A DNA stretch of 13,149 bases from Candidatus Iainarchaeum sp. Lineage in GTDB: Archaea > Iainarchaeota > Iainarchaeia > Iainarchaeales > GCA-2688035. Position numbers and translations under genes: made by a program. This document shows, piece after piece, positions 1 to 13,149 of the stretch. The notes beneath the pieces are model-generated. The model made no database searches, was not told the origin of the DNA, and saw nothing but the letters and a program-made list of their open reading frames with translations. How positions within the stretch are numbered: the stretch's first letter is position 1; each line of letters begins with the position of its first letter. The stretch covers positions 5,626-18,774 of the forward strand of contig JAQTNI010000026.1 of the NCBI GenBank assembly GCA_028713935.1. The letters are read 5' to 3'.

Positions 1-585
1 TATTACTCCGTCAACAACGTATTCTTCAACTCCGTATTTTCCAAACCTGTTTGTGCCTTCCTGTATCTCTGATGTCATCAGGGAAGTTGCACCGCTTCTC
101 ATAAGCACATAGCTGAGTTTTAAGATTGCTTTTCTCACTTCGCTGGAGTTTTCAAAATTGAATCCCAAAGCAGGAATTGAGTCTATTACAACTCTTTTTG
201 CGCCTATTCTTTTTATTACGCGCATTATTTCGAGCAGAAGCTTGTCAACATCATAGCCTGTTACTGGCAATGCATATTCTTCCTGTGATGGCATGCCTAT
301 TTTTGCAATTGAACCGTCAATTATCTGGATTTTGTTTGCTTCTTCCAGTTTTTTAAGGTCCCAGCCGAATCTCATTACATCTTCCCTTATCAGGTCAGGC
401 CTTTCGTCAAGAGTCACATAAACTCCCGGTTCTCCATAGTCTTTTGCGCCGCTGTAAATATATTGCATGCAAAAAATTGTTTTTCCTGTTCCGCATGCGC
501 CGCTGAGGAGAATGCTTCTTCCTTCTGGAAACCCGCCTTCCATTAATTCGTCCAAGCCGTAAATCCCGGTTTTTATCCTTTTCAT
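1..585 (-). CDS. KaiC-like RecA-superfamily ATPase, N-terminal part only (C-terminus runs off the window start)
   Basis: Not in the ORF track because there is no stop in the window. The reverse complement from ATG (585-583) stays open for 195 codons to base 1: MKRIKTGIYGLDELMEGGFPEGRSILLSGACGTGKTIFCMQYIYSGAKDYGEPGVYVTLDERPDLIREDVMRFGWDLKKLEE...AKRVVIDSIPAL... It has Walker A GACGTGKT and a Walker B-like RVVIDS. The GIxGLDELxxGG opening is typical of archaeal KaiC-family ATPases. Confidence 0.8.
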   Translation of the reverse strand, partial: MKRIKTGIYGLDELMEGGFPEGRSILLSGACGTGKTIFCMQYIYSGAKDYGEPGVYVTLDERPDLIREDVMRFGWDLKKLEEANKIQIIDGSIAKIGMPSQEEYALPVTGYDVDKLLLEIMRVIKRIGAKRVVIDSIPALGFNFENSSEVRKAILKLSYVLMRSGATSLMTSEIQEGTNRFGKYGVEEYVVDGVI

Positions 586-634
586 TACACCACCAATAAC
601 AATGGATTAACTGATAAAATAAATGAAATTCGCC

Positions 635-2503
635 TTAAATTCTTTCCGCTTCGAATACCTGCGGAAGTTTTCTTATTTTTTGCATTATTTTTTCCAGTTG
701 TTTTGCCTGCTGGATTCTGACATTGAACAATGCATTCACTGCCCTGCTTTTGTCCTCTTTTGCGCTTGTTGAAACAAGGCTTGCTCCCGAAGAAGAAATA
801 ATGTTTAAAATTCCCGGCAAAAGGCTCGAGGATTCCCTTGCCTTTACCTGTATTTTTACTGCAAAAAATTTTCCAGACCCCATTTCCCAGTCCATTTGCA
901 CAATTTTTTCTTTTCCCGCTTTCAGGATATTTTCGCAGTCCGCCTTGTGCGCAATGATTTTTCTTTTTGTGGTTTTCAATCCGATTATCTCTTCGCCCGG
1001 CAGCGGGTTGCAGCATTTTGCGATTTTTACATTGCTGTTTCCAGTTGTGACATTCTTTCCCGGCTTTGCTGTTTTTTTTATTGCAGGCAACTTCAGCCCG
1101 AGTTTTTGCCGTATTTTTGCCTTTGCTTTTTCAGATTTTGCAAATCCAAGCCAGTCCCTTTTTACCTGCACAGTTTGGCTTGGAATTATTTCTATTGTGT
1201 CAGCATTTTCAATTTTATAGTCAAGCGGGACTATTTTTCCATTGGCCTTGGCTTTCTGGCATTTTAAGCCAAGGTCAGAGTGGATTGCAAAAGCAAAGTC
1301 AACAGGAGTTGATTTTCCCGGCAGGACAACAACCTTGTTTTTCGGGGTTAATGCAAAAATTTTGTCTTCCCCAAAATCTATTTTCAATGAATCCACAAAT
1401 TTGCTTGTTTTTTTCTTTGCCCTGAACCCCTCAATTATTGCCTGGCCCCAGCCCAGTTTTGCGTCAAAATACCTGTTTGCAGGGTACTCTTTGTAAGCCC
1501 AGTGTGAGGCAAGGCCAGTTTCATTGTCCCAGTGCATTTCCATTGTTCTAATCTGTATTTCCACTGGCTTTTTTTGCCAGACAATCACTGTATGAAGCCC
1601 CCTGTAATTGTTTTCCTTCGGATTAATTATATAATCATCAAATTCCTGCGGCACAATTGTGTAATTTGAATGGATAACCCCGAGAATTTCATAGCATTGC
1701 TTTATTGAATCGCAAATTAGCCTTATGCCACGCAAATCCGGCAGTTCCTCGAATTTTTTTCCCAGATTCATTTTTTTGTAAATTGAAAAAAAATGCTTTG
1801 GCCTGCCTGAAATGCTTGCTTTTATTTTTTCTTTTTTTAAAAGGCAGCTTATTTCTTCCGCAATAATCCTGATTTCTTTTTCCCTCGTCCCCCTTTGCTG
1901 CCTGACAAGGGCTTTTATGTTGCCAAATTCTTTTGGGTTTAGTGCCTTGAAACAGGAATCTTCAAGCTGCCATTTCATTTGGTGAAGCCCAAGCTTGTCG
2001 CAGATTGGCACGAAAATTGCAAGGCAGCGCTTTGCAAAATTTTCTTTTGCGTTTTCATCAAGAACAGCATCGCTGCCTAGCGAGTCAAAAGCAGAGGCAA
2101 GTATAATCAGCACTGCCCTGATATCGCGTGCAACAGCCAGGATTACATTTGAAAGGAGCTCGTCTGAAAAATTCTGGAAATTTTTTTCCTCTATCTGGAA
2201 TGCCTTTGCGCATTCTTCCACAATTTCGGCTATTTCTTCGCCAAAAAAAGAATTTATTTCTTCTCTCTTTGTGTTTCCTGCGAGAAAAGTGTCGTGCAGC
2301 AATGCAGAGGCAATTGTGGCGTCGTCTGTGCCTGTCTGTGCCATTAGCAAGGCAACATTGAGAATGTGCTGTATTGCAGGCGAATCTTTTTTTGCAGCCT
2401 GTTTTTCCAGTGCAAACTCAAATGCTTTTTCCAAAAGCTTCCTGTCCGCTTTTGGATTGAATTTTCTTGCTTCTAGGAGGATATCTTCGAAATTTTTTTG
2501 CAT
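635..2503 (-). CDS. Long RelA/SpoT homologue (RSH): HD-like domain, (p)ppGpp synthetase, TGS, Zn-finger and ACT/RRM domains. The hydrolase motifs appear degenerate (RelA-like).
   Basis: 622-aa ORF. HD-like N-terminus with H46 and H70-D71 (ALLHDTF). Synthetase motifs: SGRPKHFFSIYKKM, DLRGIRLI, EFDDY, YRGLHTVI, VEIQIRTMEMHWDNETGLASHWAYKE. TGS: IFALTPKNKVVVLPGKSTPVDFAFAIHSDLG...ANGKIVPLDYKIENADTIEII. Zn-finger/CC: CCNPLPGEEIIG...IIAHKADCENI. C-terminal ACT/RRM-like: FAVKIQVKARESSSLLPGILNIISSSGASLVS. Confidence 0.9.
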   Translation of the reverse strand: MQKNFEDILLEARKFNPKADRKLLEKAFEFALEKQAAKKDSPAIQHILNVALLMAQTGTDDATIASALLHDTFLAGNTKREEINSFFGEEIAEIVEECAKAFQIEEKNFQNFSDELLSNVILAVARDIRAVLIILASAFDSLGSDAVLDENAKENFAKRCLAIFVPICDKLGLHQMKWQLEDSCFKALNPKEFGNIKALVRQQRGTREKEIRIIAEEISCLLKKEKIKASISGRPKHFFSIYKKMNLGKKFEELPDLRGIRLICDSIKQCYEILGVIHSNYTIVPQEFDDYIINPKENNYRGLHTVIVWQKKPVEIQIRTMEMHWDNETGLASHWAYKEYPANRYFDAKLGWGQAIIEGFRAKKKTSKFVDSLKIDFGEDKIFALTPKNKVVVLPGKSTPVDFAFAIHSDLGLKCQKAKANGKIVPLDYKIENADTIEIIPSQTVQVKRDWLGFAKSEKAKAKIRQKLGLKLPAIKKTAKPGKNVTTGNSNVKIAKCCNPLPGEEIIGLKTTKRKIIAHKADCENILKAGKEKIVQMDWEMGSGKFFAVKIQVKARESSSLLPGILNIISSSGASLVSTSAKEDKSRAVNALFNVRIQQAKQLEKIMQKIRKLPQVFEAERI

Positions 2504-2528
2504 GAATAAAAAACCCTCTGGCGGAATA

Positions 2529-2536
2529 ATTTAAAT
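2529..2536. promoter_or_regulatory. Palindromic TATA-like box (ATTTAAAT) in the divergent RSH/tpiA intergenic region
   Basis: The perfect palindrome atttaaat lies 26 nt from the RSH ATG (2503, minus strand) and 21 nt from the tpiA ATG (2557, plus strand). This spacing fits archaeal TATA boxes driving leaderless or short-leader mRNAs in both directions. Similar TATA-to-ATG spacing recurs at other genes in the window. Confidence 0.35.
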
Positions 2537-2556
2537 ACTTCTCGCAGCTATTTTAA

Positions 2557-3288
2557 ATGAAAGGTGCGCTTTTTCCTGGTGTTTTTTTGAAGCTGAAACT
2601 CCCTGTTTTGTTCATTAATTTCAAGGCTTATGAAGAAGCCACTGGCAAAAAAGCCCTGGCTCTCGCAAAAAAAGCAGAGGCAATTGCAAAAAAATCCAGG
2701 GCTTCAATTGTTTTGGTTGTGCAGGCAACTGACATTTTTTTTCTTTCAAAAAAATCTTTTCTTCCCCTGTTTGCGCAGCATGTTGACCCGATTGAATATG
2801 GCAAGCACTCTGGCTGGATTTCTCCCGGCTCTGTAAAACAGGCAGGCGCAATTGGAACTGTTTTGAATCACGCGGAGCACAAGCTGGAAAATCCTGTCCT
2901 TGAAAAGGCAATTGCCCTTGCAAAGGGCGCAGGCTTGCTTGTAATGGCCTGTGCAGAGAACCTTGAAAGGGCAAGGCAGATTGCTTCTTTTTTCTCAAAG
3001 CCGGATTTTATTGCAATTGAGCCGCCAGAACTTATTTCCCGCGAAGATGTTTCAGTCAGCACTGCAAGGCCTGGGCTTATTTCAGATTCTGTGAATGCAA
3101 TAAAGCAAATTGCCCCCGGGATAACTGTAATCACGGGCGCAGGAATATTCAATTCCACTGATGTTTCAAAGGCAATTGAGCTTGGCACTTCAGGGGTTTT
3201 TGTTGCAAATAAAATTGTAAAAGCCGCTGACCAAAAAAAAGCAATTCTTGATTTGGTTTCAGGTTTAAAAACTGATAAGAAGAATTAA
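2557..3288 (+). CDS. tpiA: Triosephosphate isomerase, archaeal type
   Basis: LFINFKAYEEATGKKALALAKKAE (catalytic Lys in NFKAY), GTVLNHAEHKL (catalytic His) and FIAIEPPELIS (catalytic Glu) match the archaeal short TIM layout. The N-terminus is ~17 aa longer than usual, so TTG at 2587 (in frame) is an alternative start. Confidence 0.9.
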   Translation: MKGALFPGVFLKLKLPVLFINFKAYEEATGKKALALAKKAEAIAKKSRASIVLVVQATDIFFLSKKSFLPLFAQHVDPIEYGKHSGWISPGSVKQAGAIGTVLNHAEHKLENPVLEKAIALAKGAGLLVMACAENLERARQIASFFSKPDFIAIEPPELISREDVSVSTARPGLISDSVNAIKQIAPGITVITGAGIFNSTDVSKAIELGTSGVFVANKIVKAADQKKAILDLVSGLKTDKKN

Positions 3289-3300
3289 TTAATTATTGCG

Positions 3301-3308
3301 TTTTTTTT
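3301..3308 (+). terminator. Oligo-T tract (T8) just downstream of the tpiA stop
   Basis: gcgTTTTTTTTaa lies 13 nt after the TAA of tpiA, and archaeal termination uses oligo-T runs. It is followed by tttaaaaa (3311-3318), a TATA-like element ahead of the next gene. Confidence 0.35.
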
Positions 3309-3336
3309 AATTTAAAAAATTTTGAGGGTGTTTTGC

Positions 3337-4464
3337 ATGGTTGTTGCTTCCGATTTAATGGAAAAGGATTTTTTGAGAATTGAAAAGGACTCTGTTTTGT
3401 CGCAGGCCATTGGAAAAATGGTTTCTTCAAAAAAGCCTGCTGCGCTTGTTTTTGACAACAATGCTTTTGCAGGCCTGGTTTCAATAAAAATCCTTGCCAG
3501 GAAAACAATTTCAAATCCCTCTGAAACAAAAATCGGCTCTCTTGCGGAATCAATGCCAGTGCTTAAAGAAACAATGCCTATTGAAAAAATCGCTGACCTT
3601 CTTTTTTCAAGCGACGCAAGGGTTTTGCCGGTAGTGAAAAACAGCGCTGTTATTGGCGTGGTTTCCCTGGTTTCAGTTGCAAAGGCAATCGCCTCAATGC
3701 CTGAAATAAAAAAAATTCCCCTTTCAAAAATTGTCAGGAATGCGGTTGTCCTGACTGAAACAGATTCTGTTGGCAGGGCAATTGCATTGATGAAAGAAAC
3801 AAATTCCCTCAGCGCCGCTGTTGTTGATAAAAATTCAAGGCTGATTGGAGTGGTTTCCCTGGAAGAAATCGTGAAAAAATTCCTGCTTTTGCAGAAAGAA
3901 AAATACCGTGCCTCCAAATATTCAAGCGGCGGAACTTCAGGCTCAATAAACCCTGAAAAAGATTCCATGGCAAGCACTCTTGCCCGCAACGAAATGTCAG
4001 AAAATTTTGTTTCAATTGGGCCGAACGAAACAGTCCTGAGGGCTGCTTCTCTCATGGCTTCAAGCAATGCCAGTGAAATAATTGCAGAGGAAAATTCAAG
4101 GGTTCTTGGAATTGTTTCCGCAAAAAACATTCTGCCGTTGCTTCAGTCCCTGAAGCCAGCAAAAAACATTCAGATTGCAAAAATGCCGGTTGTAGATGAA
4201 ATTGACAAGGCAGAACTAATCGGGTTTATTGACAAGGTTTATGACAAAATTGCAAGGATTGTTCCAGGAGAATTTTCCCTGCATGTGCATTTTAAGTCCC
4301 ATGAAAAAGGCGGTGCAAGGAAAAAGCACACTGTTCACTTAAAACTGGTGACGCCAAAAAAAACAATTGTTTCAAAAGCAGTTGACTGGAAGCTCTTGAT
4401 TGCAGTTAAAAATGCAGCGGACTCCCTTGAAAGGGAAACAATTGGCTTTGTAAAAAGAAAATAG
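3337..4464 (+). CDS. Four tandem CBS domains (two Bateman modules) fused to a C-terminal HPF/RaiA (S30AE)-like domain
   Basis: I prefer ATG 3337 (MVVASDLMEKDF...) over the track's TTG 3322. The SD-like gagggtg lies at 3324-3330. There are four CBS-like repeats, each ending in h-G-h-V-S: AFAGLVSIKIL, VIGVVSLVSV, LIGVVSLEEI, VLGIVSAKNI. The last ~97 aa (about 4168-4461) are IQIAKMPVVDEIDKAELIGFIDKVYDKIARIVPGEFSLHVHFKSHEKGGARKKHTVHLKLVTPKKTIVSKAVDWKLLIAVKNAADSLERETIGFVKRK. By eye this aligns with the beta-alpha-beta-beta-beta-alpha pattern of E. coli HPF/YfiA (...DMYAAIDGLIDKLARQLTKHKDK). Confidence 0.8.
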   Translation: MVVASDLMEKDFLRIEKDSVLSQAIGKMVSSKKPAALVFDNNAFAGLVSIKILARKTISNPSETKIGSLAESMPVLKETMPIEKIADLLFSSDARVLPVVKNSAVIGVVSLVSVAKAIASMPEIKKIPLSKIVRNAVVLTETDSVGRAIALMKETNSLSAAVVDKNSRLIGVVSLEEIVKKFLLLQKEKYRASKYSSGGTSGSINPEKDSMASTLARNEMSENFVSIGPNETVLRAASLMASSNASEIIAEENSRVLGIVSAKNILPLLQSLKPAKNIQIAKMPVVDEIDKAELIGFIDKVYDKIARIVPGEFSLHVHFKSHEKGGARKKHTVHLKLVTPKKTIVSKAVDWKLLIAVKNAADSLERETIGFVKRK

Positions 4465-4470
4465 TTTTTT

Positions 4471-4710
4471 TTATCTTTTTTTCTTTTTTTTCTTTGCTTT
4501 TGAAGCCTTTTTTGGCCTTGCTTTTGCCTTCTGCTTTGATTTTTTGGCAGGTTTTTTCTTTGGCATTCTTGAAGGCTTTTTGCTGCGAACCTTTTTCCTG
4601 CGCTCCCTCATTGTGGCAGGCATGAACAGCTCCAAATCAGTGCTTTTTTCTTCGCGGAGCTCTCTTCGCATCTCATCAATAATGTCCTTGACTGTTTTCC
4701 GCTCTTCCAT
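4471..4710 (-). CDS. Small basic protein with an acidic/helical N-terminus and a poly-Lys tail (hypothetical; possibly nucleic-acid binding)
   Basis: 79-aa ORF: MEERKTVKDIIDEMRRELREEKSTDLELFMPATMRERRKKVRSKKPSRMPKKKPAKKSKQKAKARPKKASKAKKKKKKR. A TATA-like ttttatata on the minus strand (about 4753-4762) lies upstream. The low-complexity tail makes the coding status uncertain. Confidence 0.4.
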   Translation of the reverse strand: MEERKTVKDIIDEMRRELREEKSTDLELFMPATMRERRKKVRSKKPSRMPKKKPAKKSKQKAKARPKKASKAKKKKKKR

Positions 4711-4896
4711 AACCTAAACCTTCAAAATCGTAATTAGTAGTTTTTTTCTAGTATATAAAATTATGTTCCTCAAAGATGCCCCCAAAACAAGGTTATGTAG
4801 AATAATTCCCTGGCTTGCCAGCTGCAGAAAGCAAAAATTTCACCAACCTTATCTGCGGCGTAATCTTGGCCTGCGCCTTGCCTTTTTGGCTGCTAA

Positions 4897-5280
4897 CTAG
4901 CTTCCAATTCCTGCGCCAATAACTGCACTGCCTGCAATGCATTTTGTTTTGTGCTTTTGCTTGAATTGTTTTACTCTGTCAAGGCGTTTTGCCCAAACTG
5001 CATGTGTTTTTCCTCTTTTTGCATAATCCTGCTGTAATTCCCATGCAGCCATTTCACCAGCTGCATTGTGAAAGTTCGAGCTGGCAAAAAATTTTTTCCA
5101 TTCAGCGTTTGTTTTTCGCGAAACTAATTTTTCAGCTGCTTCAATGCCGGAATTTGTTAGTGCGCCACTGCCAAGGGCCATTCCTGCAATGACTGTGGCT
5201 TTTCTAATTCTCCGCCTTCTCGGGCTTTCAATTTTTTTCTTGGCATAGGTTAGGGCAGGGATTGCGTTTTGTTGTGTCAT
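4897..5280 (-). CDS. Hypothetical protein with two glycine-zipper-like hydrophobic segments (putative small membrane protein)
   Basis: The track ORF 4897..5346 begins at a TTG. In-frame ATGs lie at 5301 and 5280. The palindromic TATA-like gttaattaac (5302-5311) sits 23-30 nt upstream of ATG 5280, favouring MTQQNAIPAL... Segments VIAGMALGSGALTNSG and CIAGSAVIGAGIGS (extreme C-terminus) look like GxxxG/glycine-zipper helices flanking a ~75-aa K/R/Q/W-rich helical region. Confidence 0.55.
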   Translation of the reverse strand: MTQQNAIPALTYAKKKIESPRRRRIRKATVIAGMALGSGALTNSGIEAAEKLVSRKTNAEWKKFFASSNFHNAAGEMAAWELQQDYAKRGKTHAVWAKRLDRVKQFKQKHKTKCIAGSAVIGAGIGS

Positions 5281-5504
5281 TGTCAAATCAGCTATTAACA
5301 TGTTAATTAACTTTCCGCGGGGCTTTGCACGTAAAGTCAAGTTCAACGGTTCAAATCAAACTTGTCTTTGATAAAACTCCAAAATTTATCCCAAAAGTCA
5401 TCAATTTCTTTTGTTATTGCCAAAGACTAAAATCTGCCATAAACTCACTTCTTTCTCGCTGTGCTCCAATAAGGGCTTTTGCATTTTTGGGTCTCCAAAT
5501 TTGA

Positions 5505-6632
5505 TTAATATTTATTTAATATTTTTTTTAATTCTTTTAAAAATTCCCTGGTATCTGCAAAATAGTTAGGGTATGCTTTTTCAAGTTCTTTGGCGGTATC
5601 TACCCCAACAAGAACCACATCGTATTGCTTTTGTCCGTGATATTTTTTTTCAGCATTATTATACGCTTCAACTGCTTCTTTTTCTTCGCCCATTTTATAA
5701 GTTATAATTTTAAGTTCAGATGCAGTTTCTTCTGCAACATTTAGCTCCAATAAAAAGTATTGTGTCTGTTTCCTTTTATTTTTTTTTTCCTTTGACCCCT
5801 CTTTTGTGTCCCAATTTTTCATCGCATTTATTCCTCTTGTCCAGCTTTCAAGCCTATGCACTACATTTAATTCAGCTTCTTTCTTCTTGATTGCTAGATA
5901 AAGCTCTTTTTCATTATTTGGGGTGTTTGGGACAATGGGTAAGTTTTCGTTTTTAGCAAAAGCAGAACTTACGAGCTTAAAAAATTCTTTCCAATCCTCG
6001 CTTCCCTCGTTTGATTTTATTGCCTGCTTAGTAATAAACCCTGCTATTTCCACTGCTGTTGCCCATTGGTGTTGCAATTTAGACCTAAATTGAAGTTCAA
6101 TTAGCAGTCCATTATTAAAGATTTTTTTCCCTTTTTTATCACTATAATATTCATAAACAAGATGATAACTTCTGTAGCCATCCCTTTTTGGTTTTGAGAT
6201 ATAATCATTTGTTTTTACTTGTCTATGTTTTAAATTCACTTTTAGGTTGTAATACTGTTCATATAATCGCTTTGTTTCCATAACCGTTGGCATAATTGCC
6301 CGGCATCCGCCAATATCCTGCATATCGTAGAGTGTTATGGCATGTTTACGACCAGAATACTGCTTTGTAAGTTTGTAAAGAATAGCTGGAACACGTTTTA
6401 ATCTCTGCGCAGTTAATGCGTTTTTGTTTACCTCATTAGCTTTTGATTTTAGTCTTATTTTGAATACGTGCATCGGGTAACCGTGTGCTGCTCTCCAATT
6501 GTCCATAATTTTCATTGCTTCTTCCTTTTGTTCTTGAGAACTTGCAGGGTTTATTAGAACATTCCCGGCAGCAGTTATTTGTTCTTTGCTATATTCGGGT
6601 TTTATCCAATTCATGTTATACTTTCTGCGCAT
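5505..6632 (-). CDS. Stand-alone RelA/SpoT (RSH synthetase-fold) domain protein with a ~140-aa C-terminal extension. Candidate toxSAS, with CapRel-like fused architecture.
   Basis: 375-aa ORF. Synthetase-fold motifs: AQRLKRVPAILYKL, DMQDIGGCRAI, YISKPKRDGYRSYHLVYEY, LIELQFRSKLQHQWATAVEIAGF. There is no HD, TGS or ACT domain. The C-terminal ~140 aa (…YFLLELNVAEETASELKIITYKMGEEKEAVEAYNNAEKKYHGQKQYDVVLVGVDTAKELEKAYPNYFADTREFL…) is unassigned. A TATA-like tttaaata (minus strand, 6645-6638) is centred ~27 nt upstream of the second ATG (6614, MNWIKPEY...), which may be the true leaderless start. Confidence 0.85.
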   Translation of the reverse strand: MRRKYNMNWIKPEYSKEQITAAGNVLINPASSQEQKEEAMKIMDNWRAAHGYPMHVFKIRLKSKANEVNKNALTAQRLKRVPAILYKLTKQYSGRKHAITLYDMQDIGGCRAIMPTVMETKRLYEQYYNLKVNLKHRQVKTNDYISKPKRDGYRSYHLVYEYYSDKKGKKIFNNGLLIELQFRSKLQHQWATAVEIAGFITKQAIKSNEGSEDWKEFFKLVSSAFAKNENLPIVPNTPNNEKELYLAIKKKEAELNVVHRLESWTRGINAMKNWDTKEGSKEKKNKRKQTQYFLLELNVAEETASELKIITYKMGEEKEAVEAYNNAEKKYHGQKQYDVVLVGVDTAKELEKAYPNYFADTREFLKELKKILNKY

Positions 6633-6637
6633 AACAT

Positions 6638-6645
6638 TATTTAAA
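6638..6645 (-). promoter_or_regulatory. TATA-like box (TTTAAATA on minus strand) upstream of the RelA/SpoT-domain gene
   Basis: Its downstream edge lies 6 nt from ATG 6632 and 24 nt from the in-frame ATG 6614. The latter spacing matches the leaderless pattern seen elsewhere in the window. Confidence 0.3.
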
Positions 6646-6802
6646 CCTTAATATGCGCAATTAAACAAATTTTTTATTTTTGCCATAAAACATATTATAA
6701 TAAGCATAATGGCATTTATAAAAAATGTTATGTTTAAGTAAATAGACTAAACATTATTTTGCGCTGTTATTTTTTGGTATTAATTCTATTTTGTAGCTCT
6801 GC

Positions 6803-7101
6803 TTGGTCTGGAAACAGTGATTGAAAAAGGGTCACTGAAAAATGGACTTTGCTTCCTGAAAAAAGTTTAATCATTGCTTTTTCTCGCTTCCGGCCCTTCA
6901 AAGCATTTTTTGTTAAAGCCACCGTTGCTTTCTTCCGAACCTGGCGGGTTTCACTCCAGCAAAAAATCTCTGAAGACAGAAGGTCACTGTCCAAGCAATG
7001 GCTCTTTTCAGGGAACCAAGCCTCTTTTCCAGCATCAGCCCCGGCATAAAGCAGGTTTCCGGTTACAAGGCACTGCTGCCGCCCCAGCCTGACCCAGACA
7101 A
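6803..7101 (-). ncRNA. Signal recognition particle RNA (archaeal 7S/SRP RNA, ~300 nt); ends approximate
   Basis: A GC-richer patch with no convincing ORF. The minus strand reads GAGUGAAACCCGCCAGGUUCGGAAGAAAGCAACGGUGGC (about 6957-6918). This matches the universally conserved SRP helix-8 motif (…GUGAAC…CCAGGUC-GGAA-…GAGCA…) with a GGAA tetraloop. An Alu-domain-like UGUAACCGGAAAC lies near the 5' end (about 7067-7055). Nested long-range complements consistent with helices 1 and 5 are cauugcuu (7000-6993) with aagcaaug (6879-6872), ccugaaaa with uuuucagg, ggaaa with uuucc, and gucu with agac near the ends. Confidence 0.8.
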
Positions 7102-7160
7102 ATTGTGTTAAAACAATCTTTTAATTGTTTTGATGAACAATAATTTTTAGGGATTGGCTT

Positions 7161-7415
7161 ATGGAAAAAACTCCAATTGGAAAAATAACCCATTTTTTTG
7201 ACAAGATAGGAGTGGCTGTTTTGGAGCTTTCAGGGCCCTTAAAACAAGGCGAAAAAATTTCTGTTGAAGGCCATGCAGGGGAATTGTTTGAGCAGACAGT
7301 CGGCAGCATGCAGATTGACAAGAAAACAGTTGTTTCTGCAAAAAAAGGCCAGGCAATTGGCCTGAAATTAATTCAGCCAGTAAAACCAATTGCACAGGTA
7401 TTCAAAGTAAAATGA
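7161..7415 (+). CDS. Small EF-Tu domain II-like beta-barrel protein (translation elongation factor-like protein)
   Basis: 84 aa: MEKTPIGKITHFFDKIGVAVLELSGPLKQGEKISVEGHAGELFEQTVGSMQIDKKTVVSAKKGQAIGLKL... It matches the pattern of the widespread ~85-aa stand-alone GTP_EFTU_D2-like proteins (IGxVTHYFxKIGVAVxEL...GDxIxIxG...FEQxVxSMQI...V..AxxGxxVGxKV). Confidence 0.65.
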   Translation: MEKTPIGKITHFFDKIGVAVLELSGPLKQGEKISVEGHAGELFEQTVGSMQIDKKTVVSAKKGQAIGLKLIQPVKPIAQVFKVK

Positions 7416-7487
7416 AGAAAGCCCAAAATTGCCAGCATATGCCTTTTGTAGCTTCTGCTTACAGCAATTCCCCGAGGAATAATTTTT

Positions 7488-8441
7488 TCAGCTTTCCACG
7501 TCTTCTATTCCGTGCTCTGTTACCCTGAAAATTGCTTCCCCGTCAGGCAATGAAGGCGAATCAACGAGTTTTGCGACTCTTTTGTCTTCCTTGCTTTTGC
7601 GCAGGTAAATTCTTGTTTTGCTGTTATGCGCAACAATGTCCCCTCCAATCGGAGTTGTTGGGTCGCCAAACAAAATTCCCGGGTTTTGCATTACCTGGTT
7701 TGTAACTAAAACAGCAATGTTGTTCATTTCCGCAACTTTCATCAGTGCGTGCATGTGCTTGTTCAGTTTTTGCTGCCTGTCAGCCAACTGGCCCCTTCCA
7801 ATAAATTCAGACCTGAATTGCGCAGTAAGGGAATCAACTATTATCAATTTTATTCCTTTTTCCTTTATTATTTCATCGGCTTTTTCCGCAAGCAATATCT
7901 GGTGGTCTGAATTGTAAGCCCTTGCCACTAAAATGTTTTTCAAAACTTCTTCCTGGTTTAATCCAAGGTGTTCTGCAATTGCAATTATTCTTTCCGGCCT
8001 GAAGGAATTTTCCGCGTCAATCCAGAGGCATGGCCCGTTAAGCCCTCCTTTTTCAACTGGCAATTGGACTGTTACTGCTGCCTGAAAGCACACCTGTGTT
8101 TTGGCGCTTGCAAATTTTCCATAAATTTCTGTTATGCTTCCAGTTTCAATGCCGCCGCCAATCATTGAGTCAACGTCTTTGCTTCCTGTAGTAATTTTTC
8201 CAACAAGCTTTCTTCTTTCGGCAATTTTGTCTGCTGTTTCAAAGCCCATTTCAAGGGAGTCCCTTGCAGCCCTGATTGCTTTTGTTGCAGTTGCCTCTCC
8301 AAGGCCTGCTGCTTCAACAAGCTCCGCAGGGGAAGCAATTGCAATGCTTTCAACTGTTTTATAGCCTGCAGCCATTAGTTTTTCTGCTGCCTGTGTTCCA
8401 ATGCCAGGCAAATCCTCTATTTCCTTTATCTGTTTCCCCAT
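7488..8441 (-). CDS. radA: DNA repair and recombination protein RadA (archaeal Rad51/RecA homologue)
   Basis: N-terminal HhH domain: IEDLPGIGTQAAEKLMAAGYKTVESIAIASPAELVEAAGLGEATATKAI. RecA core: LIIVDSLTAQFRSEFIGRGQLADRQQKLNKHMHAL, VLVTNQV, PIGGDIVAHNSKTRIYLRKSKEDKRVAKLVDSPSLPDGEAIFRVTEHGI. I prefer ATG 8441 (MGKQIKEIEDLPGIG), which is preceded by a strong SD GGAGG (complement of 8449-8453, 7-nt spacer). The track's ATG 8522 would add 27 hydrophobic residues. Confidence 0.95.
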   Translation of the reverse strand: MGKQIKEIEDLPGIGTQAAEKLMAAGYKTVESIAIASPAELVEAAGLGEATATKAIRAARDSLEMGFETADKIAERRKLVGKITTGSKDVDSMIGGGIETGSITEIYGKFASAKTQVCFQAAVTVQLPVEKGGLNGPCLWIDAENSFRPERIIAIAEHLGLNQEEVLKNILVARAYNSDHQILLAEKADEIIKEKGIKLIIVDSLTAQFRSEFIGRGQLADRQQKLNKHMHALMKVAEMNNIAVLVTNQVMQNPGILFGDPTTPIGGDIVAHNSKTRIYLRKSKEDKRVAKLVDSPSLPDGEAIFRVTEHGIEDVES

Positions 8442-8643
8442 AACAATTCCTCCTTGGGCCAGCCATTTGAAGCAATTAATTTGGGAAATAATTGCCACTT
8501 GGGCTGCCAATTCAATAAGCATAATGATTGGATGCTTTTAAATAGTTTTTAGAGTGCACTTCCGCTATTCCGTCTCTTAAGAAGAATCAATATATTTTTA
8601 TTTAATTATGTGCATTAAATAATTATAAAAAAAAGGTGTTTTT

Positions 8644-9237
8644 TTGGCGCGAACCATTACTTTGTCTGTTTCTGATAATACTTTTGAATTGATGCGGAAG
8701 CATCCCGAAATCAATTATTCTGAACTGGCCAGGCAGAGGATTAACGGGTATCTGGCTTCCCTTTCCGAGAAAAGGGTTGTTTCTTTCGATTTTTTAGTCC
8801 TGAAGGATTTGATTTTTGCTCCGGAAAAAATTGTTGAAATTCATAATAGGATTGAGAAGAACCACAAGATGATGCGCACTCTTTCTTGGGTTGAATCTGT
8901 TTTTGACCTGGATTTGTTTGACAGCCTGTCAAAGTTTTTGCACGAGTTTGCAAGGGTTCATCCTTTTGAAGATGGCAATAAAAGAGCTTCTTTTGTCTGC
9001 GTTGATGCCTTTTTGCGGCTGAATTTTATGAAGCTTAGAATTAACCAGTCTTCAAAAAAAACTACTGATGATGAAAAGTTTTTTTGGCAGAACGCAAACA
9101 TGCAGAAGCCGCTTGATGAAATAAGGATTTTCCTCAAAAAGCATGTTGTTGAATCCCGAAGGCCAAAAAGCGTTGAGGCAGCTGTTTTTGATTCAATCAG
9201 CGAAAACAAAATTCTGCTGGAACGCCTTGCCCTTTAA
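8644..9237 (+). CDS. Fic/Doc-family protein (Doc-type HxFxDGNKR motif) with an N-terminal ribbon-helix-helix-like segment
   Basis: The Doc-type motif HPFEDGNKR lies at 8959-8985 (residues 106-114), followed by ASFVCVDAFLRLNF. The N-terminus MARTITLSVSDNTFELMRKHPEINYSELARQRINGYL has the strand-helix-helix pattern of CopG/Arc/MetJ RHH domains. The start is TTG 8644, 5 nt after the SD-like aggtg (8634-8638). The first in-frame ATG would delete the RHH strand. Confidence 0.8.
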   Translation: MARTITLSVSDNTFELMRKHPEINYSELARQRINGYLASLSEKRVVSFDFLVLKDLIFAPEKIVEIHNRIEKNHKMMRTLSWVESVFDLDLFDSLSKFLHEFARVHPFEDGNKRASFVCVDAFLRLNFMKLRINQSSKKTTDDEKFFWQNANMQKPLDEIRIFLKKHVVESRRPKSVEAAVFDSISENKILLERLAL

Positions 9238-9635
9238 TGCTTTCTAATCAGGACAACAAACAGTTCATCCAAAGTCAATCCTTGTTTTGACAGGAATTCC
9301 TTGATTTCTTTTTCAGTGTTTTCCCTGTCTGCAGTCAAATATTGGTGTGTTGCAACAATGTTTTTTTGTTCCTTGAGCATTTTTGTCTGGCACGAGTCTG
9401 TCCATTCGTCAATAATAATTTTGTTTTGATTGTTTTTTGCTATTGCACTGGAAAGCATTGTTTTTTCGGAAAACGGCAGTCCAAAAATAACTATATTTTT
9501 TGTTTGCACTGCAAGCTCTGAAGCAATAACACAAAGAAGCCTATTATTTTCAATCTCCAAAGTTTTAACAATCCTGAAACCAAAACTTTTTTCCATTTCA
9601 AAATTCTTGAAAAACAGGCTTAAATGCATTTTCAA
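9234..9635 (-). CDS. Hypothetical protein (133 aa; possible start at ATG 9596)
   Basis: An ORF with typical local codon composition. Its 3' end overlaps the Doc-like gene's stop by 4 nt in convergent orientation. It contains NIVIFGLPFSEKTMLSSAIAK...KIIIDEW. I recognise no confident family. Confidence 0.5.
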   Translation of the reverse strand: MKMHLSLFFKNFEMEKSFGFRIVKTLEIENNRLLCVIASELAVQTKNIVIFGLPFSEKTMLSSAIAKNNQNKIIIDEWTDSCQTKMLKEQKNIVATHQYLTADRENTEKEIKEFLSKQGLTLDELFVVLIRKH

Positions 9636-9697
9636 AGCAAATTTCCGCTAATCAGTGGGTTTAAATTATTGAAAGATTAAATAATTTCCGGATTGCA

Positions 9698-10093
9698 ATG
9701 CAAAAAAAGCCAATGAGAAGGCCAGAGCTTAAGAGGCGTGTAGCAAGTTTGAGGCGAGCAGCTTCTGAAAGAGCCTTTGCTGAATTTATACTCAAATTTC
9801 CAAATCCTGAAGTTGCACAGCGTCACTATGACAGAATTCGCCAAGCATTGGCTGCAAAAACAGTTGATTGGGAAAAGGTTAAGAACTCAATTAATTATTG
9901 GGACAGAGTCAGAACTGAAACTTTGGAACTTAACAAAAAATTTGGCAAGGCAATCAGAAGCGGTTTGCGTTTAGGGATGCAACCACCTTCTATCATGGCT
10001 GAACAATTGCAAAGCATACAAGAAATGCAGCAGCAAGCTTTTTCAGACCTTGCCAGGATAAAAGCCCGCAGAAAAATGGAATTAGGAAAATAA
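9698..10093 (+). CDS. Hypothetical basic helical protein (131 aa)
   Basis: ATG-initiated ORF filling the gap between flanking genes: MQKKPMRRPELKRRVASLRRAASERAFAEF...QEMQQQAFSDLARIKARRKMELGK. It is R/Q/A-rich and predicted all-helical by eye. No recognisable motif. Confidence 0.5.
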   Translation: MQKKPMRRPELKRRVASLRRAASERAFAEFILKFPNPEVAQRHYDRIRQALAAKTVDWEKVKNSINYWDRVRTETLELNKKFGKAIRSGLRLGMQPPSIMAEQLQSIQEMQQQAFSDLARIKARRKMELGK

Positions 10094-10102
10094 ATTTTCA
10101 AA

Positions 10103-11416
10103 TTATTTTTTTTCAATGCTTCTTGCTGTTATTTCCAGTTCTGAAGAAAAAGAGTTTTCTTTTATTTTTCCCTGCAATGTGATTTCCGAGTTCCAGAGTT
10201 TGCCCCTTATTTCATCGAGAGTTTCTTCCAAACCTGCTTCCGCAATTTTTTTTTCAATTTCTTTTGCGCTCAGCCCAATCAGTTCTTCCGCTGTTTTGCC
10301 GTAAAAAACAGAATTAATGCTTCCGCTTTCATCGCCTATTTTCACTGAAATCACTGCGCTTGGCACTGATTCTTTTTGTTCTCCGCAGTTTTCGCACAAA
10401 AAGCTTTCTTCCATCTTAATTGCTTTTTTTCCGCATTTCGGGCAGGTGTTGAACAACAATTTTCCAGAGCCGATTTCAAGGATTTTCCCGTTTATTTCAA
10501 CAAGGGCATCGTCCTTGTGCAAATTGGAGATTTTCTTTTTTGTCACGTCAATTCCGCGCAGTTCCATTGCGCTTGGCAATTCCTCTTCAATTTTCGGGTT
10601 TTTTATTATCCTTGCTTTGTAGCCAAGATGCAGTTCAATGCCTTTCAGGCCCTGCTTTGTGTAAGCGCCCTCTATTTTCACCAAATCGTTTTCCGCTAAT
10701 TTTTCTGTTTCGTTTGCAATGTCATTCCAGGCAGTTGCCCTTATTGAATTTGTTTTGTCAGCAATAAGAAAATTTGCAACTTTTCCGGAAACATTTTCTT
10801 TTTTGAATTCAGTGGCTGGAAAAACCCGCAGAATGCGCACAATTGCATTCACATCGCTCAGGCCAGGCTGCAATTCGTCAAGCCTGAAAACCTTGTTTTC
10901 AATTTTTGGCAAAAAACCACTGTCCACGCCTGTTGGATTAACTGAAAGCTCTCCCTGGTATGACAGGTTAAGCTGGGCTTTTTCCTTGAAGCTGGTAACA
11001 TAACAATTTTTGAGTTCAAGGACAGAGCCTTTTTCAGCTCCCTGCTCCTGGATTTTTTTTACATCGTCATGCCAAAGAGTCAGCCTGATTTCGCCTGAAT
11101 CATCCGCAACAATAAGATTGCAGAGCCTGCCTTTTTTCCCGTTTTTTTCAAATTCCTTTGGGGCAAAAATCTGCATTACCTTCACAAGCAAATCAACATT
11201 GCTCATCCCATCTTCAAGCTGTTTTATCTTCATTCTTTCAGAGCTTTTGTCAAGCTCAAGGCCAAGCTCCTTTGCAACCATCAAAGCAGCCCCGCTTTCA
11301 GTGAGCAGGCCAGCAAATTTTTCCTTTTTTGACTCAATTTTTTCAAGGATTTCTTCTTTCGGCTTGCCGCTTTCCGCGACAATTTTTTCAACAAGAGAAA
11401 TAGAAGTTGTTTCCAT
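10103..11416 (-). CDS. Replication protein A (archaeal RPA/RFA single-stranded DNA-binding protein with multiple OB folds and a zinc ribbon)
   Basis: 437 aa. N-terminal helical module: LVEKIVAESGKPKEEILEKIESKKEKFAGLLTESGAALMVAKELGLEL. Repeated OB-fold segments: NLIVADDSGEIRLTLWHDD and NFLIADKTNSIRATAWNDIA. C4 zinc ribbon: CPKCGKKAIKMEESFLCENCG. This is the typical euryarchaeal-type RPA layout. Confidence 0.9.
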   Translation of the reverse strand: METTSISLVEKIVAESGKPKEEILEKIESKKEKFAGLLTESGAALMVAKELGLELDKSSERMKIKQLEDGMSNVDLLVKVMQIFAPKEFEKNGKKGRLCNLIVADDSGEIRLTLWHDDVKKIQEQGAEKGSVLELKNCYVTSFKEKAQLNLSYQGELSVNPTGVDSGFLPKIENKVFRLDELQPGLSDVNAIVRILRVFPATEFKKENVSGKVANFLIADKTNSIRATAWNDIANETEKLAENDLVKIEGAYTKQGLKGIELHLGYKARIIKNPKIEEELPSAMELRGIDVTKKKISNLHKDDALVEINGKILEIGSGKLLFNTCPKCGKKAIKMEESFLCENCGEQKESVPSAVISVKIGDESGSINSVFYGKTAEELIGLSAKEIEKKIAEAGLEETLDEIRGKLWNSEITLQGKIKENSFSSELEITARSIEKK

Positions 11417-11594
11417 TTAAACCAAAAAGATAAGGGCGTGCAAAAAAATAAAAAGCAATCGAGCAGCCACACAACAAGTTATGTATAAATTAATCTTTTC
11501 TGCTTGGTTTTTTAATTTTTATTTTGCCCGCATTAGCTATAATAACATAATTCTTCCTTATTGTTTTAGATAAAAAAGTTCACTTGGTGTTAAG

Positions 11595-12458
11595 TTGCGA
11601 AAATTTTTAAGAAGAGTAATTAACCCATTAGGGCAAAAAAAGCCGCAACCGCAACTGCAAGCCCCGGCGTCAACCAATATGGCCAGGTCCATTCCTGACC
11701 TTGATGTTGGCCAGCTTTACTCTGACCTACTCCAAGCCTATCAAAATCCAAAAGCCGGCAGTGAGCTTCGGAAAAAATGGGCTAATCAATTCCCAATGCA
11801 CCTTGGCATTCAAACAGCTTTTCGTGATATTGGCGATTATGCCATGGATCCGCGCAAGCATGCAAATGTAGTGCAGTCAGATAACCCCAATTATATGCAC
11901 GAAGTTGTCGCATCACGGGTTAGAATGGTTCAAGAACAGGATGCTAAAATCAGGCAAGGCTTATTGATTGGCGCCAGGAATAAAAGAATGCGCAAGACGG
12001 GTTTTTGGCAGTTGAAAAAAGAAGGTCAGGCGCGAGCACGGAACGAAAGGACAGTTAAAATTGAATTGGGCAGATTCCTTAAAACAGTGGGCCCTGAGTT
12101 AAAACCCCGAGTTCAGCATATTCAAAAACTGTTGTTTTCAAATTTTCAATCAGCATGGATTCGAAGAGCCTTGGTCAGCATGGCTCTTGAAGGGCCAAGC
12201 CCCCAAAACATTTCTGAGGCAGCTAAAGCATCGACACACACCCTTGGCAAAGACGAACTTTCAGATACTGCCTGGTTAATTAATTCAATGGCAGTCGAAA
12301 TTGCGGCAAGAGAAAAAAAAGCGATTCCAGACAAAGAAATATCACTGGCATTCAATGCACAATATCAAAGATTCCTCATTCTAAGGCAAAAAATGACACG
12401 CGAAGAATACTTGCGACAACAAGGCGGCCAGGTTATTAGCCAAAAACTTCTTGAGTAA
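11595..12458 (+). CDS. Hypothetical protein (287 aa), compositionally atypical ORFan
   Basis: A long ORF starting at TTG 11595, 5 nt after ggtg (11586-11589). The first in-frame ATG gives MARSIPDLDV... The protein is Q/R/A/M/W/H-rich and the DNA is visibly GC-richer than the neighbouring housekeeping genes. No motif recognised. Confidence 0.6.
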   Translation: MRKFLRRVINPLGQKKPQPQLQAPASTNMARSIPDLDVGQLYSDLLQAYQNPKAGSELRKKWANQFPMHLGIQTAFRDIGDYAMDPRKHANVVQSDNPNYMHEVVASRVRMVQEQDAKIRQGLLIGARNKRMRKTGFWQLKKEGQARARNERTVKIELGRFLKTVGPELKPRVQHIQKLLFSNFQSAWIRRALVSMALEGPSPQNISEAAKASTHTLGKDELSDTAWLINSMAVEIAAREKKAIPDKEISLAFNAQYQRFLILRQKMTREEYLRQQGGQVISQKLLE

Positions 12459-12522
12459 AAATCGCTTCAATAAAATTCACTGTGCTTTGATTATTTGTTC
12501 AGCCTAAAAAAACACCTTTTGA

Positions 12523-12545
12523 CTGCTGCTTGCAGGTTTTTTTTT
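12523..12545 (+). terminator. Short hairpin plus T9 tract downstream of the 287-aa ORF
   Basis: ctgc-tgctt-gcag (12523-12535) is followed by g and nine T (12537-12545). The oligo-T run fits an archaeal termination signal. Confidence 0.4.
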
Positions 12546-12584
12546 GCAAAAACCCTTTTAATTTGTTTCAAAAAACAAATTGTT

Positions 12585-13149
12585 ATGTTCCGCGAAATTC
12601 TTCCGAATCTTTTCTTTTTTGACGGGCAAGGGGCAGGAAGCAATGTTTTCCTGCTTGCAGGGAAGAAAACCGCCCTGGTTGATTCTTCTTCAGAATCAAA
12701 TTCTGCTCAATTGATTTCTTCGCTGGAAAAAACCGGGTTTTCCCGCAATGAAATTGATTTTGTTTTTCACACTCACGGCCATGCGGATCATTTTGGCTGC
12801 GATTTTTTGTTTCCAAATGCAAGAATCAGAATGCACAAATTTGACGCAAATTTTGTCAATTCCCCGAATTTGAAATTCACTGCCGCAAATCTTATTCCAA
12901 CAAGCCATTTTCCAAGAATCACTTCTTTTTTCAGGCAGGATGAAGTTATTGATTTGGGCTGCTTTAAATTGCAGGTGCTTTTTACTCCCGGCCATACAAA
13001 AGGAAGCGTGTGCTTTTTTGGCAAAAAACAGGGCCTGTTGTTTTCTGGTGACACTTTGTTTAATGGCAGTTTTGGCAGGTTTGACCTTCAATCCGGAAAC
13101 CCATCCAACTTGTGTTTTTCCCTGAAAAAAATTTTAAATCTTGAATTCA
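12585..13149 (+). CDS. Metallo-beta-lactamase-fold hydrolase (glyoxalase II-like), N-terminal ~188 aa; continues past the window end
   Basis: Not in the ORF track because there is no stop in the window. From ATG 12585: MFREILPNLFFFDGQGAGSNVFLLAGKKTALVDSSSE...IDFVFHTHGHADHFGCDFLF...LFTPGHTKGSVCFF...LLFSGDTLFNGSFGRFDL. It carries the HxHxDH motif, a downstream GH and an SGD motif characteristic of the MBL fold. Confidence 0.85.
   Translation, partial: MFREILPNLFFFDGQGAGSNVFLLAGKKTALVDSSSESNSAQLISSLEKTGFSRNEIDFVFHTHGHADHFGCDFLFPNARIRMHKFDANFVNSPNLKFTAANLIPTSHFPRITSFFRQDEVIDLGCFKLQVLFTPGHTKGSVCFFGKKQGLLFSGDTLFNGSFGRFDLQSGNPSNLCFSLKKILNLEF

Follow-up and report, generated by a model that had tools for sequence, protein, structure and literature searches.

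The window analyzed here is the whole 13,149-nucleotide stretch of a Candidatus Iainarchaeum sp. contig. It encodes a long RelA/SpoT homologue (RSH, used below for this protein) between two archaeal-type genes, with the following features.

1..585, minus strand: KaiC-like P-loop ATPase, 5' part, running off the window; co-directional with the RSH gene, 49 nt past its stop
635..2503, minus strand: RSH gene, long RelA/SpoT homologue; ATG start, 622 aa (Pfam, NCBIfam and PDB matches)
641..871, minus strand: ACT/RRM domain, aa 545-621 (ACT_4 match, AlphaFold model)
884..1030, minus strand: zinc-finger/ribosome-intersubunit domain (ZFD), aa 492-540 (CCHC alignment; precomputed PF28438 RelA_RIS)
1031..1171, minus strand: short spacer in place of the Helical/AH domain, aa 445-491 (alignment break, spacer length, model)
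1184..1357, minus strand: TGS domain, aa 383-440 (Pfam TGS; H408 corresponds to H432 of E. coli RelA)
1487..1807, minus strand: (p)ppGpp synthetase (SYNTH) domain, aa 233-339 (RelA_SpoT match, residue alignment)
1985..2410, minus strand: pseudo-hydrolase with HD_4 fold, aa 32-173 (HD_4 match and motif alignment)
2504..2556, no strand: divergent intergenic region between RSH and TIM, 53 bp (direct sequence reading)
2557..3288, plus strand: archaeal-type triosephosphate isomerase (TIM), divergent from RSH and a conserved neighbor (NF003302, 228.7 bits)

The 622-aa RSH was a 100% match to an NCBI entry annotated as [quoted passage not shown]. The profile search proposed in the preliminary description recovered all four expected Pfam domains: HD_4 (aa 32-173; 81.2 bits, cut-off 27.2), RelA_SpoT (aa 233-339; 121.5 bits), TGS (aa 383-440; 58.9 bits), and ACT_4 (aa 545-621; 53.3 bits). 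The NCBIfam model TIGR00691 (spoT_relA) scored 518.6 bits, above its cut-off of 499.2, placing RSH in the long RSH superfamily. By the RelA equivalog NF008124 (366.7 bits; cut-off 728), RSH is not a RelA orthologue, and with 375 bits it also stayed below the cut-off of 947 for the SpoT equivalog NF008303. The closest relatives among solved structures were M. smegmatis Rel (2e-110) and E. coli RelA (1e-99). Bacterial long RSHs comprise six domains, namely HD, SYNTH, TGS, Helical, ZFD, and RRM/ACT (PMC7797070). The ORF had been credited with the full domain set of these bacterial proteins; an HD fold, SYNTH, TGS, the zinc finger, and ACT/RRM were indeed present, but the Helical (AH) domain was missing. 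A small alarmone synthetase (SAS) was rejected as the identity of this multi-domain protein, since an SAS is a single SYNTH domain without HD or C-terminal domains.

The window contains a second RelA_SpoT gene at 5505-6632. It is a full-length CapRel homologue, that is, a CapRel-type defence toxin, and was accordingly rejected as an SAS partner of the long RSH.

Catalytic domains and C-terminal region

Alignment of the synthetase domain showed that R234, K236, K244, D256, R261, Y300, H304, E315, Q317, and R319 were intact, and the four motifs listed in the preliminary description, GRPK(H), DLRGIR, YRGLH, and EIQIRT, were all found. These ten residues were invariant in a 33-sequence family alignment and present in 42 of the 43 representatives (50% identity level) of RSHs lacking the Helical domain (AH-less RSHs). 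SYNTH (identity 0.59) and TGS (0.66) were the best conserved domains within the clade, and HD was the least conserved of the catalytic region (0.37). The acidic EFDD at the charge-reversal motif had been associated with monofunctional RelA. The motif is present, but it proved to have no value as a marker of monofunctionality and was rejected as such: it is uninformative here because it is not a clade feature, the position reading KFTD, QFTD, RFAD, HFDD, and others in clade relatives, and because it also occurs beside an intact hydrolase in archaeal relatives (P0049, P0095, and P0104-6).

The hydrolase half retained H46, H70, and D71, three of the four Mn ligands. The catalytic ED dyad was replaced by L74-A75 (HDTFLAG vs HDVVEDT), and the D, H, and N of ADRLHN, the first of which is the fourth Mn ligand, were replaced by S137, D140, and S141 (ILASAFDSLGS vs KLADRLHNMRT). 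The RxSGxPY phosphate-binding motif was also missing. Motif alignment with characterized Rel and RelA thus bore out the earlier reading of these positions, and the resulting signature, HHD-LA-S-DS as opposed to HHD-ED-D-HN, is not that of a bifunctional Rel/SpoT. HD_4 scored 81 bits in RSH compared with 160-190 bits in hydrolase-intact relatives, and Pfam PF01966 matched such relatives and a bacterial control but not RSH. The AlphaFold model of the HD-fold domain was nevertheless helical, with pLDDT values of 80-92. Degeneracy was common to the whole Iainarchaeota clade (approximately 40 members), in which the ED, D, and H/N positions drift freely. H46 and H70 were retained in most degenerate members, and some members lacked even the HD pair. 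No substitute acidic pair was conserved in the hydrolase domain, the invariant alignment columns there being structural.

The C-terminal region combined conserved sensing residues with the loss of one domain. [quoted passage not shown] The zinc-finger residues C497, C498, H519, and C523 corresponded to RelA C612, C613, H634, and C638, and this CCHC set was found in all 43 representatives and was invariant in the 33-sequence alignment. Between TGS and the zinc finger, approximately 90 aa corresponding to the Helical domain were missing. The alignment with M. smegmatis Rel broke at this point (RSH 468/492 vs Rel 547/661), and the spacer measured 49-58 aa in the Iainarchaeota clade compared with 136-194 aa in bacterial Rel. 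Pfam RelA_AH_RIS gave no match in RSH even at E<=1 (bacterial control, 61.9 bits), and in the AlphaFold model the spacer formed just two short helices, with disorder at 469-484 (pLDDT<50). In Rel/RelA, the A-site tRNA is contacted by both the Helical domain and TGS (PMC7797070).

Genomic neighborhood and family ancestry

Each component of the archaeal context listed in the preliminary description was confirmed: RadA, RPA, and the archaeal-type TIM on the contig (Pfam, NCBIfam), the KaiC-like ATPase, and an archaeal SRP RNA at 6825-7099 (123.8 bits). The intergenic region contains an A/T-rich TTTAAATA at 2530-2537, a possible candidate for an archaeal TATA-type promoter element common to both genes; the TIM ATG is approximately 20 nt away, and the RSH ATG approximately 27-34 nt.

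The comparison of gene neighborhoods rests on loci of relatives, an exact search of the contig index with the window protein having given no match. The order RPA-RadA-CBS-TIM-RSH-KaiC was shared by at least five independent assemblies (L001-L005), and TIM-RSH-KaiC also occurred in L087. The TIM/RSH and RSH/KaiC junctions recurred in assemblies from ENA, NCBI, and JGI with RSH identities of 76%, 62%, 43%, and 41%, and contigs with this synteny reached 364 kb. In all Iainarchaeota loci examined, the KaiC-like ATPase lay directly downstream of RSH, co-directional and 47-87 nt away. RSH is vertically inherited, its identities and those of its neighbors declining in parallel across loci. Relative to L003, identity was 76% for RSH, 98% for KaiC, and 88% for RadA. 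GC, GC3, and codon usage of RSH matched the archaeal neighbors, and codon usage was nearest to that of core archaeal genes. The recurring neighborhood and the neighbor-like composition and codon usage therefore remove the concern of a chimera: apart from the bacterial affinity of the RSH family, nothing speaks for an assembly chimera or for contaminating bacterial DNA fused to archaeal sequence, and the probability of either is negligible. Domain matches, archaeal neighbors, and recurring synteny together show that the long RSH belongs to a genuine archaeal genome, as originally proposed.

Trees were constructed by the distance-based neighbor-joining (NJ) method with AH columns removed and 200 bootstraps. 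The clade of degenerate (pseudo-HD) sequences was supported by 187/200 replicates, and its grouping with HD-intact short forms by 197/200. In the representative-set tree, 42 AH-less representatives fell into a single clade; 28 of them, all degenerate, made up an inner group, and basal members of this archaeal family had an intact hydrolase. The HD-intact AH-less members adjoin archaeal genes, including those for eIF2-gamma, S6e, aIF5B, TFS, and Cdc6. An origin of the 640-aa hydrolase-intact short forms in CPR/Patescibacteria was rejected, their genomic contexts being archaeal, and P0179, a short-spacer bacterial RSH with bL27 and sigma-70 neighbors, fell outside the archaeal clade. When the family alignment was used to scan GTDB genomes, bacterial Rel dominated the output, and one Iainarchaeum locus (L005) was among the matches listed. 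The matches closest to the family by score were Bacillota Rel, so that the bacterial donor currently appears Bacillota-like, going by best matches.

Predicted function and alternative readings

A synthetase-only enzyme, as predicted in the preliminary description, is also our best prediction from the residue states, because the hydrolase catalytic residues are lost while those of the synthetase are intact. We consider it rather likely that RSH is a long-resident, vertically inherited, bacterial-derived gene of Iainarchaeota (Diapherotrites, DPANN) encoding a monofunctional ATP:GTP/GDP 3'-pyrophosphotransferase, a (p)ppGpp synthetase, probably gated by its C-terminal region. The ancestor would have been a bacterial-derived long RSH of the AH-less archaeal family with the hydrolase intact, as in basal members; on the Iainarchaeota branch, the hydrolase residues would have decayed with the fold kept, in convergence with proteobacterial RelA. 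Control of synthesis would probably fall to the C-terminal TGS, zinc-finger, and ACT/RRM domains, with uncharged tRNA as the most likely predicted trigger: its free 3' CCA end would be read through the TGS histidine, possibly with RSH bound to the archaeal ribosome. A RelA-like ribosome mechanism cannot be taken for granted because the Helical domain is missing, and ribosome-dependent activation as in bacteria is thus uncertain. The window contained no HD_4-only, MazG, or Nudix gene, and no alarmone hydrolase was detected there or beside the RSH genes of related loci, among which a MazG gene occurred only in L003. By bacterial rules, a synthetase without an opposing hydrolase would be expected to be toxic, which counts against the synthetase-only reading.

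More tentatively, Iainarchaeota might run an alarmone stringent response in which the AH-less, synthetase-only RSH reads uncharged tRNA on or off the ribosome, (p)ppGpp targets archaeal proteins, for instance GTPases and purine enzymes, and a predicted non-RSH enzyme clears the alarmone. If true, Archaea would have their first (p)ppGpp signalling system, and synthesis would have been separated from hydrolysis in a RelA-like manner a further, independent time.

A less likely alternative to the main reading is that RSH is an active but ribosome-independent synthetase whose C-terminal region serves as an autoinhibitory or ligand-binding module, the candidate ligands being an amino acid on ACT/RRM, free tRNA, or a partner such as the adjacent KaiC-like ATPase. 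The absence of the Helical domain throughout the archaeal family and the close, co-directional KaiC-like gene at every Iainarchaeota locus are consistent with such a protein. However, the TGS histidine and the ZFD CCHC set, which are key to ribosome and tRNA sensing in bacteria, are nearly invariant. The KaiC link, moreover, is inseparable from a general conservation of gene order that extends to RadA, RPA, TIM, and LysRS, and it is absent from the HD-intact archaeal loci.

A catalytically silent relic or pseudo-enzyme with a structural or RNA-binding role is improbable. In its favor are the lack of any report of (p)ppGpp from archaea, the failure to find a hydrolase partner in the window or beside related RSH genes, and the faster evolution of RSH than of some neighbors, as in the comparison with L003. 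Against this, the ORF is intact in all loci, and the ten synthetase residues are kept in 42 of 43 diverged representatives while the hydrolase residues drift, a pattern that argues for selection on synthesis. Slightly less probable still is a bifunctional RSH that hydrolyzes through a non-canonical active site. The three surviving Mn ligands, and the persistence of both histidines in most clade members, would fit this possibility, but RSH no longer has the ED dyad, the fourth ligand, or the RxSGxPY and HN motifs for substrate binding. The domain shows no conserved acidic pair that could stand in for the dyad, and the HD pair itself is missing from some clade members.

Relation to earlier reports and known systems

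The statement in the preliminary description that archaea are essentially devoid of long RSHs reflects a 2011 survey and no longer holds, given the large AH-less archaeal family found here and the main text of Li et al. (2021, mSystems, PMC8407392), which reports RelA/SpoT, with an inferred bacterial origin, for 69% of Diapherotrites and 42% of Woesearchaeota as well as for further DPANN. These are the same genes at the level of annotation, mentioned in one sentence of that main text, which refers to supplementary figure S34 and gives no domain architecture, hydrolase state, or synteny. A 2023 review of archaeal second messengers describes (p)ppGpp as undescribed in archaea and without an important role (PMC10249747). 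The AH-less archaeal family was absent from the RSH surveys checked, the supplements of a 2019 RSH survey preprint contained no archaeal names, and our literature search returned no dedicated study of archaeal long RSHs. RSH is not a first of its kind, since DPANN RelA/SpoT were briefly reported in 2021; public MAGs also already carry annotations of such genes, and the importance of the present finding is tempered to that extent. Its interest lies in a whole DPANN lineage that keeps an RSH with an intact synthetase site at one genomic position, over divergence to approximately 40% identity. RSH offers a clonable test case of whether any archaeon makes alarmones, and the family is a natural experiment on what the Helical and hydrolase domains contribute to long-RSH regulation.

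Within the family, the nearest comparison is with the uncharacterized hydrolase-intact AH-less RSHs of other archaea (e.g., P0095, P0137, and P0298, labeled "[archaeon]"; 628-656 aa). They share the truncated architecture, with a TGS-ZFD spacer of 61-66 aa, as well as the NJ clade, archaeal contexts, and, in some cases, EFDD. Unlike RSH, they keep HHD-ED-D-HN and match Pfam HD, and are therefore predicted to be bifunctional. They are also nearer to Bacillota Rel, with which they share 54-58% identity across the N-terminal 74% of the query, and they lack the TIM/KaiC synteny.

Among characterized enzymes, RSH was most similar to the bifunctional Rel of Bacillota/Actinomycetota (B. subtilis, S. 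equisimilis, and M. smegmatis), and its identity to Clostridia Rel was 38-41%. The order of the retained domains is the same, and the N-terminal half matched the fold of T. thermophilus Rel (TM 0.82). Bifunctional Rel differs in possessing the hydrolase residues and the Helical domain of approximately 90 aa, and at 715-735 aa, it is approximately 100 aa longer than RSH.

E. coli RelA (monofunctional, [hS]) resembles RSH in its pseudo-hydrolase and intact-looking synthetase, in the TGS histidine, ZFD CCHC set, and ACT/RRM domain, and, for the RSH of this window specifically, in EFDD. It differs in retaining the Helical domain and in having lost the H...HD residues (reading LLFPL) that RSH keeps. 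The two are not orthologues, RSH grouping with the archaeal AH-less RSHs, and the loss of the hydrolase is an independent event. Because RSH falls below the NF008124 cut-off and is nested in an AH-less archaeal family with hydrolase-intact basal members, it is RelA-like by convergence only.

Domain architecture of the RelA/SpoT homologue

The long RelA/SpoT homologue (RSH) lies on the minus strand, and its Pfam domains scored far over their cut-offs.

635..2503 (-), ORF of the long RSH, ATG start, 622 aa
aa 32-173, HD_4 domain of the RSH
aa 233-339, RelA_SpoT domain of the RSH
aa 383-440, TGS domain of the RSH
aa 545-621, ACT_4 domain of the RSH

The protein passed NCBIfam TIGR00691 (spoT_relA; 518.6 bits, cut-off 499.2) and reached neither the RelA (366.7 vs 728 needed) nor the SpoT (375.4 vs 947 needed) equivalog model of NCBIfam. 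Its closest solved relatives were M. smegmatis Rel (2e-110), E. coli RelA (1e-99), and B. subtilis Rel. The AlphaFold model (pLDDT 79, pTM 0.67) matched RelA, SpoT, and Rel structures, and its N-terminal half superposed on T. thermophilus Rel with a TM of 0.82. NCBI holds an identical protein named 'MAG: HD domain-containing protein [Candidatus ainarchaeum sp.]'. Every motif quoted in the preliminary description was present in the sequence.

Long RSHs comprise six domains, HD, SYNTH, TGS, Helical, ZFD, and RRM/ACT (PMC7797070). The RSH had been credited with every domain of a bacterial long RSH; the Helical domain (AH), however, is absent. The alignment with M. smegmatis Rel breaks at query 468-492 (Rel 547-661), and Pfam RelA_AH_RIS gave no match in the RSH even at E<=1, with a Carboxydocella Rel control at 61.9 bits. 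The TGS-to-ZFD spacer measured 49-58 aa in the Iainarchaeota clade, 62-65 aa in AH-less archaeal RSHs with an intact hydrolase (hydrolase-intact short forms), and 136-194 aa in bacterial Rel. In the RSH model, this region contained only two short helices (451-454 and 458-467) and a disordered linker (469-484).

A bacterial long RSH (P0179, 672 aa; 8001-10019 of its locus, L090) with bL27 and sigma-70 neighbours and an intact hydrolase had a TGS-ZFD spacer of 75 aa, shortened independently; Helical shortening is therefore not unique to archaea.

Catalytic residues and proposed mechanism

Alignment with Rel enzymes showed that H46 and H70-D71 of the hydrolase half were retained, and that the RxSGxPY motif ahead of the first histidine was not found in the RSH. 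The catalytic ED dyad was replaced with L74-A75 (HDTFLAG vs HDVVEDT), and the D, H, and N of KLADRLHNMRT with S137, D140, and S141. Pfam HD (PF01966) did not match the RSH, and HD_4 scored 81 bits compared with 160-190 in relatives with intact motifs. The degenerate hydrolase of the preliminary description was thereby borne out and extended clade-wide: residue loss was common to all of the approximately 40 close family members, in which the hydrolase positions varied from sequence to sequence, some lacking even the HD pair. Among the 43 full-length representatives with the short architecture (50% identity clusters, best 150 from the library), 10 carried the full HHD-ED-D-HN signature and 33 were degenerate. 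The histidines equivalent to RelSeq H53 and H77 persisted in most degenerate members while the other catalytic residues drifted ('HH' opens 28 of 33 degenerate signatures, or 29 counting the RSH itself); their role may be structural, or they may belong to a residual site for metal or nucleotide.

The synthetase residues of the RSH were intact. All ten synthetase residues examined were kept in 42 of the 43 short-architecture representatives, as was the TGS histidine (42/43), and the zinc-finger CCHC was kept in all 43. H408 aligned gap-free to E. coli RelA H432, and C497, C498, H519, and C523 aligned to RelA C612, C613, H634, and C638. Mean pairwise identity within the clade was 0.37 for HD, 0.59 for SYNTH, 0.66 for TGS, 0.55 for ZFD, and 0.38 for ACT. 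Such a pattern is as would be expected if synthesis and C-terminal control, and not hydrolysis, were under selection.

The prediction of a synthetase-only enzyme is well supported by these residue states across the clade, but not by the EFDD motif that had been adduced for it. EFDD is present in the RSH; at this position, clade members carry KFTD, QFTD, RFAD, HFDD, KFHD, and others, and EFDD also occurs in the hydrolase-intact archaeal relatives P0049, P0095, and P0104-6. The motif is therefore no evidence for monofunctionality here.

We propose that the RSH would make (p)ppGpp and that its C-terminal region would gate synthesis in response to uncharged tRNA. In E. coli RelA, H432 stacks on the tRNA 3' CCA end, and H432E abolishes activation (PMC7797070). 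The loss of the Helical domain bears on this mechanism, because TGS and Helical jointly contact deacylated A-site tRNA in Rel/RelA (PMC7797070). At 47 residues, the spacer could in principle still reach from TGS to ZFD on the ribosome, with putative ZFD/RRM docking; control off the ribosome or by a partner is a serious rival.

As for product removal, the window contained no SAH, MazG, or Nudix gene. Among the relatives, only the Iainarchaeota locus L003, from the closest relative, had a MazG-family nucleotide pyrophosphohydrolase gene (3462-4202), adjoining RPA. Bacterial MazG enzymes can degrade (p)ppGpp, and by analogy the L003 protein is a candidate alarmone-clearing enzyme, although not a conserved one.

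Genomic context and inheritance

Candidatus Iainarchaeum is placed in Iainarchaeota of the DPANN kingdom Nanobdellati, and the archaeal context claimed for the RSH was confirmed by the following features.

6825-7099, archaeal SRP RNA (123.8 bits)
1-585 (-), KaiC-like P-loop ATPase, 5' part (246 aa in relatives; PF06745)
in the window, RadA (NF003301, 470 bits)
in the window, archaeal-type TIM (NF003302, 228.7 bits)
in the window, RPA-type ssDNA-binding protein
in the window, CBS-domain protein

The arrangement TIM<-|->RSH->KaiC-like was common to relatives with 76%, 62%, 43%, and 41% RSH identity, from independent ENA, NCBI, and JGI assemblies with contigs of up to 181 and 364 kb. RadA, RPA, class-I LysRS, SerRS, Trm56, and TFIIE-alpha genes also lay near the RSH in these loci. 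In tblastn comparisons, RSH identity dropped in parallel with that of the neighbouring genes, from KaiC 98%, RadA 88%, RPA 83%, and RSH 76% in L003 to RadA 68%, KaiC 66%, TIM 58%, RSH 41%, and RPA 40% in L005, another Iainarchaeota locus. With a GC of 0.408 and GC3 of 0.409, the RSH was, of all window genes, nearest to pooled core archaeal genes in GC, GC3, and codon usage. Recurring synteny, parallel identities, and matching composition therefore exclude a chimera or recent transfer, and the RSH has been vertically inherited for long in this lineage.

The KaiC-like ATPase gene is co-directional with the RSH and 49 nt downstream in the window, and 47-87 nt downstream in every Iainarchaeota locus (L001-L005, L087); the ATPase is far better conserved than the RSH (98% vs 76% identity to L003). 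The two may be functionally linked, but such a link is inseparable from general synteny, as the wider gene order is also conserved.

In neighbor-joining trees built from alignments without the Helical-domain columns, the Iainarchaeota clade with the degenerate hydrolase had a bootstrap of 187/200, and 197/200 together with the hydrolase-intact short forms. The representative set yielded one clade of 42 AH-less members with an inner group (n=28), all degenerate; P0179 fell outside the archaeal AH-less clade. The hydrolase-intact short forms belong to archaea as well: P0095 adjoins eIF2-gamma, ribosomal protein S6e, and aIF5B, P0042 an archaeal-type ProRS and an MJ0538-family gene, and P0137 TFS and two Cdc6/Orc1 genes. 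A search with P0095 found at least 75 AH-less clusters of 628-656 aa, some named '[archaeon]', on contigs of up to 841 kb. Among bacterial sequences, Rel proteins from thermophilic Clostridia and from Halanaerobiales came nearest to the P0095-type forms, with 54-58% identity across the N-terminal three quarters. In the simplest history, a Bacillota-like Rel would have entered DPANN archaea, lost its Helical domain, and spread or been inherited in AH-less form; hydrolase function would then have disappeared from the Iainarchaeota branch, and probably from a few further branches. The order of steps is provisional, since the trees are distance-based. A separate RelA_SpoT-domain gene (270 aa; 10088-10900 of L091) lies 2.5 kb from P0137, between ribosomal protein S2 and a Cdc6/Orc1 gene; a long RSH and an SAS may coexist in some archaea.

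The window also encodes the following genes.

5505-6632 (-), second RelA_SpoT-domain gene, 375 aa, CapRel homologue
8644-9237 (+), Fic/DOC-family protein (Pfam Fic 37.5 bits; TIGR01550 under cut-off; weak PADLOC PDC-S04)
4471-4710 (-), small, extremely lysine-rich ORF, 79 aa, KKKKKKR tail

The first matched the fused toxin-antitoxin CapRel (PDB 7ztb, 373 aa) over its full length (E 2.7e-43; 11-369 vs 12-367) and PADLOC PDC-S33 (E 1.9e-111), with a conserved C-terminal AYPNYF motif; it is of the anti-virus tRNA-pyrophosphokinase type and no housekeeping SAS. Its GC (0.341) and GC3 (0.287) are lower than in the neighbouring genes and suggest that it was acquired recently; L003 carries a 54%-identical CapRel-type copy at a different position. 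The Fic/DOC gene lies between RadA and RPA and is 91% identical to an L003 gene that also has an RHH_12 match; a toxin or defence role is possible. The lysine-rich ORF received no family assignment; ORFs of similar size adjoin the CBS gene in both L001 (79 aa) and L003 (84 aa). Pfam, NCBIfam, and PADLOC gave no match for ORFs 11595-12458 (+, 287 aa), 9698-10093 (+, 131 aa), and 3312-4130 (-, 272 aa); the last runs antisense to the CBS gene, with which it overlaps, and is likely to be spurious. The place of the 287-aa ORF beside RPA is taken in relatives by an MBL-fold (Lactamase_B) gene.

Comparison with known RSHs

Archaea lacked long RSHs in a 2011 RSH survey (PMC3153485). The main text of a 2019 survey preprint has archaea only under methods, and its supplementary files, distribution tables S1 and S2 aside, contain no archaeal names. 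(p)ppGpp had still not been described in archaea according to a 2023 review (PMC10249747). The long RSH in this archaeal genome is real, but it is not unprecedented, as had been supposed: Li et al. 2021 (PMC8407392) had recorded RelA/SpoT in genomes of Diapherotrites (69.0%), Woesearchaeota (41.7%), Pacearchaeota (21.3%), and Nanoarchaeota (19.0%), and inferred that the DPANN genes came from bacteria. Their main text gives this a single sentence, with a pointer to figure S34, and does not cover architecture or catalytic state. We found no paper on the missing Helical domain, hydrolase decay, or synteny in the searchable literature. Thus, the presence of the gene in DPANN archaea is already known, whereas that literature appears to contain no description of the AH-less, convergently RelA-like variant fixed at a single genomic position. 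Rather than a first sighting, the RSH is a testable entry point to archaeal alarmone signalling.

Follow-up and report, generated by a model that had tools for sequence, protein, structure and literature searches.

The window that we have analyzed is a stretch of 13,149 nucleotides from Candidatus Iainarchaeum sp. (GCA_028713935.1, JAQTNI010000026.1:5626-18774), a small-genome DPANN archaeon of the Iainarchaeia. An earlier note on this DNA had drawn attention to four modules likely to act on translation, a long RelA/SpoT homologue (RSH), a CBS4-HPF fusion, a toxSAS-like enzyme and a Doc-type Fic protein, lying among housekeeping genes. All the elements it named were found where it had placed them, and profile searches back the four module calls. 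For comparison we have used 60 searched genomes of the order, the window's own included, and 40 RSH neighbourhoods. The features are the following:

635-2503, minus strand: long RelA/SpoT homologue of 622 aa with HD_4, RelA_SpoT, TGS and ACT_4 domains (Pfam, each above cut-off)
2504-2556, no strand: divergent intergenic region between RSH and tpiA, 53 nt, with one TATA-like element (TTTAAATA, 2530-2537)
2557-3288, plus strand: tpiA, triosephosphate isomerase, a backbone gene (TIM, 84.7 bits)
3322-4464, plus strand: CBS4-HPF, ribosome hibernation factor of the HibA/AHA type, with an N-terminal CBS tetrad and a C-terminal HPF/RaiA-like domain (residues ~281-380)
4471-4710, minus strand: backbone gene of the family for a 79-aa protein whose N-terminal helix is conserved and whose tail is rich in lysine
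4897-5346, minus strand: 149-aa orphan ORF downstream of CapRel, in the variable slot, no family found
5505-6632, minus strand: CapRel-type fused toxin-antitoxin, full length, with a toxSAS N-terminal domain and a C-terminal pseudo-ZFD/anchor domain, accessory cargo
6825-7099, minus strand: archaeal SRP RNA (RF01857, full model), a backbone gene
7161-7415, plus strand: backbone gene for a stand-alone beta-barrel protein of 84 aa, possibly similar to domain II/IV of translation factors
7488-8522, minus strand: RadA recombinase, a backbone gene (Rad51, 308 bits)
8644-9237, plus strand: Doc-type Fic protein of about 197-198 aa with an N-terminal strand-helix-helix (apparently RHH-like) extension, accessory cargo of the RadA-RPA slot
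9234-9635, minus strand: minimal P-loop NTPase of 133 aa, conserved partner of the RHH-like-Doc gene as seen in homologue neighbourhoods
9698-10093, plus strand: 131-aa orphan ORF of the RadA-RPA slot

The RSH reached 518.6 bits on TIGR00691 (cut-off 499.2), so that its identification as a long RSH stands. TGS, zinc-finger (CCxPxPG) and ACT/RRM domains are all there, and the helical linker is short, making control of the enzyme by the ribosome uncertain. The synthetase site is intact, with EFDDY, NYRGLHT and VEIQIRT kept. An alignment with the Rel of Mycobacterium and the RelA of E. coli located the motifs RxKxxxSxxxK, DxxGxR, the G-loop tyrosine and EhQIRT, which are also conserved in 40/40 RSH relatives. 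The hydrolase residues are degenerate: HDxxED has become HDTFLA (ED to LA) and SAFDS stands in the place of DRLHN (motif DxxHN). For this reason we have classified the protein as RelA-like [hS] and not as Rel/SpoT. The combination of degenerate hydrolase and intact synthetase holds across the order, where RSH-type genes were detected in 54 of the 60 searched genomes; RelA/SpoT genes had already been reported in 69% of Diapherotrites genomes (PMC8407392). Neither a SpoT-like protein nor a second RSH-type hydrolase was found in the window's genome. With its hydrolase apparently dead, the enzyme would make (p)ppGpp from ATP and GTP or GDP.

The CBS4-HPF gene probably starts at the ATG at 3337, after GAGGGTG. 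Its product gave 105 bits for CBS and 19.8 bits for S30AE, under the cut-off of 23.7 (Pfam), and aligned over its full length to the ribosome-bound chain 9SR9_H (E 1.2e-29) and also to 9L96_a (E 3.2e-15), the first match bearing out the prediction of a hibernation factor. The fusion of a CBS tetrad with an HPF/RaiA-like domain is the HibA/AHA architecture (PMC13324472) and places the protein in this experimentally characterised family (PMC13324472, PMC13728122). Binding to the 70S ribosome across both subunits and inhibition of translation have been shown only for the homologues of Pyrococcus, Thermococcus and Haloferax (PMC13324472, PMC13728122); the protein described here would block idle ribosomes at their decoding centre and their tRNA sites, like those of Pyrococcus and Haloferax. 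The HPF domain is present in 47 of the 60 searched genomes, one copy in each. Within the same family, the majority of relatives no longer carry the CBS tetrad and have a stand-alone HPF (~100 aa), a form already noted as typical of DPANN (PMC13324472).

The SRP RNA, likewise recognised in the earlier note, scored 123.8 bits over a gathering score of 96.5, and is found at the same position in four other genomes (G001, G002, G004 and G011). The 84-aa barrel protein next to it, called EF-Tu-domain-II-like in the earlier note, had no Pfam match. A profile built from nine homologues weakly matched eIF5B domain IV (E 0.003) and SelB and EF-1alpha domain II (E 0.2-0.5); its Atlas neighbours bear the label 'translation elongation factor family', and 10% of the members have GTP_EFTU_D2.

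The CapRel gene, with a probable start at M7 (6614) and a G+C content of 0.34-0.36, lies in the slot flanked by the 79-aa gene and the SRP RNA. Besides RelA_SpoT (53.7 bits, Pfam), the protein matched PADLOC PDC-S33 over its full length (E 1.9e-111) and, with residues 11-369, PDB 7ZTB (CapRel SJ46; E 2.7e-43), which agrees with the toxSAS-like call. The key residues A75/R77, R111, Y153 and Y354-P-N-Y357, whose roles are taken from PMC9712102, are conserved: R77, R111 and Y153 correspond to R79, R116 and Y155 of SJ46 and are invariant in the homologue alignment A4, as are Y354 and Y357 of the YXXY neutralisation motif, where KAYPNYF is identical to SJ46. If the protein works like CapRel SJ46, binding of a viral protein to its C-terminal sensor should withdraw the YXXY plug from the active site, and the freed toxin should pyrophosphorylate the CCA ends of tRNAs, with abortion of the infection as the outcome. 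Members of this clade were detected in at least 399 species genomes and the best 80 are almost all archaeal. No description of archaeal CapRel genes was found in the literature searched, and this large, mostly archaeal clade may be a new side result.

The Fic protein scored 37.5 bits on Pfam Fic (cut-off 24) and its top three Foldseek matches were P1 Doc (probability 1.0, TM 0.61-0.66 by target), in accordance with the Doc-type assignment. It also matched the PHROG 'Doc-like toxin', and fell under the curated DOC_P1 cut-off (TIGR01550, 30.2 vs 38.65 bits). Its motif HPFEDGNKR fits HxFx(D/N)(A/G)NKR and the invariant core of the 29-sequence alignment A3. The N-terminal extension looks RHH-like in the structural model; profiles gave no support for it. 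No Phd-like ORF lies beside the gene, either in the window or in the relatives' loci compared. The partner found instead is the minimal P-loop gene, located upstream on the same strand or convergent, and kept in six of seven close, informative metagenome loci of the Doc family. In the window's copy the Walker A sequence is GLPFSEKT (G57E; GK to EK), a change absent from all eight homologues. The minimal P-loop protein and the RHH-like Doc may be a new mobile two-gene module, again a side result, presumably a toxin-antitoxin or defence pair in which the Doc, as a Fic kinase, would hit the elongation factor.

The comparison of related genomes indicated that RSH, HPF and the housekeeping genes around them are old neighbours. 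Throughout an order of Iainarchaeia the genes follow each other as KaiC-RSH-tpiA-HPF...RadA-RPA-MBL; when the window's proteins were compared with the 40 RSH neighbourhoods by tblastn, this succession was recovered across family f1 and in many others. Adjacent to the RSH we found tpiA in 30/40 related loci, and the lysine-rich 79-aa protein is present in 10/16 family loci. RSH and HPF stand next to each other in each of the 20 informative genomes of the family and in 12 of the 23 genomes of other families. The block runs KaiC, long RSH, tpiA, HibA/HPF, Lys-rich protein, SRP RNA, small barrel protein, RadA, RPA and MBL.

The two toxin-type genes behave differently. CapRel-like genes were found in only three of the 60 searched genomes, the window's own (G000), G001 and G025, and Doc also in three (G000, G001 and G034). 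Backbone proteins are 70-98% identical between the window and G001, a sister species; the CapRel of G001 is 55% identical to that of the window and lies at a different site, beyond MBL. In G002 the slot that holds CapRel in the window is occupied by a radical-SAM gene and in G001 by another ORF, and the 149-aa ORF that accompanies CapRel here has no family and no paralogue and is absent from all related loci. Elsewhere, 77 of the best 80 CapRel loci (mostly DPANN archaea and Methanoperedens) have no neighbour in common with the window, the three exceptions being G001's own contig and two loci with a weak RPA-like match only. Similarly, RadA, RPA, RSH and HPF are all missing from the surroundings of the Doc-family gene in the 24 metagenome loci. 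The gap between RadA and RPA measures 0.1-0.2 kb in most relatives and 1.6-1.9 kb in G000, G001 and G004, and G001 encodes, at the place of the 131-aa ORF, a protein of 246 aa whose C-terminal half is MazG-like. The G+C content over both cargo slots is 0.34-0.37 vs 0.40-0.43 elsewhere.

We therefore consider it quite probable that the window is a conserved housekeeping block with two inherited stress genes into which two toxin-type genes were inserted later, and not one unit. RSH and CBS4-HPF would be members of the inherited block, and CapRel and the P-loop/Doc pair accessory cargo in intergenic slots whose content differs among sister genomes. The closeness of the four modules would then result from ancestry and from insertions into gaps that tolerate them, and not from a joint function. 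For the toxSAS and Doc genes, this is in essence the first of the options left by the earlier note, in which chance and horizontal transfer into a locus tolerant of insertions bring the genes together, and it is favoured by their presence in three of 60 genomes each, by the variable slots and by G002, which has neither. Some data count against this reading. In G034, which belongs to another family, the P-loop/Doc pair sits in the same RadA-RPA gap, as would fit either an old insertion followed by many losses or a preferred target site. All four kinds of module are also found inside 12 kb in G001. Finally, their occurrence within 8.6 kb has P ~1e-5 under random placement of the genome's genes (2 RelA_SpoT, 1 HPF and 5 Fic genes), a naive value since it ignores the inherited neighbourhood of two of the modules and the categories were picked after the fact.

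The last two observations, together with the action, known or predicted, of all four on translation, are what speaks for the other option of the earlier note, a coordinated dormancy or abortive-infection island in which RSH, HibA, CapRel and Doc are one selected unit stopping translation under starvation or viral attack. The conserved RSH/HPF sub-pair is the part of that proposal that stood. The toxSAS and Doc genes are not conserved there: G002, of the same genus, lacks both, the CapRel of G001 is at another site and only 55% identical, elsewhere no linkage of their homologues with one another or with RSH/HPF was seen, and sister genomes fill the slots with unrelated genes. The island is thus largely refuted by the comparative data and we give it hardly any credence; the clustering that the earlier note had suggested comparing with random gene order is improbable by the naive estimate; the linkage of RSH and HPF does not exceed that of RSH with KaiC or tpiA. 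Decay of the cargo genes into remnants without present function is also decidedly unlikely. The altered Walker A of the P-loop partner and the orphan status of three neighbouring ORFs (149, 131 and 287 aa) would suit it; against it, CapRel has its full length and keeps all the catalytic and autoinhibitory residues that were tested, the Doc motif agrees with its family, and neither frameshifts nor internal stops were seen.

A further possibility, compatible with the block-plus-insertions reading as to the cargo genes, is that only the old pair is functional as such: the RelA-like RSH and the divergent tpiA-hibA would form an archaeal alarmone-hibernation circuit, based on a common promoter control or on a CBS tetrad that senses the alarmone, with the toxins as bystanders. 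The 53-nt intergenic region with its single TATA-like element may be a shared promoter region, bacterial (p)ppGpp drives hibernation-factor synthesis (stated in PMC13728122), and the CBS tetrad of AHA binds nucleotides (AMP; PMC13728122). Besides its frequency, the adjacency of the pair outlasts local rearrangement, the region being inverted in L066 and tpiA missing from between the two genes in L052, L055, L056 and L072; selection could be behind this, and we count it against a mere inherited order. However, within 3 kb of the RSH in 24 loci outside family f1 we found KaiC in 16, tpiA in 14 and HPF in 9. Since HPF is no more strongly linked to RSH than these two unrelated genes are, the RSH/HPF pair looks like inherited gene order. 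Neither is co-occurrence strict, with RSH without HPF in 10 genomes and HPF without RSH in 3. The loss of the CBS tetrad in most family members, the missing second hydrolase to reset the signal, and the fact that archaea have not been found to contain (p)ppGpp (PMC13728122) weigh in the same direction, so that we regard the circuit as rather unlikely.

Among known systems, the closest to the window's RSH is E. coli RelA, a monofunctional long RSH ([hS]; ribosome-bound structures 5IQR and 5KPS). Both have the domain order pseudo-hydrolase, synthetase, TGS, zinc-finger, ACT/RRM, an identical acidic EFDDY, degenerate hydrolase residues and intact synthetase motifs. The RSH described here is archaeal and shorter (622 vs 744 aa), with the helical linker from TGS to zinc-finger nearly absent, and no SpoT-like hydrolase partner was found in its genome. 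The hibernation factor is similar in length to HibA of Pyrococcus abyssi (PDB 9SR9) and AHA of Haloferax volcanii (HVO_2384), 380 vs 392 aa, and differs from both in adjoining a long RSH. CapRel SJ46 (PDB 7ZTB), a fused toxSAS anti-phage protein, and the window's CapRel (373 vs 375 aa) can be aligned end to end and have in common the single polypeptide, the G-loop tyrosine, two ATP-coordinating arginines and the YXXY autoinhibitory motif, although the host is here an archaeon. With Phd/Doc of phage P1 (PDB 3K33, 3DD7) the window's Doc shares the Fic fold and the Doc-type motif. In place of a Phd-like gene it has an apparently RHH-like N-terminal extension of its own, and the minimal P-loop NTPase gene lies next to it.

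For a translation-targeting toxin-antitoxin module beside a long RSH gene there is a precedent in relA-mazEF-mazG of E. coli. The toxin families are different and, unlike in that system, the toxins of the window are not conserved together with the RSH, from which several kilobases separate them, and each is in a slot of its own. The MazG-like C-terminal half encoded in the RadA-RPA slot of G001 does recall the mazG of relA-mazEF-mazG.

The window is dense in translation-related modules, as the earlier note had claimed, and its four calls (a long RelA/SpoT homologue or RSH, a CBS-HPF fusion, a toxSAS-type protein and a Doc-type Fic protein) are each backed by profile or alignment matches. The SRP RNA placed among them is solid, and the reading of an 84-aa protein as EF-Tu domain II-like was weakly supported. 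We conclude that this density is made up of an inherited RSH/hibernation-factor neighbourhood plus mobile toxin-type genes that entered variable gaps in two independent events. The window ends where its 18.8-kb contig ends, in a genome of 1.23 Mb that is 93.7% complete. The features are the following:

1-585, minus strand: KaiC
635-2503, minus strand: long RSH with HD_4, RelA_SpoT, TGS and ACT_4 domains
2557-3288, plus strand: tpiA
3322-4464, plus strand: CBS-HPF
4471-4710, minus strand: 79-aa Lys-rich protein
4897-5346, minus strand: 149-aa orphan
5505-6632, minus strand: 375-aa RelA_SpoT-domain protein (toxSAS/CapRel)
6825-7099, minus strand: SRP RNA
7161-7415, plus strand: 84-aa protein
7488-8522, minus strand: RadA
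8644-9237, plus strand: Fic protein
9234-9635, minus strand: 133-aa ORF (P-loop partner)
9698-10093, plus strand: 131-aa ORF
10103-11416, minus strand: RPA
11595-12458, plus strand: 287-aa orphan
12495-13148, plus strand: metallo-beta-lactamase-fold (MBL) protein

To compare neighbourhoods, we took at most 20 kb of DNA surrounding the RSH gene from each of 40 relatives and searched it with all the proteins of the window. The gene order KaiC-RSH-tpiA-HPF-(Lys-rich protein)-(barrel protein)-RadA-RPA-MBL is shared throughout family f1 of the Iainarchaeia and by many of the order's other families. Conservation of the neighbourhood, raised in the earlier note, holds for the RSH/HPF backbone, and CapRel and Doc are cargo. 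An RSH-type gene was found in 54 of the 60 genomes searched in the order and a single HPF gene in 47 (window's own counted in both cases). They lie side by side in every one of the 20 informative genomes of the family and in 12 of 23 from other families. Beside tpiA, the conserved portion is the HPF domain (query residues 281-380), which most relatives encode as a separate gene of about 100 aa; 14 genomes belonging to other families have the CBS-fused form, as does the window's genus. The window's CBS-HPF scored under the Pfam cut-off for S30AE and aligns end to end with 9SR9_H, from ribosome complexes (E 1.2e-29). Its architecture is that of the hibernation factor HibA/AHA described in two 2026 papers (PMC13324472, PMC13728122), and stand-alone HPF/RaiA-like proteins are mostly from DPANN (PMC13324472).

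The long RSH carries the Pfam domains HD_4, RelA_SpoT, TGS and ACT_4 and exceeds the TIGR00691 cut-off. Read from an alignment to Mycobacterium Rel and E. coli RelA, its synthetase motifs are intact, with the same acidic EFDDY as E. coli RelA, and the hydrolase site is degenerate, HDxxED having become HDTFLA (the ED is gone) and DxxHN having become SAFDS. The linker between TGS and zinc finger is about 25 residues long versus about 115 in Mycobacterium Rel. In all 40 relatives examined the hydrolase is likewise degenerate and the synthetase conserved. Since the only HD_4 match in the window's genome is this RSH itself, no RSH-type hydrolase is evident there. A second class of RelA_SpoT-domain proteins (frames of 480-610 aa), common in relatives, was not found in the three genomes of the window's genus. 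RelA/SpoT genes were reported in 69% of Diapherotrites genomes and ascribed to transfer from bacteria (2021; PMC8407392). An order-wide RelA-like synthetase, with no RSH-type hydrolase in the genome and beside a characterised kind of hibernation factor, is a lead worth following.

The pairing of RSH and HPF is real and old. However, it is kept no more faithfully than that of RSH with KaiC and tpiA, functionally unrelated neighbours: in the 24 loci outside f1, KaiC lay within 3 kb of RSH in 16, tpiA in 14 and HPF in 9. A functional link may exist, given that the 53-nt divergent spacer between RSH and tpiA holds one TTTAAATA element and that RSH-HPF adjacency persists in a few rearranged loci. 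A stronger version, which we regard as unlikely, is that the RelA-like RSH and the divergent tpiA-hibA unit, with this control region in common, form a working alarmone-to-ribosome-hibernation circuit in which (p)ppGpp would be sensed either by HibA, through its nucleotide-binding CBS tetrad, or at the shared promoter. Such a circuit, if it exists, would amount to a true stringent-type response in archaea, from which this nucleotide has not been reported (PMC13728122). In the same neighbourhood, the Lys-rich gene (4471-4710, minus strand) is always convergent to the HPF/HibA gene and has no family assignment. It shares with its homologues in 10 family loci an N-terminal helix that looks invariant (SVKDIIEEMRKELREE) and a long Lys-rich tail; binding to nucleic acid or to the ribosome is a possible role.

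CapRel and Doc, on the other hand, are cargo and not backbone. In the window CapRel lies in the slot bounded by the Lys-rich gene and the SRP RNA, where the sister species (G001) has a Cys-rich membrane ORF. In another genome of the genus (G002) the same slot is occupied by a 335-aa radical-SAM-type protein with CxxxCxxC near the N-terminus (L034:13395-14402, minus strand), so it accepts unrelated cargo. Most relatives have a RadA-RPA gap of 0.1-0.2 kb, which widens to 1.6-1.9 kb when it carries cargo. In the sister species a 246-aa protein (L033:4491-5231, plus strand) replaces there the 131-aa orphan of the window, and its C-terminal half has MazG-like ExxE/ExxD motifs, as judged by eye; in bacteria, pyrophosphohydrolases of the MazG type are able to break down alarmones. 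Across these two slots the G+C content drops to 0.34-0.37. All relatives have a gap of about 0.1 kb between RPA and MBL, and the 287-aa orphan found there in the window (11595-12458, plus strand) is a third genome-specific insertion within the same 13 kb. The orphans of 149, 131 and 287 aa gave no Pfam, NCBIfam, PADLOC or PHROG family (weak sub-threshold matches for the 131-aa one), no paralogues and no usable Atlas match. Integration scars were sought around the CapRel cargo, as direct repeats or a duplicated 3' end of the SRP RNA, and discarded after finding only short AT-rich chance matches. No tRNA genes were found in the window.

The CapRel of the window matches the PADLOC candidate PDC-S33 over its full length (E 1.9e-111) and the reference CapRel SJ46 (PDB 7ZTB) across residues 11-369 (E 2.7e-43). 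We mapped through the 7ZTB alignment the SJ46 residues shown to matter (PMC9712102): A77 and R79 correspond to A75 and R77, R116 to R111, the G-loop Y155 to Y153, and Y352 and Y355 of the YXXY plug to Y354 and Y357. All the corresponding positions are invariant across 23 archaeal homologues. CapRel-like genes are present in only 3 of the 60 genomes searched in the order (the window's genome, the sister species and G025), and the sister copy lies past MBL rather than beside the SRP RNA, with 55% identity versus 70-98% for the backbone proteins. The clade extends over at least 399 species genomes. Among the best 80 of them, with 48-68% identity to the window's protein, nearly all sources are Woese-, Nano-, Micr-, Aenigmat-, Pace- and Iainarchaeota, Methanoperedens and other Methanosarcinales, with six bacterial records. 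Apart from the contig of the sister species and two weak RPA-like matches, these 80 loci had no neighbour in common with the window. We found no description of archaeal CapRel genes in the literature searched, which is not proof of novelty. Such a large clade in DPANN archaea and Methanoperedens suggests that capsid-sensing, tRNA-pyrophosphorylating immunity acts also against archaeal viruses. In the AT-rich stretch between the CapRel start and the 3' end of the SRP RNA there is a 29-nt imperfect palindrome without spacer (6669-6726, 76% complementary) that may be an operator or a terminator.

The Fic protein clears the Pfam cut-off, with the Doc-type motif HPFEDGNKR, matches the PHROG family 'Doc-like toxin' and fell under the cut-off of TIGR01550. 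Its structural model is confident (pLDDT 84.6), P1 Doc providing the top three matches. The N-terminal extension (residues 1-49) had no Pfam match, and a profile of 11 homologues retrieved from the PDB only a designed protein; we call the extension RHH-like from the strand-helix-helix of the AlphaFold model. This is a small family of about 46 clusters with lengths near 198 aa, in which every named record is archaeal and most belong to 'Candidatus Diapherotrites'. Four further Fic-domain genes are found in the genome (contigs C66, C8, C53 and C7; three frames of 315-344 aa and one of 151 aa), and the Fic gene count is high for 1.23 Mb.

Doc has a conserved partner of about 115-130 aa with the motif FGLPxSGKST, located upstream on the same strand or convergent. 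It adjoins Doc in the window's genome, the sister species, a genome of another family (G034) and 6 of the 7 close, informative metagenome loci. The model is a confident (pLDDT 87.9) bare P-loop core, for which Foldseek returned only generic P-loop cores with E > 0.02. The Walker A (GxPxSGKS/T) is intact in 8 of 8 homologues (among them L033:5265-5666, L076:1089-1481 and loci in L171-L179). The window's copy (9234-9635, minus strand) reads GLPFSEKT, a G57E change and the only one among the copies. A sequencing error, a regulatory variant or incipient decay could explain it. In the metagenome loci the pair is never near RadA or RPA, and therefore it is mobile; G034 holds it in the same RadA-RPA gap as the window. 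Vertical inheritance of Doc as a core gene, considered for its 56-68% identity within the family, was rejected because the 198-aa protein appears in 3 of the 60 genomes searched in the order (the window's, the sister species and G034) and in unrelated metagenome contexts.

The idea of a coordinated 'translation shut-down island', which the earlier note offered as a dormancy or abortive-infection island if the neighbourhood proved conserved, is attractive but is corrected by these data. It finds no support, CapRel and Doc being sporadic and located in variable gaps. A random-placement test gave a naive P of about 1e-5, a value that overstates the case because it disregards the inherited proximity of two of the genes and the choice of categories once the sequence had been seen. 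Apparent islands can arise in reduced genomes when mobile toxin-type genes pile up in the few permissive gaps between highly conserved genes. The minimal P-loop protein and the RHH-like Doc form a mobile two-gene unit seemingly restricted to Iainarchaeia-type archaea; a smaller possibility is that they constitute a kind of toxin-antitoxin or antiviral module not described before. Every component is a member of a known family, and the mostly archaeal CapRel clade and the P-loop/RHH-like-Doc module are modest new leads.

Follow-up and report, generated by a model that had tools for sequence, protein, structure and literature searches.

A gene of a DPANN Iainarchaeum lineage probably encodes a member of the HibA/AHA family of archaeal ribosome hibernation factors

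Results

Gene, translation start and 5' signals

We analyzed a 13,149-nucleotide stretch of DNA from Candidatus Iainarchaeum sp. (hereafter the window). A gene at 3337..4464 on the plus strand, opening with ATG 3337, encodes a protein of 375 amino acids (plus the stop codon) that very probably belongs to the HibA/AHA family, and it is designated hibA here. The initial annotation had reported this open reading frame at 3337-4464; the frame is real and was placed correctly. The ORF caller placed the ORF at 3322..4464(+), starting from a TTG codon. The homologues, which are 375-376 aa long, start at the equivalent methionine, and a Shine-Dalgarno (SD)-like GAGGGTG was read from the sequence at 3324..3330 (plus strand), 6 nt before the ATG. 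ATG 3337 is the better start because the homologues begin there and because this SD-like motif would lie within the putative TTG extension. The motif, in the form GAGGG or GGAGG 6-8 nt 5' of the ATG, was kept in all six related loci that were aligned, and TTG 3322 was rejected as the start. Further upstream, an A/T-rich, TATA-like TTTAAAAAA (3311-3319, plus strand) may serve as a promoter element.

Comparison with two orthologues gave dN/dS values of 0.14-0.23 for the gene and 0.10-0.23 in the CBS and HPF modules; both modules of the window protein are under purifying selection. Public databases give the homologues generic names such as 'CBS domain-containing protein'. A PADLOC scan of the HibA protein revealed no defence-family match.

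Conserved gene neighbourhood

Directly 5' of hibA lies tpiA (2557..3288, plus strand), encoding an archaeal-type triosephosphate isomerase (Pfam TIM, E 9e-24). A RelA-like long RSH is encoded divergently from tpiA at 635-2503 on the minus strand, and 834 nt separate the RSH start from the hibA start, so that the arrangement described earlier, with tpiA upstream of hibA and divergent from the RSH, holds. The synthetase motifs of the RSH are intact and of the RelA type (EFDD in the EXDD motif); the ED dyad of the hydrolase is lost. Genes for a kinase or a beta subunit were not found in the window.

A scan of genomes with a profile (A1) found three loci. The RSH(-), tpiA(+), hibA(+) layout was kept in every related locus that reached far enough, at HibA identities of at least 51%. 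The tpiA-hibA pair was present in loci L001-L008 and also in L009 and L010, where HibA identity is 31%; the gap between the two genes in L010 is 8 nt. tpiA is a possible operon partner of hibA. The RSH/tpiA-hibA layout across Iainarchaeum relatives and the persistence of the tpiA-hibA pair down to 31% identity are new here. The conserved block also holds genes for Ser- and Lys-tRNA synthetases, RadA, RPA and other housekeeping proteins. The context is archaeal, with RadA and RPA as neighbours, and the related MAGs are those of Candidatus Iainarchaeum.

Four CBS units and the CBS3-CBS4 loop

The four CBS repeats proposed in the initial annotation were recovered both as four Pfam CBS stretches (E 1.9e-30) and as four units in an AF2 model. 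CBS1 (3337..3510, plus strand, as are all features of the protein; residues 1-58; AF2 helices H4-7 through H50-55) and CBS2 (3511..3696; residues 59-120) form Bateman module 1. CBS3 (3697..3888; residues 121-184), which contains the motif GVVSLEE and the top-scoring Pfam CBS stretch (residues 133-182), forms Bateman module 2 together with CBS4 (3982..4152; residues 216-272; motif GIVSAKN). All four CBS units were delimited by Pfam and AF2. The whole-protein AF2 model (pLDDT 84.5) consists of the CBS tetrad, with pLDDT of about 90 over the four units, a disordered loop at residues 187-209 and a C-terminal domain of b-a-b-b-b-a topology.

Between CBS3 and CBS4 runs a Ser/Gly/Lys-rich loop of 31 residues (3889..3981; residues 185-215), whose residues 187-209 have a pLDDT below 50. 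The phmmer alignment matches the loop with residues ~187-207 of Pyrococcus abyssi HibA, and a PEK motif within it is kept among relatives. In the HibA/AHA structures, the 'PTC loop' enters the peptidyl transferase centre (PMC13324472, PMC12934967). Judging from the alignment, the window loop is the counterpart of the PTC loop and may likewise insert into the peptidyl transferase centre.

A G-h-h-S-x-x-[E/N] motif is present in CBS3 and CBS4 and absent from CBS1 and CBS2, which hints at a putative adenine-nucleotide site at the CBS3/CBS4 junction. The Foldseek neighbours of the CBS tetrad were the ribosome-bound SriA (E 1.4e-20), AMPK-gamma, SriD/SriC and Dri.

C-terminal HPF/RaiA-like domain

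Residues 273-375 (4153..4461) form an HPF/RaiA-like domain, as indicated by AF2, Foldseek, PF02482 and profile comparisons; no other domain matched this region. The domain is the C-terminus of the protein, with nothing following it, and stand-alone relatives occur in other genomes. Its predicted elements are b1 (278-281), a1 (288-308), b2 (314-323), b3 (329-338), b4 (343-350) and a2 (353-374). The pI of 9.95 would be compatible with rRNA binding.

The initial annotation had described the C-terminal ~97 aa as HPF/RaiA-like and had proposed a PF02482 scan, an AlphaFold/Foldseek comparison with HPF/YfiA and a survey of the architecture. A Foldseek search with the full-length model was dominated by the CBS tetrad and uninformative on the C-terminus, and the domain was therefore modelled separately with AF2 (pLDDT 93.3). 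The best 33 PDB matches of this domain-only model were all HPF/RaiA/YfiA/pY proteins (TM 0.52-0.74), with weak dsRBD matches appearing from rank 34 on. The PDB copy used runs to 2026-04-08, and no HibA 9SR* entry was among the Foldseek matches listed.

The PF02482 (Ribosomal_S30AE) match was borderline: the domain alone scored 23.5 bits (E 9.3e-5) against a cutoff of 23.7, and the whole protein scored 19.9 bits. TIGR00741 (yfiA) gave 14.3 bits against a cutoff of 40.9 (E 0.042). When profiles were searched against the PDB, a narrow C-terminal profile of six close sequences (A2) found HibA alone (E 0.03), and a broader profile (A5) found HibA (4e-4) followed by about 15 bacterial HPF/RaiA chains from 7e-4. 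PF02482 was matched by 29 of the 100 domain relatives scanned, with a best E of 1.2e-9. The C-terminal profile census (E <= 1e-3) yielded 303 clusters at 50% identity, made up of stand-alone proteins of ~100-115 aa and CBS-fused proteins of ~370-390 aa; the published picture for archaea, with stand-alone and CBS-fused HPF-type proteins, agrees.

The domain alone has weak sequence similarity to P. abyssi HibA (E 0.03). Because of this weak similarity and the sub-threshold PF02482 score, the assignment relies on the fold, the profile matches and the collinearity along the whole protein. The fold matches and the profile similarity thus bear out the earlier description, and the domain belongs to an archaeal branch homologous to, but distinct from, canonical bacterial HPF.

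Relationship to HibA and AHA

The phmmer search against the PDB returned 9sr9_H as the best match (E 1.4e-29, 106.9 bits), aligning window residues 6-369 with residues 8-369. PDB 9SR9 shows the 70S ribosome of P. abyssi with HibA-ATP bound, and its chain H is HibA (PMC13324472). HibA was described from Pyrococcus abyssi (PAB0961), where it was solved on hibernating 70S ribosomes, and from T. barophilus (Madru et al., Nat Commun 2026; PMC13324472). AHA of Haloferax volcanii (HVO_2384) belongs to the same family (Souza et al., bioRxiv 2026; PMC12934967), which is reported in ~47% of archaeal genomes. The second-best PDB match, 9L96, is a CBS protein of 406 aa (E 3e-15); a literature search on this entry returned nothing relevant.

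Like HibA and AHA, the window protein has four CBS units, a long CBS3-CBS4 loop and a C-terminal HPF/RaiA domain with two archaeal insertions. The alignment is gap-free over both insertions, pairing residues 283-285 and 324-330 of P. abyssi HibA with window residues ~284-287 (PVVD) and 325-331 (GGARKKH). All are archaeal proteins of similar length (375 aa for the window protein, 392 and ~400 for HibA and AHA). Architecture, fold, family homology, selective constraint and conserved context were all observed on the window protein itself. We therefore assign the gene, with a probability of roughly 0.88, to the archaeal HibA (= AHA) hibernation factor family, in the DPANN Iainarchaeum lineage.

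The window sequence is nevertheless very divergent. Compared with P. abyssi HibA, its loop is ~10 residues longer and Ser/Gly-rich, and at the putative ribose-contact positions CBS3 has E and CBS4 has N where HibA has D in both. Its C-terminus is ~17 residues shorter, with 6 residues past the aligned helix instead of 23. In P. abyssi HibA the C-terminal tail lies near the SD:anti-SD duplex; since the window protein ends earlier, the tail that approaches this helix is missing. The host also differs, being a DPANN lineage that carries a long RSH as well.

Discussion

Proposed mechanism

The cryo-EM structures of the homologues HibA (P. abyssi) and AHA (H. volcanii) suggest a mechanism for the window protein, which on this basis would be expected to bind ribosomes and nucleotides and to inhibit translation. 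The basic C-terminal domain, like bacterial HPF/RaiA, would sit at the decoding centre in the mRNA/tRNA channel of the 30S subunit. The N-terminal four-CBS disk would cover the tRNA sites of the 50S subunit, with the long CBS3-CBS4 loop extending to the peptidyl transferase centre. With the HPF domain on the 30S and the CBS disk and loop on the 50S, a single polypeptide would thus span both subunits, shut out mRNA and tRNA, hold the idle 70S together and protect it.

The CBS tetrad may also bind adenine nucleotides at the CBS3/CBS4 junction, which would offer an input for the energy state of the cell. In P. abyssi, the affinity order was AMP > ADP > ATP, and neither AMP nor ATP visibly altered ribosome binding by HibA (PMC13324472); a 'sensor switch' is for this reason unproven even for the reference protein. 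The idea in the initial annotation of sensor and hibernation factor in one protein matches what experiments have demonstrated for two homologues of the window protein, HibA of P. abyssi and AHA of H. volcanii (PMC13324472, PMC12934967). The annotation's remark that CBS proteins occur on hibernating archaeal ribosomes was also correct, as seen with Dri, SriA-D and HibA/AHA.

Comparison with other systems

The C-terminal domain resembles bacterial HPF, RaiA (YfiA, pY) and long HPF (PF02482) in its b-a-b-b-b-a fold (TM 0.6-0.74), its profile-level similarity and its basic character, and the 30S site of the bacterial proteins is also occupied by the HPF domain in the homologous HibA/AHA structures. 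Unlike bacterial HPF, however, it follows a 272-aa CBS tetrad in the same polypeptide and is neither a stand-alone protein (~95-115 aa) nor joined to the dimerisation domain of long HPF; it has archaeal-specific insertions and scores just below the Pfam threshold. No sign of 100S dimer formation was seen for the window protein.

The window CBS tetrad is closest by Foldseek to SriA and lies near SriC/D and Dri, the CBS-tetrad hibernation factors of Methanosarcina (SriA-D/ARC-A/P) and Thermoproteota (Dri). In published phylogenies the CBS module of HibA/AHA falls beside the SriA/CM-5/Dri-N group of large-subunit binders. In contrast to the window protein, neither Dri, which has two CBS tetrads, nor the Sri proteins, which are stand-alone tetrads, carry an HPF domain, and their distribution is reported to be largely exclusive with that of HibA/AHA. 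The four-CBS disk fold is shared with eukaryotic AMPK gamma (Foldseek E ~4e-17, TMt 0.64-0.70), and the adenine nucleotides of AHA bind at sites equivalent to those of AMPK-gamma. The identity to AMPK gamma is only 13-17%, however; the window protein is without kinase alpha/beta partners, and its output would be steric blockade of the ribosome rather than kinase regulation.

Alternative interpretations

In a rival reading, the Iainarchaeia HibA homologue would be governed by (p)ppGpp from the adjoining RelA-like long RSH, either transcriptionally or by direct binding to the CBS domains; a link from energy or alarmone state to ribosome silencing had been raised in the initial annotation. The conserved order of RSH, tpiA and hibA and the intact RelA-type synthetase motifs are consistent with it. 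Guanine nucleotides are ligands of certain Bateman modules, for example the one in IMPDH. Expression of bacterial hibernation factors is under (p)ppGpp control (established; see also PMC12934967). However, RSH and hibA do not form one operon, the RSH being divergent with tpiA in between, and the adjacency may be plain synteny within one clade, because the block carries housekeeping genes as well. The distant tpiA-hibA loci at 31% identity lie on contigs of 1.9-2.2 kb, too short to reveal an RSH. Furthermore, the CBS module of P. abyssi HibA bound AMP, ADP and ATP, but ITC showed no signal for GTP or GMP (PMC13324472). The link to (p)ppGpp thus found no functional support, and the adjacency is kept solely inside a larger syntenic block. 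We consider it unlikely that RSH, tpiA and hibA form one starvation module in Iainarchaeia in which (p)ppGpp controls hibA expression or binds the CBS tetrad. If true, it would be a bacterial-style circuit from alarmone to hibernation in an archaeon, contradicting the current statement that archaea lack a stringent-response route to hibernation.

Assignment to the HibA/AHA family also has to be weighed against a main role outside hibernation, as an HhpR-like transcription regulator or a nucleotide-dependent partner in replication or recombination, with the C-terminal domain acting as an alpha/beta module for general RNA or protein binding. Stand-alone CBS tetrads with non-ribosomal roles exist, HhpR of family CM-3 among them, and in pull-downs Thermococcales HibA was found together with proteins of replication and recombination (PMC13324472); the proximity of radA and RPA and the weak dsRBD matches point the same way. 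This reading is nevertheless very improbable: the best full-length relatives are HPF-fused, ribosome-bound proteins and not HhpR-like ones, the NCBIfam HhpR model gave the window protein 30.9 bits, well below its cutoff of 520, the C-terminal fold matches are overwhelmingly HPF/RaiA, and the protein keeps both archaeal HPF insertions as well as the position of the PTC loop. Even less credible is a chance likeness of a small alpha/beta domain to HPF, which would leave the gene merely a 'CBS domain-containing protein'. The PF02482 score 0.2 bits under the gathering score, the E of 0.042 for TIGR00741 and the generic database names would fit such a likeness, but the evidence from sequence, profiles, predicted fold and full-length homology speaks uniformly against it, as do the PF02482 matches among the domain relatives. 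The search of the A5 family profile against the PDB and the domain-only Foldseek search effectively refute it.

Significance

The fusion of a CBS tetrad to an HPF domain has already been published, and the window gene is an ordinary HibA/AHA member from a DPANN archaeon. Fusion, ribosome-bound structures, AMP binding and wide archaeal distribution appeared between October 2025 and April 2026 under the name HibA/AHA, so that as a discovery the architecture matters little now; an inference drawn from the sequence alone nonetheless proved correct. The present instance is a HibA with a long loop and no C-terminal tail, from an uncultured DPANN lineage that has a RelA-like long RSH. Together with the tightly conserved tpiA-hibA pair, this RSH makes the locus a concrete test site for the coupling of alarmone or energy state to archaeal ribosome hibernation.

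The hibA gene and its domains

The gene at 3337-4464 (+) of the window, designated hibA, encodes a 375-aa protein (pI 9.7). The ORF listing of the window gives this reading frame as 3322..4464 (+), opening with TTG. The ATG at 3337 given in the initial annotation proved correct, and the TTG start at 3322 was rejected: the nearest homologues (375-376 aa) begin at the equivalent Met, and an SD-like motif (GAGGG/GGAGG), found 6-8 nt 5' of the equivalent of this ATG in 6/6 related loci aligned, would fall within the extension. Compared with orthologues of 83% and 63% identity, hibA gave dN/dS values of 0.14 and 0.23, respectively, and its HPF part alone 0.10 and 0.22; both the CBS and the HPF modules are under purifying selection.

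Pfam detected the four CBS repeats that had been read from the sequence (E 1.9e-30). For the C-terminal domain (residues 273-375), the whole-protein Pfam scan placed PF02482 (Ribosomal_S30AE, the HPF/RaiA family) at residues 297-366 with 19.9 bits, and the last 98 residues alone scored 23.5 bits (E 9.3e-5) against a gathering score of 23.7. The NCBIfam yfiA model matched weakly (E 0.042). The HPF signal at the sequence level is thus real but borderline, and the identity of the domain was therefore tested by other means.

A whole-protein AF2 model (10-sequence alignment, pLDDT 84.5) revealed four canonical CBS units, a disordered interval between CBS3 and CBS4 (residues 187-209), and a C-terminal domain built from four strands (278-281, 314-323, 329-338 and 343-350) and two helices (288-308 and 353-374). 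In Foldseek searches of the full model, the CBS tetrad dominated, and matches included SriA on the ribosome (E 1.4e-20), Sso3205-AMP, AMPK-gamma, MJ1225, SriD/SriC and Dri. Residues 270-375 were also modelled alone with an alignment of 50 stand-alone relatives (pLDDT 93.3, pTM 0.81). Ranks 1-33 of the Foldseek PDB search with this model were all HPF, RaiA/YfiA/protein Y, plastid pY, MPY or RafH (TM 0.52-0.74), and the first unrelated fold, a dsRBD, appeared at rank 34. This comparison, proposed at the outset as the decisive one, supports the HPF/RaiA-like reading of the initial annotation.

A search of 1.84 billion representative proteins with the C-terminal domain profile (E <= 1e-3) yielded 303 clusters, comprising stand-alone proteins of ~100-115 aa and proteins of ~370-390 aa with the domain at the C-terminus. 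A Pfam scan of 100 of these relatives found CBS domains in 37 and PF02482 in 29 (best PF02482 E 1.2e-9). A broader profile, built from the window domain and 50 stand-alone relatives, retrieved HibA from the PDB at 4e-4, followed by ~15 bacterial HPF/RaiA/YfiA chains from 7e-4.

Relationship to HibA and AHA

The architecture of the window protein is that of HibA of Pyrococcus abyssi (Madru et al., preprint Oct 2025, Nat Commun Apr 2026; PMC13324472) and AHA of Haloferax volcanii (Souza et al., bioRxiv Feb 2026; PMC12934967). In these factors, the C-terminal HPF/RaiA-like domain occupies the 30S mRNA/tRNA channel like bacterial HPF, and the CBS tetrad attaches to the 50S subunit, where in P. abyssi it takes three positions (the peptidyl transferase centre or PTC, uL5 and the L1 stalk); residues 190-207 of the P. 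abyssi protein form a long loop that enters the PTC around the universally conserved A2602-equivalent adenine (PMC13324472, PMC12934967). The CBS module binds AMP, ADP and ATP with Kd values of 12, 65 and 113 uM, GTP and GMP giving no signal, and two AMP molecules were observed at the CBS3/CBS4 junction of AHA (PMC13324472, PMC12934967). HibA/AHA is reported from 47% of 4,026 archaeal genomes or, by another count, 2,723/6,968 GTDB species; stand-alone HPF-like proteins are found mainly in DPANN and Nitrososphaerales (PMC13324472, PMC12934967).

A phmmer search of all PDB sequences returned 9sr9_H (392 aa, deposited as 'Dehydrogenase') as the top match (E 1.4e-29), with residues 6-369 aligned to 8-369, a match that spans CBS tetrad, loop and C-terminal domain. 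Madru et al., in their data-availability statement, list entries 9SR9 to 9SRF and 9T7H as P. abyssi 70S-HibA complexes (PMC13324472). The second-best match of the hibA product (3337-4461) was 9l96_a, a 406-aa 'CBS domain-containing protein' (E 3e-15) found in four PDB entries (9l96, 9l98, 9l9c and 9l9v); its alignment reaches the first elements of the HPF-like domain, and it is probably a further HibA/AHA structure.

All structural features of HibA/AHA that were tested were found in the window protein: four CBS domains, the CBS3/4 loop, the HPF fold, the two archaeal-specific HPF insertions, both aligned gap-free with HibA, and full-length homology to this characterised member. The fusion noted in the initial annotation is confirmed, and its interpretation is supported. 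By homology, the window protein would bind ribosomes, inhibit translation and bind nucleotides. In the CBS motif G-h-h-S/T-x-x-D/N, read as is general for CBS domains, a polar or acidic last residue was retained only in CBS3 (GVVSLEE) and CBS4 (GIVSAKN); this matches the nucleotide site used by HibA/AHA and is a small hint of candidate binding.

The window protein is very divergent, and its HPF domain alone matched HibA at only E 0.03. The CBS3/4 loop of the window protein is ~10 residues longer and Ser/Gly-rich. P. abyssi HibA continues for 23 residues past the last aligned helix position, whereas the window protein ends after 6 and so lacks the tail that in P. abyssi adjoins the SD:anti-SD duplex. 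Lys/Arg-rich tails were present in more distant relatives.

Defence-like genes in the window

A 375-aa RelA_SpoT-domain protein is encoded at 5505-6632 (-), next to a 149-aa ORF at 4897-5346 (-). The protein matched the PADLOC candidate defence family PDC-S33 (E 1.9e-111) and aligned over its full length with PDB 7ztb_A/9erv_A (E 2.7e-43), the fused toxSAS-antitoxin CapRel(SJ46), whose trigger is the capsid protein of a phage. The gene thus resembles a CapRel-type defence gene of the fused toxSAS-antitoxin kind, here in an archaeon. Both genes were missing from all syntenic relatives, and a GC dip there (0.34 compared to ~0.40 elsewhere) suggests an inserted island.

A Fic/DOC-domain protein (8644-9237, +; Pfam E 4.4e-9; weak matches to PADLOC PDC-S04) is convergent with a 133-aa ORF (9234-9635, -), their ends overlapping by 4 nt. 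Among the relatives, only the two closest, L005 and L006, have the Fic protein, and L006 alone has the ORF; the two genes may form a toxin-antitoxin or defence pair.

Gene neighbourhood of hibA

Close relatives were found in 3 GTDB-representative genomes, all MAGs (two named Candidatus Iainarchaeum/ainarchaeum, one plain 'archaeon'). Other window genes were archaeal in type (archaeal TIM, RadA and RPA). The order RSH(-), tpiA(+), hibA(+), a 79-aa basic protein(-) ... orf84, radA, RPA was kept in every long-enough related locus, down to 51% HibA identity. In all of the relatives L001-L010, tpiA (2557-3288, +, in the window) lay directly 5' of hibA, and the pair was retained at 31% HibA identity in the distant loci L009 and L010; the gap was 48 nt in the window, 36 nt in L009 and 8 nt in L010. 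A haloarchaeal-type homologue has an unrelated gene context. In this clade, tpiA-hibA may thus be an operon joining a glycolytic enzyme to a predicted AMP-binding hibernation factor.

The 79-aa gene (4471-4710, -) is convergent with hibA, 7 nt beyond its stop codon, and keeps this position beside the tail-less HibA. The encoded protein, extremely basic at pI 11.0, ends in a Lys-rich tail, showed 83-97% identity over the N-terminal 36 aa across L001-L008, and had no match in Pfam. The conserved block also holds radA (7488-8522, -) and an RPA-like ssDNA-binding gene (10103-11416, -). Pull-downs of Thermococcales HibA contained recombination and replication proteins (PMC13324472); the correspondence is probably a coincidence.

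The long RSH (635-2503, -) carries HD_4, RelA_SpoT, TGS and ACT domains, and its closest PDB match was mycobacterial Rel (E 2e-110). Its hydrolase motif reads HDTFLAG instead of HDxxED and its synthetase motif EFDD (EXDD, RelA type) instead of RXKD, both kept in L006 and L001, which suggests a RelA-like, synthesis-only enzyme. The adjacency of RSH and hibA remarked on in the initial annotation is real, with start codons 834 nt apart. However, it was seen in a single clade, as part of a longer syntenic stretch that consists of housekeeping genes. It therefore says little about whether the two genes are functionally linked, and we consider such a link improbable. RelA/SpoT genes, present in 69% of Diapherotrites (= Iainarchaeota), have been reported as bacterial acquisitions (PMC8407392), and the AHA preprint describes the stringent system as absent from archaea (PMC12934967); the lineage is therefore suited to testing such a link. 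The architecture and mechanism of HibA/AHA are already published, and the window protein adds to the family an unremarkable, uncharacterised representative of a DPANN lineage; the one thread left to follow is its conserved neighbourhood of RelA-like RSH and tpiA-hibA.

Follow-up and report, generated by a model that had tools for sequence, protein, structure and literature searches.

CapRelSJ46, encoded by Salmonella phage SJ46 and known from the structures 7ZTB and 9ERV, is the described toxSAS closest to the gene presented here. It has 373 residues, against 369-375 in the present protein, with the domains in the same order, and both are single genes without a partner. Bacterial CapRels are triggered by a major capsid protein or by another phage protein. 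PhRel (Gp29-Gp30 of mycobacteriophage Phrann) and the actinobacterial bicistronic CapRel are sister toxSAS, in which a separate antitoxin is homologous to the C-terminal domain of CapRel (PMC9712102); these systems consist of two genes, whereas the present one is a single polypeptide with no conserved partner. The published descriptions, PMC9712102 among them, list CapRel solely from bacterial phyla and their phages, in agreement with the original prediction, according to which such systems had been characterised only there. Full-length homologues of the present protein, with 33-42% identity, are borne by plasmids of Nostoc commune, Acinetobacter baumannii, Aliarcobacter and E. coli. Surveys of archaeal defence genes describe the DPANN archaea as poor in CRISPR and restriction-modification and rich in compact single-gene candidates, and do not name a CapRel-like gene.

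The gene lies in a window of 13,149 nucleotides (the whole stretch of DNA that was analysed) from Candidatus Iainarchaeum sp. It probably encodes a fused, single-polypeptide toxSAS of the CapRel subfamily, whose function is read by homology and which was acquired horizontally by Iainarchaeota (DPANN) as an AT-rich, gene-sized cassette with its own promoter. Unlike CapRelSJ46, it is found in an archaeal host rather than in a bacterium or prophage, and it stands outside any prophage or defence island. What is new here is an archaeal member of an already known kind.

The gene and its product

The longest open reading frame, at 5505..6632 on the minus strand, encodes 375 residues (all residue numbers below follow this frame). 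Its product carries the motifs RLKRV, DIGGCRAI, KRDGYRSYHLVY and ELQFRSKLQHQWATAVE. The Pfam family RelA_SpoT (PF04607) matches residues 76-192 only (E = 3e-14), and no Pfam domain is found in the C-terminal ~140-180 residues. This bears out the earlier description of an ORF combining synthetase motifs with an unassigned C-terminal part of ~140 residues.

Translation most likely starts at M7 (ATG at 6614-6612), which would give a coding sequence at 5505..6614 (minus strand) and a protein of 369 residues. Indeed, neither M7 nor W9 varies in an alignment of 47 homologues, and the NCBI record of the same protein (MDD5163493.1, "Candidatus ainarchaeum sp.") has 369 residues. In addition, BLASTP aligns the product with CapRelSJ46 over its full length, N- and C-terminal parts included, at 32% identity (E = 2e-46). 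A TATA-box-like element, TTTAAATA, can be read at 6638..6645 on the minus strand, ~27 nt ahead of the ATG of M7, and suggests that the gene may be transcribed from its own promoter into a leaderless mRNA. The upstream region, 6615-6764, is conserved at the nucleotide level in the locus of the closest relative, L003.

Relationship to CapRelSJ46

In a phmmer search of the PDB, CapRelSJ46 (7ZTB/9ERV) came first, over residues 11-369 with an E-value of 2.7e-43, followed by RelQ-type proteins at 2.4e-9, so that the fused CapRel type, proposed at the outset as the closest match, is the one retrieved. The profile of the clade to which the gene belongs (see below) gives 217.7 bits for CapRel and at most 56 for RelQ/RelP, and none of PhRel, PhRel2, FaRel, FaRel2 and Tas1 is among its PDB sequence matches at E <=10. 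When the C-terminus alone (residues 235-375) was compared with the whole PDB, CapRel was the sole match (E = 7e-4); residues 206-375 are 28% identical to the C-terminus of CapRelSJ46 (E = 9e-13).

The predicted fold is also alike. The AF2 model (pLDDT 87, pTM 0.85) has a pseudo-zinc-finger made of three strands with a helix between strands 2 and 3, which agrees with the topology described for CapRelSJ46 (PMC9712102). A relationship of the C-terminal region to the pseudo-zinc-finger domain of CapRel, which had been suspected, is thus seen both in this topology and in the search with residues 235-375. Among PDB entries, Foldseek ranked 9ERV and 7ZTB at the top (E ~1e-21, TM 0.65-0.72, 367-372 columns). 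The superposition on these structures has an RMSD of ~10 A, which would be expected if the AF2 model were closed and the crystals open.

PADLOC, one of the checks that had been proposed, assigns the protein to PDC-S33 (model PDLC04999; 370.9 bits, E = 1.9e-111, residues 7-373 against 1-343 of the 349 model positions), and PHROG 4773 matches with an E-value of 1.8e-95. PDC-S33 is an unnamed, unvalidated PADLOC candidate, of which the present gene is a full-length HMM match; its link with CapRel is drawn from this shared match and not from the PADLOC documentation. A literature search that included text supplements found no paper naming PDC-S33 or linking CapRel to DPANN. Judged by its sequence, the gene product is homologous to the fused toxSAS CapRelSJ46 over its full length and probably belongs to the CapRel subfamily.

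Domain organization and conserved residues

All features of the protein are given on the minus strand. The N-terminal helical region (residues 7-68, 6429..6614; AF2 helices 16-27, 33-48 and 51-68) aligns with residues 12-70 of CapRelSJ46. The toxSYNTH core that follows (residues 69-205, 6018..6428), a RelA/SpoT nucleotidyl/pyrophosphotransferase domain covered by PF04607, contains R77, R111, Y153 and the motif ELQFRS. It is connected to the sensor domain by the predicted anchor helices (residues 206-270, 5823..6017; AF2 helices 212-228, 241-255 and 257-269), which align with residues 205-270 of CapRelSJ46.

The next segment is a variable linker, rich in lysine and in indels (residues 271-290, 5763..5822). 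Its pLDDT falls below 50 at residues 275-286, and it is the entropy maximum of the alignment, with 1.9 bits and 41% gaps. It aligns, with some uncertainty, with the CapRelSJ46 segment containing L280, a residue required for activation by the capsid protein (PMC9712102), and its Lys-rich, variable character sets it apart from that segment. The putative sensor/antitoxin domain, of pseudo-zinc-finger type (residues 291-344, 5601..5762), is predicted to consist of strands 291-298 and 306-312, helix 317-330 and strand 337-344. A hinge (residues 345-360, 5553-5600) carries the YPNY sequence, a form of the YXXY autoinhibition motif (Y354 and Y357; 5562..5573, as read from the sequence), and the protein ends with a C-terminal helical extension (residues 361-375, 5508..5552; AF2 helix 362-374) that aligns with residues 359-368 of CapRelSJ46.

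In the alignment of 47 homologues, R77, R111, Y153, E179, Q181 and R183 are all invariant. The first three correspond to R79 and R116 of CapRelSJ46, which coordinate the ATP adenine, and to Y155 in its G-loop; the roles of these CapRelSJ46 residues were established by mutagenesis (PMC9712102). The catalytic and ATP-binding residues of CapRel are therefore kept. The same holds for the residues of autoinhibition: Y354, P355 and Y357 are invariant (Y354 and Y357 being Y352 and Y355 of CapRelSJ46), as are V340, L341 and G343, the equivalents of the interface residues V338, L339 and A341. For V338, L339, Y352 and Y355, too, mutagenesis of CapRelSJ46 has established the roles (PMC9712102). The stretch KAYPNYF is shared letter for letter with CapRelSJ46, and the one departure among these residues is the invariant G343 in place of A341. 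Elsewhere some variation is tolerated, A75 (A77 of CapRelSJ46) being A, V or S and A353 (A351) being A, S or G. The predicted structure also has the parts of a fused C-terminal antitoxin domain, namely anchors, pseudo-zinc-finger and C-terminal helix. The pseudo-zinc-finger domain itself is only 16% identical to that of CapRelSJ46, and its trigger would therefore have to be a different one.

Distribution, composition and mobility

The gene belongs to a clade (~45-70% identity) found in DPANN archaea, Methanoperedens and CPR bacteria, with copies in genomes of DPANN, other archaea and CPR bacteria that number in the hundreds (GTDB gave at least 485 hits); it is one copy of a widespread clade and no lone archaeal oddity. 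At 50% identity, this clade accounts for about 3-5 of 1207 clusters. In a neighbour-joining tree, drawn without support values, with few bacterial sequences and no PhRel or FaRel references, it is nested among the bacterial CapRels sampled, Nostoc and Aliarcobacter being the nearest outgroups, and its taxa are intermixed. Compared with the plasmid-borne bacterial CapRels, it forms a separate, tight group with its own taxonomic range.

A blastn comparison of the window with all fetched related loci delimits a mobile cassette at 5499..6764 (minus strand), that is, the gene plus ~130-150 nt upstream: all of the 89 matches fall inside this interval. The locus L003 is 71.8% identical over 5505-6764 and has a wholly different gene context, and 94%-identical cassettes of gene size are found elsewhere in unrelated flanks. 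The composition is equally distinctive. The gene has a GC content of 0.341 and a GC3 of 0.287, against 0.39-0.44 (0.33 in one small ORF) and 0.34-0.46 in the other 12 tabulated ORFs, and in the seven neighbours with 150 residues or more GC3 is 0.396 +/- 0.019, which confirms the AT-richness first noticed by hand-counting. In 82% of 66 loci, GC3 is lower in the gene than in the genes beside it (Wilcoxon 2e-8). Its behaviour is that of a mobile cassette, gene-sized and rich in AT.

Among the best 80 of 132 matches in IMG/VR, only one exceeds 40% identity, and GenBank phages yielded bacterial CapRels only, with no copy of the DPANN clade. That one match, on a contig labelled "giant-virus MAG", was considered as a virus-borne copy and rejected, no viral hallmark gene being present among the ORFs scanned. 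Exact look-ups of both neighbours, made in search of strain variants lacking the gene, returned the same sample only, with the same arrangement or fragments of it, and a search of 4400-7500 for att-like repeats flanking the gene, whether direct or inverted, gave short, chance-level matches only. An archaeal SRP RNA gene (Rfam RF01857; score 123.8 bits, gathering cut-off 96.5) lies at 6825..7099, 192 nt upstream and on the same strand. The adjacency pointed out in the original prediction is therefore real, but not its use as a conserved insertion site, since the SRP RNA is absent from 8 of 8 related loci, that of the closest relative included. A tRNA gene is present within 300 nt in 6 of 60 related loci against 1.2 expected (p ~0.001, with a threshold picked post hoc), which is suggestive of related copies adjoining tRNA genes above expectation.

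Proposed mechanism and significance

The reading of the gene as a toxSAS of CapRel type is upheld by sequence, structure and residues, and its function is assigned by homology. In the resting state, the C-terminal domain would fold back and the YPNY hinge would insert between R77 and R111, so that the ATP site is blocked. On infection, a virus-encoded protein would bind the pseudo-zinc-finger domain and keep the enzyme open. The open enzyme may then take pyrophosphate from ATP and attach it to the CCA at the tRNA 3' end; enzymes of this kind, reportedly in work by Kurata in 2021, pyrophosphorylate tRNA 3' ends. Such a modification would halt translation and lead to abortive infection. We infer from homology that the enzyme pyrophosphorylates tRNA, is activated by a viral protein and has an antiviral function; substrate, toxicity, autoinhibition and trigger are extrapolated from CapRelSJ46 at 32% identity (16% in the sensor domain).

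The chances are about even that a CapRel-type tRNA pyrophosphokinase sensing viral proteins is a single-gene sensor of innate immunity, widespread in the ultra-small DPANN and CPR episymbionts, present also in Methanoperedens and exchanged as a promoter-plus-gene cassette. If true, this would be the first abortive-infection system aimed at tRNA to be shown in archaea, and the pseudo-zinc-finger domain could be used as a bait for structural proteins of the little-known DPANN and CPR viruses, as a means of tracing viral triggers in hosts with hardly any known virus. The data document that a defence-type cassette has recently passed between genomes of both groups, DPANN archaea and CPR bacteria. 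Because the CCA end is universal, a toxin modifying the tRNA 3' end could in principle act across domains. The candidate PDC-S33 would be a bona fide CapRel with its mechanistic residues intact, which would provide a concrete, testable mechanism.

Alternative explanations

A gene-sized mobile unit with a GC content below that of its hosts might also be a selfish fused toxin-antitoxin cassette, persisting by horizontal spread or addiction and devoid of any antiviral role. Its position outside defence islands fits this view. In the window, the immediate neighbours are the SRP RNA gene and an ORF without known domain, a CBS gene and RadA being farther away and a Doc/Fic gene 2 kb off. The 149 neighbours from 25 loci showed no enrichment in defence genes, their Pfam domains being mostly housekeeping and their PADLOC matches few and mostly to generic domains, so that guilt by association gives the defence role no support here. 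The sensor domain, too, is only modestly more variable within the clade than the catalytic core, apparently less than an intense arms race would predict. Nevertheless, we consider this explanation unlikely. Classical addiction relies on differential antitoxin decay, which is impossible for a fused polypeptide, and every characterised fused CapRel protects against phages (PMC9712102). That the catalytic and autoinhibitory residues do not vary points to a regulated activity under selection. One copy of the clade, L093, is located among genes for HEPN, Schlafen-like helicase and nuclease proteins.

Somewhat less probable still is a regulated synthetase of nucleotide alarmones, with (p)ppGpp or (pp)pApp as its product instead of modified tRNA, for stress or growth control in small-genome symbionts, perhaps together with the long RSH of the window. 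RelQ and RelP (YwaC/YjbM) are tetrameric (p)ppGpp synthetases without a C-terminal sensor domain. The catalytic fold is common to these enzymes and the present one (Foldseek E ~4e-7, TM to target ~0.7), and other toxSAS, FaRel and Tas1, produce (pp)pApp. The alignable core, however, is only ~120 residues long, and RelQ/RelP score 55 bits where CapRel scores 218. The RelQ equivalog NF053588 gives 42.2 bits against a cut-off of 320, and the extra C-terminal region of 180 residues does not match the single-domain architecture of a housekeeping SAS. Placement with the non-toxic RelQ/RelP, an outcome that would have told against a toxSAS, is not what these scores or the tree indicate. Moreover, the entire CapRel-specific C-terminal apparatus of autoinhibition is conserved, and the patchy distribution, mobility and deviant GC content are unlike a housekeeping regulator. 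Besides the common fold, the alarmone reading has on its side the long RSH (635..2503, minus strand; TIGR00691, 518.6 bits), whose hydrolase motif is without the ED pair. This second gene lies 3.0 kb away and is only remotely similar (29% over 84 residues, E = 3e-5), which rules out a recent duplicate and is in line with the initial view of two unrelated RSH genes.

It is very improbable that the gene is the toxin half of a two-gene toxSAS, with an antitoxin encoded by a neighbour, and this possibility is largely refuted. The obvious candidate, an ORF of 134/149 residues at 4897..5346, follows the gene on the same strand after 158-203 nt and lacks any known domain, but its GC content of 0.424 is host-like, it falls outside the conserved cassette, it is confined to this contig, and it has no homologue beside any of 80 related genes. 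The upstream ORF of 75 residues overlaps the SRP RNA; the absence of an adjacent antitoxin ORF, noticed from the sequence at first reading, is thus substantiated. As to a conserved partner or antitoxin gene, no other family occurs in more than 5 of the 80 related loci, which makes this a single-gene system, and the protein's own C-terminal domain is a homologue of the antitoxin domain of CapRel.

Bacterial contamination or a chimeric assembly, to which the description of CapRel from bacteria and phages, the GC contrast with the flanks and a break inside the SRP RNA in the short-read assembly of the same sample could be thought to point, is scarcely credible, given that one contig has archaeal genes on both sides and that an independent Logan assembly likewise has the gene linked with the CBS gene. 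The contig is archaeal, with SRP RNA, RadA and replication factor A (RFA) on one side and an archaeal TIM on the other, and the archaeal host supposed for this copy is verified by these genes. Near homologues are likewise found on long archaeal contigs, including the complete Woesearchaeota chromosome CP060218.1; the neighbours of these homologues include genes for archaeal ribosomal P-proteins, deoxyhypusine synthase and LonB.

A CapRel-family enzyme in a DPANN archaeon

The product of ORF 5505..6632(-), a gene of 375 codons that carries the motifs quoted in the original prediction, belongs to the CapRel family: its fold and its catalytic and autoinhibitory residues are intact. The first matches among all PDB sequences are the entries 7ZTB and 9ERV of CapRelSJ46, the fused toxSAS anti-phage protein of Salmonella phage SJ46 (residues 11-369, E 2.7e-43), followed by RelQ/RelP-type synthetases, which align over the ~120-aa core only (E 2e-9 or worse). 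BLASTP against the CapRelSJ46 gene product taken from phage SJ46 gives 32% identity end to end (E 2e-46), and a profile of 47 close homologues scores CapRel at 217.7 bits versus at most 56 bits for RelQ/RelP. Full-length matches are obtained with PDC-S33, a PADLOC candidate single-gene defence system (E 1.9e-111), and with PHROG 4773 (1.8e-95); the NCBIfam RelQ-type equivalog is not passed (42 bits vs 320). Pfam recognizes a single domain, RelA_SpoT (residues 76-192, E 3e-14), leaving the C-terminal region unassigned, as had been noticed. This region, proposed to resemble the CapRel sensor/antitoxin domain, is homologous to CapRel by itself: residues 206-375 are 28% identical to SJ46 205-373 (E 9e-13), and residues 235-375 retrieve CapRel as their sole match in the entire PDB (E 7e-4).

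In the 47 homologues M7 and W9 are invariant and residues 1-6 unconserved. Moreover, NCBI annotates a protein of 369 aa (MDD5163493.1, 'Candidatus ainarchaeum sp.'), and a TATA-like TTTAAATA at 6645-6638(-) lies ~27 nt upstream of the M7 ATG, a position that would fit a leaderless archaeal transcript. These three points argue that M7 (ATG 6614-6612) is the true start; residues are numbered here on the 375-aa ORF.

The AlphaFold2 model computed from the alignment of these 47 sequences (pLDDT 87, pTM 0.85) continues past the synthetase core and three helices with strands 291-298 and 306-312, helix 317-330 and strand 337-344, and ends with a short hinge and a terminal helix. The predicted topology is that of the pseudo-zinc-finger domain (pseudo-ZFD) described by Zhang et al., a three-stranded sheet with a helix between beta7 and beta8 and a C-terminal helical extension (PMC9712102). 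Foldseek places 9ERV and 7ZTB first (E ~1e-21, 367-372 aligned columns, TM 0.65-0.72), with RelQ/RelP next at ~1e-7. Despite the good TM-score, the RMSD of the model to the CapRel crystals is ~10 A, as a re-orientation of domains would produce; the CapRelSJ46 crystals represent the open state, and AlphaFold predicted the closed one for this protein (PMC9712102).

The residues assigned roles in CapRelSJ46 (PMC9712102) are largely retained. R79 and R116, which coordinate adenine, correspond to R77 and R111, the G-loop Y155 to Y153, the YXXY plug residues Y352 and Y355 to Y354 and Y357, and the interface residues V338 and L339 to V340 and L341, all invariant in the 47 homologues. At the same interface A341 is replaced by an equally invariant G343, and A77 and A351 correspond to A75 and A353, positions occupied by A/V/S and A/S/G, respectively. 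Both proteins contain the same heptapeptide, KAYPNYF.

Proposed mechanism and sensor variability

The tRNA CCA end is universal and, therefore, nothing in principle bars the CapRel mechanism from operating in archaea. By analogy with CapRelSJ46 (PMC9712102), the YPNY hinge would autoinhibit the enzyme in a closed state, which a viral protein would open by binding the pseudo-ZFD directly; the open enzyme would then catalyze the ATP-dependent pyrophosphorylation of tRNA 3' CCA ends, leading to translation arrest and abortive infection. CapRelSJ46 is described as able to sense two unrelated phage proteins (PMC11578894). Since the pseudo-ZFD is only 16% identical to that of SJ46, compared to 38% for the core, any trigger must differ. 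Among the DPANN/CPR/Methanoperedens relatives of the protein (hereafter the clade), the synthetase core (toxSYNTH) is most conserved and the N-terminal helices and linker plus pseudo-ZFD least, a modest gap (0.68 vs 0.54 identity, in pairs at 55-70% overall). Variability and indels peak in the Lys-rich linker 271-290, which has low pLDDT and aligns, uncertainly, with the SJ46 segment holding L280, on which activation by the capsid protein depends (PMC9712102).

A mobile single-gene cassette

The CapRel-like gene is a single-gene system. It is the only gene family found in more than five of 80 related loci from GTDB species representatives, where its immediate neighbours vary in size, strand and family. 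No candidate antitoxin gene adjoins it, in agreement with the original prediction: the downstream ORF 4897..5346 has host-like GC, lies outside the conserved cassette (the gene and a short upstream stretch) and has no homologues in the other related loci.

The cassette is also mobile. Nucleotide similarity between the window and other loci is confined to 5499-6764. L003, the closest relative (68% protein identity), matches the ORF from its stop codon onwards, together with ~130 nt of the sequence upstream; the neighbours of the L003 gene, large surface proteins and GAPDH, are wholly different. Two pairs of loci share gene-sized cassettes, 94-95% identical and including ~140-195 nt upstream of the gene, between unrelated flanks. 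In two Methanoperedens MAGs the match covers 1204 nt at 94.7% (L004:3258-4461 vs L007:9861-11064). In the other pair, Patescibacteria-labelled L041 and Woesearchaeota-labelled L048 share 1302 nt at 94% (9806-11107 vs 2694-3994), comprising the gene, ~195 nt upstream and ~40 nt downstream, so that either a transfer across domains took place very recently or one of the two records is wrongly binned or labelled. The L041 copy is flanked by gene families 16 and 17, as is that of Woesearchaeota-labelled L022.

The suspected AT-richness was borne out by computed statistics: the gene has a GC of 0.341 and a GC3 of 0.287, the lowest of all, compared to 0.396 +/- 0.019 for the GC3 of its seven neighbours of at least 150 aa. 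Over 66 loci, GC is below that of the flanking genes in 85% and GC3 in 82% (mean difference -0.078, Wilcoxon 2e-8). Neither flanking repeats nor an integrase turned up around the gene in the window. The archaeal SRP RNA gene noticed next to it is present at 6825..7099(-) (123.8 bits), in the same orientation and 192 nt upstream. Of 60 loci in the L003-L073 set, 6 (L007, L022, L027, L032, L041 and L055) have a tRNA gene no more than 300 nt from the CapRel-like gene, compared to ~1.2 expected (p ~0.001, for a distance threshold set after the data had been seen); taken with the SRP RNA gene, this is a hint of insertion next to genes for structured RNAs.

Host, distribution and origin

The host of the gene is archaeal. 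On one contig it is flanked by the archaeal SRP RNA gene, RadA (470 bits vs a 259-bit cut-off), replication factor A and an archaeal-type triose-phosphate isomerase (229 vs 132 bits); an independent assembly of a public run (L001) links it to the CBS-domain gene. NCBI places Candidatus Iainarchaeum in the Nanobdellati, i.e. DPANN. The short-read assembly of the source sample (SRR22315509; L001, L092) breaks within the SRP RNA gene, between the cassette and the side bearing the downstream 84-aa ORF and RadA, a break that strain heterogeneity at the junction, or just low coverage, could explain.

Among 5.8 billion proteins, a word-indexed search returned 5817 matches at E <=1e-5. The best 120 of these are 51-68% identical, the query's own cluster aside; every taxon-named match among them is archaeal by name, and names finer than 'archaeon' are DPANN (Iain-, Micr-, Woese-, Nano- and Aenigmarchaeota). 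A scan in which a single genome stood for each GTDB species gave at least 485 stretches that code for relatives, a count specific to the clade, from which the search patterns were derived. By record title, the best 80 divide into 69 archaeal records, 8 CPR/Patescibacteria MAGs and 3 further MAGs labelled as bacterial; the archaeal ones are mostly DPANN, with two Methanoperedens, several 'Methanosarcinales' MAGs and a complete Woesearchaeota chromosome (CP060218.1). In archaeal loci the gene has neighbours such as archaeal LonB, ribosomal P-proteins and deoxyhypusine synthase, and bacterial EF-G and ComEC show that four CPR loci are truly bacterial.

In a protein library reduced to clusters at 50% identity, 1207 of the clusters match at E <=1e-30 and the DPANN clade falls within the top few; the clade is thus a shallow offshoot of a large family that is mainly bacterial. 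The window protein shares 24-42% identity with CapRels of bacterial plasmids and phages. In a neighbour-joining tree rooted on the synthetase domain of the long RSH of the window, with no support values and few bacterial sequences, all DPANN, CPR and Methanoperedens sequences form one clade with CapRel outgroups nearest (Nostoc and Aliarcobacter, then Acinetobacter, with SJ46 and E. coli proteins further away). The four bona fide CPR sequences stand at its base and phyla are thoroughly intermixed inside it. A bacterial origin of the clade is likely, and only likely given such a tree.

CapRel has been described in Cyanobacteria, Actinobacteria, Proteobacteria, Spirochaetes, Bacteroidetes, Firmicutes and phages, and, in the literature consulted, main texts and text supplements included, we found no link of CapRel or PDC-S33 to DPANN or archaea; automated PADLOC/DefenseFinder surveys have probably already counted such matches. 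What is new is an archaeal CapRel member, together with its breadth of distribution and with evidence of cross-domain exchange.

Genomic neighbourhood

No defence-island context was seen among 149 neighbours in 25 loci (Pfam mostly housekeeping, few PADLOC matches, mostly to generic domains), so that guilt by association lends no independent support. The context fits published remarks that in DPANN and CPR genomes defence islands are rare and compact single-gene systems favoured (PMC12259885; PMC12988326). Among the best 80 of 132 IMG/VR matches, a single contig carries a copy of the DPANN clade (L093, IMGVR_UViG_GVMAG-S-1041346-124_000001; match 4508-5572, 53% identity), and it is labelled a giant-virus MAG. 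Its scanned ORFs include no viral hallmark genes. With a HEPN protein, a Schlafen-like helicase, RadC, a YhcG/DUF1016 nuclease and a CARF/HTH regulator among their products, the contig looks like a cellular defence island.

The second RSH gene of the window, a complete long RSH at 635..2503(-), lies 3.0 kb away and is just a remote relative of the CapRel-like ORF (29% over 84 aa). It has HD, RelA_SpoT, TGS and ACT domains (TIGR00691, 518.6 bits); a 2011 survey reported archaea to be without long RSHs. Its hydrolase motif reads ALLHDTFLAG vs ALLHDTVEDT in M. tuberculosis Rel and, since the ED pair of HDxxED is absent, the hydrolase may be inactive. The sole other defence-like gene in the window is a Doc/Fic-family ORF 2 kb away, at 8644..9237(+) (Pfam Fic 4.4e-9, TIGR01550 Doc 4e-7, PADLOC PDC-S04 1.7e-6), with the Doc-type motif HPFEDGNKR. 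Its N-terminal ~45 aa appear ribbon-helix-helix-like by eye, in which case the ORF would encode another fused toxin-antitoxin. A 133-aa ORF of low GC (0.331) at 9234..9635(-) converges on it with a 4-nt overlap. The triple-CBS-domain protein (3322..4464(+)) has a weak C-terminal match, below cut-off (E 0.0013), to S30AE, a family of ribosome hibernation factors.
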